The translations under genes and the position numbers were made by a program. Below the pieces are notes generated by a model. The model was not told where the DNA came from and made no database searches. It saw only the letters and a program-made list of their open reading frames with translations. Positions 1 through 64,000 of a stretch of 64,000 bases of DNA are shown one piece after another. How positions within the stretch are numbered: the stretch's first letter is position 1; each line of letters opens with the position of its first letter. This stretch comes from a virus. The DNA lies in the IMG/VR virus record IMGVR_UViG_3300042898_004347, positions 76,054 through 140,053 of that record, one strand, 5' to 3'.

Positions 1-730
1 TCTTGTCCTGGGGAACTTTGCTCAGATCAATAAGAGCGGTATTGCGCTGGAAATTGCGGTATGTTTCTTGATTCATTACCGTATCCAGGGAAGAACGTGA
101 GGCATACCATGCATCAACTTTTTTAGCAGAAACTGGCTTTTGGCGAATCTTATCCACGAACGTATTGTCTGGAGAAAGAATGTTTGGAATACCGTCTCCA
201 CTATCTCCACGAACCGTATGGTCAAACAGATATTTGACTGGATCCTTCTCCTTGATGAAAGACTTAATCATAGGTGAGAACTGTTTTACATTGGAATACT
301 GTTGAAGCTGGATGAAATCTTTATCCGAAGAAATGATCATCACTGGCTCGTGTTGACCAAAGTTCTGTGTCTTTTCTGTAAGAGTTCCAATGATGTCATC
401 AGCCTCAATGTTGTTAATGTGAACAACCTTGTATGGAAAATTCTCTGCAATTTCATTGCGCACCAGAGTTAGAATGCGAAAGAATTCAGTCCAATCAAGA
501 CCGCTATCGTCTCGGTTTGCCTTTCGGTGAGCCTTGTACTGAGGATAGATCTGCTTGCGCCACGAACCTCCGTCACAGGCAATAACCATCTGACCGTATT
601 CCTTACGATGCTTGAGGTTATACATCCTCAAGGAGTTTAGAATCATGTGGCGTATCAAATGCTCTGAAACATCCATCTTCTGTGTGAAGATGTTGGAAAT
701 TGCAATACCCGAATAGTCGACTAAGATCAT
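1..730 (-). CDS. rnh: RNase H / 5'-3' flap exonuclease (T4 rnh-like), runs off the window start
   Basis: Hand translation from ATG at 730 gives MILVDYSGIAISNIF...IRHMILNSLRMYN...MVIACDGGSWRKQIYPQYKAHRK...IEADD, typical of T4-like RNase H. Not in the ORF track because it is truncated. Confidence 0.9.
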   Translation of the reverse strand, partial: MILVDYSGIAISNIFTQKMDVSEHLIRHMILNSLRMYNLKHRKEYGQMVIACDGGSWRKQIYPQYKAHRKANRDDSGLDWTEFFRILTLVRNEIAENFPYKVVHINNIEADDIIGTLTEKTQNFGQHEPVMIISSDKDFIQLQQYSNVKQFSPMIKSFIKEKDPVKYLFDHTVRGDSGDGIPNILSPDNTFVDKIRQKPVSAKKVDAWYASRSSLDTVMNQETYRNFQRNTALIDLSKVPQDK

Positions 731-736
731 GTACCA

Positions 737-765
737 ATCATACTACGCTAACGTCAGATGTAAAC
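737..765 (-). promoter_or_regulatory. Sigma70/T4-early-type promoter, near-leaderless
   Basis: Minus strand GTTTAC-N17-TATGAT, then 6 nt to the rnh ATG. Confidence 0.65.
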
Positions 766-766
766 A

Positions 767-1186
767 CTAAAGTAACGTTTTGCGGTATTTTGTCAACTGG
801 TTTCTCGTGACTCTTACCCGAATCTGGTCGTTATAATACTCATCGGAAAGAATAGCTTTTCTTTCTACCTGTTCCTTCATCTCTAGGTAAGAACATTCGC
901 TCTTACTGGTGCATAGGTGCAGAATAACCCTACGAAAATTTATTTTACCGATTTCAGCGATATCCTTTTGAAGTGCATTGCTGGAACCATAATAGGTCTT
1001 CCAGTCCGACTCAACAAGGATGCGCTTCTTTTTCTTCTTGACCGTTTTAAAGCCCTTGAAGAAAAAGAGTTTCTTTCCGACGTACTTACGACCATTTACT
1101 AGGTTCTCTATTAAATAGACGAACCCGTAAATTTTCTTTGGGTCTAATTCAATTGGTTCAAACGGAGAGTCATGATGAAGCCACAT
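767..1186 (-). CDS. denA: GIY-YIG endonuclease, T4 endonuclease II (DenA)-like
   Basis: YGFVYLIEN...KYVGKK...ESDWKTYYGS...E...YYN; short stand-alone GIY-YIG next to nrdA. Confidence 0.7.
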   Translation of the reverse strand: MWLHHDSPFEPIELDPKKIYGFVYLIENLVNGRKYVGKKLFFFKGFKTVKKKKKRILVESDWKTYYGSSNALQKDIAEIGKINFRRVILHLCTSKSECSYLEMKEQVERKAILSDEYYNDQIRVRVTRNQLTKYRKTLL

Positions 1187-1199
1187 AATGGCTTATTTA

Positions 1200-1382
1200 T
1201 CACTCCTCGTCGATGTCGCCTTCTTCGCTGCAATGGTTGCCGCATATTGGGCAATACTCGGGATAACTTTCCACCGAGGTATTATCCTCGTTCTCATCCA
1301 CATCAGGATCAACAATATCCTCCGTGAATGAAATGGTAGAAATGCAACCGCAACAATAGCAATTAATTTGTACTTTAGGCAT
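1200..1382 (-). CDS. Small zinc-ribbon protein
   Basis: CYCCGC...YCPICG; ATG at 1382 overlaps the nrdA stop (TAATG). Confidence 0.65.
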   Translation of the reverse strand: MPKVQINCYCCGCISTISFTEDIVDPDVDENEDNTSVESYPEYCPICGNHCSEEGDIDEE

Positions 1383-3040
1383 TAGGCTTCGCATGACGCG
1401 CAGTTAAGTAGGTTACGTCCCAGCTCTTGGGCCGGATGCGTTCCACGTTGGTAATAGAGGGTTTTGATGTTATTTTCCCAGGCAAAAATCATGAGTTGAT
1501 TTACTTCTTTCGGAGAGGTCTTTGGATGAACCATAAGATTCAGTGATTGACCTTGGTCAATGTACTTCTGACGAGCAGAAGCCTGAATGATGATTTCTTT
1601 CTGAGAAATTTCTCCGAAGGTCTTAAAGACTTCTTTCTCTTCAGGAGTCATAAACTTCAGATGAAGAACGGAACCGCCATGAGTAAGAATTGACTTCCAC
1701 GTATCCTCGTCGTTCTTATCATGCTTCTTAAGTACGTCTTTGAGATAGGGATTTTTATAGGCAAATGAACCCTTTGCCAGCTTCTTCATGAAGTAATTTG
1801 AATTCAACGGTTCAATCGAAGGTGATACCTGACCCAGAATAAAGCTCGACGACGTTGTTGGTGCCACAGCAAGAGTTGTGACATTACGACGACCCGTGCC
1901 CTTTAGAAGTTCCGGCTCACCAAACTTCTCTGCCAGTTCCATTGTTGCTTTATCTGCGCGTTCACGAATGACGCGCCAAATGCCAGTATTCAGCAACTTA
2001 GCCTCCATTGATTCAAAGCCAATCATCTTGGATTGAAGTAATGAATGCCAACCAAGAACGCCGAGACCCAATGCACGTTGATTCTTTGCAAAACGATGTG
2101 GAGCCTCCATGAACTTCATGCCAACAGTCTTGTCCACAAACTCCTGATTTACGGAATCAAGGAAGTAGATCATCGTCTCGACGGCATCCGTTTCCTTTAT
2201 TTCTTCCCAATGAAGAAGATTCAGAGATGAAAGGACACATACAAATGATTCTTCGTCATTTGATGAAAGACAGATTTCAGAGCAAAGATTGGATGAATTG
2301 ATCTTACGTTTCTTTTCTTTGTAGATTGCAGGAGCACTCTTATTCACGGTGTCTGTAAAGAAGATGTAAGGATAACCAGTCTCAAAGCGTTTCTTAATCA
2401 CCTTTGTCCACGTCTCGCGCTTCTCTTTATCACCTTCAATCATTGACTTCATCCATTTGTCCGTAATTGTAACACCAATCGACATGTTCTGAATGGCATG
2501 GCCGTCTGAACGGATCTGAAGAAATTCTTCAACATCTGGATGTTCAACTGGAAGATACGCAGCAAAAGAACCACGACGAGCAGAACCCTGTGAGATGACT
2601 TCTGCAATGGTGTCAAACAGTTCCATGAAATGCACTGGACCCGAAGATTCGCCTCCCACGGAGATGGGCGTGCCACGTGCACGGAGGTCACCGAAATAGC
2701 CCGAAGTACCGCCACCATGTTTTGACATGATGCCAACCTCAGCCGCCTTATTCAAAATATCTTCCATCTTGTCGGAAATATGAGAATTAAAGCACGACAC
2801 TGGAAGACCGCGGTCATTACCGTAGTTAGTCCATACAGGAGTAGAAAGTGAATAGAATCCACGCGCCATATAATTCTCAAACTTATCCGCAAATCCCTTC
2901 ATGCCTAAAAGCTTTTCAGCATGCTCCGCAATCTGGCCGATACGCTTCTCAGGAGTCATTCCTTCCTTCAGGTATCCTCTTTCAAGGAATTGACGCGAGT
3001 GCGTGTTTAGCCAATAGTATTTTTCTTGTTCGGAACTCAT
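1382..3040 (-). CDS. nrdA: Ribonucleotide reductase class I alpha subunit (short, no ATP cone)
   Basis: PVSCF, SNLCSEI, APTTSSS, KTLYY, C-terminal CASCEA. Confidence 0.95.
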   Translation of the reverse strand: MSSEQEKYYWLNTHSRQFLERGYLKEGMTPEKRIGQIAEHAEKLLGMKGFADKFENYMARGFYSLSTPVWTNYGNDRGLPVSCFNSHISDKMEDILNKAAEVGIMSKHGGGTSGYFGDLRARGTPISVGGESSGPVHFMELFDTIAEVISQGSARRGSFAAYLPVEHPDVEEFLQIRSDGHAIQNMSIGVTITDKWMKSMIEGDKEKRETWTKVIKKRFETGYPYIFFTDTVNKSAPAIYKEKKRKINSSNLCSEICLSSNDEESFVCVLSSLNLLHWEEIKETDAVETMIYFLDSVNQEFVDKTVGMKFMEAPHRFAKNQRALGLGVLGWHSLLQSKMIGFESMEAKLLNTGIWRVIRERADKATMELAEKFGEPELLKGTGRRNVTTLAVAPTTSSSFILGQVSPSIEPLNSNYFMKKLAKGSFAYKNPYLKDVLKKHDKNDEDTWKSILTHGGSVLHLKFMTPEEKEVFKTFGEISQKEIIIQASARQKYIDQGQSLNLMVHPKTSPKEVNQLMIFAWENNIKTLYYQRGTHPAQELGRNLLNCASCEA

Positions 3041-3042
3041 AA

Positions 3043-4014
3043 TTAAAATAGATCAGATTGACTGAAGCTCTGCCCTTTCTTGGAATACTCAATGGGACGT
3101 GAATGGAAGAAGTCCGTCATATTGTTGCCTAGAATCTGTTCATCGAACCAAACGGTTTTCTTGACCATTTCTTTATCAACTTCAAATAGCTTCTCAAAGC
3201 CAATCTGAACCAATGATTCATTCATACGGTTCTTGATGAACTCACGAAGTAAAGGCGTGTTGAGGCTTTCAACACTGTAACCATTCACGATCCAATCAAT
3301 GATCTTGCACTCATATTCAATGGCGAGAAGGGACTCGGAGATAATCTTCTCATTGAGCTCAGCATCAAATAATTCAGGATGTTCATCGCGAATGGTATTG
3401 ATGAGCTTGATGCCAATCATGGCATGAAGATTCTCCTCACGAGAAGTGTACTCCACCTGCTTGTTCGTATCCTTCAGAAGATTGCGGAAACGACCAAAGT
3501 AACTAATGGTGTAGAACTGACTAAAGAGTGCGATGTTCTCAACAAACAACGTGAAGAGAATCAGAGAATAAACGAACTGCTTCTTTTTGTCCGGAGTAAA
3601 TGGCTGGAGGTACTTGCGAAGATATGTCACGCGACCCCGGATAATATCTTCTTGGAGAATACGATCAAATGAGTCATCAATGCCCAGAACGTCAAGAAGG
3701 CGTTCATATGCATCTCCATGGACCACCTCAGAATTTGCCATGACATAACCCAGATCCGTGATAGTAGGATGTGGAAGATTTTCTCCAACCCTGGCCCAGA
3801 ACTTCTTCACGGAGATTTCTAGTTGGCCGATTGTGGAAAGAGCCCGCACGATGATTTCACGTTCCTGAGGAGTGAGGGATACTTTATAATCCTGAATATC
3901 ACTTTGGAAATTAAATTCCCGATGGGTCCAAAACCCATTCTGCATTGCCTCAATGTAAGCCTGTGTCCATGGATAATAATCAGGTTTACGTGAAATTTGT
4001 TCTTCGAAAATCAT
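3043..4014 (-). CDS. nrdB: Ribonucleotide reductase class I beta subunit (class Id-like)
   Basis: Ferritin-like ligands QLEISVK, EVVHGDAY, VENIALFSQF, EENLH; C-terminal DFF...Y. Confidence 0.95.
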   Translation of the reverse strand: MIFEEQISRKPDYYPWTQAYIEAMQNGFWTHREFNFQSDIQDYKVSLTPQEREIIVRALSTIGQLEISVKKFWARVGENLPHPTITDLGYVMANSEVVHGDAYERLLDVLGIDDSFDRILQEDIIRGRVTYLRKYLQPFTPDKKKQFVYSLILFTLFVENIALFSQFYTISYFGRFRNLLKDTNKQVEYTSREENLHAMIGIKLINTIRDEHPELFDAELNEKIISESLLAIEYECKIIDWIVNGYSVESLNTPLLREFIKNRMNESLVQIGFEKLFEVDKEMVKKTVWFDEQILGNNMTDFFHSRPIEYSKKGQSFSQSDLF

Positions 4015-4179
4015 AATTGGTTAAAGATTGATTGTAGGTTAAGTCCAGATCTAAGGTCGAGTATTATACTAACCTAACTATCTCGAACTGTACACACCAA
4101 AATAAATGATAACGAAGTTATGTGTGGTAGCCTATCTATACCAAGGGACACTTCCAGCCCCTAACTATTTTATTTATTT

Positions 4180-4497
4180 TTAGCCCCTACGGATCGCTCT
4201 TAAAGCTCCGTTATCCGAATTGCGAAGAACAATCACATGGTTAGGATTCTTCTTGGCGTATTCATAAATGCTGGTGTGACCTTCATTTTGCATATCAAGG
4301 TACTTGGACCAATGTTCAAACTTAACTTTACCAGATTCAAATTTACGAAATAATTGTGAGTCAACGTCGAATGACTTATATTTACGGCGCATAAGACCAC
4401 CAGATGTTGGTGGCATGGCAATATTTTCGCTATCACCCGTTACATTTACGGGAGTTGCTACCGCATCTTCTGCAACACTTTCTAGGAATGATTTCAT
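4180..4497 (-). CDS. Hypothetical protein, possible internal head protein
   Basis: MKSFLESVAE N-terminus; coupled to the upstream gene. Confidence 0.6.
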   Translation of the reverse strand: MKSFLESVAEDAVATPVNVTGDSENIAMPPTSGGLMRRKYKSFDVDSQLFRKFESGKVKFEHWSKYLDMQNEGHTSIYEYAKKNPNHVIVLRNSDNGALRAIRRG

Positions 4498-5084
4498 CGT
4501 GTGATATCCTCGGTGGAAATGTAAATATGCTGATTCGTGGATTCGTGTAGAACTTTAAAAATTGGAGTGCCCAGAAATTTACCTGATGGGACGATTGCTT
4601 CTGCCACTTTAATCTTGCTACCTTTATGAGCAAGAAATTCAGCAGTATGAATCAACGCGGTATCGCAACGGAGAGTATAACGACCCGGCTGGAGTTCTCC
4701 ATTCTTCGTGAGAAACCAGGTGTTTTCATTTAAAACCATGTCAACCTCAACATCCTCGAGACGCTCGAAGATTTTCTGAAGTCCCTTCTCGGACATTCCA
4801 GTTTCCTCCTTGATGAGATAGAGTGCCGCAGCATAAGAGGCAATACGAGTGCGCCCGAATGGAAGCTTATTCAATAGTTTCTTAATATTGAATACCAGTC
4901 GGTGAAACATCGTGTAGGATGACTTTTCCTCCGATGTTTTGAGTTCCGAAGCTTTCTTTAGAATATTACCTTCTTTGTCAACGATGCCATACTTAAAGGC
5001 CTCCATTTTTTCCCACGGAGTGACAAGGATTTTTAAGAATCGAAAGGTATAATAGAGGTCCGCGGTCCTTGAAATGATGCTCAT
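4494..5084 (-). CDS. Conserved hypothetical protein of T4-like myoviruses
   Basis: YTFRFLKILVTPWEK.EAFKYGIVD...YTMFHRLVFNIKK...ASYAAALYLIKE pattern, familiar from T4-like phages. Confidence 0.7.
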   Translation of the reverse strand: MSIISRTADLYYTFRFLKILVTPWEKMEAFKYGIVDKEGNILKKASELKTSEEKSSYTMFHRLVFNIKKLLNKLPFGRTRIASYAAALYLIKEETGMSEKGLQKIFERLEDVEVDMVLNENTWFLTKNGELQPGRYTLRCDTALIHTAEFLAHKGSKIKVAEAIVPSGKFLGTPIFKVLHESTNQHIYISTEDITR

Positions 5085-5449
5085 AGTGATCTGAGAGTTT
5101 TTACAATGTATTCGTCCAGGGGAATTTCTACTTTTTCTTTTTCGGGTAGGTAATTAAGAAAGACCAAAAAGGGTTTTAATGAAGGCCATAACTCTTTTTC
5201 GATCTTGTAGAAGACCATGCGATTTGAAGCTTCGATTCCGAATACGTTATAGAGAACAATGAGGTGGTTAAGAACGAGTCTTTCTTGAATAAGTCCCGAC
5301 TGCTGATACTTTCTCAGAAGCCTTTTGATGTATTTGAATCGGGCTAGATCATCATAAAATTCTTCAATGTCCAAACACTGAGGGTTATTATAATTTTTAG
5401 AGGCGAATAGTAGGAAATTTTCTTCGGTTAGATCGTCAAATATTCTCAT
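5081..5449 (-). CDS. Conserved hypothetical protein of T4-like myoviruses
   Basis: LTEENFLLFA.K.Y.NPQC...EEFYDDL.RFKYIKRLL...ERLVLNH. Confidence 0.75.
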   Translation of the reverse strand: MRIFDDLTEENFLLFASKNYNNPQCLDIEEFYDDLARFKYIKRLLRKYQQSGLIQERLVLNHLIVLYNVFGIEASNRMVFYKIEKELWPSLKPFLVFLNYLPEKEKVEIPLDEYIVKTLRSL

Positions 5450-5464
5450 TATGTATATATGTCA

Positions 5465-5890
5465 TTAGCAGTTCCATTTCCTAAGAGCCAGAGCCTTTCG
5501 GCTTGGTTCTCCATTGGGCTTCTTCATTGGCCCTTTCACCCCGGACATGCGGGCGCAGAATGACTTGCGGCGATTTGCGGCCTTGCTGCCCTTCTTTAAT
5601 TTAGAAGGAGATGTTGTTACCGGAGCTTTAAGATTACCGCCCGTCTTGCGATTATAATGATCCCGACCTTTCTGAGTTAAACCGCCCGTGGAGCTTTTGT
5701 GCCCTTTAGCATCAATTGCAGCCTCGAGAAGTTCATGATCGTCTACGGATTCAAAATCTTCCCAGATCACATCAGAGTCTACGCCGTTCTTTTCGGCAAT
5801 ATTCTCGACCATTTCTTCGATGATATCAAACTGCGATTCAAGGAGAGCCGTCTCTTCAAGAAATTGACGATATACCGAAAATGGATTCAT
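5465..5890 (-). CDS. Hypothetical protein with a basic C-terminal module, possible internal head protein
   Basis: Acidic N-half; basic GGLTQKGR...RRKSFCARM...ALRKWNC module. Confidence 0.7.
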   Translation of the reverse strand: MNPFSVYRQFLEETALLESQFDIIEEMVENIAEKNGVDSDVIWEDFESVDDHELLEAAIDAKGHKSSTGGLTQKGRDHYNRKTGGNLKAPVTTSPSKLKKGSKAANRRKSFCARMSGVKGPMKKPNGEPSRKALALRKWNC

Positions 5891-5894
5891 TCAC

Positions 5895-6278
5895 TTATAG
5901 CGCCGATTTAACAATTTTATTGACAATCTGCTGTTTGTTTTCTTTGCCACTAAGCTTGACACCTTCATTCTCAGCAATCACTTGAAGTTCTAATTTAGAA
6001 AGACCCTTGAGTTGTGCCTTCGTGCGAACAGGTTCAGCTGATTCTTCTTGGCTTTCTTCAACCGCAACTGGTTCTACTGCAGCAGGCTCGAGCAGATCTT
6101 CTTCATAGGAAGACTGAGGAACTGCTACTTCGGTATTGCACGTGCATTCTTCTTCGTGACAAGGCATCTTTTGAACATCCTTGTTAGCGTCTAGTCTATA
6201 ATAATAGTCAGGCTTCTGGTTAAAGAGACCGATAAAGTCTGCCCAATGTAGTTTAATGGATTCAATCAATGATTTCAT
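5895..6278 (-). CDS. Hypothetical protein with a C-terminal Rho-N/HeH-like helical motif
   Basis: LKGLSKLELQVIAENEGVKLSGKENKQQIV. Confidence 0.55.
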   Translation of the reverse strand: MKSLIESIKLHWADFIGLFNQKPDYYYRLDANKDVQKMPCHEEECTCNTEVAVPQSSYEEDLLEPAAVEPVAVEESQEESAEPVRTKAQLKGLSKLELQVIAENEGVKLSGKENKQQIVNKIVKSAL

Positions 6279-6297
6279 ATAGGTGTTGGTTTAAGTA

Positions 6298-7503
6298 CTA
6301 TTTTAATTTAACAGGAGAATCAACAATGGCAACCTTTGGAAGAGCAGCTGATGAATTGGCAGGAGCTGGTTTTTCAGCAGAATCAAGTTTATCCGCGCCG
6401 TCTTGCGCAGCAGTTGGAAGCATGTCTACAACTTCTGTTTCATCATCAGCATCATCTTTCATTTTCTGTGTTGCAGGATCCATGACTTCTGGACCCGCTT
6501 CTGCATCAGCCGCGGTACCTTCCTCAACTGATTTCTTTCCGTAGTGTTTTGCTGCTGCATCGCTTGCCTCTCTGTCTTGATCTGCCGAAACAAGATGAAG
6601 CATATGATGGTTGTACATACTCCGATGGAATTCATGATGGATATTAGCTGCACTTCGAATCTGTGGATCGCCTGCGTGGTGAGCGTACACGCGATAGTGT
6701 TCTGCTGCTAGATTGTGAGCATGCTGAGCATCCTCATGATGCGTGTCCGACCCGGACGAGTGAGCCAGGGCGGTTAACCCGTTTGCTTTGTTAGTGAGGT
6801 TATGTGCATGAGGATCTCCTGCAACATTCTCATTGACCATTGAAGCATAGGTAGCAGCAACGGAAGCAATAGTTTGTTCGCCGGTCATTTTTGGCTTCTC
6901 ATCTTCATCCTTCTCATCTTCTTTGTCTGCATCCTGATCGTTTGGCTCGTCCATGCCATCAGCATCGGGTTCTGCATCTTTCTCATCAGAATCTTCTTCC
7001 TTTTCTTCACTGCGGAGTTTCTTTAGATCATCTCCATCAACCTTGCCGTTTTTATTGACATCAAGCTTATGCTGATTGCCGACAAGCTCTTCTTCTACTT
7101 TGTCATCATCGAGTTTTGGCATTTCGTCAGCCTTTACTTCTTTCTCGTCGTGATTGTCCATCTTAATCTCTTCTGCATCCTCTTCCTTAACTTCCGCAGG
7201 AACTTCATCAGAAGGTTGCTTTGGTGCATTTTCTACTCCTGCGTCCTGAATCTTCTTGGCCTGGCCTTGATCTTCTTCCGAGGCCTCTTCCTTGATGCTC
7301 TTGATACCGTATTTCTTACCATTAAATTCAAAAGAAGCTTTCTTAGAATTAGCAGCTTCAGTCACAGCCTGAACGAATGCAGTTACATTCTCTTCAGTAA
7401 TTGATGTGGGTACCCATTTTGGACGAGCACCTGATGCTGCGGCTTTGGGCTTGAGCATTGCGAGGTATGATTCTGCGACTGACTGAAGTGATTTTAAGTT
7501 CAT
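6298..7503 (-). CDS. Acidic, His-rich modular protein, putative internal head protein
   Basis: Late promoter at 7530; low-complexity D/E segments, EF-hand-like DVNKNGKVDGDD, His-rich helical segment. Confidence 0.7.
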   Translation of the reverse strand: MNLKSLQSVAESYLAMLKPKAAASGARPKWVPTSITEENVTAFVQAVTEAANSKKASFEFNGKKYGIKSIKEEASEEDQGQAKKIQDAGVENAPKQPSDEVPAEVKEEDAEEIKMDNHDEKEVKADEMPKLDDDKVEEELVGNQHKLDVNKNGKVDGDDLKKLRSEEKEEDSDEKDAEPDADGMDEPNDQDADKEDEKDEDEKPKMTGEQTIASVAATYASMVNENVAGDPHAHNLTNKANGLTALAHSSGSDTHHEDAQHAHNLAAEHYRVYAHHAGDPQIRSAANIHHEFHRSMYNHHMLHLVSADQDREASDAAAKHYGKKSVEEGTAADAEAGPEVMDPATQKMKDDADDETEVVDMLPTAAQDGADKLDSAEKPAPANSSAALPKVAIVDSPVKLK

Positions 7504-7529
7504 GATTGTTTAAGAAGTGAAAGCTACCC

Positions 7530-7537
7530 TATTTATA
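7530..7537 (-). promoter_or_regulatory. T4-type late promoter TATAAATA
   Basis: Exact consensus 26 nt upstream of the ATG at 7503. Confidence 0.7.
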
Positions 7538-7880
7538 AGGCTTTAATGTTATGGTTTGTACCGTAAAAGCCCTTTCCAGAAGCTGTACGATTTACTTGAA
7601 ATTGATGGCCCGTGGCTTTATGAGTATAGATGGATGTACCGGATCCGCCAAAGCCTGATCGAGTATGATCCACGCTATAGTCGGAATGAAATTTTTCTGC
7701 ATCTTTCTGATGTTTTTCTGTGGGGCTAGTGGAGTGCTCGTGTTTATGCCCAGAAACATAATGTTTTGCAAACTCAGCTGATCCTGCATCGTGTTCAACC
7801 CGATCGTCTGGGCTTAAGTTATATGCTTCGGCCATCTGATTATATTCAGAAACAAGAGAACGAATAAGTTGTGGTTTCAT
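7533..7880 (-). CDS. His-rich hypothetical protein
   Basis: Fits the tightly packed minus-strand gene array. Confidence 0.65.
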   Translation of the reverse strand: MKPQLIRSLVSEYNQMAEAYNLSPDDRVEHDAGSAEFAKHYVSGHKHEHSTSPTEKHQKDAEKFHSDYSVDHTRSGFGGSGTSIYTHKATGHQFQVNRTASGKGFYGTNHNIKAL

Positions 7881-7885
7881 ATGAA

Positions 7886-8185
7886 TTAGGGTTGGCGCAT
7901 TAAATACGCGCCGATGAGAGTTGCAATGGTGCCGGAAAGAGCGATCCAGAAGATTCGATTGATTGCGGAGATTGTCGTTGAATTCTCGCTCAATGTTCGT
8001 TCCGTCTTTTCCATCCGTTCTTCTAACTTGATCATTTTGCCCATGAGAAATTTCTTATCTCCTTCAAGTTGCAGCAGCTTTTCTTCAGCTCGCGCCAGGG
8101 AGATGATCGCTTCCGCAAGTTTATCGATTTTGGCTTCAATGCGATCGAGGCGGTGGTCATTTTCAATTGATTTTGGAGAGGCCAT
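7886..8185 (-). CDS. Coiled-coil protein with a C-terminal transmembrane helix
   Basis: RLDRIEAKIDKL heptads; IFWIALSGTIATLIGAYL. Confidence 0.65.
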   Translation of the reverse strand: MASPKSIENDHRLDRIEAKIDKLAEAIISLARAEEKLLQLEGDKKFLMGKMIKLEERMEKTERTLSENSTTISAINRIFWIALSGTIATLIGAYLMRQP

Positions 8186-8196
8186 AATTGTTGCGG

Positions 8197-9903
8197 TTAT
8201 TTACGAATGACTGAGGAGCGAACCTTTGCGAATACGCTAGTGTCTCCAGTTATAATTGATATGAGACTCTGTAATAGCTCGAAGAGTGCCATTTTCTCAG
8301 CAATGTTATTAATTGGCATTTCGGTATCAAGCTTCTTGATTGCACGAGAAATAGTAGGAAGACTTTGCCGATCAAGGAGACCGAGGCGAATTAGAGCCTG
8401 GAGACGAGCCAAGGATTTCTTGTCATCATCCGACATTCCTGCAGTTTCTTCACCATCCTCGGTTTCCTCTGCAATGACCGATTCATCCATCGGAGTATCT
8501 TTGTCAGCTGCATCGTACTTCTCATCCTGAAGATCCTCATCATATTCGACATAGGAATGTACGTCATCTAATTCGTTATATGCAGTCGTGATCTTGTTTT
8601 GAATCCATGCCTCGAGTTCATCCTCGTCATCCATGGCTGCTGCAAGGTCTTTTGCCATGTCCACTACCTTAAGGAGCTGACTCTTTGCCATTGAAACTTC
8701 TTCCGAACCATCTGTTTCTTTTGTAGCTTCTGTTACTTCGACCGATTCATTCTTCAACTTTGAGACAATTGCAAGATGAAATTGCTGAGCCTGCTTGTCT
8801 CCACGTTTTTCAGCAGCGATTGCTTCCTGAGAATGTTGTGTGATCTTTGCATTCTTCTTTAAATCGATGGCCTCGGCAATTTCAACAGCCTCGTTCATAT
8901 GTTTCTTGATGAGACGGTGAGCCATGAACTTATGCATAACTACCTGTTTATCGTGCTGCTTCACCATTGTCTCATGAGGAGTTAAATCTGCCGCGGAGGC
9001 TTTGTTACGAATGAGTTTATCCAGCTTCCGAGAATGAGAATTAGAAGCCTTCTCATGAGAATTTGCAGCCTTGATATGAGTGGAAATCGAAGGATTGTCC
9101 TTGGCCGCCTGAGAATGCATTGCGGCGGTACCGCTATGCTGCTTATATCCGCTCGCCTCATTTAAATCAGTGCCACTTGCGCTATTGACATTTTCACCAA
9201 TTTTTACTACTGGCTTCTTTGCGTTCTCCGCATCGCGCTTCTTGGCAACTTCGAACTTGGCGTCCATGTGTTTATGAAACGCGTCATTGTCTCCTGCTTT
9301 CTTTGCAGCCTGAGCAGCATCATGATGCATTGCCATATCTTCTGATGCACCTTCTTTTGGTACGCAATTTGGAACTTTGCGGCCGTCTTTCATTTTCATG
9401 CCGACTTGTTTATAATCGCTCCAGCAAGCTTCATCAACTTCTTCATGCATTGGTTGACTATCCCATACTGTAAACTTTCCATTCGGATGAGCCTTCTGAT
9501 GAAGAGACATCGCCTGATGATCAGCATCATTTTGATTCTTTGCTTTGACAACATACTCATGTTTCTTTTCGCCCTCAGGATGTTCATGAGCAAATGTAAC
9601 TTTAAAATTATTTTCCTCAGTCACATTAGAACTCTGGCCAGGAGTTGCATTCTTGTACTTGTTCGTTAACTCTGCGGTACCGAATTCTCCTGCGCCGTGT
9701 TCTTCTTCTTTCACTAGATTCTTATAGAGCCCACCCGGACCAGCAAGACTTTTCTTGGCTGGCTTCTTCCATTTAGAATCAAATTCTGATTTAGACATGG
9801 CTCCAGCGTTAACGCGGGCCATATCCGAGCTCTTTTTCTTTGATGCTTCATCAATGTGTTCTTCAGCAAGCGCGGCGGAACGAATTTGTTTGAGGTTTTT
9901 CAT
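8197..9903 (-). CDS. Large modular protein, putative internal head protein
   Basis: String of short modules separated by (L/I/V/M)xE motifs, including EACWSDYKQVGMK.K.GRKVPNCVP and His-rich helices. Confidence 0.7.
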   Translation of the reverse strand: MKNLKQIRSAALAEEHIDEASKKKSSDMARVNAGAMSKSEFDSKWKKPAKKSLAGPGGLYKNLVKEEEHGAGEFGTAELTNKYKNATPGQSSNVTEENNFKVTFAHEHPEGEKKHEYVVKAKNQNDADHQAMSLHQKAHPNGKFTVWDSQPMHEEVDEACWSDYKQVGMKMKDGRKVPNCVPKEGASEDMAMHHDAAQAAKKAGDNDAFHKHMDAKFEVAKKRDAENAKKPVVKIGENVNSASGTDLNEASGYKQHSGTAAMHSQAAKDNPSISTHIKAANSHEKASNSHSRKLDKLIRNKASAADLTPHETMVKQHDKQVVMHKFMAHRLIKKHMNEAVEIAEAIDLKKNAKITQHSQEAIAAEKRGDKQAQQFHLAIVSKLKNESVEVTEATKETDGSEEVSMAKSQLLKVVDMAKDLAAAMDDEDELEAWIQNKITTAYNELDDVHSYVEYDEDLQDEKYDAADKDTPMDESVIAEETEDGEETAGMSDDDKKSLARLQALIRLGLLDRQSLPTISRAIKKLDTEMPINNIAEKMALFELLQSLISIITGDTSVFAKVRSSVIRK

Positions 9904-10826
9904 GCGATTCTATTTTTACGGATTAAGCTAATTGGTGTTCCCTGGAGAGAAGGGGTGCGCACCGCAATCTCGGGAGATGATGTTAAAATGACTGGAAGTA
10001 ATTGGCTTTCAAGAGTGATCTCTTTCTTTTCAAGGAGTTCAACCGCGGATAACCATTTACGAACTTTCTTTCCATCATTGAGTTCAACGATGAGGTAGTT
10101 GGATCCACAGTGAGTGATCTTGCCGAGTTCCTCGGATTCTTTAATGACTACTTCATTGCCAACTTCAAATAAGTTTCCGGAGACGTAGGCCTCTCTGCGG
10201 TCACCCACAGATTCAAGTTGAATGTGTTTACGGAAGTTGCGAGACTCTTTGAGACCCATGCCATTTCGAACAGCATTAAAGAGTTCTTCGTGATCCTGGA
10301 AAGAAGAAGGGAGATTTTTTGCAAACGCCTCAAGATCATTCGACTTTGCGGCAGTATGCATTGCCGACTCGGATAGCTGCAGTGAGGAATTCTCAGATCC
10401 AACAACCTTGACACCTTCTTTAAAATTATAAAAGCCGTCATTTGTTTGAACACCGTTATGTCCATTAAGCAAAGCCTCAAATTCAAGGACGCGTGAATTT
10501 TCCGCCATCATTGTTACGCGAGTAAATCCCTGTTCGTATAATTTCGAACATATTGAGAACACCGTGTTCACATCATCGCTCATTACATTTCGCGCATATT
10601 TCGGAAACACTTTGCGCATCCATTTTACCTTCTCTTCCAACTTTAGTGGATTCTTTTTGGCGTCTTCAAAGTGAGAACTGTAAATTCGATAGGCTGATCC
10701 CGCTGCAATTTCTGCGACTTGTTCAAGCAGTTTTTCGTGGGCTATTGTTGGAGGATTGAATCGCTCAAATACGAATACAACATCCTTGGGCGTTAGATCA
10801 CTTACAAATTGTGTAAAGGACTTCAT
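9900..10826 (-). CDS. Cytidylyltransferase-like (HIGH superfamily) protein with degenerate motifs
   Basis: FERFNPPTIAHEKL, KKNPL, C-terminal RRE.Y..G..F.VG...GSNY module; MKSFTQF N-terminus. Confidence 0.75.
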   Translation of the reverse strand: MKSFTQFVSDLTPKDVVFVFERFNPPTIAHEKLLEQVAEIAAGSAYRIYSSHFEDAKKNPLKLEEKVKWMRKVFPKYARNVMSDDVNTVFSICSKLYEQGFTRVTMMAENSRVLEFEALLNGHNGVQTNDGFYNFKEGVKVVGSENSSLQLSESAMHTAAKSNDLEAFAKNLPSSFQDHEELFNAVRNGMGLKESRNFRKHIQLESVGDRREAYVSGNLFEVGNEVVIKESEELGKITHCGSNYLIVELNDGKKVRKWLSAVELLEKKEITLESQLLPVILTSSPEIAVRTPSLQGTPISLIRKNRIA

Positions 10827-10829
10827 TAA

Positions 10830-11405
10830 TTAGATTGTTCCCGTCTTCACATTGTGTTCAACGCCACCGGCTCCAATATCAGCAATACGATAGCCCATTG
10901 GCTTCGTTACAGAAACCTTGACCATGGGTTTTTTCTTGAGACGGTTCCGCTTCTTTGTGCGGGCATCTGTTTCCTCTGCAAGACCAAAGTGTTTTGCCAC
11001 GTGCGTGTCTCCGTGACGATGACGGAGGATATCGGCAATCATTCCTTTTTTACCGCCAACATCCGCGGGAGTATATTTTGATTGCACCTTTCCCTGAATG
11101 TCCCGATGAATCTTGTGGACTTCATCCGTGGATTTACCCATTAGGCTCTCGTGATCCTTTTTAATGTCGGCCTGTCTACGAGTATCAAGGGCATCGTTTG
11201 CTTCATCCACTGGCTTTGCCGCCTCAGCCTCTTTTACGTTATCCGCAACCTTTAACTGTGGGTGCCGTGATTGCTTAAAGTTTGCCCGAATCTTCTCGGT
11301 GCCTTCTTCTGCAAGCGACCTCTTGCGTTTATACGCATAGAAATCTTGCATTTCGGTTTCGCCACCAGCATACTGGACTGTACTGAAATCTTTAAAACTG
11401 TACAT
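10830..11405 (-). CDS. Hypothetical protein, putative internal head protein
   Basis: MYSFKDF N-terminus; late promoter at 11465-11472. Confidence 0.65.
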   Translation of the reverse strand: MYSFKDFSTVQYAGGETEMQDFYAYKRKRSLAEEGTEKIRANFKQSRHPQLKVADNVKEAEAAKPVDEANDALDTRRQADIKKDHESLMGKSTDEVHKIHRDIQGKVQSKYTPADVGGKKGMIADILRHRHGDTHVAKHFGLAEETDARTKKRNRLKKKPMVKVSVTKPMGYRIADIGAGGVEHNVKTGTI

Positions 11406-11464
11406 AATTGTTCGAGGTTCCCATTACCCGGAAAGTAGTTTTCCGAGTCGTTAATGTAGAATAC

Positions 11465-11472
11465 TATTTATA
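11465..11472 (-). promoter_or_regulatory. T4-type late promoter TATAAATA
   Basis: Exact consensus upstream of the 11405 gene. Confidence 0.7.
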
Positions 11473-11499
11473 CTATCAACACTTTGAATTAGTGTAAAC

Positions 11500-11507
11500 T
11501 ATAAATA
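11500..11507 (+). promoter_or_regulatory. T4-type late promoter TATAAATA
   Basis: Exact consensus 7 nt before the ATG at 11515. Confidence 0.7.
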
Positions 11508-11514
11508 TGTTCCT

Positions 11515-11823
11515 ATGCAATACTCAAAACATATTCTATCGGCAGTTGTTATTTCTGCCCTTCTCACCGGTTGCGGCACAGTCGATTCAGCTTATCAATC
11601 CACAAAGGGAATTGGTTCTGCTGCTATTGGTGGCGTTGGCAATATCGTAGGTAACGGAGCCTCCGATGCTTCCAAGACTCTTGGAGTTGCTTCGGATGCT
11701 GCTGGCAAAGTTGTCAGTGGCGCAGGCAAGGTTCTCGGTGGAGGTCTCGATCTCGTAGGTGGTGTCGTTAAAGGCACTTCCGATATCGTAGCTCCATCAG
11801 CTCCGGCTCCTAAGTCCTACTAA
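11515..11823 (+). CDS. Gly/Ala-rich lipoprotein
   Basis: Signal peptide with LLTGC lipobox; glycine-zipper-like repeats. Confidence 0.75.
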   Translation: MQYSKHILSAVVISALLTGCGTVDSAYQSTKGIGSAAIGGVGNIVGNGASDASKTLGVASDAAGKVVSGAGKVLGGGLDLVGGVVKGTSDIVAPSAPAPKSY

Positions 11824-11849
11824 GACTGATTACAATTTAGCTCGATTAA

Positions 11850-11874
11850 CCCTGAGAGAAATCTCGGGGTTTTT
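11850..11874 (+). terminator. Rho-independent terminator
   Basis: CCCTGAGA-GAAA-TCTCGGGG followed by TTTTT. Confidence 0.8.
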
Positions 11875-11898
11875 CATGAACGCAATAAGTTCGGATTA

Positions 11899-11906
11899 TA
11901 TAAATA
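11899..11906 (+). promoter_or_regulatory. T4-type late promoter TATAAATA
   Basis: Exact consensus 10 nt before the ATG at 11917. Confidence 0.7.
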
Positions 11907-11916
11907 GGATATCACT

Positions 11917-13158
11917 ATGTTTTATCTGGAATCTCTTCGCTCAATTGCCAATACGTATTTAGAAATGATTTTGGAAAGTGCAGAGCCGCAAAAGCTCAAG
12001 CATATCCATCATGCTGAAGACCGTCCGCTTTTGCACGGATCCCAAGGTTTTGAACATGCTCATTCTGCACTCATGCATGCACACGAGCATATGAAGGCGA
12101 AGAAGTCTAGCTCGGATCTAACGATGAAATACGATGGAGCTCCATCGATTGTTTTCGGTCATCATCCGGTAACTAAGAAGTTTTTCGTTGCAACGAAGTC
12201 CGCTTTCAATAAAGATCCAAAGTTAGCACACACTCCGGCAGATGTGGACAAACACTATGGTCACGCTCCGGGTCTTGCTAGCAAGTTAAAAACAGCTTTA
12301 AAGCATCTTCCAAAAATCACTCCGAAGCACGGAGTATATCAGGGAGACGTTATGCACTCACGTGAGGATCATAAGTTGCATGAGGCAGTTTCTTTTACTC
12401 CAAATACCATTACCTATACGGCTCATGGAGACGAAGAGAAGAAAGTAAAACGTTCTCATGTTGGAGTTGTGGTGCATCAGCAGTATCATCCGAATCCTAC
12501 AAAACCAGGATTCGAACATATGTCTGTCAGTGCACATCCAGACACTCACAATTTTACTCAGCATCCTGACGTTCATATGAAGACGGCAGAACACGATACG
12601 AGCAAGATCGATTATCCTAAGCATGATCAGGATGCTTTCCATAAACACATGGCAGCTGCAAAGGCGATCCATGACAAACATGGACCAAAGATGTATGCAG
12701 CAACCCAACGCCATCAGGGCGAAAGCGGCCATCTTGCCACATACATTAACCATACGGTTCGCCACGATCAAACTCCAAATGCGTCTGGATTTAAGTCTCA
12801 TCTAGCGGCACATCATGAGAAGATTGCTAGCAAATTAAAAAGTTCAGGTGGAATTCAAAAGGCAAAAGCAACTGGCGCAGAACATGCAGCTCATGTTCAA
12901 AAGCATGCTGGACATTACAACAATCTGTTGGCAATGCATGGACATCTTGCAGCGGCAAAACACACTTTGGTTAGAAACCTAGAAAAGCATGAAGGTGGTC
13001 TGGACCATCATATCAACGGCATAAAGTCAAAACCAGAAGGATTCGTCATTAACCATACGCACGCTGGACATACGGAACCAACTAAATTAGTGAATCGTTC
13101 AGAATTTGCAAAGGCGAATCTATTAAAGGTTAAACCTTGGGCTGCTAAAAAACCGTGA
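11917..13158 (+). CDS. His-rich ATP-dependent ligase/nucleotidyltransferase-fold protein (DUF6267-like)
   Basis: Motif I-like TMKYDG, III-like YQGD, IV-like PEGFV, V-like TKLV. Confidence 0.65.
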   Translation: MFYLESLRSIANTYLEMILESAEPQKLKHIHHAEDRPLLHGSQGFEHAHSALMHAHEHMKAKKSSSDLTMKYDGAPSIVFGHHPVTKKFFVATKSAFNKDPKLAHTPADVDKHYGHAPGLASKLKTALKHLPKITPKHGVYQGDVMHSREDHKLHEAVSFTPNTITYTAHGDEEKKVKRSHVGVVVHQQYHPNPTKPGFEHMSVSAHPDTHNFTQHPDVHMKTAEHDTSKIDYPKHDQDAFHKHMAAAKAIHDKHGPKMYAATQRHQGESGHLATYINHTVRHDQTPNASGFKSHLAAHHEKIASKLKSSGGIQKAKATGAEHAAHVQKHAGHYNNLLAMHGHLAAAKHTLVRNLEKHEGGLDHHINGIKSKPEGFVINHTHAGHTEPTKLVNRSEFAKANLLKVKPWAAKKP

Positions 13159-13778
13159 AGTCGTTCCTGGAGTTTTTAGCTGAGGCGGCTGAGCATGGCA
13201 CTCTGCATTCATTTGACGTGGATGAAACGCTGTTTAAAACCAATGCAAAAGTTCACGTGATGCACGGACAGAAACACGTTGCATCTTTGAGTAATTCGGA
13301 ATACAACACTCATAAATTATCTCCTGGTCACCACTACAATTTTAGCGAGTTTGAAGATTCTAAGAAATTTCATGATGAATCCCATCCAATCCACAAGATG
13401 TTGGCAAAAGTAAAAGCAATTCATAGTAACATTAAGAATTCGCCACATCACAAAATTATCATTAATACGGCAAGAAGCGATATGAATGATAAAGAAACAT
13501 ATCTTGCTAAATTTAAAAAGCATGGTCTTCCCATGCACGACATTCACGTTCACCGTGCGGGTAATGACAAGACTCCTGGTAGTGTTGCCCAAAAGAAAGC
13601 CCGTGTGATCGACCATCAGATTACTACTCACAAATTTAAAAACGTCCACGTGTATGACGATAGCACTGAGAATTTAGATCACTCTTTGGCTCTAGGTGCA
13701 AAGCATCCGAATACAAAGATTCACGCATGGCACGTTCATCACGATGGAAGCGTTAAGGCATATCACGGAGCAAAATAA
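13155..13778 (+). CDS. His-rich HAD-superfamily phosphatase
   Basis: FDVDETL (DxDxT), NTAR, K, YDDS; MKSFLEFLAE N-terminus. Confidence 0.8.
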   Translation: MKSFLEFLAEAAEHGTLHSFDVDETLFKTNAKVHVMHGQKHVASLSNSEYNTHKLSPGHHYNFSEFEDSKKFHDESHPIHKMLAKVKAIHSNIKNSPHHKIIINTARSDMNDKETYLAKFKKHGLPMHDIHVHRAGNDKTPGSVAQKKARVIDHQITTHKFKNVHVYDDSTENLDHSLALGAKHPNTKIHAWHVHHDGSVKAYHGAK

Positions 13779-13780
13779 TC

Positions 13781-14401
13781 ATGAAATCGTTTAAACAATT
13801 TCTAAAAGAAGCAGCAGCCTCCGAATCGCATCACGTGTTGGCATTCGGACGTATGAATCCTATTACTAACGGACATGAAAACGTAGTGAACAAGGTCCAC
13901 GAAATTGCAAAGAAGCATAATGCAGGACATACTGTTATTGTGTCCCACTCGCAGGACACAAAGAAAAATCCTCTCACGGGCGCGCAGAAAGTAAAGCACG
14001 CCAAGCACGCCTTTCCAGGAACGAATATAATTTCATCCAGCAAAGAAAAGCCAACGATCCTTCACCATGCCGCAGATCTTTCTGACAAAGGCGTTCAGCA
14101 TTTACACGTTATAATGGGATCAGATCGTGCAAAAGACACCCGCGCTTTACTTCATAAGTATAACGGAGTGTCTTCTTCGAGTGGCCATAAGGGTTACAAA
14201 TTTAAATCAATTACCGTACATTCTGCAGGAGAACGTGATCCTGATGCGGAAGGAACTGCGGGCATTTCGGCTAGCAAGATGCGTGCACATGCAGCATCTG
14301 GAAATAAAAAAGCTTTCCATGCGGGTGCACCTTCAAAAATGACTGCTGCACATAAAGACGCCATGTATCATGACGTTCGTAAGGGAATGGGAATAAAGTA
14401 A
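13781..14401 (+). CDS. His-rich cytidylyltransferase-like (HIGH) nucleotidyltransferase
   Basis: FGRMNPITNGH, KNPL, GSDR, AGERDPD, ISASKMR; MKSFKQFLKE N-terminus. Confidence 0.85.
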   Translation: MKSFKQFLKEAAASESHHVLAFGRMNPITNGHENVVNKVHEIAKKHNAGHTVIVSHSQDTKKNPLTGAQKVKHAKHAFPGTNIISSSKEKPTILHHAADLSDKGVQHLHVIMGSDRAKDTRALLHKYNGVSSSSGHKGYKFKSITVHSAGERDPDAEGTAGISASKMRAHAASGNKKAFHAGAPSKMTAAHKDAMYHDVRKGMGIK

Positions 14402-14407
14402 CATCCG

Positions 14408-15676
14408 TTACTTTTTTAGTTTAAACCCAATCTTATTGCCGCCAGGATTTGCGGCATTCGAGTGATATTCAAATATGAATTTACTCTCGGCAAATCCGCG
14501 AAGTTCGTATTCGGTACTACCCGGGGATAGGTAGATATAAAGCTGCTGGATATTATTTGAACTGACGACGTCTGTCAGGAATTTAGTATATTTTGGATTT
14601 TGATTTACTTCATCCACAAGTGCGTATGCCATTGGAGAAAGTATTGCGCCAGATTTCTTTTGGCTTGGCGACTTCCACATTTCGATTAATGTATTGACAT
14701 TTGCGGCACGCTTAATTTTAGAATAGAGGTGTTGATCCAGAGCGGCAAAGGCTGCATTTCCGTCTTTAAAAACTTTTAACCATTCCTCAAGATCTGCTGC
14801 ATTATATTGTGGTTTTCCAATAATGGTACCAACTCTACGATATAAATCTGAATTGATTGCTTTGGCCGCCATGATAATTCCATCAGTACCGGAATTTTCC
14901 GTAATGGCTCCAATGAACTGATACATCAGTTTTTCATCACGATCATTGAAGTTTTTCCCCTGAATCATTGACCACACTGAAGAAATTGATGGGGCTGCAC
15001 CGCCTCCAGCTTTAGCAGATACTGAAACCTTTAGTTTGTTCTTAAGTACTCCGTAATAATCCACGAGCCGTTCATTGCTCTTTGACGGAAATTCAATGGC
15101 AATCACATCGGTATTCGTATAGTTATTTAAAAACCACCAAGCTCCACTGATTTCTCCAAAGTCTTTTGCAATAATGGCAAGATCTTTATCGGAAATTTCT
15201 TTTGCGGCTTTTGGTGTAGAAAATTTAGACTTATCGCTATTTTCGGCTAGTTCCTTTAAGAACTCTTTAATATGTGGAGGTACTAAGTTATTTCTATCAA
15301 TTGCCAGTCTAATTTCCTTTAGATAGTTAGACTTTAAAATAGTTTTTCCACCCAGGCCGAATCCATCCGGAGTAAGTGATTTGTTTGCGATCGTTTTAGC
15401 ATTATCCGAACTGGTTTTACTTTTAACTCCAGGCTTCTGCAACATATCAAATTTAACGCGGACTTTGCAAATTTTTCCACCAAATTTATAGATTACGCGC
15501 GGTTTTGGATCGTAAGTTTTAACCGATGGAACAGTTACTTCCTGACCTTGTTTAATGATACCAATCTCTTTTCCAGTTTTGTCATCGAATGCCTCAGCAT
15601 CTTTCTTGATAACAGTCGAGACATCTCCTGCGAATTTGTAGTATTTTTCCCACGCTGATTTCCCGGTTGTTGCCAT
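14408..15676 (-). CDS. Hypothetical protein, possible PD-(D/E)xK-type nuclease
   Basis: DFGE...FP...LVDY...VSAK arrangement. Confidence 0.55.
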   Translation of the reverse strand: MATTGKSAWEKYYKFAGDVSTVIKKDAEAFDDKTGKEIGIIKQGQEVTVPSVKTYDPKPRVIYKFGGKICKVRVKFDMLQKPGVKSKTSSDNAKTIANKSLTPDGFGLGGKTILKSNYLKEIRLAIDRNNLVPPHIKEFLKELAENSDKSKFSTPKAAKEISDKDLAIIAKDFGEISGAWWFLNNYTNTDVIAIEFPSKSNERLVDYYGVLKNKLKVSVSAKAGGGAAPSISSVWSMIQGKNFNDRDEKLMYQFIGAITENSGTDGIIMAAKAINSDLYRRVGTIIGKPQYNAADLEEWLKVFKDGNAAFAALDQHLYSKIKRAANVNTLIEMWKSPSQKKSGAILSPMAYALVDEVNQNPKYTKFLTDVVSSNNIQQLYIYLSPGSTEYELRGFAESKFIFEYHSNAANPGGNKIGFKLKK

Positions 15677-15705
15677 ATGATCTATTTATCAGCCTCAAAA
15701 AAGTA

Positions 15706-16212
15706 TTAGATAATATAATCAGTGTCTCTGATGTACCACCGTTTCTTGCTATACCGCTTATTGTGCACAAACATTTCGTATAGGCCGGTTTCTCTGCCAT
15801 AAGCTTCAATTTCCCAGGGTAACTCCCAATAATTACCTTTATCCGTATGATAGGATTGACCTTTCCATTTTGTGATGTAACAGTTGCCCGTATCACACAT
15901 CTCGCGTTTCACAAACTGTTTGACGTGGACACACTCATGGGCCAGAGCTCTGAGCAAGCCGTGCATATTCATGCTAGAATCGGCTGTGATGTTAAATTCT
16001 CTTGGCTTATTCCGGTCATCTTCCCAGATACAATCTGCTTTAAGGCTTTCCTTTTTAAATAGATCCTTCCGCAGTTTGATTAAAACCATTACGCTATGTC
16101 CAGGGATGAGGTCTTTTAAATAATAATGAGCCGCCTCATTCACTAATTTCTTCTGCAGCTTCGATCCTCCTGATACGATAATCTCGTTCATGTTTATGGT
16201 AGAGGCTGCCAT
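15706..16212 (-). CDS. Zincin-like metallopeptidase
   Basis: LAHECVHVKQ (HExxH) and PWEIEAY. Confidence 0.75.
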   Translation of the reverse strand: MAASTINMNEIIVSGGSKLQKKLVNEAAHYYLKDLIPGHSVMVLIKLRKDLFKKESLKADCIWEDDRNKPREFNITADSSMNMHGLLRALAHECVHVKQFVKREMCDTGNCYITKWKGQSYHTDKGNYWELPWEIEAYGRETGLYEMFVHNKRYSKKRWYIRDTDYII

Positions 16213-16709
16213 TTAATGGGTTGAGTTGAATTGACGCGAAATACCGCATAGGTTCTATCAAAGAATTCCCTAGCGTTTATTTTCTCTCGATAGAATTGAC
16301 CGACAGAAACTGTATGCAGGATCATGTAATCGTCATCCGAGGCCATGATCAGAATCGCTGCATGCGCAGTATCCTTATTTACTCCGGGTACCTTTGCCTT
16401 TAATTCATCCGGAACAAGACCCACCCAGAAATAAGGCATGCCATACTGAATGTTGCAGTCAAATACTTCGGGTCCCTTTACAACCACATAGATGCATTGA
16501 AGCTTATCGCTCGGCATCCGTTTGTTCCATGCCTGCGTAGAGTCGTAGAGGGTTGGAGGCGTATTCTTATCCGGTACCAATCTCTTCATCCATTCCGCAT
16601 ACGATATCTGCACACCCATAAGACCCGAAAGAGTCTGGTAGGTAAGCGGTACGCAGTCATTTGCCCGTAATGAGCCAATGATGAATAGAATGCAGAGAAG
16701 GAGTCTCAT
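16194..16709 (-). CDS. Secreted protein, possible papain/C39-like peptidase
   Basis: N-terminal signal peptide; NDCV and AHAAIL. Confidence 0.5.
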   Translation of the reverse strand: MRLLLCILFIIGSLRANDCVPLTYQTLSGLMGVQISYAEWMKRLVPDKNTPPTLYDSTQAWNKRMPSDKLQCIYVVVKGPEVFDCNIQYGMPYFWVGLVPDELKAKVPGVNKDTAHAAILIMASDDDYMILHTVSVGQFYREKINAREFFDRTYAVFRVNSTQPIKWQPLP

Positions 16710-16894
16710 TTAGTTTTCTTTTTTTGTTCTGGCTTTGCGGTCCATAGAGAGTCACCTTTGTAGAGGAGGACCATGGCGGAACCAAACAGAGTCAGTCCCA
16801 CCCATTTTTCATCAGACCTGCCCATAAGCCACATTGAGAGTAGGAATAGACCAGCGGCAAATATATCAAATAGAATTGAATAGATTTTGTTCAT
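16706..16894 (-). CDS. Small membrane protein
   Basis: Two hydrophobic helices; start MNKIYS coupled to the upstream stop. Confidence 0.6.
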   Translation of the reverse strand: MNKIYSILFDIFAAGLFLLSMWLMGRSDEKWVGLTLFGSAMVLLYKGDSLWTAKPEQKKKTK

Positions 16895-17061
16895 TTTTTT
16901 GCAGACATATAATTGATGACTGAGATGAGTAACCACAGAAACCAGCACATGAGAACAAACTTAAACGCAATTACCGATATGGAGTAGAGAAGAGTCGCAA
17001 TTGCAAGCGTACAGGCAAATGCAATTAAGCTCAGTGTTACAATTGATAGGAAGTGGATCAT
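16891..17061 (-). CDS. Small membrane protein
   Basis: Almost wholly hydrophobic; start MIHFLS. Confidence 0.55.
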   Translation of the reverse strand: MIHFLSIVTLSLIAFACTLAIATLLYSISVIAFKFVLMCWFLWLLISVINYMSAKK

Positions 17062-17065
17062 AACA

Positions 17066-17329
17066 TTAGATTCCGTGTTCTTTACGCCAAAGACCAAACA
17101 GATCGTGCGAATCAAGTGGACCAGCACCAATGCGGTTGGGCATGCGCAGATTGATCCAGAGGCGAATATCCTCAGGGGCCATCATCTCATATGGCGAAAA
17201 GTCACACGAGACGATGGTACCGTTTTCGTGAACAAAATCATGCCAGATTTTGCTGCAGTCCGTATCGTAATCCTCGTAGGGTTGATACGTCCAACCCATG
17301 TAGCTATAATTTTCAGTTGCGGTAATCAT
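17066..17329 (-). CDS. Hypothetical protein
   Basis: Start MITATEN immediately after the upstream stop. Confidence 0.6.
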   Translation of the reverse strand: MITATENYSYMGWTYQPYEDYDTDCSKIWHDFVHENGTIVSCDFSPYEMMAPEDIRLWINLRMPNRIGAGPLDSHDLFGLWRKEHGI

Positions 17330-17330
17330 T

Positions 17331-17654
17331 TTAGTATTGTGTTTCGCTTGTGTAATTTGTTCCGAAGAGGCGAGTGCCGACTTCGGGTGGCATCCAGACA
17401 CTTAGTTGGTTGAATTTAAGACTTTTTTTATAGTCCCAGATGGAACATGGCACCTCACGGGCGCCTGCCATTGGAATGGCAGAAGGAACAGTGGCTTCAA
17501 ATTGCCATTGAAACATCACCTTGCCGTCTCCGTCACCTACAGCAAATGTAGCTGGAGGAAATCCAAGGATCTTAGTGACTTCATCGGCCGAGATATTGGA
17601 TAGGATGCCAGTCCGATGCGATGAATAAAAGCCATGAGTTTGTTTGATCTTCAT
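17331..17654 (-). CDS. Hypothetical protein
   Basis: GDGDGKV..QW...IWDYK pattern; tight packing. Confidence 0.65.
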   Translation of the reverse strand: MKIKQTHGFYSSHRTGILSNISADEVTKILGFPPATFAVGDGDGKVMFQWQFEATVPSAIPMAGAREVPCSIWDYKKSLKFNQLSVWMPPEVGTRLFGTNYTSETQY

Positions 17655-17657
17655 GTT

Positions 17658-17861
17658 TTATTCCTCGTTGGTGTTGATGAAGTTGTCAACGTTGTACTTC
17701 GTCATCTCAGAGACGACCGAAGCGGTCTCACGATCGCCGACCTGGATAACTCCAAGGGCGAGAGCCTCGTGCTTAGCCTTGAGGGTTTTGCGAAGCTTCG
17801 CAATGACTGCAGCTTTGTTGACTTGGAATTTTCCGTTTGGGAGCTTCTTTGTTAATTTCAT
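17658..17861 (-). CDS. Small basic hypothetical protein (probably early)
   Basis: Directly downstream of a promoter. Confidence 0.65.
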   Translation of the reverse strand: MKLTKKLPNGKFQVNKAAVIAKLRKTLKAKHEALALGVIQVGDRETASVVSEMTKYNVDNFINTNEE

Positions 17862-17867
17862 AAGATA

Positions 17868-17923
17868 ATAGTACTAAATTCTGGGTAAAAGTAAATAACT
17901 ACGATTTGCCTAAGTGATTGATT
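17868..17923 (-). promoter_or_regulatory. Early-type promoter with an upstream IHF-consensus site
   Basis: AATCAA-TCAC-TTA (17911-17923), ATTTAC-N17-TACTAT, 6 nt, ATG. Confidence 0.65.
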
Positions 17924-17945
17924 ACCAATAGGGGCTAAAAATACT

Positions 17946-18299
17946 TCAAGGTTTAGTGACAATCTGAGCGTATTCTTCACCGTTTTTGGATAGGATGTAC
18001 TTTCCATCCACGAGGCGGGCTTCGTAGCTGGTCGTTGATACCTCCGAGCTAGATTCACCCTTTGGCTTGTTGAAAGAAGCAACCGATTGCTCCTTCGTCT
18101 GTTTCACCTTTACGAACTCAGTCGATGCACTGGCAGAACCTACGCGTTTGCCTTTTTTAGACCTGAAGGTCTTTTCAAGCAGCTCTAGCGAGCCAGCCTT
18201 TTCGATCCGTTTCGAAATGTAGTCCCAACCACGATAGGTAACCAGCTCGCCGGTCACGGTGCATTTCAAAGTAAGTTTATTAATTTGTGTGTTATTCAT
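17946..18299 (-). CDS. Hypothetical protein (probably early)
   Basis: Has its own promoter. Confidence 0.65.
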   Translation of the reverse strand: MNNTQINKLTLKCTVTGELVTYRGWDYISKRIEKAGSLELLEKTFRSKKGKRVGSASASTEFVKVKQTKEQSVASFNKPKGESSSEVSTTSYEARLVDGKYILSKNGEEYAQIVTKP

Positions 18300-18308
18300 T
18301 ATGGTACA

Positions 18309-18364
18309 ATCCTACATTAATTCCTAGAAAAGTAAATAACTACGATTTACCTAAGTCGTTGATT
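18309..18364 (-). promoter_or_regulatory. Early-type promoter with an upstream IHF-consensus site
   Basis: AATCAA-CGAC-TTA (18352-18364), ATTTAC-N17-TAGGAT, 9 nt, ATG; near-copy of the 17868-17945 intergenic region. Confidence 0.65.
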
Positions 18365-18400
18365 ACCAACACGAGACGAAAATACTTTCAGAAACAATAA

Positions 18401-18435
18401 GTGGCTGGTCCCCAATAACTTAGGAAACCAGCCAC
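18401..18435 (-). terminator. Hairpin, probable terminator
   Basis: GTGGCTGG...CCAGCCAC inverted repeat downstream of the 18463 gene. Confidence 0.55.
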
Positions 18436-18462
18436 CTATGAATGAACGACCTATGTCGTAGT

Positions 18463-18747
18463 TTACTTGCTCAGCTGATAGAGCTTTGCCGCAGGACCGC
18501 GGGAACCCTTCGCCTTAGGAGCATCGCCAACGATCTTACCGTTGGTCTTGACGTACTCGTAGATGTACCAGTGGTCAGCACCAATCGCGGTGACAATCTC
18601 TTTCAGAGTGAAAGGATTGGCTGGGAATTGGAACTTGCTGACGAGCGAAACCGCTTCAGACTTCTTGACACCACGACGAGGAGTCGTGGAGGCAGTTGCG
18701 CTGGCGGTGACGGTGGTATTAGACGAGGCGGTGTTATTAACTTTCAT
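18463..18747 (-). CDS. Small basic winged-helix-like DNA-binding protein
   Basis: FTLKEI...RGPAAKLY. Confidence 0.6.
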   Translation of the reverse strand: MKVNNTASSNTTVTASATASTTPRRGVKKSEAVSLVSKFQFPANPFTLKEIVTAIGADHWYIYEYVKTNGKIVGDAPKAKGSRGPAAKLYQLSK

Positions 18748-18902
18748 GATGTATTTTATTGTTGTTGATTTGAAGAGAAAGGCTAACCGTATTGGTCAGT
18801 CGTCTCAATCGATACTGATAACAATACTTAGTTCCTGCTTGGTGTAAATAACAAAATGACCTATATGTGATCTAAAAAACTAAACCGTTGATCATCAACA
18901 AC

Positions 18903-19601
18903 TTAGGAAGTTTTGATTTCCGCAAATTCTGAGATCATTGGAAAGATTGGAGCAAGGGCAAGAGCCATATTCTGCGCCAATTCCATATGTTCCTTCTGCG
19001 TCCCATTGCCCGAACGAACCTCGATGTAATGGATAAAGCTACGCAACGTTCCAGAGACGTAAAGGCGCGAGACAGTATTACCCTCAGGTAGAATTGCGCG
19101 GGCTTGTTCCTTGGCAATACCGCGTTCCAATGCAGCTTTATAAGTTGTTGTTACTAAATCAATTACCTCTTGCTGTTTGTTTTCCCACCACAATTTTGTG
19201 GCGTCATCAGCAGTATTCAAGGAATTCTGACGATTCTTATCATCCTGAAGGCGAGCTTCACGCGTTACAAAGTCCAACTCTTTCACGGGATCCGCATAAC
19301 GCTGGCTGAATTCTTGGAAAGAGAACGAGCGGTGCCGAAGAAGCTGACGAGCAATATCCCGCGTCGTATTAACTTCTACGCAGGCAGACACCATCTCAAG
19401 TGGAGACCAATGCTTGTTGCGAATAAGGTAACGAATCAGTTTGTCCGAAGTCTCGGTATTGAACTGGTTCTTCGGATTCGAAACTCGTGCGCAAAATGCA
19501 ATGAGATCCTGAAGGTCCATACTGAAATCTTCGATTCCAAGTGGTTTTAGGCCATCCGCCATCTTAGAGTGACTAATGAGTTTTACTTTTTTACTTATCA
19601 T
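18903..19601 (-). CDS. thyX: Flavin-dependent thymidylate synthase
   Basis: HWSPLE, RHRSFSFQEFSQRY (ThyX motif), AKEQARAILP. Confidence 0.95.
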   Translation of the reverse strand: MISKKVKLISHSKMADGLKPLGIEDFSMDLQDLIAFCARVSNPKNQFNTETSDKLIRYLIRNKHWSPLEMVSACVEVNTTRDIARQLLRHRSFSFQEFSQRYADPVKELDFVTREARLQDDKNRQNSLNTADDATKLWWENKQQEVIDLVTTTYKAALERGIAKEQARAILPEGNTVSRLYVSGTLRSFIHYIEVRSGNGTQKEHMELAQNMALALAPIFPMISEFAEIKTS

Positions 19602-20031
19602 GATTGATTTTATGAGTGAGATAGTACCCAAGCATTTTTACGTTTTTCTGAGTAAAGTTAAACTGATCGCTGTAAATGCCACCATTACGTTGGATGAACT
19701 CTTCCGAGAAACCTTCCTTGCGCATACGGTTAATCATACCCCTATTGAGGATATATGCGCTAGAGCTCTTTTTCCCAAAATTAGGGAATACCATTATGGT
19801 ACCCAGATCGGAATTGATTCTGGCTTTTGCAGCAATAAATGTTTGATCAGAATTGATCGCCGTATCAAAATCAATGGATACCTTAATGTCTTTATTTTGA
19901 AGTTGCGCAGAATGAATAATGTCGTGAGCAAACTCCAGAACACACGCATTGACATGAACGTCAGTTTTATATTGAGAATAGTCTATTTCTGGTTTTTCTT
20001 TTTCGTTATCGTCGTCGTCGTCGGCAAGCAT
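19591..20031 (-). CDS. Hypothetical protein
   Basis: Fits the gene array. Confidence 0.6.
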   Translation of the reverse strand: MLADDDDDNEKEKPEIDYSQYKTDVHVNACVLEFAHDIIHSAQLQNKDIKVSIDFDTAINSDQTFIAAKARINSDLGTIMVFPNFGKKSSSAYILNRGMINRMRKEGFSEEFIQRNGGIYSDQFNFTQKNVKMLGYYLTHKINHDK

Positions 20032-20035
20032 ATTA

Positions 20036-20719
20036 TTAGGTCCAGAGCTGTCTGCGGTTTTTAACTACCCATTCGCATACCTGAGTGTCGGCTTCTTCTA
20101 GTTTGGTTTCCAACTCGGTGACTTTATTATACTTTTCCATCTTATTCTGAGCAATATCGCTCATCATAAGAGGAACATCTTCCCACGCTTTTTCAATTTC
20201 ATCCAGAATTTCTTGGCGACCCTTGGTGGCATAAACATGACACTCTTTTAATTGAGCCGCGAAGATTTTAACTGTCTCCGAATACTCGAATGTAATTTTG
20301 TCGAAGCACTTCTCGCGGTCGACATACTCGATGACACATTGCATGCAGAATTCCACAATGATGGAATCGAGGTCGCGGTACTGACGGATGAAGACCTTAT
20401 CACGCATTTCTTTACGAGAACGTTTAATGTAAGGCTTTATCTTCCATTTGATTCTTCTGACACTCGCTTCGATGTCCTGAAAGAAACCAATAACAGTATC
20501 ACGGAAGAAGTATTGTACCGGATACTCCTTTTTAACGTACTCGTCAAATTTTGTCCACTCGCCTATAAGATCAGCTCCAGCGCGGAGTGCGTAGGGTTTG
20601 ATGTAAAGAGGGAATGGCCAATACCATACAACCAGCTCTCTGGATTTAAGAGGCATTGCTTTGTATTCGTCGAGAGTGCTCACCACGACGCAGTGTTTGT
20701 AGGGATTGTCGTTAAACAT
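20036..20719 (-). CDS. Hypothetical protein
   Basis: Fits the gene array; ends ...LWT. Confidence 0.65.
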   Translation of the reverse strand: MFNDNPYKHCVVVSTLDEYKAMPLKSRELVVWYWPFPLYIKPYALRAGADLIGEWTKFDEYVKKEYPVQYFFRDTVIGFFQDIEASVRRIKWKIKPYIKRSRKEMRDKVFIRQYRDLDSIIVEFCMQCVIEYVDREKCFDKITFEYSETVKIFAAQLKECHVYATKGRQEILDEIEKAWEDVPLMMSDIAQNKMEKYNKVTELETKLEEADTQVCEWVVKNRRQLWT

Positions 20720-21428
20720 AATGAATTAAAGTTGTATTCTTTGTAGCAGCATCGATGTTAAAGGCAATTGGTTTGTTAATTGCAAAATATCCTTCATTGC
20801 AGATTGATGCATTAATATACGTGGTCTCACCAAGGATTGCGTGGCCATAACCGGAATGGACATGCCCACATACGTGAACCTTTGGTTCAATCCGACGAAT
20901 CTTCTTTGCAAGATCATTATCTCCAACCGATACCCAGGGTCCATTCGGATCTGTAAAATTTGGGCATTTATCCAATAGTCCATATGCTGGACCATGAGTA
21001 ATAAGAACATCAGTTCCTTCAGGAATTAATTCCCAGTGTTGTCGCAGCGGAGTTCCGCGTGGGAGGTTAAACGCCCAATTGAAGAACTCTGGTTGCTGTG
21101 GAGAACCCCAGAACTTAATGCCTTCAATTTCACAACCAGAATTCCATAGATAATGGAATCCATCAGACACTGGAAGAATTGCTTTAATGGCCGACTCGGA
21201 GCTTGGCTGATCTGTATGATCAGGATCCATGAAGAGATCATGATTTCCAGCAATGATAATCCGATGCTTATACGGAAGCGCATTAAACCAACCCAACGCT
21301 CTCATACATTCTTCCATGGATCCACGATTACAAAAATCGCCAGCATGGATAATGCCGTCAGCCTCGGGTAAAGTATGGGCCATGGACCGATGAAGTCCAT
21401 GGGTGTCCGATATGCAAATAAACTTCAT
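20712..21428 (-). CDS. Calcineurin-like metallophosphoesterase
   Basis: SDTH, HAGD, GNHD, THGP, GHVH. Confidence 0.9.
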   Translation of the reverse strand: MKFICISDTHGLHRSMAHTLPEADGIIHAGDFCNRGSMEECMRALGWFNALPYKHRIIIAGNHDLFMDPDHTDQPSSESAIKAILPVSDGFHYLWNSGCEIEGIKFWGSPQQPEFFNWAFNLPRGTPLRQHWELIPEGTDVLITHGPAYGLLDKCPNFTDPNGPWVSVGDNDLAKKIRRIEPKVHVCGHVHSGYGHAILGETTYINASICNEGYFAINKPIAFNIDAATKNTTLIHYV

Positions 21429-21434
21429 TCTACT

Positions 21435-21463
21435 ATCCTATCAAATTGTGAGTGAATGTAAAC
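21435..21463 (-). promoter_or_regulatory. Early-type promoter, near-leaderless
   Basis: GTTTAC-N17-TAGGAT, 6 nt, ATG. Confidence 0.6.
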
Positions 21464-21470
21464 AGTAAAA

Positions 21471-21659
21471 TTACTTTTTGTTGACGGTAATTTTTGCGGC
21501 AAATAAACTAGACAAAACTACTGTTGCTGTCCAGGTTTCTAGTGTGAATGGAATGGCAAACTTAAACAGCGTATTCATCGACCAAATGACAGCAATTGGA
21601 TAGAATATAAAAAGGCCAATTACAAAAACAATTGCAAGAGCTATGACGAATTCTTTCAT
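21471..21659 (-). CDS. Small membrane protein
   Basis: MKEFVIALAIVFVIGLFIFYPIAVIWSMNTLF. Confidence 0.65.
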   Translation of the reverse strand: MKEFVIALAIVFVIGLFIFYPIAVIWSMNTLFKFAIPFTLETWTATVVLSSLFAAKITVNKK

Positions 21660-21660
21660 A

Positions 21661-21948
21661 TTAGGCGGTGGCCTCAGTCGTTGCAGCTTCTTCAACCTTT
21701 GGTGCAGACTGGCGACGATCTGAATCGGCACCATACGGAATACAGAACCAACGGATGGTTCCACGATCCGGAATCATGGAAAGAAGTTTAGCGTGAGCTT
21801 CTTTTTCCTTCTGCGTAGCAGTGGATTTAAGTTGCTTTGGCTTTCCAGGAATCTTATTTAGATTCCGCAAAGACTTAATTGCTTCGGTAAACTTTTTCAG
21901 CTTACGGCGAAACGCAGGGGAGCTAGTTTTTTTATCGTAGTCGTTCAT
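21661..21948 (-). CDS. Basic hypothetical protein
   Basis: Fits the gene array. Confidence 0.55.
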   Translation of the reverse strand: MNDYDKKTSSPAFRRKLKKFTEAIKSLRNLNKIPGKPKQLKSTATQKEKEAHAKLLSMIPDRGTIRWFCIPYGADSDRRQSAPKVEEAATTEATA

Positions 21949-22523
21949 GGGAGTTTATAGGAAATTGTATGAAGAAAGGAACCTGTTTTGTAAAGGATAG
22001 TGGATAATTTACGGCGAACCCAGCGGTAGGGCGATGTGTGGAAAATGAAGCGGTTGTACCAACGAGAATTCTCATATTCTCGGTCTGCATGCCATTTGCG
22101 TTCTTGCTCTTTTCTGTCGGCACTTGGCACTTTTTTAAACTCAAAAAGTTCCGTAGAATCGACCTTACCGTCAATGAGTACAACTTTGAATTCAATGGTG
22201 CAATCCCAAAGACCAAGCACGTCATGACGGTAGTCATACATGTAAATAGTTTCAGTGATTTTTTGAAGTTCAAGATATCGATCCGTGCGTTCAAGGGAAC
22301 CCATACGGTCCATAAAACTCTTGCCTTTTGGGTCACCCTCGACCCATTTCTCGCTCTTGTATTTTTCTAGAAAGAAATTACCGTCTTGAACAACATAGTT
22401 GGCCAGGCAGCAGTCAAGGTCTTTGGTCTGAAAGGACCAGTTGTTTTTATCGAGACCAAACTCCTTCATCTCTTCCGAGAAAGGTAGATTGTCGCCCCAT
22501 TGAATTGTATCGAACATTCCCAT
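21945..22523 (-). CDS. Conserved phage hypothetical protein
   Basis: MGMFD...FQTKDLDCCL..Y...G pattern. Confidence 0.7.
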   Translation of the reverse strand: MGMFDTIQWGDNLPFSEEMKEFGLDKNNWSFQTKDLDCCLANYVVQDGNFFLEKYKSEKWVEGDPKGKSFMDRMGSLERTDRYLELQKITETIYMYDYRHDVLGLWDCTIEFKVVLIDGKVDSTELFEFKKVPSADRKEQERKWHADREYENSRWYNRFIFHTSPYRWVRRKLSTILYKTGSFLHTISYKLP

Positions 22524-22574
22524 ATTGTAGTTCCTATCTTATACCGTTATTGCCTCATGTAAACAACAAAATGC

Positions 22575-22811
22575 CTACAATTTAAAATTAAGTTGCTCTC
22601 TAATTGCCTGCACGAAGACCCTACCAGCTTCGGAAGCCGATTCAAGATCGGGAGCAATTACATTGCCATTTCGCTCAATTCTAAGTATTTCTTTGCCTCC
22701 CACGTTAAAGTCAAGAACGGAATCGGTAATCTGAGTGCCCACTGAAAGAGGGCTAAAGCTAATTAAATTGAAACTGGGTTCAATGTCTTTGAATTCTGTT
22801 TGTGTTTCCAT
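22575..22811 (-). CDS. Hypothetical protein
   Basis: Start METQTEF after the gp41 stop. Confidence 0.55.
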   Translation of the reverse strand: METQTEFKDIEPSFNLISFSPLSVGTQITDSVLDFNVGGKEILRIERNGNVIAPDLESASEAGRVFVQAIREQLNFKL

Positions 22812-22815
22812 AGTA

Positions 22816-24180
22816 TTATTCGATTTTAAATCCGTTAAAGTTCCTCTCCTGAGTACCACTACGGACAGTTGGTTCTTTGCTTAAAGTCTGAGCTTTGTTT
22901 TCAACATCAAACAGTTTCATCTTGGCACGATCAACTCCAATGATAAAACGCTTATTCTTGGTTGGATCGTTATACCGGTTTTTTAACTGTTTGACAATAA
23001 GTTGTCCCATCTTTTCAAGTTCTTCAGTTGAGATGAGGGCAAACATGAGATCTGCCGTTGCAGGAAGACCAAAGGATTCTGAGGTGTCAGTCAGTTCAAC
23101 ATCGCTATTGCCGAATCCACTACGAGTTGTCTGAGTCGCAGAGAAGATTGGAACATTGAATTCCACAGCAAGACCACGAATTTCTTCCGCAATAGCCTTG
23201 ATGAATGAGTAGGTATTGATTGAACCTCCCACGCCTTTCATACGAGAAGAAGCACAGATGTTAAGATAGTCAATAAAGATGACGTCAGGAGTAAAATCCT
23301 TCTTCAGCTTAAGTTCATTCAAAAGAGCACGGAAATGACCAGCATGTGCAGATGCAGTTGGATATTCCTTGATGATTAAAGATCCTACAGTCTTTGCAGC
23401 AATCTTCTTGATCTTGCTCTCGTACAAGTCCTTTGGAAGACTTGCAAGTTGATCAATTGGGATATTCATTAGATTCGCATCGATACGTTCAGCGATGCGT
23501 TCTTCTGACATTTCTAGCGTGATGTACAGCACATTCTTACCCTGTGTCAGATACGAAGAAGCCACATGACACATGAAGAGGGACTTTCCCACGCCCGTGC
23601 CGGCAAGACAGATATTCAACGTCTTACGTGGAACTCCATTCTTGGTAATGGCATTGAACATCTCGAGATCGAATGGAGTACGATCTTCCACCTTGTGATA
23701 GAAGTCGAACCGATCCTCAAAGTCACCGATGTAATCGTGACCCACAGAATTGTCAAAGTTGATTCCAAGAGCCTTTTGAAGGATGTCTGGAATTGCACCT
23801 TGGCCAATATCTTTCTTCTTGCCATCGATGATCTGAATCGATTCCATAATGGCCAAGAATACGGCACGGTCCTTACACCATTTTTCCGTATTCTCGATTA
23901 GCCATAGGTCTTCAACTTTGGGATTCTCACTGAGAGATTCAATAAGTTTGACTGTAGAATCGTATTGATCCTCTCGAATGTCAGTCTTGTCAAGATCAAT
24001 GCCAAGGCTCGTCTGCGTAGGAAGTTTATTGTACTTGGCAATAAAATCCAGGACGAGTTTGTAGACTGACTTATGAGAACCCTCAAAATACTCAGACTTA
24101 ATGAATGGCAATACTTTTCTGCAGTATTGCTCATCATTAACTAGTTTCTGAAGGATTGTCGTTTGTAGGTTGTTTGTCAT
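22816..24180 (-). CDS. 41: Replicative DNA helicase gp41
   Basis: AGTGVGKS, ITLEM, IFIDYLN, SATQTTR, SESFGLPATAD, QLKNRY. Confidence 0.95.
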   Translation of the reverse strand: MTNNLQTTILQKLVNDEQYCRKVLPFIKSEYFEGSHKSVYKLVLDFIAKYNKLPTQTSLGIDLDKTDIREDQYDSTVKLIESLSENPKVEDLWLIENTEKWCKDRAVFLAIMESIQIIDGKKKDIGQGAIPDILQKALGINFDNSVGHDYIGDFEDRFDFYHKVEDRTPFDLEMFNAITKNGVPRKTLNICLAGTGVGKSLFMCHVASSYLTQGKNVLYITLEMSEERIAERIDANLMNIPIDQLASLPKDLYESKIKKIAAKTVGSLIIKEYPTASAHAGHFRALLNELKLKKDFTPDVIFIDYLNICASSRMKGVGGSINTYSFIKAIAEEIRGLAVEFNVPIFSATQTTRSGFGNSDVELTDTSESFGLPATADLMFALISTEELEKMGQLIVKQLKNRYNDPTKNKRFIIGVDRAKMKLFDVENKAQTLSKEPTVRSGTQERNFNGFKIE

Positions 24181-24487
24181 TAGACCCTAATTTATAATTA
24201 CCAGTATCGAAAGCGTTTTGAATAATGTGGCTAAGAATGTCGCCGAGATGGTTATTGAAGTCGTTTGATTCTTCAAGTATTTCTACGGTCTGTGGAGCCG
24301 GAGATTCATCGACCTTGAATTGAAAAGAAAGGGTGGCTGATTCTTTGTCTTCGTTGACCTTTAAGGAAACCTTTCCATAGGTAACAATGACGCCAGACCA
24401 TTGGCCAGTTTTCAGCTTCACCGAATACAATTCGGAAGTTGGCTTTTCAACAAAAGAATAATCGCTGTCAGTAATTTTAGGATTCAT
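24137..24487 (-). CDS. Conserved T4-like protein between uvsX and 41 (gp40 position)
   Basis: Synteny; YGKV...LSFQF...LGDIL. Confidence 0.6.
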   Translation of the reverse strand: MNPKITDSDYSFVEKPTSELYSVKLKTGQWSGVIVTYGKVSLKVNEDKESATLSFQFKVDESPAPQTVEILEESNDFNNHLGDILSHIIQNAFDTGNYKLGSNDKQPTNDNPSETS

Positions 24488-25523
24488 CTTCATCAATAAT
24501 TGAAATGTTGCTGGTGTTGCTTTGACCATCGACTCCGAGGGTATAGCGTTGACGAATGTATGCCTTGAACTCTTTCGAGTCTAAGATTCCATTCCAGAAT
24601 TCTTTGTTATAGGTATCCTTTTCACGATACTTTGTCTCATCACCTTTCTTTGCATACCAGCCCATAGAAGGCTTTGTAACAAATCCGCCCTCAAGGGCAA
24701 CGTCGAGAAGGCCCGAATACTTCTCAACGCCATTTGCAAACGAGACTGAGATAGGAACCTTGGACTTTTCTTTTACGAAACGAGACTTGTCAACGTTGAT
24801 CACGAAGTGATAACCCTCAATGCCTTCATCACCCTTGTCTTGCTGACGACCAAGAATCCATACGGTATTGGCAGAGTAATAAAGACCCGTGCCGCCCGAG
24901 AGAACATCCTTCGGATACATGTCCTGCGTCTTGTACGTATGACCAATTGCAACAAGAGGAATATCTTTCATTGCAAGGTGTGGTGTGACCATGCGGAAAA
25001 GACTCTTAAAAGCTTTTGCACGAGTCATATCACCCACAGACTTCTCATTCATTGCATCCTCAACTTCTTTCTTCGAAGCAAGATTACCCACAGAGTCAAT
25101 CATGATGATGACCTTGTCAGTCTTCTCAATACCGTCAAGCTGCTTCATGATGTCGAATTTGAGATCTTCAACATTCAAGATTGGACAATGAAGAACTCGG
25201 CTCGTATCAATGCCAAAGGTCTTGAAATAGGACTGAGGAGAACCAAATTCAGAATCATAGAACAGCACAACGGATTCAGGATATTTGCGCATATACGCAG
25301 CAACCATGATGAGTGCGAATGAAGTCTTGAAGTGCTTCGATGGACCAGCAAGGACCGTAAGACCCGATGTGAGACCTTTGTCAAGGTCTCCGGAAAGGGC
25401 AACGTTAATCATAGGAACGTCTGTTGCGATGCTTTCGCTTTGATTGAAAACCTTAGAATCATCCAAGGTTGCAGCGGTATCAATTCGTGAATTCTTTTTT
25501 AATTTTGCGAGTAGTGATGACAT
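24477..25523 (-). CDS. uvsX: RecA-like recombinase UvsX
   Basis: AGPSKHFKT, YDSEFG, DSVGNLASKKE, SGGTG. Confidence 0.95.
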   Translation of the reverse strand: MSSLLAKLKKNSRIDTAATLDDSKVFNQSESIATDVPMINVALSGDLDKGLTSGLTVLAGPSKHFKTSFALIMVAAYMRKYPESVVLFYDSEFGSPQSYFKTFGIDTSRVLHCPILNVEDLKFDIMKQLDGIEKTDKVIIMIDSVGNLASKKEVEDAMNEKSVGDMTRAKAFKSLFRMVTPHLAMKDIPLVAIGHTYKTQDMYPKDVLSGGTGLYYSANTVWILGRQQDKGDEGIEGYHFVINVDKSRFVKEKSKVPISVSFANGVEKYSGLLDVALEGGFVTKPSMGWYAKKGDETKYREKDTYNKEFWNGILDSKEFKAYIRQRYTLGVDGQSNTSNISIIDEDES

Positions 25524-25562
25524 AATAGAACTATACTATAGTTGATTGATCCTGTACATCTT

Positions 25563-26561
25563 TTATTGATTCCAGTGAGGATAAAATTCTCTGGATAAAT
25601 GAACAGATTGTGGTTTTTCCATGCAGGCAAAATCTAATTCGCCTTTGAGATTCATTAGCTTTGAAATCCATTCAAACACCTTGACATTGCCTTTGGCATT
25701 CTTATGAAGCTGTTCAACGAAGAGATTTCGAATATCATTGCGTTCATTCCAGGTACCATAGAATGGAGTTCCCTTGTAATAGCCAGTCTTTGGCAATTTG
25801 CGAGACTCGTTTTCAATTGGTAGAGGTTCCCAGATTGTCACTTTGCAGTTACACGTCTTTGCAAGATCCTCACATTGCTGAACATATCCAGCAACAAGAT
25901 CTCGAGTAGCTGCCTCAGGATTACTCTGACGAAGCAGATGATGGCGAATGTCAATGTTTCCGAAGTACACTTCAATCTCATCGTACTTCAGTTTATTTGG
26001 TAATACAAAAGATTTGAGACCCGAAGTGATAGCACCATAAAGAGTTTTATATGGGACGCAATTCAGTTTCCATCCTGGGCGATACATGGAAAGAGCATGA
26101 GAATCTCCGATTGCCAGTTTTGCGCTTTCTAATTCAAGATCCGTGTTGATTACCGTCGCAGATGTTTCAATCCGGGCCAGATTAATCCAGTCGACTAGTT
26201 TCCAATCTGGATGCGATGCTGGTTCTTTATCAACCCGGGGTTTAATCATCTCAGAGTATTTTGGGAAATCAATTGTGAGGGAAAGGACTTTACCAGTGAA
26301 CTTGGACAAACGGACAATCTGGTCAATTGCACCAAATTGCTTGACGCCTCCAAACATATTGACAGTACCGCCCCAATCATTCCCATGATAGACTGCAATC
26401 GTATCAAATGCATTGTAATCCTTAATCTTGCCACCATGGTTGACGGTAACATCGTATCCCATGCATTTAAGTTGATCAGCATAGATTGCAGCCTGCGCGG
26501 CACGATGCGATGAAATCCGCTCCGAGATTGGAGCCATCGGTGTAGTGATTAAGACTTTCAT
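25563..26561 (-). CDS. Putative DNA-modifying enzyme: T4 BGT-like N-terminal domain plus SGNH-like C-terminal domain
   Basis: N-half echoes BGT (MGYDVTV, FDTIAV, VNMFGG, KVLSLTID); C-half has GDSH, FGNID, SVH; occupies the bgt locus. Confidence 0.55.
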   Translation of the reverse strand: MKVLITTPMAPISERISSHRAAQAAIYADQLKCMGYDVTVNHGGKIKDYNAFDTIAVYHGNDWGGTVNMFGGVKQFGAIDQIVRLSKFTGKVLSLTIDFPKYSEMIKPRVDKEPASHPDWKLVDWINLARIETSATVINTDLELESAKLAIGDSHALSMYRPGWKLNCVPYKTLYGAITSGLKSFVLPNKLKYDEIEVYFGNIDIRHHLLRQSNPEAATRDLVAGYVQQCEDLAKTCNCKVTIWEPLPIENESRKLPKTGYYKGTPFYGTWNERNDIRNLFVEQLHKNAKGNVKVFEWISKLMNLKGELDFACMEKPQSVHLSREFYPHWNQ

Positions 26562-27505
26562 GATTTAAAATAAGCGCGATTCTCTTCCATATCCCCGAGA
26601 TCTTTCCATTTACGCTGGCTATTAATTTTTGAAATATCCACTTTAGATAGATTGCGGTTAATGTGTGCATCCGCACCCACATTTATAAAGATTGCTCCTG
26701 GTTTTCCTTTTTTTACAAACCCTTCCCATGCTTTTGCGTCATATGCCGCAGTTGTTGGGAACGGCATTTCATTTGCAATCGGATGAGCTTTAAGGAAAGG
26801 CATAGTTGCCGTTACAACTTCAGCATCGCCAATTTCACCATCATGGATATTTCGAGCAACTGCAACCCCGTAGGCTTTTGCATTTGGCCAGCCAATTTGA
26901 AGTGCCCGAACCATTGTGCCTGTTGATACAGCACACCAAATTTCAGAAGGTTCATGCCCAATTAAATTAGTAACCATATTAGCCATGTTTGCAAGTCCAG
27001 CAGTCACTGTTGCATTTCCAGTAAGACCAAATGGAAGATACTGAGCATTATTCTTTTCTGCCCATTTTTTCGCATAGGAATTCAATACTGGCATTGCAGC
27101 AATCTTAAAGAATCGCATGTCTGTATGTGCATAGGCAAAAAGAGCACCTTGATGATTCGATACTTCAGATGAAGCTGGACAAAAGAAAACACATTTCTTA
27201 TTATACATCTGAGCCAACATGGCGATGGCATCCGGAGCGTGACCCTGCCGCGGTGCACAGTAGACTAAAGTATCCTTAGGAGTTTCAGCAATAACTCGTT
27301 CTCCGCCGAATGCCTTTAATCCACCCGGAGCAAAATCTGCTCTAAGGATGTATTTGTCTCCGAACTGTTCAACAACTGGAGGATCGATTCGAGTATTGAA
27401 CGTCCCCCACAAGTTTTGATAATACTCTTTTGCCTGGCTACGCGACATCCCTTTCGGAATATCCTTGTTAGATGTGTCTTGAGTTACTGTGTACATGTTT
27501 TGCAT
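26558..27505 (-). CDS. PLP-dependent enzyme, fold type II (Trp synthase beta / ACC deaminase-like)
   Basis: LRAD...GGLK (PLP lysine), WCAVSTGT phosphate loop, YDAKAW. Confidence 0.75.
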   Translation of the reverse strand: MQNMYTVTQDTSNKDIPKGMSRSQAKEYYQNLWGTFNTRIDPPVVEQFGDKYILRADFAPGGLKAFGGERVIAETPKDTLVYCAPRQGHAPDAIAMLAQMYNKKCVFFCPASSEVSNHQGALFAYAHTDMRFFKIAAMPVLNSYAKKWAEKNNAQYLPFGLTGNATVTAGLANMANMVTNLIGHEPSEIWCAVSTGTMVRALQIGWPNAKAYGVAVARNIHDGEIGDAEVVTATMPFLKAHPIANEMPFPTTAAYDAKAWEGFVKKGKPGAIFINVGADAHINRNLSKVDISKINSQRKWKDLGDMEENRAYFKS

Positions 27506-28647
27506 AGTTCCTTATATTTTTCTGCCGTGACTCCAGCGCGGCTAATGACATAGTCGTCTGATGGGTGTACATCGAGATCGTTAAACGACTTAATGAGACC
27601 GAGCTCGAGCATCGGCTTCTGCCGGCCATAGGGATGGTCGTGAATACGATGTGATGACCAAAGATTATCTCTGTCCAGATGATTATATGCAGAGCCTGGA
27701 CGAACGTAGTTTTCAACCCAACGGATGAAATCACAGCACACGTCTTCTGCGTTATAAGGGAATGCTCCGGTATCAGATTGAATTTTCTCCATGACAAGAT
27801 CGAGGAAAGCCTCGGTCTTCATCTTTTTGTTTGGAACTGCAAGATATGAAATACATTCAACAGCATTTGAACCATAGTAAAATGGGGTATCCCGATGGAC
27901 ATACTGAGGAAACCAATCAGCAACGTCAGCAACAACTGCTGCATATTGGAAAGCAAACCTACGCATTCCATTTGCTTGATTCCAGCTCAACATGAATTCG
28001 CCAATTTCGCGAAGTGTCTTTTTGTTTCCAGCAACTAAAAAATCTGCAAGCTCAGTGGCCAAACGTGGAGCAAATTCGCAGAGGTAGTAATCGCCACCAC
28101 GTTTATAACCTGCGGGTGGTTTTGGAAATGCAGGAAACTGGTATCCAACTGAAGTGTAAAACGGAGACTTCTCGGCTTTCACGATTTCCGTCATCTCTGG
28201 AATTGAAGAAGCAGTATGAAGCTTGAACAATAACGTATTATGGTAACCGGATGGTTTGGTTGCATAATTGATGGCAGAACCTGTTACGCGGTGAAGAATG
28301 AATACGTACATCCATTCTGCAAGAGTGAACTTCTTTCCATTCCAACTCGTGGCCACAGTCTTACGTTGCGCAGTATGGTTTCCTGATGACATCTTCATCC
28401 AATAGGGGTGATCTGCATTCCAACCATAAAAGCAATCATTCACGATCTGCGAGAATCCAGCAAATTTACGTTCAACCACATCGTAGAGCTCAACATTTTC
28501 AAGCAAAGCATCACCCATTTTAGACTCGGCATGAGTAAGCATCCCATAAGGAGGTCTAGATGAAACGTTGCATTTCTCCTGTTGATCCTTTGCTAATTGA
28601 TAGTAGCGAAGGAATTCATCGTAATAGTGTGTAGTTGAAAGACTCAT
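27484..28647 (-). CDS. aGPT-Pplase / amino-acid:DNA transferase-like protein (HhH glycosylase fold)
   Basis: C-terminal AEDVCCDFIRW (ExxxC[DE]xx[KR]) and GMRRFAFQ...AD; next to the PLP enzyme and hydroxymethylase. Confidence 0.55.
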   Translation of the reverse strand: MSLSTTHYYDEFLRYYQLAKDQQEKCNVSSRPPYGMLTHAESKMGDALLENVELYDVVERKFAGFSQIVNDCFYGWNADHPYWMKMSSGNHTAQRKTVATSWNGKKFTLAEWMYVFILHRVTGSAINYATKPSGYHNTLLFKLHTASSIPEMTEIVKAEKSPFYTSVGYQFPAFPKPPAGYKRGGDYYLCEFAPRLATELADFLVAGNKKTLREIGEFMLSWNQANGMRRFAFQYAAVVADVADWFPQYVHRDTPFYYGSNAVECISYLAVPNKKMKTEAFLDLVMEKIQSDTGAFPYNAEDVCCDFIRWVENYVRPGSAYNHLDRDNLWSSHRIHDHPYGRQKPMLELGLIKSFNDLDVHPSDDYVISRAGVTAEKYKELCKTCTQ

Positions 28648-28650
28648 AAA

Positions 28651-29097
28651 TTATTCGAATTTGACAAATTCCCAGGTAATACCTGCTTCAGTGAACATCT
28701 GCTGAGTCAGATTCCACGACTCTTGCCACGTTGCAGGTATTTCCTGCCATGGCATAACGATGTTTTTAATTCCAACTTGGATGATGCCTTTTGCACATTC
28801 AGAGCAAACTGGCAATCCATGCACAAACAAAATGGATCCATCAAGCGAGACGCCACTATAACTTGCGTTGTAGATGGCATTCATTTCTGCATGAACCACA
28901 TATTTGTACTTCGTCGGACGATCAGCATACCGATCCGGAGTATCTTGGATTCCACGTGGGAAACCATTATAGCCCTGAGCTAGTACCTGACCCTTCGACC
29001 CAATGATGACACATCCGATTTTTGTGGATGGATCTTTCGACCATCCAGCAATCTCTCGTGCTAACTTAAGGTAGCGACCTTTCCACTTATTATCCAT
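28651..29097 (-). CDS. cd: dCMP deaminase
   Basis: SKDPSTKIG, GYNGFPRG, HAEMNAI, PVCSEC. Confidence 0.92.
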   Translation of the reverse strand: MDNKWKGRYLKLAREIAGWSKDPSTKIGCVIIGSKGQVLAQGYNGFPRGIQDTPDRYADRPTKYKYVVHAEMNAIYNASYSGVSLDGSILFVHGLPVCSECAKGIIQVGIKNIVMPWQEIPATWQESWNLTQQMFTEAGITWEFVKFE

Positions 29098-29767
29098 TAA
29101 TAAGTGTGAAGTGCCGTTCATAGACGTGGAGCGAGCCGACGTGCCAGATGAGGTCTCCCATTTCATAATTATTTTCTCCGAGCGTGTTTAGATCTTGCAG
29201 AAGGCGGGTTTGTACTATGTATTGCCAGGCACGATCATTCTTATAACCGAAGACAACATCATTGCTTCGCATTTGGACGATGGCATGAAGTTTATTGTCT
29301 CGAATAAGATATTGCACAGCATTCGTGCACATGAAATCGGAACAGCCATCTTCGCAATAATGCTGGTGCATCTCTGGCCGAGTATAGATCATTATGGCTC
29401 TGCGACTATTTGGATTTGCAATAAGCTCATTTCGCGCAGAATTATATTGCTTATAATTGGTTTCTGAGTAGATGCACCAGCCATAGTTTGAATTAATCCA
29501 GCCATCTTTCGTTGCAACTTGTTTCCAGATCTTAGGAGCACCGCCAGGAATATCATTGACATTCAACGACTGGGAATCATACCATTGAAGTTCAGCATTG
29601 ATGTACTCATAATTTGGTTTGCCAAAGATGGCTTCTTCATCTGCAAAGAATGATGCGCCACATAACTCGAGTGTTTTAACACCACTCTTGTCTGTCACAT
29701 AGGCACCATTCGTTAGAGCATCTTTAAAATGCTGACGAATATCATTAACTCTGGGTAGATTTAGCAT
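29090..29767 (-). CDS. 42: dCMP hydroxymethylase (T4 gp42-like)
   Basis: INSNYGW, DFMCTNAVQYLIR, MRSNDVVFGYKND with Asp at the thymidylate synthase Asn177 position, GSLHVYERHF. Confidence 0.88.
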   Translation of the reverse strand: MLNLPRVNDIRQHFKDALTNGAYVTDKSGVKTLELCGASFFADEEAIFGKPNYEYINAELQWYDSQSLNVNDIPGGAPKIWKQVATKDGWINSNYGWCIYSETNYKQYNSARNELIANPNSRRAIMIYTRPEMHQHYCEDGCSDFMCTNAVQYLIRDNKLHAIVQMRSNDVVFGYKNDRAWQYIVQTRLLQDLNTLGENNYEMGDLIWHVGSLHVYERHFTLING

Positions 29768-30095
29768 TGAGATGGCGGTTAAGAAAGTCACGATCAGTGC
29801 GCTGGCCGTCAATACCTTTACGGCAGAATGACACAAAGAAGGATGAATAGTTAATGAGATCCTTTGCAGAGTCTTCAAGGGAATCGAAATTAGGTGCATA
29901 GTTTGCATCATTCTCCATTGCCTCAAGGACAGAACGAAGACGCAGCACCTTTGTGTTCATGATGTCAAGGATTGACGCAGCACCGCGTGGATAATAATCA
30001 GCTTGACGAATCGTACTATTTGGATTCTGATAATCGTTGGACTTTTTGAGTTGCAGATCTGCACACTCTTGGAGGACTTTGATGGATTCTTTCAT
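29745..30095 (-). CDS. Nucleotide-modification-associated (Nmad1/DUF1599-like) alpha-helical protein
   Basis: KKSNDY...K..RL...DSLEDSAKDLINY. Confidence 0.65.
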   Translation of the reverse strand: MKESIKVLQECADLQLKKSNDYQNPNSTIRQADYYPRGAASILDIMNTKVLRLRSVLEAMENDANYAPNFDSLEDSAKDLINYSSFFVSFCRKGIDGQRTDRDFLNRHLNAKSTQS

Positions 30096-30108
30096 AATAA
30101 AGAGATAA

Positions 30109-30579
30109 TCATACACTAGTTATAGCAGTTTGTACAGTAAATTGTGGACGAGAGCCAATAAAAGATGAACCATTCCAGTTCCATATTCCATAGAATTCAT
30201 ACTCATCAGAATCCATGGGATTCAAGAAAATGTAAATTCGTCGTGCCACCGGAATACCTCGGGCAATTTTATCTGCCATTCCCTGCAATACGTTCCTGCA
30301 ATTTGCAGCGCAGGTTGTAACCTTCACGTCAATCGATGTGATGCCATCAGGCTCATACAGATCTTTGTATTTTCGATCATCGTCCACGTAACCTTGCGCC
30401 ATAAGCCATAGCTCAGCGTAGTGGCCACGTAGGCACTGCTTTAGAATTTCATCAAACGTACGATCCTGATGCACTGCAGGACTCGGATCCTCATGGATCC
30501 GTTTTGCCTCTTTTGAGGCGCGGGAATATAACGACTGTTGGTCGATATCGGATTTCTTAAATGTGATAGCGTTCTGCAT
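30109..30579 (-). CDS. Hypothetical protein, possible PD-(D/E)xK nuclease
   Basis: GHYAE...YKDL...IDVK. Confidence 0.5.
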   Translation of the reverse strand: MQNAITFKKSDIDQQSLYSRASKEAKRIHEDPSPAVHQDRTFDEILKQCLRGHYAELWLMAQGYVDDDRKYKDLYEPDGITSIDVKVTTCAANCRNVLQGMADKIARGIPVARRIYIFLNPMDSDEYEFYGIWNWNGSSFIGSRPQFTVQTAITSV

Positions 30580-30587
30580 TCAATACA

Positions 30588-30643
30588 ATCATACACTTAG
30601 GCCTTAAAAAGTAAAGCACTAAAAATTACCTAAAGTGTTGATG
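30588..30643 (-). promoter_or_regulatory. Early-type promoter with an upstream IHF-like site
   Basis: CATCAA-CACT-TTA, TTTACT-N16-TATGAT, 8 nt, ATG. Confidence 0.6.
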
Positions 30644-31594
30644 CTAGAGCATGACACTCTTGTAGGCAAACTCAATGGCACGTTCAGCTTCCACATTCAA
30701 TGGTCGTTTTTGATAAAGCCTAGAGGTATCGCTATCGAGACCGCGGATCATTTCTGCAATCTGCGATGCGGTAATAGGATATTTGCGCTTCACTGCATTG
30801 CACGCAATACTCGACATGATTTTGTAGATCATGCGGTATCTTCCAGAGCCATCAATCGATGAGATTGTCTTGTACTCATTGATCAGCTTTTTATTCACAA
30901 AAGGACAATCGGTATAGGATGACCAGCTTACAGAGTTATTGTTCAGTTGTTCTTTCCGATGATTCAGAATTTCTTTCTGAATGTTGGATGGAAGCTTATC
31001 AATGAAACTCTGAGATGGCTTTTCGCTGAATGGATGCATTGCCATAATCTGGTCTGGATCCATGATCTCACCGGACCGAACCACGATAAAATTATCAGCA
31101 TCTGGATATTGCGCAGGAACGTAATACATCCGGCTCAGATCTTTCGTCTGCTCATCCGCCATAGAATTAAAATGCTTATTCAGGGCATACCAAAAATGAC
31201 GAATTTTATCAGGAGGTACTTCCTTGTTCAATTGAAATACGATTCGAAACTTCTTTTTGTCTGGACGAGATGACGCAGTCGAATAACAAATATGCTTGTA
31301 CTGAGAATACACCTTTACTGCATCTGCAAATGAGCACTCATATTCGTCCACATCCAATGCAGCCCAACCACCCCAGGACGTTACATTGGCGTTGGATCGA
31401 GTTCCACCTTTGGCATAGACTGCTGGAGAAATGAGAGAAGATGATTTCTTCGTCTCACCCCTTTTAGCCTTATAGCCTGGCAATCTTGAAAGCATGAAAA
31501 GCAACTTTTCAAAGTCCGCCCAAGATTGACAGACTACTAGCTTATCCGTCTTATTGTCAAAGATGGAATCAAATACTGTGAGTGAATAGTTCAA
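30644..31594 (-). CDS. AEP/Prim-Pol-like primase family protein
   Basis: ALDVD (DxD), YSTAS, KFRIVF, D.SRMYYVP. Confidence 0.6.
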   Translation of the reverse strand: MNYSLTVFDSIFDNKTDKLVVCQSWADFEKLLFMLSRLPGYKAKRGETKKSSSLISPAVYAKGGTRSNANVTSWGGWAALDVDEYECSFADAVKVYSQYKHICYSTASSRPDKKKFRIVFQLNKEVPPDKIRHFWYALNKHFNSMADEQTKDLSRMYYVPAQYPDADNFIVVRSGEIMDPDQIMAMHPFSEKPSQSFIDKLPSNIQKEILNHRKEQLNNNSVSWSSYTDCPFVNKKLINEYKTISSIDGSGRYRMIYKIMSSIACNAVKRKYPITASQIAEMIRGLDSDTSRLYQKRPLNVEAERAIEFAYKSVML

Positions 31595-31995
31595 TCGGTG
31601 AAAATAGGTCCAAGCAATCCTACGTTATCTGCGTGAGATGGTGCAGTCCAACCTTGAGGCTTAATTAGATCTGGAAGACCCAATGGATTTGGCCGAGACT
31701 CTTTTACTCCTACTTGTTTAGCGATGTTCGCTTCATATACCGCAGCCCAGGCTTTTTCAGAATCAACATCAAAAGCGTTGAGTGTGCCGATGGCAACAAC
31801 GCAAAGATCGATGAGTGCATCAACCACATCATCAGCATTGTCTGCTTTCTTCATTTCATCGAGTTCTTCTTGCAAGAACTTAATGCGAAACTCCAGGAAA
31901 GCCTTAAGCTTTTCCTTGTCGAATTCACGTACGATTGGATTTACTCCAAATTTGCGATGCATATATTCAATGTCATGTACCCAATTAGTTTTCAT
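31591..31995 (-). CDS. MazG/PRA-PH-like dNTP pyrophosphohydrolase
   Basis: LQEELDE...VDALIDL...V.EAN..K...DLIKP.GW..P. Confidence 0.8.
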   Translation of the reverse strand: MKTNWVHDIEYMHRKFGVNPIVREFDKEKLKAFLEFRIKFLQEELDEMKKADNADDVVDALIDLCVVAIGTLNAFDVDSEKAWAAVYEANIAKQVGVKESRPNPLGLPDLIKPQGWTAPSHADNVGLLGPIFTD

Positions 31996-32033
31996 AAGTT
32001 AATAATAATTCAGCTGACGTTTATTGTAAACAC

Positions 32034-34559
32034 TTAAGTGAAGAATTCTTCAAGATTCGAGGTTTTCTCCATGGTCCATCCAATTGAATCAAAGATGATG
32101 GATAAAGGATCCAGGAAGGTTTTCTCAAACTGAAGCTCGTGATCAATATATCTATGCAGACCCAATTCTTTTGGAAGACCATCCACAAAAGAAATTACAT
32201 TTTCTTGCATCGGGTTTGGAGTTTTAAGATAGATGAATTTGATCTTATCACCGCTACGAATTAGTTGATGTTTCTTTTGCAGATTACACTTCACAACTTG
32301 ATCATTGAAAAGCAAGCAGCCGCGAACATGGATCGGAGTTCCTTTCTTGTAAATTCCACCTTCTTTCTTGTTCGAATAACCTGAAACATCCGAGGCTCCA
32401 CGCGGGAACGCAATCTCCTCAGGTGGCAATGAAATGAAGTTCTCACGGATTTTTACAATTTCACGTTGAGCTTCGACTTCGGATTTGGTCATAATAACCT
32501 CGAACATCTTCTTTAGGGCATCACGGCATACTGCTGGAGTTGAAGATTTTACCGCTTCGATTCCCATGATCTTGATCTTGGGTTTAGCGTATTGAACACC
32601 TTCGTTATTGTGAACGTTAAGGATATAACGCTTCTTTGCTGTCCAAATACCACGATCCGCAATTGCCTCACGCTTCATTCCCATACGATTTGTTGGACAG
32701 AACATTGTCTTCGACAACAGATCGTAGGATGCAGTTAGCATAGGCTCGACAGCCTTTGCACAAAATTCATCCAAGAACTTAACAGGATTCTTAGGACCAA
32801 AGTTTTGAACGATTGGATCCATTGAGACATATAATGAGTCAGTATCGATAGCGATAACATAATCTTTGTCTTTCGATTTGAGGGTTTTATTTAAGAATTG
32901 ATTCACTTCCTTTTCAGCCCAACGGATTGCCAATTGGCCTGATAGAGTTGTTGCCTCGGCAATTCGCATGTCGAAATACCGAAAGTACTGATTGCCCAGG
33001 GCGCCGTAGAGTGAGTTGAGAAGAATTTTAACTGCAATCTGCTGATTCTCGAGACGAGAGATTTCTCGTTCACATTTAAAATACTCAACCTTGTTACCTT
33101 TATCGATCGTCTCGAGACGCTTCTTTTCTTGAAGCATGGCTTTCTTTAGGATAACACGCTTGTCGTAGATCTCAGTGATGATTCGAGGGATTACGCCGAT
33201 TTTATCTGTACGGAAATGAACACCATTTGCAGCCATAATGGTTCCGGGCATATGAGGTTCAAATGGTACATCATTCAGGATCACGTCAGGGGAAATACCC
33301 GGAGTCGTCTGAGACGTGATCGTCTCGGGTGACATGTTGTATTGAATGATGAGATTCGGATACAGAGAATTTAAGTCGAATGAACATACCCAATTATGTA
33401 GACCCACTTTTGGTTCTTTCACATAACCGCCAGGATAATCGCCCTTAAAGTTTTCAACGGATGGTGGGATTGCAATTGCCTTACGGGCAAGATCTCGATA
33501 TATGATTGAATCCCAGATTGCTGTGGTTCCAAGCGTATCATTGTAATTCACGCCGCCAATGTAAGCAAGCGTGAGAACTAAAGTAATGAGACCTAGTTTG
33601 TCTTCGAGACGATCCACAATCTCAACGTCTTTGATGTTGTAGTCCACGAAGGTTTGATAGTTCTCCTCGTAAAGGTTATGCAGGGAACCATATTCCTCAT
33701 ACGACAACTTTCCATCTCCAAGAACAACGTGTGCAATATGACCTAACTTATAGGATTCTTGATTACCATACGTGTGAGTCGTAAACTTCTTGAATAGATC
33801 CATGTAGTCTAACTGAGAGATACCAGTAATCTCGTAGATCTTCATCGGACGACCTTTGATCATGGTTTCTTTGGGTTCTACTTTGCCAAAGGGAGAAAGA
33901 AGATTCACAGTCTCCTGACCACATATTGAAATGATTCGATTTACGATATACGGAATATCGAAGCCACGACTATTCCAGCCCGTGATAATGTCAGGATTGT
34001 TTTTTGGCATGGCGAACCATGTTACAAAATCCAGCATCATTGAACGCTCATCAACAAATTGACGATATTCAACCTGAGAATGAATTAGCTTTTTGTCAGC
34101 GTCATATGGTTTCGTGCCCCATACGTAATAGACATCATCGATGCTATTTTTAACCGTGATGGTGATAATTTCGTGCAGCGCATCTTCGGGCTTTGGAAAG
34201 CCATCATTCGACATTACCTCGATGTCGAGGGTGGAAACATTAATGACACTACGATCAAAGTGGATTTCATCAGGAAAACGTTCTTGAATAAATTGCGCAA
34301 CGTAACGAGTGTTTCCATAGATCTTAAAGGATTCAATGTTCTCGTAAGGAGCCATGAATTCTTTAGCATCCTTCATAGAATCAAACATCATGGGCTCAAC
34401 CGGAGTGCCATCCAGCGCAGTCCAGATGGTTTTCTCATGCTTCGAAGGGAGATACATGGTGGGCTTAAACTTCACACGTTCGGTTACGCGCTTACCATTA
34501 TCATAGCCCCGATAAAGGATGTGCGAACCCCATCTGCTCACATTGGTATAGAATTTCAC
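32034..34559 (-). CDS. 43: Family B DNA polymerase gp43
   Basis: DIEV exonuclease, FDLNSLYP, KILLNSLYGALGN, DTDS, KKRY. Confidence 0.97.
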   Translation of the reverse strand: MKFYTNVSRWGSHILYRGYDNGKRVTERVKFKPTMYLPSKHEKTIWTALDGTPVEPMMFDSMKDAKEFMAPYENIESFKIYGNTRYVAQFIQERFPDEIHFDRSVINVSTLDIEVMSNDGFPKPEDALHEIITITVKNSIDDVYYVWGTKPYDADKKLIHSQVEYRQFVDERSMMLDFVTWFAMPKNNPDIITGWNSRGFDIPYIVNRIISICGQETVNLLSPFGKVEPKETMIKGRPMKIYEITGISQLDYMDLFKKFTTHTYGNQESYKLGHIAHVVLGDGKLSYEEYGSLHNLYEENYQTFVDYNIKDVEIVDRLEDKLGLITLVLTLAYIGGVNYNDTLGTTAIWDSIIYRDLARKAIAIPPSVENFKGDYPGGYVKEPKVGLHNWVCSFDLNSLYPNLIIQYNMSPETITSQTTPGISPDVILNDVPFEPHMPGTIMAANGVHFRTDKIGVIPRIITEIYDKRVILKKAMLQEKKRLETIDKGNKVEYFKCEREISRLENQQIAVKILLNSLYGALGNQYFRYFDMRIAEATTLSGQLAIRWAEKEVNQFLNKTLKSKDKDYVIAIDTDSLYVSMDPIVQNFGPKNPVKFLDEFCAKAVEPMLTASYDLLSKTMFCPTNRMGMKREAIADRGIWTAKKRYILNVHNNEGVQYAKPKIKIMGIEAVKSSTPAVCRDALKKMFEVIMTKSEVEAQREIVKIRENFISLPPEEIAFPRGASDVSGYSNKKEGGIYKKGTPIHVRGCLLFNDQVVKCNLQKKHQLIRSGDKIKFIYLKTPNPMQENVISFVDGLPKELGLHRYIDHELQFEKTFLDPLSIIFDSIGWTMEKTSNLEEFFT

Positions 34560-34595
34560 ATTACCATCCTATCACATAATCGGGGTTTGTAAATA

Positions 34596-34629
34596 AAAAA
34601 GAGTGGTAACGTGAAAGTCACCACTCTTG
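34596..34629 (-). terminator. Rho-independent terminator after hsp20
   Basis: AAGAGTGGT...ACCACTCTT stem with a U-tract on the minus strand. Confidence 0.75.
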
Positions 34630-34649
34630 TAAGACTAACTAAGAGTTAA

Positions 34650-35066
34650 TTAGTCCTGGATGAAAGTTGAGCCAATCTCAATCTTCTTTGGACGTTCTGA
34701 TTCTGGAACGACCTTGGCGAGTGGAATCGAAAGGATTCCATTCTTAAGGTCTGCACCTTTTACTTGAACGTATTCCGACAACGTGAAAGTTCTCGTGAAC
34801 TTACGGGTCGAAATGCCCTTATGGTTGTAGACTCGATCGTCTTCCATCTCACCGCTAACAGTAAGGACAGAATCCTTTAGCTGAATATCGAGGTTCTCCT
34901 TAGAGAATCCTGCAACGGCGATTTCCACCAAGAAATTATCGTCATCAATGAAAACGATATTATGCGGTGGGTATGTATCTTCTTTTAAGGAGACTCTGTT
35001 GAGCTCGTTGAAAAGATGGTCAAAGCCTACAAAGGCTGACCGTGGGAACGTGTATGTATTTGTCAT
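34650..35066 (-). CDS. hsp20: Small heat-shock protein Hsp20
   Basis: YPPHNI, EIAVAGF, HKGISTRKF.R.F.L, NGIL.I. Confidence 0.93.
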   Translation of the reverse strand: MTNTYTFPRSAFVGFDHLFNELNRVSLKEDTYPPHNIVFIDDDNFLVEIAVAGFSKENLDIQLKDSVLTVSGEMEDDRVYNHKGISTRKFTRTFTLSEYVQVKGADLKNGILSIPLAKVVPESERPKKIEIGSTFIQD

Positions 35067-35154
35067 CTGATTTACCTCCAGTTATGCAAGGTTATGTAAT
35101 CTCCAGCAACCCCCGAAGGGCATTACCGGTTGATGGCGTGATTGCCATCAAGGT

Positions 35155-35162
35155 TATTTATA
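35155..35162 (-). promoter_or_regulatory. T4-type late promoter TATAAATA
   Basis: Exact consensus upstream of the hsp20 leader. Confidence 0.65.
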
Positions 35163-35630
35163 TCACTTCGTATTACCGATTGAATATTTTGCTAACAATT
35201 CCCAATTTATCTTGTCTCGGTGTGGGATAATCTTGATCTGACGTAACGGAGCTTTATCTTTGGCCTGATCGTTGTTCACAATTGAAACTAAACCCCAGTC
35301 CGAGAGAAGAGTAGTGATGGTGTTACGTCTCTGCAAATCGTTCGTATTTAAATTTGAGGGCTTGCCGTCAAGAAGGAATAATTCCTTAAAATGAACAATA
35401 AAATAACGTCCCTGCTTATGAAGAATATGGCAAGACTGATAAAGCTTGTTTGTGGTCTTTCGCGAGGCGACTCCAATTCGGGTCAGCGTCTCGCGTACTT
35501 TTAAAAAATCATCCGGTTCGTTCAGCAAGACCTCAAGCATCATCGCAGGTGTCCATTCTACAGGAGTGACATCGATTGCGTCATTCTGTATGGCATCAGT
35601 GCTTTGATTGTTTAATTCTGGAGCGTCCAC
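35163..35630 (-). CDS. regA: Translational repressor RegA
   Basis: DDFLKVRETLTRIGVAS, LYQSCHILHKQGRYFIVHFKELF. Confidence 0.95.
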   Translation of the reverse strand: MDAPELNNQSTDAIQNDAIDVTPVEWTPAMMLEVLLNEPDDFLKVRETLTRIGVASRKTTNKLYQSCHILHKQGRYFIVHFKELFLLDGKPSNLNTNDLQRRNTITTLLSDWGLVSIVNNDQAKDKAPLRQIKIIPHRDKINWELLAKYSIGNTK

Positions 35631-36000
35631 CTTGATAAATTTTAGTTCGTAGTACTTCTAGTTGTTCAGAAGACATGAGCGACGCAGCAGATCTAGCCTT
35701 TTCATTACTAAAGTCATAATATGCTTTGACAATCATTATCGCTTCTTGTTCCTGGGGTTTAGCCCATTTACTAAAGCGCTTCTTCTTACGTATGCTATTT
35801 ATCAAAAAGTCGAACTGGAGTCGCTTATCCAGATGGTGATAACGGTTCATTTCGTTAGCGAACAAAACGGTATCAGAGAAATAAGACAGTCCACGATTCA
35901 CCATAAATGGGACATACTGCTTTTCAGAAACATCATCCACCATGATGTCCTTCTTGGTATCATTGATGGAATTTAGGTAGTCGAAGAAGTTCATTTCCAT
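35596..36000 (-). CDS. 62: Clamp loader small subunit gp62
   Basis: YVPFMVNRGLS...ANEMN...QFDFLINSIRKKKRFSKW. Confidence 0.9.
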   Translation of the reverse strand: MEMNFFDYLNSINDTKKDIMVDDVSEKQYVPFMVNRGLSYFSDTVLFANEMNRYHHLDKRLQFDFLINSIRKKKRFSKWAKPQEQEAIMIVKAYYDFSNEKARSAASLMSSEQLEVLRTKIYQGGRSRIKQSKH

Positions 36001-36941
36001 TCAACCGATGCCATTAGCTCGGTCATGCATGCAACGAGATTCAGTTCGTGGTCAGCCACAAATGCATCCTTGTATTGGTAGTCAGCAAGAATTAGCACAA
36101 TCTGAGGAACACTCTGAGGTTGAGCGTACTCAATCATGTTGTCATAGATCTTGCGAAAGATTGCTGCAGGTTCTAGATCGAGGTTATTGACCACCCATCC
36201 ACGCATGGTCTTAAAGTCTTTTGCTTTTAAGGCGGCAACTAAACTGGCAATATTTGCATCGCCAAGATTCGCAAGAATTCCAGTATCGATTTGACCAGAT
36301 ACGGAGTAACGCTGGCATTCGCCAATGACCCTGCGCCAGTCAGGCGCAAACTTAATAATAAGTTCAGCTAGAACCTTTGGCTCATGCTTGATACCTTCCT
36401 TGAGAAGGATACCTTCCATACGCTTCATAAAAGCACCAGCAAGACCCGCCAATTGCTTTTTAGACGTATTGAATTCGATTACAGAACATCTCGAATGAAG
36501 AGGTTCAATAATACGATTCTTGAAATTGCACGTCAAGATAAACCGGCAATTAGAAGAAAACTCTTCAATGAATCCACGCAGCGCAGGTTGCGTGGATTGT
36601 GGGTTGAGGTAGTCAGCCTCATCAAGGATGACTACTTTCGGCTTGTCCGAACCTTCGAGCGAGATGGAACTTGCAAATTGTCTAATTCGACCACGAAGGA
36701 CATCAATGCCGGAATCTTCCGATCCGTTAATGACAATAGCATCGAGCCCGAGTTCATTGCAAAGAGCTTTTGCAACTGTAGTCTTACCGAGACCGGCCGT
36801 GCCACACAGTAGGAGGTTTTGCATTTCACCCGACGAGACGATACCCTGGAAAGTTTTGAGGAGGTGTTCCGGGAGGATACATTCGCTGAGCTTGGCTGGA
36901 CGGTATTTTTCCGTCCAGAGGAATTCTTCTTGGTTTTGCAT
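35991..36941 (-). CDS. 44: Clamp loader large subunit gp44
   Basis: WTEKYRP, GLGKTT, LDEAD, PLHSRC. Confidence 0.95.
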   Translation of the reverse strand: MQNQEEFLWTEKYRPAKLSECILPEHLLKTFQGIVSSGEMQNLLLCGTAGLGKTTVAKALCNELGLDAIVINGSEDSGIDVLRGRIRQFASSISLEGSDKPKVVILDEADYLNPQSTQPALRGFIEEFSSNCRFILTCNFKNRIIEPLHSRCSVIEFNTSKKQLAGLAGAFMKRMEGILLKEGIKHEPKVLAELIIKFAPDWRRVIGECQRYSVSGQIDTGILANLGDANIASLVAALKAKDFKTMRGWVVNNLDLEPAAIFRKIYDNMIEYAQPQSVPQIVLILADYQYKDAFVADHELNLVACMTELMASVEWK

Positions 36942-36950
36942 GTCTTCATT

Positions 36951-37208
36951 TTAAACTGAAGTTATGCTTTCGTACAACTCTTTAATCTCAGAGGTTTCGT
37001 TTTCGAACTGTACGACAGTCTGCTTATGGTATAATGCAGCAACCTTACGGAAAGTCTTTGGAGCAACCTTGAACTTATCTTCAAGAGCCTTGAGCGTTTC
37101 ATTAATCTGAACACGCTGGGTTTGAATCTCTGACATTGCCTCTGAAATTTGATCAAGGGCAATGCGGATAGCTTTACGATCTTCTGGAGTTGAAGGAATG
37201 AGGCTCAT
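36951..37208 (-). CDS. dsbA: dsDNA-binding protein (T4 DsbA-like)
   Basis: KTFRKVAALYHKQ...FENE...ELYE resembles the T4 DsbA C-terminus. Confidence 0.7.
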   Translation of the reverse strand: MSLIPSTPEDRKAIRIALDQISEAMSEIQTQRVQINETLKALEDKFKVAPKTFRKVAALYHKQTVVQFENETSEIKELYESITSV

Positions 37209-37272
37209 AATAAAAAATGGTGGGTTCTTTTACGACTGCCCCACCAAAAGTCTAGAACTGGAATCTAAAAGA

Positions 37273-37527
37273 TTAAGCTTTTGGCTCAATCATCTGAGCT
37301 GCTGGCTCTTCTTGCTTAGGCGTGCTTGCCTTCAAGAAGTCAGCAAAGCGAGTGCGCAATGCGCCAATCGCAGTTAATTCAGTACCTTCAAAAGCTCCAC
37401 GGCGGGAGACGATATCAATAATCTGAACGACTGCGGCGAGATCGTTTAGCGCGAGTTGCGATGAACCTGCAGCTGGCATTCCAGGTTGTGGTGTTTGTTC
37501 TGTTGTCATAGGTATTACGTTGTCCAT
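37273..37527 (-). CDS. Conserved T4-like hypothetical protein
   Basis: DL..V.QIID..SRRGAF.G.EL..IG. Confidence 0.7.
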   Translation of the reverse strand: MDNVIPMTTEQTPQPGMPAAGSSQLALNDLAAVVQIIDIVSRRGAFEGTELTAIGALRTRFADFLKASTPKQEEPAAQMIEPKA

Positions 37528-37542
37528 AGTTAGTTATATATA

Positions 37543-38214
37543 TCAACCTGAAAAGGTTGAAGTTTTCTCAAGAGCAATCCAATATTCCACTGGAAGATTG
37601 GTGTTCTTAAAATGACTGATTAGTTTTGAGCTAATTGATACGGTATAATCACCAGGCAACATTTTAAGATTGCCGATGACCATGACGAATGAGAATACCT
37701 CTTCACAGGAGTTACTCTCATTTAACGTGATGGTGTATTTATTCGCTGTTGGATTCTTTTGATCCAAAATTGTGATAGAAACTTTACCTTTTTTACCTTC
37801 AATGGCCAGGGTTGAATGGCCAAATACTGCAGAAGCCTTCTTGATCTTATTGATCACGTCTGCCGTGAGATTAAGCACAACATCAGCCTTGGGCATAGTG
37901 ACTGCCTTGGTTGGCGCAGTCAGAACCGAAGGACTCGAATAGAAATACTTAATGGAGCTTTCATTATTCTTAATGATCACAGAATCTTCTGTAAAATTCA
38001 CCTCAGGATCTTCGATCAAAGAGATAGCGGCAAGGAACTCGTTGAGTTCATAGATGCCAAACTCCTTTTCAATTTGCTCAGCAATCTGCGCGGAAGCAAG
38101 AATGTTCTTGGCCTCAGAAATTGTGCTAATGGTATTGCCAGGTTTGAAGACCATGTTCGGATTAATGGCGGAAAAGTTCTTCAGTAAATTGATAGTGTCT
38201 TCAGATAGTTTCAT
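37543..38214 (-). CDS. 45: Sliding clamp gp45
   Basis: MKLSEDTINLLKNFSAIN, FGIYELNEFL, YWIALE. Confidence 0.93.
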   Translation of the reverse strand: MKLSEDTINLLKNFSAINPNMVFKPGNTISTISEAKNILASAQIAEQIEKEFGIYELNEFLAAISLIEDPEVNFTEDSVIIKNNESSIKYFYSSPSVLTAPTKAVTMPKADVVLNLTADVINKIKKASAVFGHSTLAIEGKKGKVSITILDQKNPTANKYTITLNESNSCEEVFSFVMVIGNLKMLPGDYTVSISSKLISHFKNTNLPVEYWIALEKTSTFSG

Positions 38215-38528
38215 AGGTCGGGATTGGCTTTACCCATATCATGTTCGCAGAGGAAAAAGAGGCATGCCGCAGCATGTCCAAGGTGATGTCTTCCAGTTTC
38301 AAGATCGAAACGCTCACCGCGTTTCCAGGCCCAAAGATGACGTTGGAGTGCATCAAAATACCGACGTTCGGCTTCTGGCACATGTCTCCAATTCTCACGG
38401 GCATATTTCTTTGCACCGACAGTCAGAACCGTCGCCAACTCTTCAAGAGTATGCGGAGGGATCAGTCCATATTCCGGTTTATCAGAATCAAACTTTCTAC
38501 CTTCCGTTGGCGACGGTTCTGGTGTCAT
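38211..38528 (-). CDS. dATP/dGTP diphosphohydrolase-domain protein (DUF5664-like)
   Basis: GRKFDSDKP, GAKKY..ENW, A.QRH, ETG.HHLGHA. Confidence 0.8.
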   Translation of the reverse strand: MTPEPSPTEGRKFDSDKPEYGLIPPHTLEELATVLTVGAKKYARENWRHVPEAERRYFDALQRHLWAWKRGERFDLETGRHHLGHAAACLFFLCEHDMGKANPDL

Positions 38529-38565
38529 GATGAAAACAGTTGGGAAATACCCAACTTAGTTGTTC

Positions 38566-38841
38566 TTAGCGGCAACCAGCGCGGGTCAACGAACGGCCTT
38601 GATGTGGGCCGTCAGCAACTGGACGAGCGGTATCGAGGCGATACTTGAAGACCGTTTGACCTTGGCTATTGGTGCGTTTGTTCGTGTAGATACGAGCGCC
38701 TTCATTGCGGAGCTCGGCGATAACGGCAGATGGGTTCGCGATGCTGAGACGCTTAGAGACTTCAGCAGTTGTAACTTCCTTGCCCTTGGCGAGGAAATTA
38801 AAGAGGCGAGCTTTCTGACTTGTGGATTTTGTGCTATTCAT
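38566..38841 (-). CDS. Winged helix-turn-helix DNA-binding protein
   Basis: VTTAEVSKRLSIANPSAVIAELRNEG..I...YRL. Confidence 0.75.
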   Translation of the reverse strand: MNSTKSTSQKARLFNFLAKGKEVTTAEVSKRLSIANPSAVIAELRNEGARIYTNKRTNSQGQTVFKYRLDTARPVADGPHQGRSLTRAGCR

Positions 38842-38967
38842 ATTATTCTTAACTTATTCAATAGTCCATTGAGTTGACTATGCTGATTGGACTAATCTCA
38901 GCATAGTAGAATCATACACCAGTCATGCATGTTGTAAATAACAAAATGCATGCTGGCAGTTTATTTT

Positions 38968-40140
38968 TTAGAATGCGGTTTCTGCAGGTTCAGCAGGTGC
39001 AGCCACAGCAGGTTCAGCTGGAACTTCCTTTGGAATGATTGTAGGATCAATCTTGGAGTAAAGATCCGAGAACGCAATCTTGGTGTCCTGATCAAAGCGA
39101 GCAATACACATGTCGATGGACTTCAGACGATCGCCGAAGATTGCAAAGGTGTGAGCGATATGGCAAAGACGACGAGTGGAAATGAGCTCATCCACGCCAC
39201 CATCAGCAAACGTTTTGCGGATGACTTCAGCCCACGTGACGAGATACTCAGCAAATTGCTCATCAACTTTCTTGAACTTTTCCATGTGCTTGAGCACAAT
39301 CTTGCGTTCAGTAGCCAATGGAGGATATGACTGTTCGATCGTGCAGACGAAACGCTCGAGGAAAGCCTCGTCGATTACCGTTGCAGAAACAAACCTGCCA
39401 TCCTCAGAACCTTTGCCTTTGGTATTCGCAGTAGCAATCACATTGAAACCAGTAGCAGGACGGATGACTTCACCCGTCTTTTTGATCATGATTGGTTTGC
39501 CTTCCAGCACACCTTGAAGACACATGATTTTGTTGGTGGAACGGTCAATTTCGTCCACGAGAAGAATGGCACCACGCTCCATGGCTTTCACCACGGGACC
39601 TTTGGCAAACACCGTCTCGCCATTTACAAGGCGGAAGCCGCCGATCAAATCATCTTCATCCGTTTCTGGTGAAATCTGGACGCGGATGTACTCGCGCTCT
39701 GACTGAGCGCAGGCTTGTTCGACCATCATCGTCTTGCCATTACCCGACAATCCGGAAATAAAAATTGGATAGAAAGCACGAGACTTAATAACCATTGCAA
39801 TATCAGCATATTCGCCCCAGCGAATGTAGGTATCATCTGCATGTGGAACGTACGTGTCCGTGTTCAGGATGGACGTTACGGGAGCAGAAAGTTTGAACGA
39901 GGTCAGAGCAGATTCATCTGCAACGTGAACCGGATCTTCCGGGCGCGTGACGCCCATCGGGAGAGAGTAGTCGTAAAGACCCTTTCGAATCTTGAAGCTA
40001 TCTTTGAGAAGGTCCGAATACTCCTTGGGGGCAAACCCAAGTTGAGTACCGATTTCGTCAATCGTCTTCCGGCGAAATTGAACTTTGTCTGGAAATTGAA
40101 CCTTGAGAGATTCAATGATGGTTACTGATGCTGTTTTCAT
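38968..40140 (-). CDS. MoxR/CobS-like AAA+ ATPase
   Basis: GLSGNGKT, LLVDEID, TANTKGKG, AFLERF, ISTRRL. Confidence 0.9.
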   Translation of the reverse strand: MKTASVTIIESLKVQFPDKVQFRRKTIDEIGTQLGFAPKEYSDLLKDSFKIRKGLYDYSLPMGVTRPEDPVHVADESALTSFKLSAPVTSILNTDTYVPHADDTYIRWGEYADIAMVIKSRAFYPIFISGLSGNGKTMMVEQACAQSEREYIRVQISPETDEDDLIGGFRLVNGETVFAKGPVVKAMERGAILLVDEIDRSTNKIMCLQGVLEGKPIMIKKTGEVIRPATGFNVIATANTKGKGSEDGRFVSATVIDEAFLERFVCTIEQSYPPLATERKIVLKHMEKFKKVDEQFAEYLVTWAEVIRKTFADGGVDELISTRRLCHIAHTFAIFGDRLKSIDMCIARFDQDTKIAFSDLYSKIDPTIIPKEVPAEPAVAAPAEPAETAF

Positions 40141-40149
40141 TATGGTACA

Positions 40150-40205
40150 ATCATACTAAATTCACCTAGAAAGTAAATCACTAAGAATTACCTAAGTGTT
40201 TGATA
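40150..40205 (-). promoter_or_regulatory. Early-type promoter with an upstream IHF-consensus site
   Basis: TATCAA-ACAC-TTA (40193-40205), ATTTAC-N17-TATGAT, 9 nt, ATG. Confidence 0.65.
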
Positions 40206-40215
40206 ATCAATAGGG

Positions 40216-42495
40216 TCAAGCAATACTCTTGGCAAACTTAGAAACAAACACGCGATTTACTTGTTTTGACTTGGAGAATTGAGAAAATGCGCGGGCCATT
40301 TTCGAACGGGTCATGTCAGAATCAATCACGAGCTCATCCTCATCCGTGTCAAGGTCAGAACCAGAAGCCACGATGAAGTACTCATCATAGTTCCAAGCGC
40401 CGCTGATGCAGATGGACTTCTCTTTAGAGTAGATAGAAGAATAATTCTTGCGCCACGTTTCATGGGCGACATTATACGCAACGCTTTTAGAGGTACTCGT
40501 CATTGCGGTAACGGCATGACGACCCGCACTGGATTTGCTGGAAGGAATGAAGAATCCAATGACGTTGCTCTGCGTCGTAATCTTTAGATTTTTGACGAGT
40601 TCAGCAGTAAATTCATGGCTATTCATGCTGGAATTGATCGTACGACCATTCAAATTAAGCTTAATCATCTCTTTGTAGGACGCATATTTTCCTGCAGCAG
40701 TATCGGCAAGATGACGCTCTTTGTTTGTGCGACACTGGATGCTTTGTCCCTCACCGTCCGTGAGGACGATCGTGGTCATTTTCTGTACCTTGTGCTGATC
40801 CTTGAAGGATTTCACGAGATGATGTGCAGCAATAAGAGTCTCATTTAAAGGCGTACTGCCTAGTTCCTCAACTCTGCCTTTTGCGCCGTGGCAACCAGCT
40901 TTGGCATAGACATTAGACTGAATGAAAAGGTCCTTAAGAGCCCGATTAAAATCGGACTTAGACATCGTGGAACTCACGAGTTGAAGAATGACGACCTCAT
41001 CGGTAATAAGTTCATTGTCACGGCCATAACCACGCTCTCCGTGTGGAGTGGTAACATCTGGACGCGCAGCCGCATTTGCAGTGAAGCCATAGACTTCAAA
41101 AGGAATTCCACTAGATTTGCAGAAAAGACTAAGATTGATAATGTGCTTCAACACGTAGGGGAGAACGGTATTCATCGAGGAAGAATAATCCACAAACATC
41201 ATCATTCCGTGATTCTTGGCATTGGCCAATTGGCTAACACTGAGGAAAATGTCATCAGAGTAGCGATAGTTATGCAACTTGTTGACATTTAAAATTCCGG
41301 TATCAGACACGGTGGATCGGCTATACTGATAGGCGGCTTTACGCATGTCAAATTCTTTTTGAAGGACAGACACAAATTTCTTTGTGGATCCCATAAATTC
41401 AGTAAAATCTTGATCCAATGAAGGATAGTTGATCTTTATGGTACGGTATGCAATAGACACATCGCGCGACTTAAAAATTTCTTTGTAACCAATGCGCATT
41501 TTAGCATACTGATCCTTGGAAGGTTCAATCATGTAGCAGGTACGCTTTACGCCAACAGAAGTATCCAGAAGGCTTTTTGCATTTTGCTCAAAATTACGCT
41601 CCGTCTGAATTTCAGGTGCAGCTGAGGTAGGTTTATCGGTGGACTTTGCAGAAGTCGTGAGGTCGGATTCTTTCGAGTCCATCTTAGCCTCATTTTCCTT
41701 ACGCGATTCACCGTCCTCGGAATTCTTTTTATTAGCATCGGACTTTCTGTCCGACTTCGAGTCGTCCTGCTCGGAGCTTTTATCCGCGCTATCATCTTCG
41801 GATTTCTTTGAAGACTTAGCCTCGGACTTTTGATCCGTAGGCTCATTAGTGACCTCAGTGTCACCAGTAGGATCCATCACAGAATTTTCACCTTCGCCTT
41901 CTTGAGATTCTGCAGGAATTTGAACTTGCCCATCTTCCTGCTTTTCCGCTTGAGCTTTAGCAAATTTCTCTAGGGCAACTGCAGCAGCCACAGTATCTTC
42001 CCACGTAACCACGCTCATCACTTGACTAAGAATTTCTTGCTCTTCTGAAGCGAATTGGATATTGGCCAACCGACCCAACTTAGCATGAAGATTGACGCGG
42101 TCGCCAATTCCAAGCTTCGAGGTGTCTTTACCCTTGGTGCCAAAGAAATCTTCAGCATTGAGTACGCCATAACCACGACGGAAAGAACCCACGAGGCCAG
42201 GATATGTGGATTGAATCATACGCTCAATGCGGACGTCTTCCACAATGTTGAGATAGGACTTAGCGCATGGCAGCCTGCCATCTAGGCCATTTGAAGGGGT
42301 ATAAAGAGCATGGCCAACTTCGTGACCAACAAGAAGATCGTACACGTCCTTGCCTTTATCTTTCCAGATTGGAAGTCCAAGGATACGTTCCTTGACGTCA
42401 AAAAAGGCGGTTGAGTAGTTGCCATGCTGCACCGAGATGTTCTCCTTTGACAGGAGTCGTGCCAGCATTGATTGGCTTTGCGATTCGTTCTTCAT
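40216..42495 (-). CDS. CobT-like metallopeptidase/VWA protein
   Basis: HEVGHALYT (HExxH), acidic linker, DYSSSM, TPLNE, LTDGE (MIDAS). Confidence 0.85.
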   Translation of the reverse strand: MKNESQSQSMLARLLSKENISVQHGNYSTAFFDVKERILGLPIWKDKGKDVYDLLVGHEVGHALYTPSNGLDGRLPCAKSYLNIVEDVRIERMIQSTYPGLVGSFRRGYGVLNAEDFFGTKGKDTSKLGIGDRVNLHAKLGRLANIQFASEEQEILSQVMSVVTWEDTVAAAVALEKFAKAQAEKQEDGQVQIPAESQEGEGENSVMDPTGDTEVTNEPTDQKSEAKSSKKSEDDSADKSSEQDDSKSDRKSDANKKNSEDGESRKENEAKMDSKESDLTTSAKSTDKPTSAAPEIQTERNFEQNAKSLLDTSVGVKRTCYMIEPSKDQYAKMRIGYKEIFKSRDVSIAYRTIKINYPSLDQDFTEFMGSTKKFVSVLQKEFDMRKAAYQYSRSTVSDTGILNVNKLHNYRYSDDIFLSVSQLANAKNHGMMMFVDYSSSMNTVLPYVLKHIINLSLFCKSSGIPFEVYGFTANAAARPDVTTPHGERGYGRDNELITDEVVILQLVSSTMSKSDFNRALKDLFIQSNVYAKAGCHGAKGRVEELGSTPLNETLIAAHHLVKSFKDQHKVQKMTTIVLTDGEGQSIQCRTNKERHLADTAAGKYASYKEMIKLNLNGRTINSSMNSHEFTAELVKNLKITTQSNVIGFFIPSSKSSAGRHAVTAMTSTSKSVAYNVAHETWRKNYSSIYSKEKSICISGAWNYDEYFIVASGSDLDTDEDELVIDSDMTRSKMARAFSQFSKSKQVNRVFVSKFAKSIA

Positions 42496-42504
42496 TCTGC
42501 AGAT

Positions 42505-42591
42505 ATACTAGACTGTCCGTAGGCAAAAGTAAATAGCTAAACTCACAGAATCTAGCGCGATTTTGCGCGACCCTTGACCATCAACAACTTA
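42505..42591 (-). promoter_or_regulatory. Early-type promoter with an upstream IHF-like site
   Basis: TTTACT-N17-TAGTAT, 9 nt, ATG; CATCAACAACTTA at 42579-42591. Confidence 0.55.
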
Positions 42592-42599
42592 GGAAATTC

Positions 42600-44309
42600 T
42601 TACCTGCAGTAACTGAAGTTCTTTTCTTTGTAAAACTCGAGCTTTGCCTTAAATTTTCCATCCAATGCATCATGCTTATGGCTAATGATGAAGACGTTGG
42701 TGTCGCTTTCAAGCGTACCCAGAATTTTAATTAGATTCTCAACACCATCAGCATCAAGAGAAGAATCAAACGTTTCATCCAACACCAAGAGATTTGTTGA
42801 GGTAGAATTCTTCATTCTAGCAATCTGTCTCCACGTGAATAGAAGAGCTAGGTCAATTCTGGATTTTTCACCTTCAGAGAATGACGAATAAGTGAATGAA
42901 TCCCGATGCCGAGATTTAATGGTTTCCTCAAAGGATTCGTTAAGGTTAAAAGAAACGAAGAAGTCAAGAACCTGTAGGTAGTTATTGATCAGCTTATTCA
43001 TGATGGGAAGATACTGACGAATAATCTTGGTTTTGATTCCAGTATCCTTCAACATTTCTGCAATAGCCTGATTGTACGTACCTTCCTCGTAATAACCAGC
43101 ACGGCGGTTATTTAGGTCTGCTGAATTGGAATTAAAATCCGATAGGGCAGTTTCTGCAGAAGCAATGTCGGTATTCTTACTCTTGGCGGATTCAGCTTCC
43201 AGTAGTTTGATTTGCTTCTGGATTGAAGACACCGTCATATTGTTTGAAAAGATTATGTTATGCAGCTTTGAATAACCATTCAGCTTTTCGGTAGCAGCAT
43301 TAATTTCATCGGCAACGGTATTCAGCTCATCAATAAGATCATTTCTTGCCTGAGACAGTTCATCGTTCTTTAGCTTTACCTTACCCAACTTTTCTTCCTT
43401 AAATGCCGCATCGAGCACCTGTGCACACGTTGGGCAATTATTGTTCTCCTCATAGAACTTGGCGTCACGGACCAATGCTTTAATCTTGGCTTCAATCTGA
43501 GTCTGATACGTTGCCAACTTACTCTTCATGTTTGTGAGCCTCAGCGATTCTTTCTTTACGGCTTCAAGCTCATTACCTATGGTCTTATTGATGCCATCGT
43601 TTTCCGATATGAGCTCATCAATCTCCTTCTGAAGCTCTTGAATCTGTATTACATTCTTTGCGACATTCTCGGCATCTAGATTCTTAAGGTCGCCAATGTA
43701 CTTCTCCTGCATCTTAATCTTTTCACGAATAAGATCAATCTCATAGTTTGTATTGGTGAGGAGTTCTCTTAGCTTTGCACTACGTTCCTTGAGCACAATG
43801 TTCATCTTGGTGAAGATGTTAATGTCCAATAGATCCTCAATGACCTCTCTCCGAGCGTTATTGGGCAACTGCATGAAAGGGATGAATGACGACGAACCTA
43901 GCACCACGATCTGGTGAAATGACTTATGGTTCAGCTTGAGAATGTTTTGCTCAAGGATTTTCTGATAGTCTCGGCTGTGGGACTCCTGATTGATTAAGAC
44001 TCCATTCTGGATAATCTCAAACTTATTAGGCTTGATTCCACGGGCGACTTTAAATTCAGTCTGTCCAACACTAAATTCAACCTCAACCTCGCAATCACGA
44101 TTATTGATTGAATTAAGAAGTTGTGGTTTCTTAATATCACGATGTGGCTTACCGAAAAGAGCAAAAGACAGGGCATCCAGCAAAGTAGATTTGCCAGAAC
44201 CATTCTGACCAACAATCAGAGTGGATGGAGATGCATCAAGCTCAATTGTGGTAAACTTATCTCCAGTCGAAAGGAAATTTCTGTATTTGCAACGCTTAAA
44301 GACGATCAT
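42600..44309 (-). CDS. 46: Recombination endonuclease subunit gp46 (Rad50-like)
   Basis: GQNGSGKS, CPTC zinc hook, FSEGEK, LDETFD. Confidence 0.95.
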   Translation of the reverse strand: MIVFKRCKYRNFLSTGDKFTTIELDASPSTLIVGQNGSGKSTLLDALSFALFGKPHRDIKKPQLLNSINNRDCEVEVEFSVGQTEFKVARGIKPNKFEIIQNGVLINQESHSRDYQKILEQNILKLNHKSFHQIVVLGSSSFIPFMQLPNNARREVIEDLLDINIFTKMNIVLKERSAKLRELLTNTNYEIDLIREKIKMQEKYIGDLKNLDAENVAKNVIQIQELQKEIDELISENDGINKTIGNELEAVKKESLRLTNMKSKLATYQTQIEAKIKALVRDAKFYEENNNCPTCAQVLDAAFKEEKLGKVKLKNDELSQARNDLIDELNTVADEINAATEKLNGYSKLHNIIFSNNMTVSSIQKQIKLLEAESAKSKNTDIASAETALSDFNSNSADLNNRRAGYYEEGTYNQAIAEMLKDTGIKTKIIRQYLPIMNKLINNYLQVLDFFVSFNLNESFEETIKSRHRDSFTYSSFSEGEKSRIDLALLFTWRQIARMKNSTSTNLLVLDETFDSSLDADGVENLIKILGTLESDTNVFIISHKHDALDGKFKAKLEFYKEKNFSYCR

Positions 44310-45370
44310 GCTGTTTCTAGATTCTGAGCTTCAATGAATAATTCGCGAAGGCGTGTTTTAATAACATCTTTGTCCAGGTCCGTCTGAGTAGCATCGACAT
44401 ATGCGCCAATAAGCTCAGAAGTATCTGACACTTTCTCCAGGTCTTCGCTATCCACATTTGATCCCAGAAATTCATCAAAGTTCTCTGCAATTTTAATTTC
44501 AAAGACGTCTTGCTTTTGAATACGATCCAGAAATCGATCAAACGCAAAGAGATCAGACTTATTAACCACAAGAATTTTAATAAATTTATGACGTAGATCA
44601 GTAACATCGTAACCATCATAGTCAAATTCTTTATCGTTGTAAATGATTTTAGTAAAGATTGTCAGCGGATTTAGTACTGGAGTCAGCTCTCGAGTTTCAG
44701 TATCAAACACGTGAAAAAATTTAGGATCATCCACATCTGACCAAAACATTTCAAACTGAGTACCAAGATAATTGATATTGCCCTTGGTAGACTTAGTATG
44801 GTAGTGTCCAGAGAGAACCATTTCAAATCGACTAAATGGATCTGTTGGCATTCCATGAGAGCATGGCATACCTTTCATCATTTCAAATCCTTCAAGTTCT
44901 AGATGTGCACCAAGAATAGATGCCTCACACGTTTCCACAAACTTCATGGAGTCTGCATAGTTCTCAGGATTAATCCATGGAAGCATTGCAATCTTGCAGC
45001 CAGCGTAATCCATCACCTTTGGCTCCATGATAATGTTTACGTTCTCAACGAAATAACCCAGCAATTCCTTTAAGGAACATAGTTCATTCGTGTTCTTATA
45101 AACCACATCATGATTGCCCGGAATGATGTCCATCGACATTCCATTTTCACGCAGCGGTTCCAGGAACGTCTTGCGCGAATGATGAAGGGCTTTAAAGTTA
45201 ATGTATTTCCGATGATCGTAGAAATCACCCAGATGGATAATCTGCTTTATGCCATTCTCTTTGCAATATGGAAAGAAGACATCAGAATAAAACTTTCCGA
45301 TGTAATTAAGAAATACGTCTGAAGCATTTCTTGCTCCAGTATGGGTGTCATTCAGAATTGCCAGTTTCAT
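44306..45370 (-). CDS. 47: Recombination endonuclease subunit gp47 (Mre11-like)
   Basis: DTH, HLGD, GNHD, GHYH. Confidence 0.95.
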   Translation of the reverse strand: MKLAILNDTHTGARNASDVFLNYIGKFYSDVFFPYCKENGIKQIIHLGDFYDHRKYINFKALHHSRKTFLEPLRENGMSMDIIPGNHDVVYKNTNELCSLKELLGYFVENVNIIMEPKVMDYAGCKIAMLPWINPENYADSMKFVETCEASILGAHLELEGFEMMKGMPCSHGMPTDPFSRFEMVLSGHYHTKSTKGNINYLGTQFEMFWSDVDDPKFFHVFDTETRELTPVLNPLTIFTKIIYNDKEFDYDGYDVTDLRHKFIKILVVNKSDLFAFDRFLDRIQKQDVFEIKIAENFDEFLGSNVDSEDLEKVSDTSELIGAYVDATQTDLDKDVIKTRLRELFIEAQNLETA

Positions 45371-45987
45371 TCAGAAGGCATGAAGAACTCAAGGTCAGTC
45401 TTAGCTTTCTTTTTAAACTGTTTGATGGCAATATCAGTTTCTTTGACCTTGCCAATACGCTTCTTTAGCACATCGATAAAGCCATCAGCATAACCACTCA
45501 TGATGTCTTGTCCATCGATTGATTGAGACATGAAATCTTCAATGCCAGCGTGTTCAATGTAACGGAACTTAATGTCCTGCTGTTTCTTCTCCTTCATGAT
45601 ACGGCGAATGAAGGCATAGTAATTGATCTGAGTAAAATAGGCAAATGCATTTGGAGAACCAGTACGAGTGGCTGCTTCCACATTGTAATTCATAATGGCT
45701 TTAATGCAGTTCTCAACGCCATCCATCACCATCTCTTCGCGATAGGTATATCTCACAAAGTTTGGCTTATGAGATAGACCTTCAGCAATGCGAAGAAAAC
45801 ACCGCCCAATGTATTCGGTAATACGAGGAATCTCGGTATTAGTCGCCTTGGCTTTCTTGACTAGATTTACATAGTCAACGACTGCCTGAGAGAACTCTTT
45901 ATTATTCACGTAATGCACGCCCGCACGCTTTGCTGCGATCGTCATTTTAGGTTTCACATTCGGGTCTAAATTATCAGTGGTACTCAT
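45367..45987 (-). CDS. 55: Late sigma factor gp55
   Basis: HYVNNKEF, IAEGLSHKPNF..Y...EEMVMDG, NAFAYFTQI. Confidence 0.95.
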   Translation of the reverse strand: MSTTDNLDPNVKPKMTIAAKRAGVHYVNNKEFSQAVVDYVNLVKKAKATNTEIPRITEYIGRCFLRIAEGLSHKPNFVRYTYREEMVMDGVENCIKAIMNYNVEAATRTGSPNAFAYFTQINYYAFIRRIMKEKKQQDIKFRYIEHAGIEDFMSQSIDGQDIMSGYADGFIDVLKKRIGKVKETDIAIKQFKKKAKTDLEFFMPSE

Positions 45988-46161
45988 TATAAAATTATGG
46001 TGTAGTCATTTATCAGAATCAATCTAACATATCAAGCTTGAATTGTAAACACTTAGTTTTAAGTTTTTGTGTAAAACTAAATGATGTTCATGTACAATTA
46101 AGATGTACACATTGGCTCATCATTCTTATAATCTATCTCTGTTCACTTAACAGTATTAGGA

Positions 46162-46560
46162 TTAACTATTAAATCTTTCCTTAGGATCAATCTTAAAGTT
46201 AAGGTCGTCCCATGGATTTTTAAAAGATTTGCTGGCTTTCTGTTTTATAGAAGGATCTTTCGATTCAGTTTCAAAGTGATGAGAAACAATCTCCGAGTAT
46301 TGCTCCTTGATTTCATCGTTTGGAATTGCAGCACTCAGCACGTGGTCTTTACGAATCATATGGACTCGAGAGCTGGCTCCAAGAAACCAAGGAGAATAAT
46401 ATGTGGAGGAACGAATTCCATCAACAGTTGAAACGCTGATCGTGTTTACTTGAACAGGATCACGAACCAACATATTTTTATCCGTATCAGATAGCACCTG
46501 ACACACAATCGTATCTCCTGAGGTGAGCTTAAAAATGACTGCAAGATCGTAGAGACTCAT
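46162..46560 (-). CDS. Conserved T4-like hypothetical protein (Sm-like)
   Basis: KLTSGD.IV...P...PW; follows uvsW. Confidence 0.6.
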   Translation of the reverse strand: MSLYDLAVIFKLTSGDTIVCQVLSDTDKNMLVRDPVQVNTISVSTVDGIRSSTYYSPWFLGASSRVHMIRKDHVLSAAIPNDEIKEQYSEIVSHHFETESKDPSIKQKASKSFKNPWDDLNFKIDPKERFNS

Positions 46561-48080
46561 AGCGCCACCTCATGGATTACATAGTTAAACTTTTCTTTTG
46601 AATACAACTTGATTCTTTCCGATGCATGATCCAGCGTATAGTTGCGTGACTTCTTCCAGTGCAGGTCATCAGCAATGTCAAATACCTTTGTGGCAACGCC
46701 GTTATCAGATTTACGAAGCCCACGTCCAATAGATTGAAGAATACGAATCTGAGATTTTGAAGGAGAGGCAAACACGATGTTATGCAGATTACGTATATTT
46801 ATACCCGTAGAAAACGTACCCATAGAAGCCACAATGATTGCATCCTTTTCGCCCTCGGTAATCTCACGAATACGTTCACGTTCATCAGTATCTACTCCGC
46901 CCGACACAAAAAAGAGTTTGCGAGTCCGTCGGGGCAATTCATTTAACTTTTTATCGATTAGATCGTACAATGGTTTGCCATGCTTTTCGACGTAATTATA
47001 AAGGATCAACGTATTGCCTTCCTGCGCCAATGCTAGATTGCGAATAAATTTATTTCGCGGTGCATGAGACACGATAAAATCAATCTCAGCCTGATAATCG
47101 AATTGCTTTGCTGCCTGACATAACTCGTCACTATACTTCATCAATAATACCGAAATGTCAAGATCTGAAAGAGCGTTCTGTTCAATAAGAGTTTTTGTGG
47201 TAGTCACCTGATAGACGGGACCAAATAATCCTTCAAGTACAAGCTTATGTGTTTGAGTTCCATCCAATGTGCCAGTAGTACCAATGCGAAATTTAGCATC
47301 TCTTAGTTTCTCTAGAATTGCTGCCAATGATTTGGCTTTAAAGTTGTGAGCTTCATCTCCAATGACCATGCCATACGGTTCGAACCATGTGGCCTGCATC
47401 TTATAGATGGACTGCCATGTGGTAATAATTACACGCTGGCTAATGTTGATTTTCTCTTTACCCGAATAGATTCTATGGCATGTTTCCTCAACACCCCACG
47501 TTTCATCGAGTGTGGCATAATCTGCAAAGTCCTTATACATCTGTTCCACGAGGGAAGTTGTTGGCACAATCAGCAGTACTTTTTTATCGTATTTGGAAAG
47601 ATACCATCGAATTAGAATGTAGATGATGAGTGACTTACCCGAGGCGGTGGGACTCAGCAGCAGTGCTCTCCAATTTGTGAGTGCATGCATTACTGCCTCA
47701 ACCTGATACTCTCGTGGATCAATCGATTTACCGTGAGCATACAGATTCAGGCTCGCAATGAATTGAGCCAGTTCATTTGAGTCAATCAGTTCTTGAGAGT
47801 TTGGTCTTCCGTAGTATGGATCATCCACCCATTCTACTTCACATTTTCTAACCTCAGCAAACTCTTTGATGTAGGGAATTAAACCGCCATAGATTGTCTT
47901 GAGTCGAGAATCAAAGAGACGAATCTTTCCATCCCATACCTTATTACGGTATGCTGGCATAAACTTATAGCCAGGAACGAAGAAAGTAAAAAAGTCAGAC
48001 AGTTCATTTGCAACAGATGGATCACAGTCCACCCGAACAAATACCTCATTCTTCTTCTGGATCTTAATAAGATCGCTCAT
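46557..48080 (-). CDS. uvsW: DNA helicase UvsW
   Basis: SPTASGKS, GDEAH, TGT, QSIGRGLR. Confidence 0.95.
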   Translation of the reverse strand: MSDLIKIQKKNEVFVRVDCDPSVANELSDFFTFFVPGYKFMPAYRNKVWDGKIRLFDSRLKTIYGGLIPYIKEFAEVRKCEVEWVDDPYYGRPNSQELIDSNELAQFIASLNLYAHGKSIDPREYQVEAVMHALTNWRALLLSPTASGKSLIIYILIRWYLSKYDKKVLLIVPTTSLVEQMYKDFADYATLDETWGVEETCHRIYSGKEKINISQRVIITTWQSIYKMQATWFEPYGMVIGDEAHNFKAKSLAAILEKLRDAKFRIGTTGTLDGTQTHKLVLEGLFGPVYQVTTTKTLIEQNALSDLDISVLLMKYSDELCQAAKQFDYQAEIDFIVSHAPRNKFIRNLALAQEGNTLILYNYVEKHGKPLYDLIDKKLNELPRRTRKLFFVSGGVDTDERERIREITEGEKDAIIVASMGTFSTGINIRNLHNIVFASPSKSQIRILQSIGRGLRKSDNGVATKVFDIADDLHWKKSRNYTLDHASERIKLYSKEKFNYVIHEVAL

Positions 48081-48523
48081 GCTCCGGATGTAAACTTGCG
48101 CCAGTCAATCATGTTCTTAATATGAGTATGGCGCCAGCGCAGAGTACCCATAATCTCCTCAAGCGTTTCTACCAGAGTTTTGAGATAGATAATCTTTTCT
48201 TCTGACTTCTGAAGCTCAGGATCAGCATTAAAATAATACTCAAGGTCCGTCTTCATGATCTTAAGACCGTTGAATGGATCAAATGGCCAACCACGAGTGG
48301 CAATCTCAGCCTGATCCATCTTACCGTTGAAGTAGAGCCATTTGTCCTTTAAAAGGATCTTTTGTTCAAGCTCTTTCTTCTTTAGCTGAAGTTTCGTAAT
48401 CGAGATAAGTTCCAGGTATTTACCATGGATCTTTGCAATTTTCTGAGAAGATTCATCGAGATTCATCTCATCAATCTCAGAATCCTTTTTCCACATTTCA
48501 ATCAAACCATCAAGTGTAATCAT
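48077..48523 (-). CDS. uvsY: Recombination mediator UvsY
   Basis: WKKDSEID, H.KYL, KWLYFNGK, IKNMIDWRKF. Confidence 0.9.
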   Translation of the reverse strand: MITLDGLIEMWKKDSEIDEMNLDESSQKIAKIHGKYLELISITKLQLKKKELEQKILLKDKWLYFNGKMDQAEIATRGWPFDPFNGLKIMKTDLEYYFNADPELQKSEEKIIYLKTLVETLEEIMGTLRWRHTHIKNMIDWRKFTSGA

Positions 48524-48552
48524 AATATAATAGAAGTATTTATCTTAAATTT

Positions 48553-49020
48553 TTAGGTCAGAAATTCGAAGTAGGTATATTCCAACTGAGCATCCAACGT
48601 CACATATTCCACATCCGTGTTTTGAGTATGCAGTTCAAGTTCACCCAGAGAAACTGGAAATGCATCAACATAACGAATCTTTTTTGTAATGTTATTATGA
48701 CTCGACATAATGTGAAGGATCACATCGCATTTCTTAAATGTTGATTCAACGGAATTCAGTTTCATCCAGTTAAAAATCTCAATGTAATTCTCCATATTCT
48801 CCGAGACCATGAACTTCATAGTGAATGCAGGATATTCAATGCGGTCACCCGAGATTCTATTTTGATTGCCACGCCATGGCATATTCACGGGCGTCAGCGA
48901 AATTCCAGGAACTGTGGCATGAGTACAGAAATACTCGAGATTTGAAAATTCCTGAGAATTGATAACCACCTTAAACCCGGTGGGACTCAGGTAGTTTTTA
49001 TTTGTGGTAAGGTTATTCAT
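48553..49020 (-). CDS. 3: Tail completion / tube terminator gp3
   Basis: NYLSPTGF, PGI, GD...Y, E.MENY.EI.NW, DAFP..L. Confidence 0.8.
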   Translation of the reverse strand: MNNLTTNKNYLSPTGFKVVINSQEFSNLEYFCTHATVPGISLTPVNMPWRGNQNRISGDRIEYPAFTMKFMVSENMENYIEIFNWMKLNSVESTFKKCDVILHIMSSHNNITKKIRYVDAFPVSLGELELHTQNTDVEYVTLDAQLEYTYFEFLT

Positions 49021-49027
49021 ACATCTA

Positions 49028-49035
49028 TATTTATA
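49028..49035 (-). promoter_or_regulatory. T4-type late promoter TATAAATA
   Basis: Exact consensus just upstream of gp3. Confidence 0.7.
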
Positions 49036-49038
49036 GGC

Positions 49039-49068
49039 AAAAAAAGGGGCTCCTTTCGGAGCCCCTTC
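49039..49068 (-). terminator. Rho-independent terminator after gp23
   Basis: AAGGGGCTCC-GAAA-GGAGCCCC followed by TTTTTTT on the minus strand. Confidence 0.85.
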
Positions 49069-49096
49069 TCAAAGTATTTAAAATACTTAAACGTAA

Positions 49097-50455
49097 TTAC
49101 GTGTCGAGCAGACCCTTTACGCCGAAGATACGGAAGTATTTATTCGAGCGATTTGTGCCAACGCCGTTCACTGGGGCAGACTCAGCGAATGGATTTGCAA
49201 CCATGCCGTAACGAGTCTTGAACCCGATACGTGGTTGGAAATCAGCCGGATTTACTGCGCGTACCATTGTGAGTGGGACGTATGGAGCATAGAACATACC
49301 CGCATCATACGGATTTGTACCACGGTATCCAACAGTGACATAATCATCCGTTGCATATGGATCGATATAAACCTTGGTACGACCATTGAGAACACCAGCA
49401 AAGGTGCTACCAGTGTCGTCAACTTCGAGGTTAGTCGAAAGAGCTGGGGTATAGTCAAGAACGCCAGCAGCAACAAGAGCTGAAGCAACGTCGCTTGAGC
49501 AAAGGATGAAATTACCCTTACCACGACGTGTAGCTTTTGCAATTGCATTGGCTTCGCGTTCGATTTGAAGGATCATACCCTTGAACTTTTCAACAGACCA
49601 ACGACCATCAACATCGGTCGTCAAGTTAACTACACCTGGGACGGTGCAATTTGCAGACTGTGCACCAAGGATCGCCTTGATGTTGATCGTGCGAATGACT
49701 TCGCGATTGATTTCCGCAAGGATTTCAGCCGAGAGGATGTTAGCGAGCTCTGACTCAGCATCGAGACCGTGAACGGCCTTCAAGTCCTGAGCGAGTTCCA
49801 TTGTGTACTCGGCCTTGAGGGCGCGTGTACGGGCAGTGACCGTTGCTTTCTCGATTGAGAAGGCCATTTCGCCGAAAGCCGCACCTGAACCGCCGAGTGC
49901 TTCTGACTGCGCTGTGGTCATACCATGAGCACCTGCATCGCCAGTAATGAATGCATCACTGACTTTATCAGTGTTAGCATCTGTTGCAGCGATCGAGGAG
50001 GCTGTACCGCCCAAACCAGATGAAGGACCACCGTTGACCACGGCAGAACCACTTGAATTGAGACCAGAGAAGCCAGCATCAGCTTCATTGAAGAGAGCTT
50101 CTGTGCCATCCTGTGTTGCGTACTTGCTCTTCATTGCGAAGATCAGGCCAGTTGGGCCAGACATTGGTTGAACGCCAGCAATATCATAGGCGATCAGGTT
50201 TGGCATTGAACGGCGAACGAGGCTGATCAGGATTGGATCCCAATTTGCGACGCCGGCGGCGGTCACTGAATTGACAGGAGTTGCCTCGTGCAATGATTGA
50301 AAAGAATTAGCCGAGCGTTCTTCGCGGAGGGCTTTTTCTTGATTTTCCAGCACCACGGCTGTAACAGCGCGGCGATAGTTGTCTTTGATTGAAGGAAGAT
50401 CCTTATGGTTGATGATAGGATTCCACTTCTCTTGAAGTAATTCTGAATTATACAT
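49097..50455 (-). CDS. 23: Major capsid protein gp23
   Basis: PNLIAYDIAGVQPMSGPTG, RALKAEYTMELAQDLKAVHGLDAE, FQPRIGFKTRYG. Confidence 0.97.
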   Translation of the reverse strand: MYNSELLQEKWNPIINHKDLPSIKDNYRRAVTAVVLENQEKALREERSANSFQSLHEATPVNSVTAAGVANWDPILISLVRRSMPNLIAYDIAGVQPMSGPTGLIFAMKSKYATQDGTEALFNEADAGFSGLNSSGSAVVNGGPSSGLGGTASSIAATDANTDKVSDAFITGDAGAHGMTTAQSEALGGSGAAFGEMAFSIEKATVTARTRALKAEYTMELAQDLKAVHGLDAESELANILSAEILAEINREVIRTINIKAILGAQSANCTVPGVVNLTTDVDGRWSVEKFKGMILQIEREANAIAKATRRGKGNFILCSSDVASALVAAGVLDYTPALSTNLEVDDTGSTFAGVLNGRTKVYIDPYATDDYVTVGYRGTNPYDAGMFYAPYVPLTMVRAVNPADFQPRIGFKTRYGMVANPFAESAPVNGVGTNRSNKYFRIFGVKGLLDT

Positions 50456-50485
50456 GTTAGTTTAGTTTAAATCTACTACTGTAGA

Positions 50486-51832
50486 TTATTTAAGTGTTCG
50501 GGTAATTGCTGAAGAATATGCTGCCATTAATGGGTTTAGATTTTCATCTAAACTGGATTCACTAAGAGTGACTGCTTCTTCTGTTTGTACTTTTGCTTTA
50601 ACAACCTTACGAAAGAACGATTCTTTGATGCCTTGAACTTTCTTAGTGAAAGACTCTGCATCTTCAAAATCAATTTCTGATGTAAGAGAATTGAACTTGA
50701 CTGCTTCTGTTGAAGCAAGACCTACTGAAGCCTCAGCAAGGATCTGTTCGCGCTTTAACGCGCCTACAGACTCATTGAGTTTCATATTGGATTCCGTGGC
50801 CTTCATCAGCTGTTCTTCGAGGGAAGCAACGTTCTTGGTGAGAGTATCAACAAGATTTTCCTTACCTTCTGGAACTTCGATGTAGCTTTCCTTGAATACG
50901 TTTTTCAACGCACCAATGAAATTCTCCGCGATCTCGGTACGCAGACCAGATTCGATTGCGACTTTGTTCTCTTCCATCCAGGTCTTTACCACATAGCTAA
51001 GATAGCTATCAACCTTCTCGGAGAGAGCTGAAGCCATTTTTGTGGTTTCTTCTTCCAATTGAGTTTGGTAATTTTCCTCGATGCGAGAGACTTCTTCCGC
51101 AAGTTTCGTCTTTACTGCAGACTCGAAAAGTGAAGATGCCTTAGAACGGAAAGCTTCGGACAGTGACTTTTCAGCCTGGAGAAGAACATCAAGGTTTTCC
51201 TTGACTTCCTCTTCATCGTCGTCTTCTTTCTCTTTCTTTTCGTCTTCACCCTTTTCATCGTCGGCCATTGGCATTTCTGCATCTTTCGGTGCATCCGCCG
51301 CTGGTTCTGCTGCCATCTTTTCTGCTGAATCGTCCTCGGGTTTTGCGGGGTCTTCAGCCTTTGACATCTCTTTTGGAGTTGTCATTGTGCTGTAGGCGCT
51401 CGCTAGATCCTCGGTCTTCATTGTTGAGAGATGCTGATACATCGCATTAATGAGTCCAGCTTTGGTCTGGGGCACTTCTGCTTTAGGAGCCGCAGCAATT
51501 GCTGCGTTCACTGAATCAGCTGCCTTTTGAACATCTGGTGCAAGTGCCGGCGCCTCAGGAACTCCCTGAGTGTGTGGCGCCATCGCCACAGGTGCTGCAC
51601 TTACAGCGGCTGCAACTGCATCGAATTCTGGTTTTACAGGATCCGCTTCAGGAGCATCCACCGGTACTGCATTTGCTACTGGAGCATCCGCGGTACCTTC
51701 TTTGTCATCAAGCTTCTTCTTGCCTTGTTCCTCGCCAGAAACTTCAACGTCTTCAACGAGTCCATCAGCAAGTAGTTCTTCAACAGTGATGTCTTCAATG
51801 AGATCAACTTGACCTTTTGATTTTAATGACAT
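50486..51832 (-). CDS. 22: Prohead core scaffold gp22 with a long N-terminal extension
   Basis: LSEAF..KA..LFE.AV, VDSYL.YVV..WMEEN.VAIE.GLRTEIAE.F. Confidence 0.9.
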   Translation of the reverse strand: MSLKSKGQVDLIEDITVEELLADGLVEDVEVSGEEQGKKKLDDKEGTADAPVANAVPVDAPEADPVKPEFDAVAAAVSAAPVAMAPHTQGVPEAPALAPDVQKAADSVNAAIAAAPKAEVPQTKAGLINAMYQHLSTMKTEDLASAYSTMTTPKEMSKAEDPAKPEDDSAEKMAAEPAADAPKDAEMPMADDEKGEDEKKEKEDDDEEEVKENLDVLLQAEKSLSEAFRSKASSLFESAVKTKLAEEVSRIEENYQTQLEEETTKMASALSEKVDSYLSYVVKTWMEENKVAIESGLRTEIAENFIGALKNVFKESYIEVPEGKENLVDTLTKNVASLEEQLMKATESNMKLNESVGALKREQILAEASVGLASTEAVKFNSLTSEIDFEDAESFTKKVQGIKESFFRKVVKAKVQTEEAVTLSESSLDENLNPLMAAYSSAITRTLK

Positions 51833-52007
51833 ATATTTTAGATAGCCTACTATAATATTATAGTGGTTGGAGTTTAGAGAGGACACCCAGCATTGAATGC
51901 TTGATATCAGTCTCAGTTAATTCACAATTCACCTTAGATGATTTCACGTTACCATTATATGCATCTTCAGTTTTACCCATAAAGAAAGTTTTATACATTG
52001 AACAATA

Positions 52008-52652
52008 TTACCGTGAGGCAATTTCGTTCAGAAAGTTTTTAAATACACGAACCTGAGCTTCAATAAGCTGCTTGGAAGGTGTACGATGAATTTCAGCCTG
52101 AATACGTTCAGCGATAATTTCATTACCACGAACAAAGTATTCAACGCCTTCCATGATACCATTCACGAATGCTTCTGGAGCAGAAGGATCCTGAACAATA
52201 TCAATCGTAGAAAGAACAAAGTCAGGCTTCACTGTCATTACATTACCGCTGCGTTCCAGTGAACCCATACCGCGGCTTGAAACGCCGAGACGAACTCCGC
52301 CTTCAACGAGACCTTTTACGATGTTGCCCATCGGAGTGTTGAGAACAAGAGCCTTACCCATTACATTATGACCATCCCACTTAAGAGTGGTAATGCGATG
52401 CGAGACCTTATCGAGATTGACCGTGGGACCATCTGGATGATTTAGTTCACCAACGGCACGACCAGTTTCAACTTGTTCTGTAACGTATTTAGAAACTGCT
52501 GGTGCAAGAACATTGTAGCGATAGATGCGACCATTGCGGTTGGCTTTTTCAGCCTGCATGAAAACGCCTTCAACGAAGGTTTTCTTTTCTGCGCCGATGC
52601 CTTCGGTAATATAACCGATGTCGCTATCGAGATGTTCTGTGATGAGTTTCAT
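52008..52652 (-). CDS. 21: Prohead protease gp21
   Basis: NRNGRIY, GELNHP, GVSSRGMGS, DIVQDPSAP. Confidence 0.95.
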   Translation of the reverse strand: MKLITEHLDSDIGYITEGIGAEKKTFVEGVFMQAEKANRNGRIYRYNVLAPAVSKYVTEQVETGRAVGELNHPDGPTVNLDKVSHRITTLKWDGHNVMGKALVLNTPMGNIVKGLVEGGVRLGVSSRGMGSLERSGNVMTVKPDFVLSTIDIVQDPSAPEAFVNGIMEGVEYFVRGNEIIAERIQAEIHRTPSKQLIEAQVRVFKNFLNEIASR

Positions 52653-52918
52653 TTTGTACGAGATGTTCTGTGATGCTGCTGCAGCTCCTCATGATGCTTT
52701 GCCATGATTGTATGATAGCTGCGTTTTGCTTCGTCTCCCCCTAAACCGAGGTGATTCGCCGCAACGCCATGCATAATACTTGCTACGCGATGAGATTTTT
52801 CTGCCTGAGTGTGATCGCCTTTTTCGGTATCAACATATGCAAGCTGACCATGTGCATGGGCCCGAGCACTATGATCTGGATCCTCTTGCAATTGACGGGC
52901 AGTGTCGAAAAAGTTCAT
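52649..52918 (-). CDS. His-rich small protein, paralog 1 (putative internal head protein)
   Basis: 12 His in 89 aa; lies between the portal and protease genes. Confidence 0.7.
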   Translation of the reverse strand: MNFFDTARQLQEDPDHSARAHAHGQLAYVDTEKGDHTQAEKSHRVASIMHGVAANHLGLGGDEAKRSYHTIMAKHHEELQQHHRTSRTK

Positions 52919-52935
52919 TTAAAATTATTACTCTT

Positions 52936-53280
52936 TTACGGAGAGCGTCGAGCTGCCGCAATCCCGTGACTGAGATGATGGGCCGCCATCGCGGCATGAT
53001 GTTTTGACATATGCTCATGATAGTGCAGCTTAGCACGAGTATATGAAGCCTTTGCAGCTGCATGATGTGCAGTACTTGCGGCTTTATGAAACAGTTCCGC
53101 TTGTGCATGATCATCCATCGAAGAGAACTCGTGGGCGTCTTTGCTATGCTGATCTGCCTTTGCACCTATTGCATCACGCTTTGCACGCTCCGCGTGACCC
53201 TCGGGGCTATTGTAACCATCCACGTAGTCATCCTTCGCCTCTGCAATAACCGAAAGAACACTATTAATTAAATTTTGCAT
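52936..53280 (-). CDS. His-rich small protein, paralog 2
   Basis: HSKDAHEFSSMDDH...YHEHMSKHH aligns with paralog 3. Confidence 0.7.
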   Translation of the reverse strand: MQNLINSVLSVIAEAKDDYVDGYNSPEGHAERAKRDAIGAKADQHSKDAHEFSSMDDHAQAELFHKAASTAHHAAAKASYTRAKLHYHEHMSKHHAAMAAHHLSHGIAAARRSP

Positions 53281-53290
53281 ATTAAAGTTC

Positions 53291-53554
53291 TTATGCGAGT
53301 GCTTCGTGATAACTTTTCATAGTTTTATGATGAGCCGCCATCAAACCATGATATTGCTGAACGCTTTTATCGTACGTCATCTTTGCAGCATCTGAATGAG
53401 CAACACTTGCTGCGCCATGATGCAGTGCTGCATTACCATGATCGCCCATTCCTGAAAATGCGTGTGCATCTTTGGTATGCTTCGAGGCCATGGCGTCATC
53501 CTCAAGATCATGCTCGCCTTCGTTTAATTTACGAACTGTTTCGAAAAAGTTCAT
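53291..53554 (-). CDS. His-rich small protein, paralog 3
   Basis: HTKDAHAFSGMGDH...YHGLMAAHH; 11 His in 87 aa. Confidence 0.7.
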   Translation of the reverse strand: MNFFETVRKLNEGEHDLEDDAMASKHTKDAHAFSGMGDHGNAALHHGAASVAHSDAAKMTYDKSVQQYHGLMAAHHKTMKSYHEALA

Positions 53555-53733
53555 TTAACTTCAGGAGCGCTTGGGCGTTCAACCGCACTATAAACCTCTC
53601 CTGCCATTGAAATTTTCCGTTCATCCAATGCCGCATTCATCTTCTCAGTCATTGCCCGAGTAAATGAGTGATTCGCCTCTGAAGCTTTGCCAGTGGCAAG
53701 AGCCATGATCATTGATGTGAGATTTGTATCCAT
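53551..53733 (-). CDS. Prohead core protein (gp67-like)
   Basis: G...EA...F..AM..K...ALD.RK; immediately after the portal gene. Confidence 0.6.
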   Translation of the reverse strand: MDTNLTSMIMALATGKASEANHSFTRAMTEKMNAALDERKISMAGEVYSAVERPSAPEVK

Positions 53734-53749
53734 GTTACAATATTACTTC

Positions 53750-53757
53750 TATTTATA
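53750..53757 (-). promoter_or_regulatory. T4-type late promoter TATAAATA
   Basis: Exact consensus. Confidence 0.7.
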
Positions 53758-53760
53758 AGA

Positions 53761-55320
53761 TTATGCTTCTGCAACAGGCGCCATTGTGGGCTGTGGGTTC
53801 GCAATTGCCTCAAGTTCAGCCTGTCTTTGATCTTCAGCAGCCTGAGCCGAACCGTCCTCATTCATTTCTTCATCCATTATCTCAATATCCTCATCAGTTT
53901 GACGAAGAATGTTTTTTCTGACCCATCCATCCGAATAGTATTTCCCAATGTAGGGCTGCACCAGTTGAAGCAAAGCGAGTCGATCCGTTAAGATTTCGGA
54001 TTCCTTTAACTCTGTAAAGTGATTGTCCTGTCTAAAATCAACAGTGATATCCTCACGAAATTGTGGCCAATCTTCAAGTGTAATGATACCCTTTAGAATT
54101 AGCTGAGTACGCAGAAGCTCAAAGAACATAATCGAGAATTTCTTACGCAATCTATCCACAAACTTCTGAAATTTAATCTCATCCCGAGCAACCTCAGTTG
54201 TTTTATTTGTAAACATACCGCCATCCGCGTCTTGTAACCGACCGATCGGAACATTAAGGCTACGATATAGCTTCTTCTGAAAATAGACGATGTCATCGAT
54301 CTGGCCAAGATTGTCTCCGCTCGGAAGCGTTGTAATTTCTGTGCCACGACCACCCTCACGGCGCGGGAGCCAAAAGTCTTCGAGCATGCTCATATGCTTG
54401 CGGTCATCGCGAATCTCACCCGTCTGAGCATCATATACCAGCTTATTGCGGTACTGATTCATGATCGTACGCATATATTCTTCCGCCTTACCCTTCGGAA
54501 GATTGCCCACGTCGATATAGAAAATACGGCGTTCCGGGGCACGTGCAAGACGATAGATGACCAATGAGTCTTCCATCATGCGCAACTGATTCACTGGCTT
54601 GATTGCCTTATGAAGAGCAGAGAGAACACGTTTGCGTGATGCATCAAGTATTCCGGAAGGAACATAGCAGACTGCATCCTTACTAATCTTGAGACCAATG
54701 TCTGACCGCTGAAGTCCACTATCCTGATAAAGATAGTATTCATCAACATTTTTAATGATCTTTGCACCGGTCAAAGGATCAACTTCATCCTTGATCTCTC
54801 GGACTTTGCGAATCTTCATCGAATCAATGTAACGCAATTCCTGAATACCATTCTGCGGAGCCGTTTCGTCCACGATGATATGGTAGAATATACGCCCATC
54901 AATATACCATTTACGGAAAATGTCCTGAGCGTTATTGCTAAAATCCAATAACTGACAGATATGATCAAACTCAGCTCTCACGAGTTTCTTGATCGATGCG
55001 GGCTGCTCTAATTTTTCTAAATTGAGTGAGGCGGGAAGATCATCATGATCGTTCACAATTGCCTCGTTAACAATATCGTCGATCGCCTGATCGCATTCTG
55101 ACTGCTCAGAGGCAACACGATATTTCCGAATCAGATCCTGATCCGTCTTTGCCGAGTCTCCATCCAGGTCTAAATATTGTCCATAATATCCAGCCGTACT
55201 AATGGCGGTTGAGCCATCGTCCGTTGTTGCAGGAACGAAAGAAACCGCCTGCGCGTCAAGTTTGTCACGCAGTTCAGCGTCACTGAGTTTTTCAAATTTC
55301 CATCCAAATAGGGTCGGCAT
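53761..55320 (-). CDS. 20: Portal protein gp20
   Basis: WYIDGR, NQLRMMEDSLVIYRLARAPERRIFYIDVGNLP, EDFWLPRREGGRGTEI. Confidence 0.97.
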   Translation of the reverse strand: MPTLFGWKFEKLSDAELRDKLDAQAVSFVPATTDDGSTAISTAGYYGQYLDLDGDSAKTDQDLIRKYRVASEQSECDQAIDDIVNEAIVNDHDDLPASLNLEKLEQPASIKKLVRAEFDHICQLLDFSNNAQDIFRKWYIDGRIFYHIIVDETAPQNGIQELRYIDSMKIRKVREIKDEVDPLTGAKIIKNVDEYYLYQDSGLQRSDIGLKISKDAVCYVPSGILDASRKRVLSALHKAIKPVNQLRMMEDSLVIYRLARAPERRIFYIDVGNLPKGKAEEYMRTIMNQYRNKLVYDAQTGEIRDDRKHMSMLEDFWLPRREGGRGTEITTLPSGDNLGQIDDIVYFQKKLYRSLNVPIGRLQDADGGMFTNKTTEVARDEIKFQKFVDRLRKKFSIMFFELLRTQLILKGIITLEDWPQFREDITVDFRQDNHFTELKESEILTDRLALLQLVQPYIGKYYSDGWVRKNILRQTDEDIEIMDEEMNEDGSAQAAEDQRQAELEAIANPQPTMAPVAEA

Positions 55321-55404
55321 AATTATAATTTATAAAATGAAGTATGGGGAAGAAACCATTCCTCCCCCATACTCATATTTATTCAAACGTCCAAAGGGTA
55401 CAAA

Positions 55405-55932
55405 TTACTCCGATTGGGCTGATTCCCAATACAGCAACTGCAATTCCACAGAGAACTCTTCGACTGTGTTTTCAGAGTCGAAGCTCAGATCAATTGCGGA
55501 TACTGCTGATGGGAATACACCACGAAGATCGTAGCGTTTTGTAACATCGCCAGCTTTATTCAGCTGTTCGACTGCCATATCGCAAGTGTAATCCGCAGGA
55601 TTTGAAAGTCCCGTGTTGACTGCATTGCCGTTAATGCCACCCATCCAGCGTTCAAACGAATTACGGATTTCCATACCCGTATCGTTGATCACTGAGATTG
55701 ACCACGCCTCGAACTGACGGTCACCAGCAATTTGCATTTGGCGGCCACGGAAAGGAATGGTGATAGGTGTGATGATTGAAGAAGGAAGCTGTGCGGCCTT
55801 GATCATGAATGATGCAAGTTCGACATTTCCGCGAGCATAGGCGGGAAAATTGCAGGTCACCTTGAAAAGGTTATTGCGAGCTCCACCACCAACGAGTTTT
55901 GACTTAAAGTCATTAATTCCTAAAATTGCCAT
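55405..55932 (-). CDS. 19: Tail tube protein gp19
   Basis: GGGARNNLF, PFRGR...AGDR.F..W...NDT. Confidence 0.93.
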   Translation of the reverse strand: MAILGINDFKSKLVGGGARNNLFKVTCNFPAYARGNVELASFMIKAAQLPSSIITPITIPFRGRQMQIAGDRQFEAWSISVINDTGMEIRNSFERWMGGINGNAVNTGLSNPADYTCDMAVEQLNKAGDVTKRYDLRGVFPSAVSAIDLSFDSENTVEEFSVELQLLYWESAQSE

Positions 55933-55963
55933 GTTATTGTTTCTCCTTGTTTAGATATTAGTA

Positions 55964-57673
55964 TTAACCAACCAGTTCAGAGAACTGAACGCTCGAACGA
56001 GTTGCGATAAAGCTGAGCGTAATGTAGTTAATTGAACGGGATGGTTTCACATAAATCTCAGCCACGAATTCATTTGAATCGACGACCTGACTTGTGTTAT
56101 TCGTAGAATCACAGACAACCGCAAAATCAATGATTCCGCGGCGACCTTGAACATCTCGTAGGAAAGGTTCAACAATATTCTTAAACTGTGCACGTGTGAA
56201 TTCATCATTGAATTCGAACAACTGGAATTTAGCAGCTGTTGAAATTGCTTTCTGAAGAACGATAAACAAACGGCGCACGTTAATACGATCGAAGGCTGAA
56301 GGTTTGACGAGTCCGGTTTTATCACCAAAGAGCACTGTGCCCTGGCCAGGAAACGAAACAATCGGATTAATGTTAGCCTTATAGAGAGTATCACGATCAG
56401 CATTGTTTGCATTATATGCCAATTTTGTGACACCCAGAAGTTGACCACGATTGAATCCGGCTGGTGAGAACCAAGCATCCGCCACTGAATCCGTCTGAGC
56501 GCAGAGACCAGCGATATGACCACCGGCTCCGATATAGCGATAATCATCCGCATATTTGTCGTAGACCTTCAGCGCGGTGTTATTATACACTACATAGGAT
56601 GTAGCTCCGGATACAGTTGCCTGAGCAAGAGTCACCCAGGTTTTTACTGCCGTTGTTGGAGTTGCGCCTGTTGACGCTACAATCGGAGGAGAAAGAAACG
56701 CAAGGGCGTCTTTCCGTCCAAAAGCAACAGAGGCTAATTTTGCTGCAATCGTTGTTTCGCCAGTGCTATCTGGAATTGCAAACAGAAGATTTACATCAAC
56801 TGTTTCAGCATCCGCAAAATAATCCAGTGCAGTTACAATGTGTGCAGAAGTCACTGCAACATCCGTACCGCCCGCCAGCGTATAGGTAATAATTACCGAT
56901 CCTGTCACGAAAGCGGCACCAGCAGCAGTTGCGGTGGAACCAATTTCAGTGAGTGTAGACTCATTAGCGAGTTGATAAATGTACTTCGATTGCGTATTTA
57001 AAACGGTTTTGTAATAATTACTTGTGCCATCTTCTTTCACGGCATCAGATGCCTGAGAGACAAATGCAAATGTTTCGAGGACAGTTCCAGCAGCACCCGA
57101 CCAAATACCACTTCCGTCGATAACCGCAATATGCATTTCGTCCAGGCTTGAACCCTTCGATACAGCATAGTCTGAAGATCCAGGAGCAGCCGTGAATGAG
57201 CCAGCATAGGCCCAGGCAGCAAATGCTGCAGCGGCAGGACAGACCGAAACGATTAAACCGTTTCCAAGCGTGCCCGGGTATTTTGCACCCATAACGCCAA
57301 CGGCGCCTGCGTTAGCATTATGTGAAGCCTCATATGCGGCAAAATTATTGATCTGTACGCCAGAATTGCCAGAAGCGCCTGATGTTGCATTTTTATATCC
57401 AGATGCAGCGCCTGCGCGAACGACTTTGAGCGAACCACTATACTTCAGGAATGAAGCAGCAGTAAGAAATGATTGTGATACTGAGACGTCAGTTTTTGGT
57501 GGAAGTCCGAATGTTTCAGCCAGTTCTTTTTCAGAACTCACTGTGCGAACTTCCTCAACTGGGCCCCAGCTAAAAGAACCTGCGTATCCACCAATACTGG
57601 TAGAGACTGCTGGTACGACGTTTGTTAGGTCAATTTCTTTGACCTGAACTCCTGGTGATACTAATGATGCCAT
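55964..57673 (-). CDS. 18: Tail sheath protein gp18
   Basis: SPGVQVKEIDLT, WFSPAGFNRG, FDRINVRRLF, FEFND. Confidence 0.95.
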   Translation of the reverse strand: MASLVSPGVQVKEIDLTNVVPAVSTSIGGYAGSFSWGPVEEVRTVSSEKELAETFGLPPKTDVSVSQSFLTAASFLKYSGSLKVVRAGAASGYKNATSGASGNSGVQINNFAAYEASHNANAGAVGVMGAKYPGTLGNGLIVSVCPAAAAFAAWAYAGSFTAAPGSSDYAVSKGSSLDEMHIAVIDGSGIWSGAAGTVLETFAFVSQASDAVKEDGTSNYYKTVLNTQSKYIYQLANESTLTEIGSTATAAGAAFVTGSVIITYTLAGGTDVAVTSAHIVTALDYFADAETVDVNLLFAIPDSTGETTIAAKLASVAFGRKDALAFLSPPIVASTGATPTTAVKTWVTLAQATVSGATSYVVYNNTALKVYDKYADDYRYIGAGGHIAGLCAQTDSVADAWFSPAGFNRGQLLGVTKLAYNANNADRDTLYKANINPIVSFPGQGTVLFGDKTGLVKPSAFDRINVRRLFIVLQKAISTAAKFQLFEFNDEFTRAQFKNIVEPFLRDVQGRRGIIDFAVVCDSTNNTSQVVDSNEFVAEIYVKPSRSINYITLSFIATRSSVQFSELVG

Positions 57674-57737
57674 GGTGCTTTATCCTCGTCAAATTTTTAA
57701 GTTATAAGGTTTAACATAATAAGAATAGTCATACTTC

Positions 57738-57745
57738 TATTTATA
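57738..57745 (-). promoter_or_regulatory. T4-type late promoter TATAAATA
   Basis: Exact consensus upstream of gp18. Confidence 0.7.
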
Positions 57746-57757
57746 AATAGCGTGTTT

Positions 57758-59359
57758 TCAGAACAATCCTCCACCCACAGTTTCCCATGGAATGCCATCT
57801 CCATCAACTTCGTACTTCTTCGAGCGCTCCTCCATATCTCCAAGGCTTCCAACAGGCACAACATCTTCCTCAATCATCTGGAGTCTCTCTGAGTATAACA
57901 TCGACTTAAGATCAATGTTTGCAATTGATGTAAAAATATCAGTTGCAACAAACCACGAAAAGATGACAAGAGTCATCACCGTATCATCGTGATTCCCATC
58001 AGTGGCCTCATATGATGATCCTACTGCAGAAAATGTACTGAGTTCCGAAATCATATCCGCATCCACTATCATAAGTTTCTTTTGTTCAATCAGGTCTTTG
58101 AGATTTGAGCAACCAATACGCTTTGTCTTCTTTGTGGTTGTGAGACCCAATGCACCGGTTTTCACGGTGGATTCAACATACATGTTTTCGTATTCAAGAT
58201 CATAATATAATCCATTGCACACAACGGATCCTTGATCATTTGATTCCACCACGATATACGCACTGTTGTACATCTTCGCGCATTTATAGATCACATCCGG
58301 AAAGAGTAACGGAGACATCAGATTGCTTCGAAATGTTGCAACTGTCGTAAAGGGTTTCTCGGAAACATTAAAGACGGTAAAGGTTGAATAGTCCTGACCC
58401 CGCCCTTTTGCAACATCCACCGTCATCACGTAGTTATGTTCAAGGACGGGTTCCGCATATATCTTTACGCCATTGTTTGCTGAGAGCGGGTGTTCCGCCT
58501 TCATTCCCAAAAGATTCTCAGCATTGATCAGCGTCGTTCCTGTCCCATGAAAGCTGTTACTATACTCTTGGTCGAATTGCAGTGGTGATGTATTTGCAAT
58601 CGTATCGGCTTTCCATTTTTCATCACGACCCGGAACATCCCACCAATCAACTCGAAGTGGTTTATACTGACTCACTCCCTGCACCGCGCTTTCCCAGAGC
58701 CGATGAAATACATTGCCCACACCATTCGCGGTGGATGTAATGATTACCTTTGTGGTTGTGCCCGAAGTAATAACTGGATACGTTGAGGTGTAGAATGTGC
58801 CTGCATTTTCAACGAAGGCGAACTCATCGAGAAAGAGTAAATTAACGCTGAGACCACGAATAGAAGAACCCGATGTTGCTGCAGCAAGAATCCGACTATT
58901 ATTACTAAACTCAATTGATCCTTTATTTAATGCACGACATCCGGGCTGTAAAAAGAATGGTAGGTTTTCAAGTGCCAATGTCACACGTGCCAACATTTCA
59001 CGAGCAGTAGAACCTTTATTTGCGAGCACCGCAATCGTTTTATCCGGAGAAAAGAGAGCATACCAAAGAATGTAAATGACGCTGGAGATTGACTTACCCG
59101 ATTGCCGACATGCAAGAACAATCGAGAACCGATTTGCATTAAAATGATCAAACATTCTTTCCTGATATGCATAGGGCGTGAACGGCACTAGCCCTCGATC
59201 CAATGAGATTACCTTCACATAGGTCTTTGCAAAGTAAATTGGATCCTTCATGCACTTCAGATATTCAGAAACCTCATTCTGAGTAAACTGCTGCTGAACC
59301 CCGTCACGCTTCACGTTTGCGTTCCCTAAATACCCCATCTCTGCATTTTTAAGTTGCAT
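57758..59359 (-). CDS. 17: Terminase large subunit gp17
   Basis: RQSGKS, LDEFAF, STANG, DVAKGRGQDYS, HDD. Confidence 0.96.
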   Translation of the reverse strand: MQLKNAEMGYLGNANVKRDGVQQQFTQNEVSEYLKCMKDPIYFAKTYVKVISLDRGLVPFTPYAYQERMFDHFNANRFSIVLACRQSGKSISSVIYILWYALFSPDKTIAVLANKGSTAREMLARVTLALENLPFFLQPGCRALNKGSIEFSNNSRILAAATSGSSIRGLSVNLLFLDEFAFVENAGTFYTSTYPVITSGTTTKVIITSTANGVGNVFHRLWESAVQGVSQYKPLRVDWWDVPGRDEKWKADTIANTSPLQFDQEYSNSFHGTGTTLINAENLLGMKAEHPLSANNGVKIYAEPVLEHNYVMTVDVAKGRGQDYSTFTVFNVSEKPFTTVATFRSNLMSPLLFPDVIYKCAKMYNSAYIVVESNDQGSVVCNGLYYDLEYENMYVESTVKTGALGLTTTKKTKRIGCSNLKDLIEQKKLMIVDADMISELSTFSAVGSSYEATDGNHDDTVMTLVIFSWFVATDIFTSIANIDLKSMLYSERLQMIEEDVVPVGSLGDMEERSKKYEVDGDGIPWETVGGGLF

Positions 59360-59783
59360 TGTTTGTGGTATCAGTAATGTTCTTTTCTACAAGTTCCTTA
59401 CGCAGATGTTTCTGAAGGTCGGTCACGGATCCAAGGAATAGGTTATTGTTTGTGACTCCGGCTGAAACGCCTTTCTCTTCCTTCTTAAGATCCTTTTTAT
59501 TCTTCTGAAGTGACATTAGTTTATCCGTCATATCCGAAGTATTCTTTAACATGATGGATAATACCTCGAAGGCCCTTGGATGTTCCGACTGTAGCGCAAG
59601 CTCCATCATTCCATCAATTGCAGTGTTTGATTTATCCACAAGATCCTTATAGGTCCTGCGAGAAAATTCATAATCATCCTGAATCTCTTTTTCCTCCTTT
59701 GGCGGAGGTGGAATACTCGAAACTGGCACTGGAAGATTTCCTTCCAGGCTCTTAAGTAATTTTTCGCTTTTTTCAGTTGTCAT
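59349..59783 (-). CDS. 16: Terminase small subunit gp16
   Basis: DYEFSR, SEHPRAFEV, NNLFLGS..DLQK. Confidence 0.9.
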   Translation of the reverse strand: MTTEKSEKLLKSLEGNLPVPVSSIPPPPKEEKEIQDDYEFSRRTYKDLVDKSNTAIDGMMELALQSEHPRAFEVLSIMLKNTSDMTDKLMSLQKNKKDLKKEEKGVSAGVTNNNLFLGSVTDLQKHLRKELVEKNITDTTNNAT

Positions 59784-59800
59784 AATAAAAAAGCCTTAAA

Positions 59801-60577
59801 TCACGTATTTAATTCGTCAAATCCAAAATCAGTTTCAGTTTGAACAACTGTAAAATTTGTCGGAGTGTCTTCAATCGAAGATACCGTGGTGTGTATGAGC
59901 ACGCCCGGGGTGTCTGTAATCTTATTTGTATTGAGATTAATATCAGAAATACGAATTAATGCCCTCTTTGTGACGGGTCCATAGAAGCGAACGCGCGTTT
60001 CAAAGTCCAGCGTGTAGACAATTGCACGGCGCGTCATTGCATCACCCTCGTAGTCATCCGTCATTGTAACTGAATTAAGCACAAAGGGAATATCAGTTGT
60101 GATATTGACGCTCTCCACCTCGGTAATTGTCACGGTATAATCGGGCTGAAAATACGGCAATATTTGCTCTGTGATTTGAAGAGCATCATCCTGATTTTTT
60201 GCCATAATACTCAACTGAAAGTTAATGCGATATGGAGCAAATGTACGAAGATTGTGTTTGATGGATGAATCATTTGCATCGATTGAACCAAGAGTGTTAT
60301 TTCGATTGATCTTCGTAGTAGCATCGTATGTCATGCTTGTAATTTCAAATGACATACGAGGAAGCTTCATTGCAATCTTATCATCATCCACCAAGTCTTT
60401 CTGAGCATCAAGACGCATCAGAAACTTACTCTTTGGACCATATGCAAGAGGCACACGCGTGCTATGAATTACCTTCGAGGTTTGATCTTTACGAACAACA
60501 TTAATGTTATTGAATAAAGTACCAAACACCGAAACAATTCGGCGAATGTGCCCGTGATAAAAATGTCCCGTCAACAT
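59801..60577 (-). CDS. 15: Tail sheath stabiliser gp15
   Basis: FYH..IRR....FGTLFN, VPLAYGP, LPRMSFE, EQILPYFQP. Confidence 0.92.
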   Translation of the reverse strand: MLTGHFYHGHIRRIVSVFGTLFNNINVVRKDQTSKVIHSTRVPLAYGPKSKFLMRLDAQKDLVDDDKIAMKLPRMSFEITSMTYDATTKINRNNTLGSIDANDSSIKHNLRTFAPYRINFQLSIMAKNQDDALQITEQILPYFQPDYTVTITEVESVNITTDIPFVLNSVTMTDDYEGDAMTRRAIVYTLDFETRVRFYGPVTKRALIRISDINLNTNKITDTPGVLIHTTVSSIEDTPTNFTVVQTETDFGFDELNT

Positions 60578-60580
60578 AAA

Positions 60581-61036
60581 TTAAGTGACTGCGCCTTTTA
60601 ACACAAGGAACTGTAACACCGGAGTTTCGCTGGCTGAAATCGTTTCCGAGACATTACGAATAGTAATTAGTGCACTGCCCGCGGCGGATGACACGGCAAT
60701 GTTATAAAGCCCGAGTGTTCCACCCGTTGCATGATTCACCACGAGCATATCACCCGCAGCCACCGTTGAATTTGTGAGTGTAAAAGATGTGGATGTATTT
60801 GCCGCAAGCGTTGTAGGAAACAACGTGATCGTTCCACATAACTTATTGAGTGTCACACCCGTGGTGCGAGATGTTTCCTGAGTGATAGCGCCACCATTGC
60901 CCGCGGCATATCCAATTGGAAGACTCAGAGCATATAGCTCTGTAAAATTGGTATTTGCCTTTGTGAAAGCTGTGCGCAGAGGATCGCCCGTTTTATCATT
61001 TGCGCTTGATCCGATTAAAATTGTTTGTTTTGCCAT
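60581..61036 (-). CDS. Structural protein with a gp9/gp10-like N-terminal motif
   Basis: MAKQTILIG..ANDKTGDPLRTAFTKAN.NF.ELY. Confidence 0.7.
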   Translation of the reverse strand: MAKQTILIGSSANDKTGDPLRTAFTKANTNFTELYALSLPIGYAAGNGGAITQETSRTTGVTLNKLCGTITLFPTTLAANTSTSFTLTNSTVAAGDMLVVNHATGGTLGLYNIAVSSAAGSALITIRNVSETISASETPVLQFLVLKGAVT

Positions 61037-61050
61037 AAATGTAGTGGTGT

Positions 61051-62103
61051 TTAGAAAGTATCAGCCGTAAAGAGGGATGAGTCTGCACTGATTCCGGAAG
61101 AATCGGCACGATAGGAAAGAATTGTGAATGGAAGCACCGTTGTACTAAATCCGATTTCGCCAAATGGGTTCGTTTCGCTGAAGTCAATAATGTCTCCTGC
61201 ATCCTTCTCAAACGCGTAATTCTGTGCGCCTTCACCCGAGGTGAATGTTTTATCCGCACTTGCAGTATCGATATCGAATTTCGTGAGAATACTCCATTGA
61301 GCTCCACTCGTGAGACCAATGAGTTTAAGAGCATCGCTTGATCCCACAGTGAATTCACTAAATTCTCCTGTGTTCGAACGAATTTCTCCAAGGAAGATAA
61401 GAATTCTGCTATTAGGATCTCCTTTGATTTCGTGTTCCAACTTTAGCACCTTTGCGGATATTTCAACCGCAGTAGTTGTCGTTGTGGCAGGAGACAAAAC
61501 CTGTTTTACTGTTTCACCAATTTGAAACGTAATTGAATTTGATGATCCAACAGCAAAGCAATATGCTGCGGCAAATTCATTCTGAATATTGTCAATTTCA
61601 TCAATGCCCGTGGAGATGTCTTCATTCGAGTATTCAAACAACTCGCATTGAAGTTTATAGACGGGAAGTTTATCCAATTGATAGAAAGGAGACTTATGTT
61701 CAACAAATTTAATTTCAAAGAAAGAACGTGTGAGAGGAAGATAGATTAGGTCTCCTTCATTCGGGCGATCCCCTATAATTTCATTATTATATACGCCAAC
61801 TACTTTCTCCCAGCGTTTACGCGAGACGACGAACGTCGCCTGATCTCGAATCTGAAGACCGAACTTTGTAAAAAGCGTGCCATCTCCGTCGAAGCCATCA
61901 ACATTTTCAAGATACATTTCAATGATGTAGGCATCGCTGAATTTAGATTCAATATCCTCATTCAGGATTAAATCTCTTGAGGCCATTGTTCTCGGAATAT
62001 AATAGACATCATGTCCATATATCGAGAGACCCTCAATCACTAGGTTTTCGTAGAGTTCAGCCTCGCTCCTTGCGCCCTGAGAAAAATATACAGATCTAGC
62101 CAT
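61051..62103 (-). CDS. 14: Neck protein gp14
   Basis: YYIPR, IEMY, KFG..IRD, RPNEGDLIY, FYQL. Confidence 0.92.
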   Translation of the reverse strand: MARSVYFSQGARSEAELYENLVIEGLSIYGHDVYYIPRTMASRDLILNEDIESKFSDAYIIEMYLENVDGFDGDGTLFTKFGLQIRDQATFVVSRKRWEKVVGVYNNEIIGDRPNEGDLIYLPLTRSFFEIKFVEHKSPFYQLDKLPVYKLQCELFEYSNEDISTGIDEIDNIQNEFAAAYCFAVGSSNSITFQIGETVKQVLSPATTTTTAVEISAKVLKLEHEIKGDPNSRILIFLGEIRSNTGEFSEFTVGSSDALKLIGLTSGAQWSILTKFDIDTASADKTFTSGEGAQNYAFEKDAGDIIDFSETNPFGEIGFSTTVLPFTILSYRADSSGISADSSLFTADTF

Positions 62104-62112
62104 AGCAATATA

Positions 62113-62859
62113 TTAGCCAATCATGAAATCCACGGGCAGAGAAGAATTGTAGACGATGTCTGTTTCCAGTGCAAGAATTTCTGCGTTTGCATCATCCACC
62201 ATTTTCGTGCCATTCAGTGTGACTCCACCAGGCAATACCATGCCTTCAAATTTTGACATATTCTGACCCCACTGACGCTTTAAGAGAGCCGTGGCATATC
62301 GCTTTAGAAATTTATCATTATATACCTTTGCGAAGGCAGCCTCGTCAACTGTTTCATAACCTTCAACAACGAGATAATCATTCTGAACCACAGTGGTCCA
62401 GTCAATATCAATCTTGAGACGTGACATATGACGGTTGAATCTCACCGCGGGAGTTCCATTTAACAGTAGATCCAGACTCTCGAGATACTGCCGAGTCTCT
62501 ACATAATTGGCTAATGCACCCGCATACTGTAGATCGTACAAATCGTTTAAATGCACCTGATACCGAGCCGAAAACATTCCGGAAGAATTCGATGAATTGT
62601 TCGTGAGGGGAAACAGCCGAGTCACATAGAGCATGGACTCGGGAAGAGTGATATATTGATTCGAAATATCCTGAGCAGAAAGCTGATGCTTCTTGTATAT
62701 TTTGATGATTGCATCATGATGATATTCGCGAAAGAACTGAAATGCCTCATCAATTCTATCACTCACCTGATCATCATCAACGTTAATTTCAAGAACGGGG
62801 GCTCCCAGAGCTCGAAGACAGTAATCAATAAGAGTCTGACGTGTGTTGGGTACGGCCAT
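62113..62859 (-). CDS. 13: Neck protein gp13
   Basis: YCLRALGAPVLEINVDDDQ, QWGQNMSKF.G..LPGGV..NG. Confidence 0.93.
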   Translation of the reverse strand: MAVPNTRQTLIDYCLRALGAPVLEINVDDDQVSDRIDEAFQFFREYHHDAIIKIYKKHQLSAQDISNQYITLPESMLYVTRLFPLTNNSSNSSGMFSARYQVHLNDLYDLQYAGALANYVETRQYLESLDLLLNGTPAVRFNRHMSRLKIDIDWTTVVQNDYLVVEGYETVDEAAFAKVYNDKFLKRYATALLKRQWGQNMSKFEGMVLPGGVTLNGTKMVDDANAEILALETDIVYNSSLPVDFMIG

Positions 62860-62867
62860 AGATCATC

Positions 62868-62875
62868 TATTTATA
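62868..62875 (-). promoter_or_regulatory. T4-type late promoter TATAAATA
   Basis: Exact consensus upstream of gp13. Confidence 0.7.
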
Positions 62876-62881
62876 TCTTTC

Positions 62882-63118
62882 TCACCACTTGCCAATAGGG
62901 CATTTAAGAGCCTTAAACCGAGCCTTTGTCTCCATAAAACACCCACACTTCATACACCGAGAACCGTGCCAGTGTTCACACATTCCACAGATTTTAAGCC
63001 TTTGCTCGACTAATTCTGCTGTTGACAGAATGTCATTGATGCCGCTTTCATCAAATATCTTCTTTGTGTCCGCCATGAGGCTGGCGATCTGATCCGTAAG
63101 AGGAGGAAACTGATTCAT
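62882..63118 (-). CDS. Small Cys-rich (metal-binding) protein
   Basis: R..IC..C...C..CGCFM..K...CP.GKW. Confidence 0.7.
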   Translation of the reverse strand: MNQFPPLTDQIASLMADTKKIFDESGINDILSTAELVEQRLKICGMCEHWHGSRCMKCGCFMETKARFKALKCPIGKW

Positions 63119-63127
63119 AATATATCA

Positions 63128-64000
63128 TTATTTATGTGCGATGGATTGAACGAGTAATTTTAACTCCTCGATCTGAGATTGCTGTTCTTTGATTGCCTCA
63201 ATGAGAAGTGCGGTAATACTTCCGTAATCAACCGAAAGAGTAGATTCTTTTGTTTCAAGATCAACATTATCTAAAACAACTTCCGGCAATACTTCACGAA
63301 TTTCTTGAGCAATGACACCAATTCTTCTTGTATTTGTTTCGTCAGATTTTTTTGTATAATATACACCCCTCAATTGATTAACCTTATTCAGAGCACTATC
63401 AATTATAATGATATTATTCTTTAATTTAAGATCGGAATATGCAGTAACATTTCCTCCGGCGACTAAATCTCCAGCATGCCACGCATAACCATCAGCACGA
63501 AATCTGTGATATAAGTTTCCAGAAATGTCTCCGCAACCATAACCCACACAGCTATTTCCGTAAATTCTAAATTCTTCGTTTGAATCATCGTTTAATTGCA
63601 ATTCGAGCCAACAATCATTGCTGGCATTTTCAATAAATCTCAAACAATAGGGGTCGGAAGAAGTTGATCCTCCAGTAGTTCTAAAATTAATTCTATTCAC
63701 CCCAATTGGATTTGAATAGAATGTATTTGTGCCTGTCCAGGTATTATTATTTGCTAGAATAGTAGCACCAGAAGTACCTTGAGCTCCTGTCACACTTGTG
63801 CCAATCGTGCCTTGAGCTCCTGTCACACTTGTGCCAATCGTGCCTTGAGCTCCTGTCACACTTGTGCCAATCGTGCCTTGAGCTCCTGTCACGCTTGTGC
63901 CAATCGTGCCTTGAGTACCTTGAGCTCCTGTCACGCTTGTGCCAATCGTGCCTTGAGTGCCCTGAGAGCCCGTCACGCTTGTGCCAATCGTGCCTTGAGT
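63128..64000 (-). CDS. Tail fibre C-terminal part with collagen-like repeats and an S74 intramolecular chaperone (starts outside the window)
   Basis: GAQGTIGTSVT repeats; YSDLKLK.NI...GVIAQE...VDY....LIEAIKE. Confidence 0.85.
   Translation of the reverse strand, partial: TQGTIGTSVTGSQGTQGTIGTSVTGAQGTQGTIGTSVTGAQGTIGTSVTGAQGTIGTSVTGAQGTIGTSVTGAQGTSGATILANNNTWTGTNTFYSNPIGVNRINFRTTGGSTSSDPYCLRFIENASNDCWLELQLNDDSNEEFRIYGNSCVGYGCGDISGNLYHRFRADGYAWHAGDLVAGGNVTAYSDLKLKNNIIIIDSALNKVNQLRGVYYTKKSDETNTRRIGVIAQEIREVLPEVVLDNVDLETKESTLSVDYGSITALLIEAIKEQQSQIEELKLLVQSIAHK
63777..64000 (-). repeat. 33-bp coding tandem repeat with 9-bp inserts
   Basis: Six near-identical CCTTGAGCTCCTGTCACACTTGTGCCAATCGTG units, continuing past the window end. 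Confidence 0.9.

What the first reader, a model, noticed from the sequence alone, without database searches (positions are those of the whole stretch)
25563..30095. Candidate undescribed DNA hypermodification system: amino-acid/acyl-type decoration of hmC at the bgt locus
Seen: one tightly coupled run of Nmad1-like, gp42 dCMP hydroxymethylase, dCMP deaminase, aGPT-Pplase-like, fold-II PLP enzyme, BGT-N/SGNH chimera, then uvsX. The three unusual genes sit where T4 has beta-glucosyltransferase, and no intact glycosyltransferase is in the window. Known: aGPT-Pplase amino-acid:DNA transferases with PLP enzymes build thymidine hypermodifications on hmU (ViI, M6, phiW-14 types) after activation by a P-loop 5-hmU DNA kinase; T-even hmC is normally glycosylated. 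Inference: the thymidine-type toolkit has been grafted onto cytosine, giving an amino-acid-derived hmC adduct for evading restriction and CRISPR. I know of no characterised example but cannot check the literature here.
Basis: partly seen in the sequence, partly recalled or inferred. Interest (0 to 1): 0.92.

Follow-up and report, generated by a model that had tools for sequence, protein, structure and literature searches.

The report
Kinase-less hydroxymethylcytosine DNA decoration cassette
An uncultured T4-like water phage makes hydroxymethylcytosine as T4 does, but where T4 has its sugar-adding enzyme it has three conserved enzymes related to those that hang amino acids on thymine in other phages, so its DNA probably carries a cytosine decoration that has not been described.

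Summary
On the minus strand, overlapping or abutting, lie a small Nmad1/MazG-like gene, a T4-type dCMP hydroxymethylase, dCMP deaminase, gene A, gene B, gene C and then uvsX.

- **Hydroxymethylase:** about 60% identical to T4 gp42. It has Asp at both diagnostic positions.
- **Gene A:** an all-helical glycosylase-like fold. Its best solved match is the 5-PmdU glycinyltransferase PUGT, and it keeps an invariant ExxxC catalytic motif.
- **Gene B:** a fold-II PLP enzyme.
- **Gene C:** an N-terminal domain like that of T4 beta-glucosyltransferase (BGT) joined to an SGNH esterase domain.

A and C are fused into one protein in some relatives. A+B+C travel together in 70 of 80 related viral contigs. 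Every neighbouring thymidylate-synthase homologue, in several lineages, is the cytosine (Asp) type and never the uracil type. I found no P-loop DNA kinase.

My best reading is a post-replicative, kinase-less hypermodification of 5-hmC, at about 0.68. The chemistry of the product is unknown.

Caveats: generic glycosyltransferases exist elsewhere in 5 of 7 related genomes, and gene C also occurs without A and B in other hmC clusters.

Cultured Aeromonas phages 44RR, 31 and 25 carry a fused variant, so the idea can be tested. This scan has already flagged the same cassette on at least 27 other genomes. I found no characterised example in the literature.

The parts
29745..30095 (-). Small Nmad1/MazG-like protein directly upstream of gp42. 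It is 116 aa from the ATG at 30095; the open frame reaches a GTG at 30116.
   Evidence: Pfam DUF1599 E=0.014, 16.2 bits, below the cut-off. phrog_18404 'hydrolase' 9.9e-12. Conserved upstream of gp42 in most related loci. No PDB relative by sequence.
29090..29767 (-). dCMP hydroxymethylase (T4 gp42 homologue), cytosine type.
   Evidence: PDB 1b5e E=4e-83. Motif MRSNDVVFGYKNDRAW has Asp at the equivalents of E. coli ThyA D169 and N177 (T4 D179). Catalytic Cys in FMCTN. Start ATG at 29767.
28651..29097 (-). dCMP deaminase (cd).
   Evidence: PF00383 1.6e-18 and phrog_174 1e-41. The likely start at 29097 overlaps the gp42 stop.
27484..28647 (-). Gene A: an AADT / aGPT-Pplase-superfamily, glycosylase-fold protein. 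Putative DNA base transferase acting on hmC.
   Evidence: AF2 pLDDT 93.8, all-alpha. VIA top hit is PUGT 8z2m, Z 9.6. BFVD hits are AADT-domain, Pplase1 and 5-hmdU kinase helical proteins. Invariant E301...C305. No Pfam HMM hit.
26558..27505 (-). Gene B: fold-type-II PLP enzyme, ACC-deaminase / D-cysteine-desulfhydrase-like.
   Evidence: PF00291 at 19.9 bits. phrog_7093 3e-73. Many homologues carry PF00291. Invariant K64 in GGLK and an invariant STGT loop. Atlas PALP clusters 0.98.
25563..26561 (-). Gene C: two-domain protein with a BGT-N-like Rossmann domain (about residues 1-138) and an SGNH esterase/acyltransferase domain (about 139-331).
   Evidence: AF2 pLDDT 91.5. SGNH hits Z 14.6. Foldseek T4 BGT 1qkj E 8e-4. 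PF09198 sub-threshold on gene C homologues in 6 of 7 genomes. Invariant GDSH (S154), GNID and S319/H321. Fused to gene A in P0152 and L092.
31591..31995 (-). MazG-like NTP pyrophosphohydrolase. Candidate dCTPase supporting replacement of C by hmC.
   Evidence: phrog_671 9e-18 and phrog_12019. Weak PDB match to DR2231. Conserved near gp42 in related loci.
18903..19631 (-). ThyX, a flavin-dependent thymidylate synthase. It is a separate source of dTMP.
   Evidence: PF02511 Thy1 5.3e-41. phrog_85.

Best explanation
This is a conserved cassette for post-replicative hypermodification of 5-hydroxymethylcytosine in the DNA of an uncultured T4-like aquatic phage.

Shown by homology: gp42 makes hm-dCMP. 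MazG-like pyrophosphatases and dCMP deaminase adjust the nucleotide pools. ThyX supplies dTMP.

Inferred:
1. After replication, gene A, a distant member of the amino-acid:DNA transferase (AADT / aGPT-Pplase) superfamily that keeps the Glu...Cys catalytic pair, flips out hmC. Its Cys adds to C6, which creates an exocyclic methylene at C5. A nucleophile, probably an amino acid or an amine, is then installed.
2. Gene C stands where thymidine systems have the P-loop 5-hmU DNA kinase. It combines the DNA/hmC-binding half of a T4-type beta-glucosyltransferase with an SGNH acyl-transfer domain, and it is fused to gene A in some relatives. It most likely esterifies the hydroxymethyl group, giving acyl activation in place of phosphorylation. 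Alternatively it acylates or de-acylates the adduct.
3. Gene B, a fold-II PLP enzyme, tailors the attached amino acid or makes the donor.

The general reading (an hmC-directed DNA modification cassette) has a probability of about 0.68. The specific order of steps has a probability of about 0.3.
For: - gp42 is 60% identical to T4 dCMP hydroxymethylase and has Asp at both specificity positions.
- Gene A fold: PUGT is the top hit of 48,161 chains (Z 9.6), followed by HhH-GPD glycosylases. BFVD matches are AADT-domain, Pplase1 and 5-hmdU-kinase helical proteins. Atlas neighbours carry PF18723 or PF18724.
- One ExxxC motif is invariant in 48 of 48 family members. It is also present in PaMx11 gp46 at E243...C247, the residues shown to be essential or in the active site (PMC8989533; PMC11472151).
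- A and C are naturally fused.
- A+B+C occur together in 70 of 80 close loci and in 8 of 11 distant loci.
- All co-located TS homologues are Asp type. The 44RR td serves as an Asn-type control.
- Near-complete genomes without an adjacent gp42 have it elsewhere.
- No Walker-A DNA kinase was found: the P-loop proteins are PhoH, gp41, gp44, CobS-like, gp46 and gp17.
- The SGNH Ser and His residues are invariant.
Against: - There are no chemical data.
- The Pfam models for AADT and HMUDK_hel do not hit gene A. hhalign to PUGT fails.
- Z 9.6 for a helical protein is within the range of common arrangements, and it is tied within about 1 with glycosylases.
- The record is 84% complete, so a kinase or a gp1 dNMP kinase could be missing.
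- GT1-family glycosyltransferases lie elsewhere in 5 of 7 related genomes, and a GT25/GT2 protein lies in this one. Glycosylation of hmC is therefore not excluded.
- Gene C relatives occur without A and B, so the three genes are not an obligate unit.
Confidence: 0.68

Rival explanations
1. The cassette decorates hydroxymethyluracil, not hmC. hm-dCMP made by gp42 would be deaminated by the adjacent dCMP deaminase to hm-dUMP and incorporated in place of some T. The AADT-like enzyme would then work on its usual base.
For: cd sits directly between gp42 and gene A here and in most related loci. All characterised AADTs act on 5-hmdU derivatives (PMC8989533).
Against: No Asn-type TS homologue is linked to the cassette in any lineage. 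ThyX keeps dTMP synthesis going. No 5-hmU DNA kinase was found. D302 replaces the Thr that contacts thymine O4 through a metal in PUGT (PMC11472151). T4 also has cd without making hmU (own knowledge).
Confidence: 0.1
2. hmC is glycosylated as in the T-even phages by a glycosyltransferase encoded elsewhere. The trio does something else to DNA or to the sugar, for example O-acetylation of a sugar by the SGNH protein or base excision by the glycosylase-fold protein.
For: GT1 genes are present in 5 of 7 related genomes, including all three that are at least 90% complete. SGNH enzymes often O-acetylate sugars (PatB and OatA). The gene A fold is also that of HhH-GPD glycosylases.
Against: The GT genes lie tens of kb from gp42 and the trio. 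The one in this genome has no homologue in 5 related genomes. The trio occupies the beta-gt slot next to gp42. The ExxxC pair belongs to AADT, not to glycosylases.
Confidence: 0.12
3. The three genes are not a DNA-modification system. They would be small-molecule metabolism or host-takeover enzymes that happen to sit in the replication module.
For: Each protein alone has only weak or no family assignment. PLP and SGNH enzymes mostly act on small molecules.
Against: There is a Rosetta-stone fusion of A and C. The linkage to cytosine-type TS genes is strict across lineages. Both A and the N-terminal domain of C resemble base-flipping DNA enzymes. Gene B relatives lie inside or beside DNA-methylase/ParB proteins in other phages.
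Confidence: 0.08

Closest known systems
Thymidine hypermodification pathways of phages M6, ViI, PaMx11, PhiW-14 and SP10 (dUMP hydroxymethylase, P-loop 5-hmU DNA kinase, AADT/aGPT-Pplase2, tailoring enzymes; PMC8989533, PMC11472151)
   Same: A TS-family hydroxymethylase supplies a 5-hydroxymethylpyrimidine. A glycosylase-fold enzyme carries a Glu...Cys pair. A PLP enzyme sits in the same cluster. The genes are tightly linked beside nucleotide-metabolism genes.
   Different: The base is cytosine (Asp-type synthase). No P-loop DNA kinase is present. A BGT-N/SGNH protein stands in its place and is sometimes fused to the helical domain. The PLP enzyme is fold type II (ACC-deaminase-like); the fold type of the characterised PLP decarboxylases was not compared. 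Gene A is too distant for the Pfam ADDT or HMUDK_hel models.
T4 hmC glucosylation (gp42 plus alpha- and beta-glucosyltransferase)
   Same: The same gp42, the same genome position between uvsX and gene 42, and a weak but consistent similarity of the N-terminal domain of gene C to the acceptor (DNA) domain of BGT.
   Different: The UDP-glucose-binding half of BGT is replaced by an SGNH domain with an intact Ser/His pair. No sugar-nucleotide machinery lies in the cluster.
TET/C5-methyltransferase metavirome clusters with P-loop kinase and aG/PT-PPlase genes (Burke et al. 2021, PMC8256090)
   Same: That paper proposed that thymidine-type enzymes might act on 5hmC.
   Different: There the hmC is made after replication by TET, a kinase is present, and the activity was only hypothesised. 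Here hmC comes from gp42 before replication and no kinase is found.
5-carbamoyloxymethylcytosine from metavirome association (PMC8670742; the paper was seen only in a search list and the product name is from my own knowledge)
   Same: A non-sugar O-substituent on hmC in environmental phage DNA.
   Different: As I recall, a different enzyme class (a carbamoyltransferase). I did not read or test this.

Membership tests
dCMP hydroxymethylase (T4 gp42 type) | Thymidylate-synthase fold with the catalytic Cys | tested here: met
   PF00303 6.9e-17. PDB 1b5e E=4e-83, with Cys in FMCTN aligned to T4 Cys148.
dCMP hydroxymethylase (T4 gp42 type) | Asp in place of ThyA Asn177 (T4 Asp179), which gives cytosine specificity. 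Asp kept at ThyA 169, so it is not the D169N 5-hydroxy-dCMP synthase type. | tested here: met
   Motif MRSND...KND. The D169N rule is from PMC13326640. The motif is the same in 53 of 53 related loci.
Amino acid:DNA transferase (AADT, aGPT-Pplase clade 2, Pfam PF18724) | Match to the family profile | tested here: not met
   No hit to PF18724 or PF18723 even at E<=10. One of 48 relatives hits PF18723 at E=0.01.
Amino acid:DNA transferase (AADT, aGPT-Pplase clade 2, Pfam PF18724) | Two-helical-bundle glycosylase-like fold | tested here: met
   VIA top hit is PUGT 8z2m, Z 9.6, rmsd 4.1 over 207 residues. BFVD AADT-domain proteins match with probability 1.0.
Amino acid:DNA transferase (AADT, aGPT-Pplase clade 2, Pfam PF18724) | Essential Cys with a nearby Glu | tested here: met
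   E301 and C305 are invariant in 48 of 48 sequences. There is a single ExxxC motif, as in PaMx11 gp46 at E243...C247 (PMC8989533, PMC11472151). The structural equivalence of the two motifs is inferred, not superposed.
Amino acid:DNA transferase (AADT, aGPT-Pplase clade 2, Pfam PF18724) | Works on 5-phosphomethyl-dU made by a companion P-loop 5-hmU DNA kinase and a dUMP hydroxymethylase | tested here: not met
   No kinase candidate among the Walker-A proteins of the 84%-complete record. The linked synthase is the dCMP type.
SGNH/GDSL hydrolase-acyltransferase | SGNH fold with the block I Ser, oxyanion Gly/Asn and the block V His | tested here: met
   Z 14.6 to 2hsj over residues 139-331. Invariant GDSH (S154), GNID (201-204) and H321. 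The Asp of the usual DxxH is absent.
T4 beta-glucosyltransferase (GT-B) | Both Rossmann halves, including the UDP-glucose-binding C-terminal domain | tested here: not met
   Only profile positions 27-117 of PF09198 match, below the cut-off. The C-terminal half is SGNH.
Fold-type-II PLP enzymes (Pfam PALP) | Profile match, Schiff-base Lys and Gly-rich phosphate loop | tested here: inconclusive
   PF00291 scores 19.9 bits against a cut-off of 35, though many homologues carry PF00291. K64 and the STGT loop are invariant. The PDB profile search found nothing.
Nmad1 (DUF1599) | Profile match | tested here: inconclusive
   E=0.014, 16.2 bits against a cut-off of 25.

The most novel reading that the evidence does not exclude
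Ester activation replaces phosphorylation. The BGT-N/SGNH protein O-acylates 5-hmC in DNA. The AADT-like enzyme then displaces the ester through a Cys-C6 / exocyclic-methylene intermediate with an amino acid, and a fold-II PLP enzyme remodels that amino acid. The result would be a previously unknown hypermodified cytosine that replaces C throughout the genomes of a widespread group of aquatic T4-like phages. Sister cassettes (swapped PLP paralogues, an extra gene, inositol-phosphate-synthase clusters) would make further undescribed bases.
Probability: 0.3. Interest if true: 0.9.

Novelty: new variant of a known kind. Interest (0 to 1): 0.78.

Why it matters
- Known phage cytosine hypermodifications are almost all sugars on hmC or 5-hydroxyC. 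Amino-acid-type decoration is characterised only on thymine.
- This cassette would extend AADT chemistry to cytosine and show a kinase-free way to activate a hydroxymethylpyrimidine in DNA.
- It is abundant: more than 900 gene A clusters at 90% identity and more than 580 IMG/VR loci.
- A new base would affect restriction and CRISPR evasion, sequencing bias in viromes, and tools for reading or derivatising 5hmC.
- Petrov et al. 2010 left open what Aeromonas phages 44RR, 31 and 25 do with their hmC (gp42 present, no glucosyltransferase). Their 795-aa fusion of a gene C-like and an HMUDK_hel-like domain offers a candidate answer in a culturable system.

Tried and rejected
- **Gene A as a GT-B glycosyltransferase.** One fused relative (P0225) gave a weak MGDG_synth hit. 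I rejected this because the model is all-helical at pLDDT 93.8.
- **Sequence-level bridges from gene A to known families.** Pfam and NCBIfam gave nothing. A PDB profile search gave nothing. hhalign against PaMx11 gp46, the 44RR ORF233c and an HMUDK_hel protein gave only E of about 0.1-0.4.
- **Gene B.** A PDB search with the single sequence and with the profile found nothing useful.
- **Phage collection.** No DNA or protein match for gene A in 50,697 deposited phages.
- **Promoter and terminator scan of the run.** Counts were at the chance level and not informative.
- **P-loop DNA kinase or gp1-like kinase.** A motif search found only PhoH, helicase, clamp loader, CobS-like, gp46 and terminase. 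This is a crude test on an 84%-complete record.
- **"No glycosyltransferase anywhere".** Rejected, because a GT25/GT2 protein lies in this genome and GT1 genes lie in relatives.
- **Iyer et al. 2013.** The paper could not be read.


Full report
**What is there.** The window is the last 64 kb of a 140-kb IMG/VR record of a T4-like phage that is 84% complete. Its DNA polymerase is only 50% identical to the nearest deposited phage and 48% identical to cyanomyoviruses.

On the minus strand the order is:
- gp41 helicase
- a 130-aa gene
- uvsX
- gene C (25563-26561)
- gene B (26558-27505)
- gene A (27484-28647)
- dCMP deaminase
- a thymidylate-synthase homologue
- a small Nmad1/MazG-like gene
- a variable 156-aa gene
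- a primase-like gene
- a MazG-like pyrophosphatase
- DNA polymerase

Neighbouring genes overlap by 4-23 nt or are 3 nt apart.

**The base.** The synthase is about 60% identical to T4 dCMP hydroxymethylase (PDB 1b5e, E=4e-83). Its motif MRSNDVVFGYKNDRAW has Asp where ThyA has Asn177 (T4 Asp179, the cytosine-specificity residue). It also keeps Asp at ThyA position 169, where the newly described 5-hydroxy-dCMP synthases have Asn (PMC13326640). ThyX (18903-19631) supplies dTMP separately. The phage is therefore equipped to make hm-dCMP, not hm-dUMP and not 5-hydroxy-dCMP.

**Gene A.** No Pfam, NCBIfam or PHROG family matches it. With 48 homologues, AlphaFold gives an all-helical model at pLDDT 93.8.
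- Aligned against 48,161 solved chains, the top match is PaMx11 gp46 (PUGT, the 5-PmdU glycinyltransferase) at Z 9.6. HhH-GPD glycosylases and Qng1 follow at Z 7-8.6.
- Among predicted viral structures, the matches after its own family are AADT-domain proteins, Pplase1 proteins and the helical domains of the SP10 and PhiW-14 5-hmdU DNA kinases.
- Language-model neighbours carry PF18723 or PF18724.
- Lee et al. showed that a conserved Cys and a nearby Glu are essential in AADTs, and that the Cys adds to C6 to give an exocyclic methylene (PMC8989533). In PUGT these are E243 and C247, with T244 helping to hold the metal that contacts thymine O4 (PMC11472151).
- Gene A has exactly one ExxxC motif, E301-D-V-C-C305. 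E and C are invariant in 48 of 48 relatives, and D302 is present in 45 of 48. Single ExxxC motifs also occur in PaMx11 gp46, in a fused relative, in the 44RR ORF233c and in an HMUDK_hel protein.

I read gene A as a distant, catalytically intact member of this superfamily. It is not a member of the Pfam families as they are currently defined.

**Gene C.** The model (pLDDT 91.5) has a C-terminal SGNH domain (Z 14.6 to 2hsj; PAF acetylhydrolase, sialate O-acetylesterase, PatB and OatA also match). GDSH (Ser154), GNID and His321 are invariant.

The N-terminal Rossmann domain gives a Foldseek match to T4 beta-glucosyltransferase (E 8e-4). It also gives sub-threshold PF09198 hits that recur on gene C homologues in 6 of 7 genomes and in none of the 14 control genomes. 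The acceptor half of a BGT-like enzyme is joined to an acyl-transfer or esterase domain, and no sugar-nucleotide-binding half is present.

**Gene B.** This is a weak PALP match for this protein (19.9 bits). However, phrog_7093 scores 3e-73, many homologues carry PF00291, and one source names a homologue as ACC deaminase / D-cysteine desulfhydrase-like. K64 in a GGLK motif and an STGT loop are invariant.

Related domains lie inside a "DNA modification methylase" of Erythrobacter phage R6L and next to ParB genes in Microcystis phage Mae-JY30. This hints that the family works on DNA.

**Linkage.**
- A 790-aa protein (P0152) is gene C (35% identity, E 9e-57) fused to gene A (39% identity). L092 holds the same fusion as one open frame.
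- Of 80 IMG/VR loci with gene A at 65% identity or more, 70 hold A, B and C. Most of the others are cut by contig ends.
- Eleven more distant loci have the order C-A(-B).
- All 53 TS homologues in the close loci, and all 13 in the distant ones, have Asp at both positions.
- Two of the three larger genomes (74-99% complete) that lack an adjacent gp42 have it within 15 kb of gene A; in the third (89% complete) the two lie at opposite ends of the linear record.
- As a positive control, the td gene of phage 44RR shows the Asn form.

**Variants.** Phages whose gene A is 65-97% identical carry three cassette forms:
- B with C, as in this window
- a 38%-identical PLP paralogue with C
- B with a 30%-identical C paralogue plus an extra gene of about 330 aa with no family match

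Such shuffling is typical of arms-race loci.

**Gene C without A and B.** Sixty-nine loci have a gene C relative alone. Its neighbours there are:
- a myo-inositol-1-phosphate synthase
- a 519-aa protein with a real HMUDK_hel match (3.6e-9)
- a BGT-like protein
- an FkbM methyltransferase
- in some loci, an Asp-type TS gene with a dUTPase

Four of the five larger records of this class (35-77% complete) that I searched also have an Asp-type TS gene. Gene C is thus a shared part of several cytosine-linked clusters, which fits a general first step on hmC.

**Cultured relatives.** Aeromonas phages 44RR, 31, 25 and others carry a 795-aa protein. Its first 330 residues are gene C-like (30-35% identity). 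Its C-terminus gives a weak HMUDK_hel hit (E 0.0036) and has the ExxxC motif. Foldseek also paired gene A with the phage 31 copy (rank 13).

44RR has an Asp-type gp42. Petrov et al. noted that these phages have genes 42 and 56 but no glucosyltransferase, and that their modification is unknown (PMC2993671).

**Caveats.**
- No P-loop DNA kinase or gp1-like kinase was seen, but the test was a motif scan on an incomplete record.
- The genome has a 513-aa GT25/GT2-like protein among the tail genes. It has no homologue in five related genomes.
- However, GT1-family genes lie elsewhere in 5 of 7 related genomes. Glycosylation of hmC cannot be excluded, and the "no glycosyltransferase" argument is weak.
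- The product, the donor and the order of steps are inferred only.
- From my own knowledge, C5-methyltransferases can exchange the hydroxyl of 5hmC for thiols. Gene A might therefore not need prior activation of the base.

**Literature and earlier notes.** Eight full-text searches found no characterised case. The nearest is a hypothesis that a kinase plus aG/PT-PPlase might act on TET-made 5hmC (PMC8256090).

After my tests I looked at the scan's own notes. The same cassette has been flagged on at least 27 other genomes, and several follow-ups reached the same reading.

- the A-C fusion
- the ExxxC comparison
- the Aeromonas link
- the gene-C-only inositol-type clusters
- the glycosyltransferase caveat

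**Verdict.** This is a new variant of a known kind.

Noticed in passing
L163:8263-14306 and L096:9926-14368 (IMG/VR contigs): A different cytosine-linked cluster in other T4-like contigs. It holds an Asp-type TS gene, a dUTPase, a gene C-like BGT-N/SGNH protein, a myo-inositol-1-phosphate synthase (PF01658, 5e-22), a 519-aa HMUDK_hel protein without a Walker A motif, a BGT-like protein (PF09198, 3.6e-7) and an FkbM methyltransferase. It may be an inositol- or sugar-phosphate-type hmC decoration.
   Followed up: partly
L001:8001-10388 (Aeromonas phage 44RR2.8t ORF233c) and neighbours: A 795-aa fusion of a gene C-like half and an HMUDK_hel-like half. It lies next to a phage-encoded sodium:solute symporter (PF00474, 6e-53) in cultured phages that have gp42 but no glucosyltransferase.
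   Followed up: partly
L008:11163-12053 compared with window 26558-27505: A phage whose gene A is 96% identical carries a PLP gene only 38% identical, so a paralogue has been swapped in. Other relatives (L013:6555-7541, L025:11149-12165, L065:11131-12135) have an extra gene of about 330 aa with no family match between A and a divergent C.
   Followed up: partly
L003 (Erythrobacter phage vB_EliS_R6L gp1) and L004:5995-6705 (Microcystis phage Mae-JY30): Gene B-like PLP domains lie inside or beside proteins annotated as DNA modification methylase, next to ParB/sulfiredoxin genes.
   Followed up: no
G000:C1:9379-10920 (outside the window, among tail genes): A 513-aa protein with GT25 (27.4 bits) and GT2-like domains. 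It has no homologue in five related genomes that carry the cassette.
   Followed up: partly
window 29745-30095 and 31591-31995: Two small proteins hit the two halves of the same PHROG (phrog_18404, 'hydrolase'). One is clearly MazG-like. Together they may be the phage's dCTPase function.
   Followed up: partly
window 30109-30579: A 156-aa gene with no family match sits between the Nmad1-like gene and the primase-like gene. It is present only in the closest relatives (100%, 52% and 36% identity) and absent from the rest.
   Followed up: no
window 38968-40140 and G000:C1:73661-74377: CobS-like (phrog_249) and PhoH-like genes, typical of aquatic T4-like phages. The host is unknown.
   Followed up: no

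Follow-up and report, generated by a model that had tools for sequence, protein, structure and literature searches.

Introduction

How phages that carry gene 42 but have no T4-type glucosyltransferase, such as 44RR2.8t, 31 and 25, protect their DNA has been a question since 2010 (PMC2993671), and the locus described here offers an answer. The DNA analysed (hereafter the window) is a stretch of 64,000 nucleotides, positions 76,054 to 140,053 of the IMG/VR record IMGVR_UViG_3300042898_004347, and forms part of that 140-kb, 84% complete record of a T4-like virus. At the position of b-gt in T4, just upstream of uvsX, the window has an open reading frame (ORF) of 332 residues (25563..26561, minus strand; phrog_13881) in which a BGT acceptor domain is fused to an SGNH-fold domain. 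Judged from its sequence and its neighbours, the fusion ORF probably helps to place a chemical group on hmC in phage DNA, and its target is likely a C5 side chain of cytosine in DNA, some part of which it would acylate. Our main reading, to which we assign a probability of roughly 0.4, is that it O-acylates hmC in DNA and so creates the leaving group for an HhH transferase.

The family comprises 1,267 clusters at 90% identity and 424 at 50%. Literature searches found no published description of it; an earlier mention is possible in Iyer et al. 2013, who reportedly predicted the aGPT-Pplase families. We regard the system as a variant of phage pyrimidine hypermodification with probably a new enzyme class. 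If the main reading is true, it would add a new class of DNA-base enzymes as well as a new route to hmC activation, and an hmC-acylating enzyme could, like BGT, label 5hmC in epigenetic sequencing. The cultured phages 44RR2.8t, 31 and 25 carry the family, so the idea is directly testable.

The locus and the precursor base

The genes run in the order polymerase, MazG-like, primase-like, unknown, Nmad1, gp42-like, dCMP deaminase, a 387-aa protein, PLP enzyme, fusion ORF, uvsX, gp40 and gp41. On the minus strand, these include a MazG-like nucleotide pyrophosphohydrolase that is a candidate dCTPase (31591..31995), a protein with a weak match to Nucleotide-modification-associated domain 1 (DUF1599; Nmad1; 29745..30095), a T4 gp42-type dCMP hydroxymethylase (29090..29770, start approximate), the dCMP deaminase (28651..29166), the 387-aa HhH-glycosylase-fold protein (27484..28647) and a fold-II PLP enzyme (26558..27505; phrog_7093, E 3e-73, with PALP weak at E 5e-4), whose gene overlaps the start codon of the fusion ORF. 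The slot that holds b-gt and segA between gene 42 and uvsX in T4 holds the fusion ORF here. Promoters and terminators showed no excess, their level being the same as in shuffles. The primase-like gene (window 30644-31594), between the polymerase and the modification cassette, matches the N-terminal part of phrog_9765 and has no Pfam match. Elsewhere in the window, an ORF at 18903-19601 reads by eye as carrying a ThyX-like motif; such an enzyme would give dTMP independently of the gp42-like enzyme.

The gp42-like synthase is 60% identical to T4 gp42 and has Asp at the positions of ThyA 169 and 177. Under the specificity rule that we applied, Asp at both positions denotes dCMP specificity and hydroxymethylation, not hydroxylation (PMC13326640). 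The same dCMP-hydroxymethylase signature is found in all 58 synthases near homologues of the fusion family, one of them from a PolA-type phage unrelated to T4, and the control synthases of M6 and ViI have no Asp at 177. Two other precursors were rejected: one of the hmU type, given Asp at 177 here and in the 58 neighbours and not the Asn177 of dUMP hydroxymethylases, and one made by a dCMP hydroxylase (5hoC), given that Asp169 is kept and that identity to distant T4-like synthases, which we take to be of the RB69 type, is about 25%. The hmC context presumed in the first-pass annotation of this DNA is borne out by these neighbours, and we strongly infer from the synthase residues that C is replaced by hmC in the phage DNA through the gp42-type enzyme.

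The N-terminal domain and BGT

The fusion ORF is like T4 BGT (b-gt; PF09198; PDB 1qkj, 1nzd) in its acceptor domain, its Asn-x-Phe-Gly-Gly loop, its place between gene 42 and uvsX and its association with hmC; it differs in having an SGNH fold for the UDP-glucose-binding C-domain and in that the equivalent of Asp100 is not conserved. Residues 1-111 (26229..26561, minus strand) make up the homologous domain. Its profile aligned with five BGTs at an HHalign probability of 97.3% (E 2.7e-11, 104 columns), and its HMM placed four BGTs ahead of every one of about 5,290 ORFs used as background, where the best unrelated match had E 0.09; T4 alpha-GT was not matched. The acceptor-domain likeness that the first-pass annotation had noticed is, by these two measures, above chance. 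The whole-family profile reached 81% against T4 BGT, and Pfam PF09198 fell short of its cut-off on the fusion ORF (E 0.071). No match came from pairwise BLAST of the fusion ORF against BGT, from phmmer and hmmsearch of PDB sequences or from an ESM Atlas feature search with the N-domain. Foldseek with the whole predicted model found T4 BGT 1qkj at E 1.1e-3 (TM 0.33, rmsd 15); BGT is absent among the structural matches listed, which SGNH proteins fill, and this absence is not evidence against BGT homology.

In BGT, a loop with Asn70 and Phe72 has a base-flipping role. T4 BGT (NC_000866) has N70, F72 and D100, with a 30-residue spacing from Asn to Asp that is equal in the fusion ORF, and the residues to which the annotation had pointed (N68, D98, G152-D153-S154-H155, N202 and H321) are present as numbered. 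The loop Asn68/Phe70/Gly71/Gly72 is well kept in the family, with N68 in 114 of 118 homologues, F or Y at position 70 in 102/118 and G72 in 108/118. Position 98, which the HMM aligns with BGT Asp100, holds Asp in 23/118 and Pro in 44/118 of the homologues, among them some with about 56-62% identity, whereas Asp100 is kept in all five BGTs. The catalytic base of BGT is Asp100 (as cited in bioRxiv 10.1101/2023.12.21.572611). The proposal that hmC flipping and deprotonation are both kept from BGT was found to hold only in part: the conserved Asn68 loop agrees with flipping, but BGT-type deprotonation fails because Asp98 is not conserved, and Asp98 was rejected as the general base. The His of an SGNH site does not require a second base. 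In terms of sequence homology, then, the N-terminal domain is a relative of the BGT acceptor domain that has retained the loop and lost the base.

The C-terminal domain and the SGNH fold

The C-terminal half of the fusion ORF matches BGT with a probability of 0.9% and matches SGNH proteins instead, so the loss of the UDP-glucose domain that had been proposed is upheld. In an AlphaFold model with a pLDDT of 97, residues 143-331 (25569..26135, minus strand) match the SGNH fold (best Z 14.7, rmsd 3.6 over 176 aligned residues, to 2hsj), and all 50 structural matches listed appear to be of the SGNH/GDSL type, as the annotation had expected for this half. Ser154 and His321 are invariant (118/118 homologues), as are D153, H155, D204, H208, R254, G269, R274 and E315 in the same domain, and the aligned ranges place S154 in register with the nucleophiles of TesA and OatA.

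Set against the canonical SGNH blocks (PMC7448272), the expected SGNH-like motifs are only partly there. Block I, with its G-D-S nucleophile, and the block V His are both present. At the block II position the fusion ORF has Y171, with Gly in 72/118 homologues; block III reads G-N-I-D and not the canonical G-x-N-D, the Asn standing one residue away from its usual place (N202 in 103/118); and the Asp of the block V D-x-x-H is missing, its place taken by Q318 here and by R, Q or K across the family. The block V Asp may be replaced by the invariant E315, or the site may work as a Ser-His dyad of the kind that CE2 enzymes have. Ser-His dyads (PMC9487903) and atypical oxyanion holes (PMC9487903, PMC7448272) are known in active SGNH enzymes, and because of these precedents we predict that the fusion ORF is likely catalytic.

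The fusion ORF belongs to SGNH by its fold and its Ser and His, with atypical blocks. It is like the SGNH hydrolases (2hsj, PAF-AH, sialate O-acetylesterase) in fold (Z 10-15), block I G-D-S and C-terminal His, and our comparison also took in the SGNH transferases OatA-C, OafB, PatB and DltD; from the superfamily it differs in being joined to a DNA-acceptor domain, in having G-N-I-D for G-x-N-D and in having no D-x-x-H Asp. The word "DNA" occurs nowhere in a 2022 review of the SGNH family (PMC9487903). The protein would be BGT-like in how it engages its substrate and SGNH-like in its chemistry; it is not a BGT.

The SGNH fold does not tell a transferase from a hydrolase; acyl transfer, its donor and its direction (transfer versus hydrolysis) are what we infer. 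The top structural matches are hydrolases, namely acetylesterases and PAF acetylhydrolase, and no dedicated gene for making an acyl donor was recognised in the operon, both of which would suit an enzyme that cleaves an ester or amide from an intermediate bound in DNA, perhaps to unmask a protected payload after the HhH step. We consider such a deacylase improbable: the conserved genes of the cluster include none that we recognised as coding for an acylating enzyme, and the BGT donor domain has been replaced by a domain swap, which suits a new donor. Alternatively, the Ser/His site could carry a non-acyl group (e.g., of a phosphoryl type), or the protein could mainly deliver flipped hmC to the HhH protein. 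The non-canonical oxyanion hole and triad (Y171, G-N-I-D, Q318) would fit this, H155, D204, H208, R254, R274 and E315 are extra invariant residues without an explanation, and SGNH folds include OSK, a non-enzymatic RNA-binding family (PMC9487903). We nevertheless think it an unlikely account, given the complete invariance of Ser154 and His321, the register of Ser154 with the SGNH nucleophile and the active enzymes with dyads and atypical oxyanion holes cited above.

At its end (window 25563-25600) the fusion ORF has no L-x-x-F-F clamp-like tail; one is present in 64/120 of the nearest homologues, against less than 1% in a shuffled background, and the polymerase of the window has such a tail.

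HhH partners, candidate payload genes and the missing kinase

Thymidine hypermodification (M6, ViI, PaMx11, PhiW-14, SH-Ab 15599) combines 5-HMUDK with AADT/aGPT-Pplase and a PLP enzyme. The present cassette is like these pathways in its hydroxymethylpyrimidine precursor, its apparently HhH-fold protein with a Glu..Cys motif and its PLP enzyme; unlike them, it has hmC and not hmU as precursor and no kinase that we found, and the SGNH fusion is absent from their descriptions. The top fold matches of the 387-aa protein are all in the HhH superfamily (all Z <8), including PaMx11 gp46 (Z 6.6), and it matches none of Pfam PF18723, PF18724 and PF18746 (ADDT, HMUDK_hel). Residues E301, D302, C304 and C305 are invariant; the Glu and the Cys pair recall the Glu and Cys that are essential in AADTs (PMC8989533), and the protein is a candidate amino acid:DNA-transferase-like enzyme.

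The family is linked to HhH proteins both by fusion and, at most loci, by neighbourhood. Five database proteins fuse it to the clade of the 387-aa protein, and ORF233c of Aeromonas phage 44RR2.8t and P0160 join it to a second HhH clade, of HMUDK_hel-like type. Where both flanks extend 4.5 kb or more, an HhH partner is present at 64 of 65 loci, or in 20 of the 21 clusters formed at 60% identity. With only 21 clusters the sample is redundant, and it is biased too, since loci were ranked on their likeness to the query and a fusion protein. The first clade occurs with a PLP enzyme at 43/46 loci and the second with a myo-inositol-1-phosphate synthase at 17/18, never with both. One PLP-type and one inositol-type member that were compared have nearly identical C-terminal active-site motifs, and since these motifs stay while the candidate payload genes switch, an acceptor common to both types, hmC, fits.

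A search for the 5-HMUDK kinase (PF18748) in the 84%-complete record of the window and in five complete carriers (three 99-100% complete viral genomes, 44RR2.8t and PTm1) found none; the M6 and ViI positive controls matched, and a divergent kinase could be missed. The absence of an hmU-DNA kinase, on which the first-pass annotation had built, is in this sense corroborated. In the thymidine pathways, the group that departs to give the Cys-mediated exocyclic methylene is phosphate (PMC8989533, PMC11472151).

On our main reading, the steps would be as follows. A gp42-type enzyme would put hmC in place of C in the phage DNA; after replication, the BGT-derived domain, whose homology is set out above, would bind the DNA and present a flipped hmC. 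Ser154, activated by His321, would be acylated by a donor in the cytoplasm, probably acyl-CoA, to form an acyl-enzyme, and the acyl group would pass from Ser154 to the 5-hydroxymethyl oxygen, a chemistry suggested by the fold and the invariant residues. His321, and not Asp98, would activate the acceptor hydroxyl, leaving Asp98 with no catalytic role. The ester would be a stand-in for the phosphate of the thymidine pathways: a Cys of the HhH protein would attack C6, the carboxylate would be expelled and an amino acid or amine added, which the PLP enzyme would then tailor, both steps by analogy with PMC8989533. The larger claim is that a serine acyltransferase of the SGNH type works on a DNA base, and that O-acyl-hmC, activated with no kinase, feeds interchangeable HhH transferases which add an amino acid or amine, or inositol, to cytosine in a widespread branch of phage DNA hypermodification; it is a tentative one that falls a little short of an even chance.

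Several points weigh against the activating role, among them the non-canonical blocks II, III and V, the carriers that have no HhH partner, the hydrolases among the top fold matches, the 84% completeness of this genome and the bias in the locus sample. Moreover, unactivated hmC can be condensed with thiols by C5-cytosine methyltransferases; an enzyme that depends on a Cys may therefore do without a leaving group when its substrate is cytosine. In the main rival account the protein is instead a terminal acylating enzyme, whose acyl group (or aminoacyl group, as with DltD) stays on hmC itself or on the finished adduct, be it an amino acid derivative, inositol or a sugar, the HhH protein needing no ester. 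In favour of this are the three unrelated candidate payload sets with which the family occurs (PLP enzyme, inositol-phosphate synthase, and UDP-galactopyranose mutase without HhH), the weak matches of three members to PF19040, a model of AT3-fused SGNH domains (best E 0.004), and precedents in PaMx11 gp48, which acetylates 5-NmdU (PMC8989533), and OafB, which acetylates O-antigen sugars. Terminal acylation, however, leaves the missing kinase unexplained and accounts less well for the repeated HhH fusion, and we think it somewhat unlikely.

Relatives without an HhH partner

Homologues in 44RR2.8t/31 (ORF233c, phrog_17781) and in phage 25 (ORF225c, phrog_13881) belong to the same family at 30-35% identity and are annotated as hypothetical; the 44RR protein is fused to the HMUDK_hel-like HhH domain and lies by a sodium:solute symporter, and that of phage 25 stands alone by a UDP-galactopyranose mutase. 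Aeromonas phages 25 and Aes012 and Tenacibaculum phage PTm1 keep the Ser and His although no HhH partner could be detected in them, so an HhH protein is not indispensable to the family; about half of 40 full-length cultured carriers (phages 25, Aes012, phiAS4 and relatives) match neither HhH clade, and the tie to HhH proteins is accordingly not a strict one. The standalone homologue of phages 25 and Aes012 (L217:2776-6047, L218:1773-5047) adjoins the UDP-galactopyranose mutase and a 358-aa protein to which neither Pfam nor PHROGs gave a function and which, from its N-terminus by eye, looks like a GT-B glycosyltransferase. These genes make the two phages a candidate for a galactofuranosyl-hmC pathway.

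The homologues without HhH diverge at Ser319 and in the loop 255-268, with Asn68 as a further point of divergence in the phage 25 type, whereas a PLP-type and an inositol-type member are nearly identical at these sites. This divergence, which counts against terminal acylation, may be read as a changed acceptor in the HhH-less branch, a reading that at the same time makes terminal acylation a live option.

Variation among cassettes

A close relative (L007:5952-8996) of the window's cassette (25563-28647) shares 96% identity in the HhH protein and 97% in the deaminase, but 38% in the PLP enzyme and 78% in the fusion ORF, which suggests that PLP alleles are exchanged within the cassette. At many loci the 387-aa and PLP genes have between them another HhH-like paralogue, a divergent one (L047:6156-7145, L063:6066-7100, L083:6014-7030), and a C5-cytosine methyltransferase-like gene is present in 7 of the 65 well-flanked loci (L047:9089-10288, L135:14837-16015); neither was found in this genome. 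The second HhH clade often occurs with an FkbM methyltransferase besides the myo-inositol-1-phosphate synthase (L120, L135, L177, L182, L183), and in 44RR2.8t (L001:7408-11388) the sodium:solute symporter adjoins the fusion in place of the inositol-phosphate synthase; the payload of this clade is suggested to be inositol or a polyol, made or imported. Erythrobacter phage R6L gp1 (L003:4819-7241) combines an N6/N4 DNA methylase domain with a homologue of the PLP enzyme of the window in one fusion protein.
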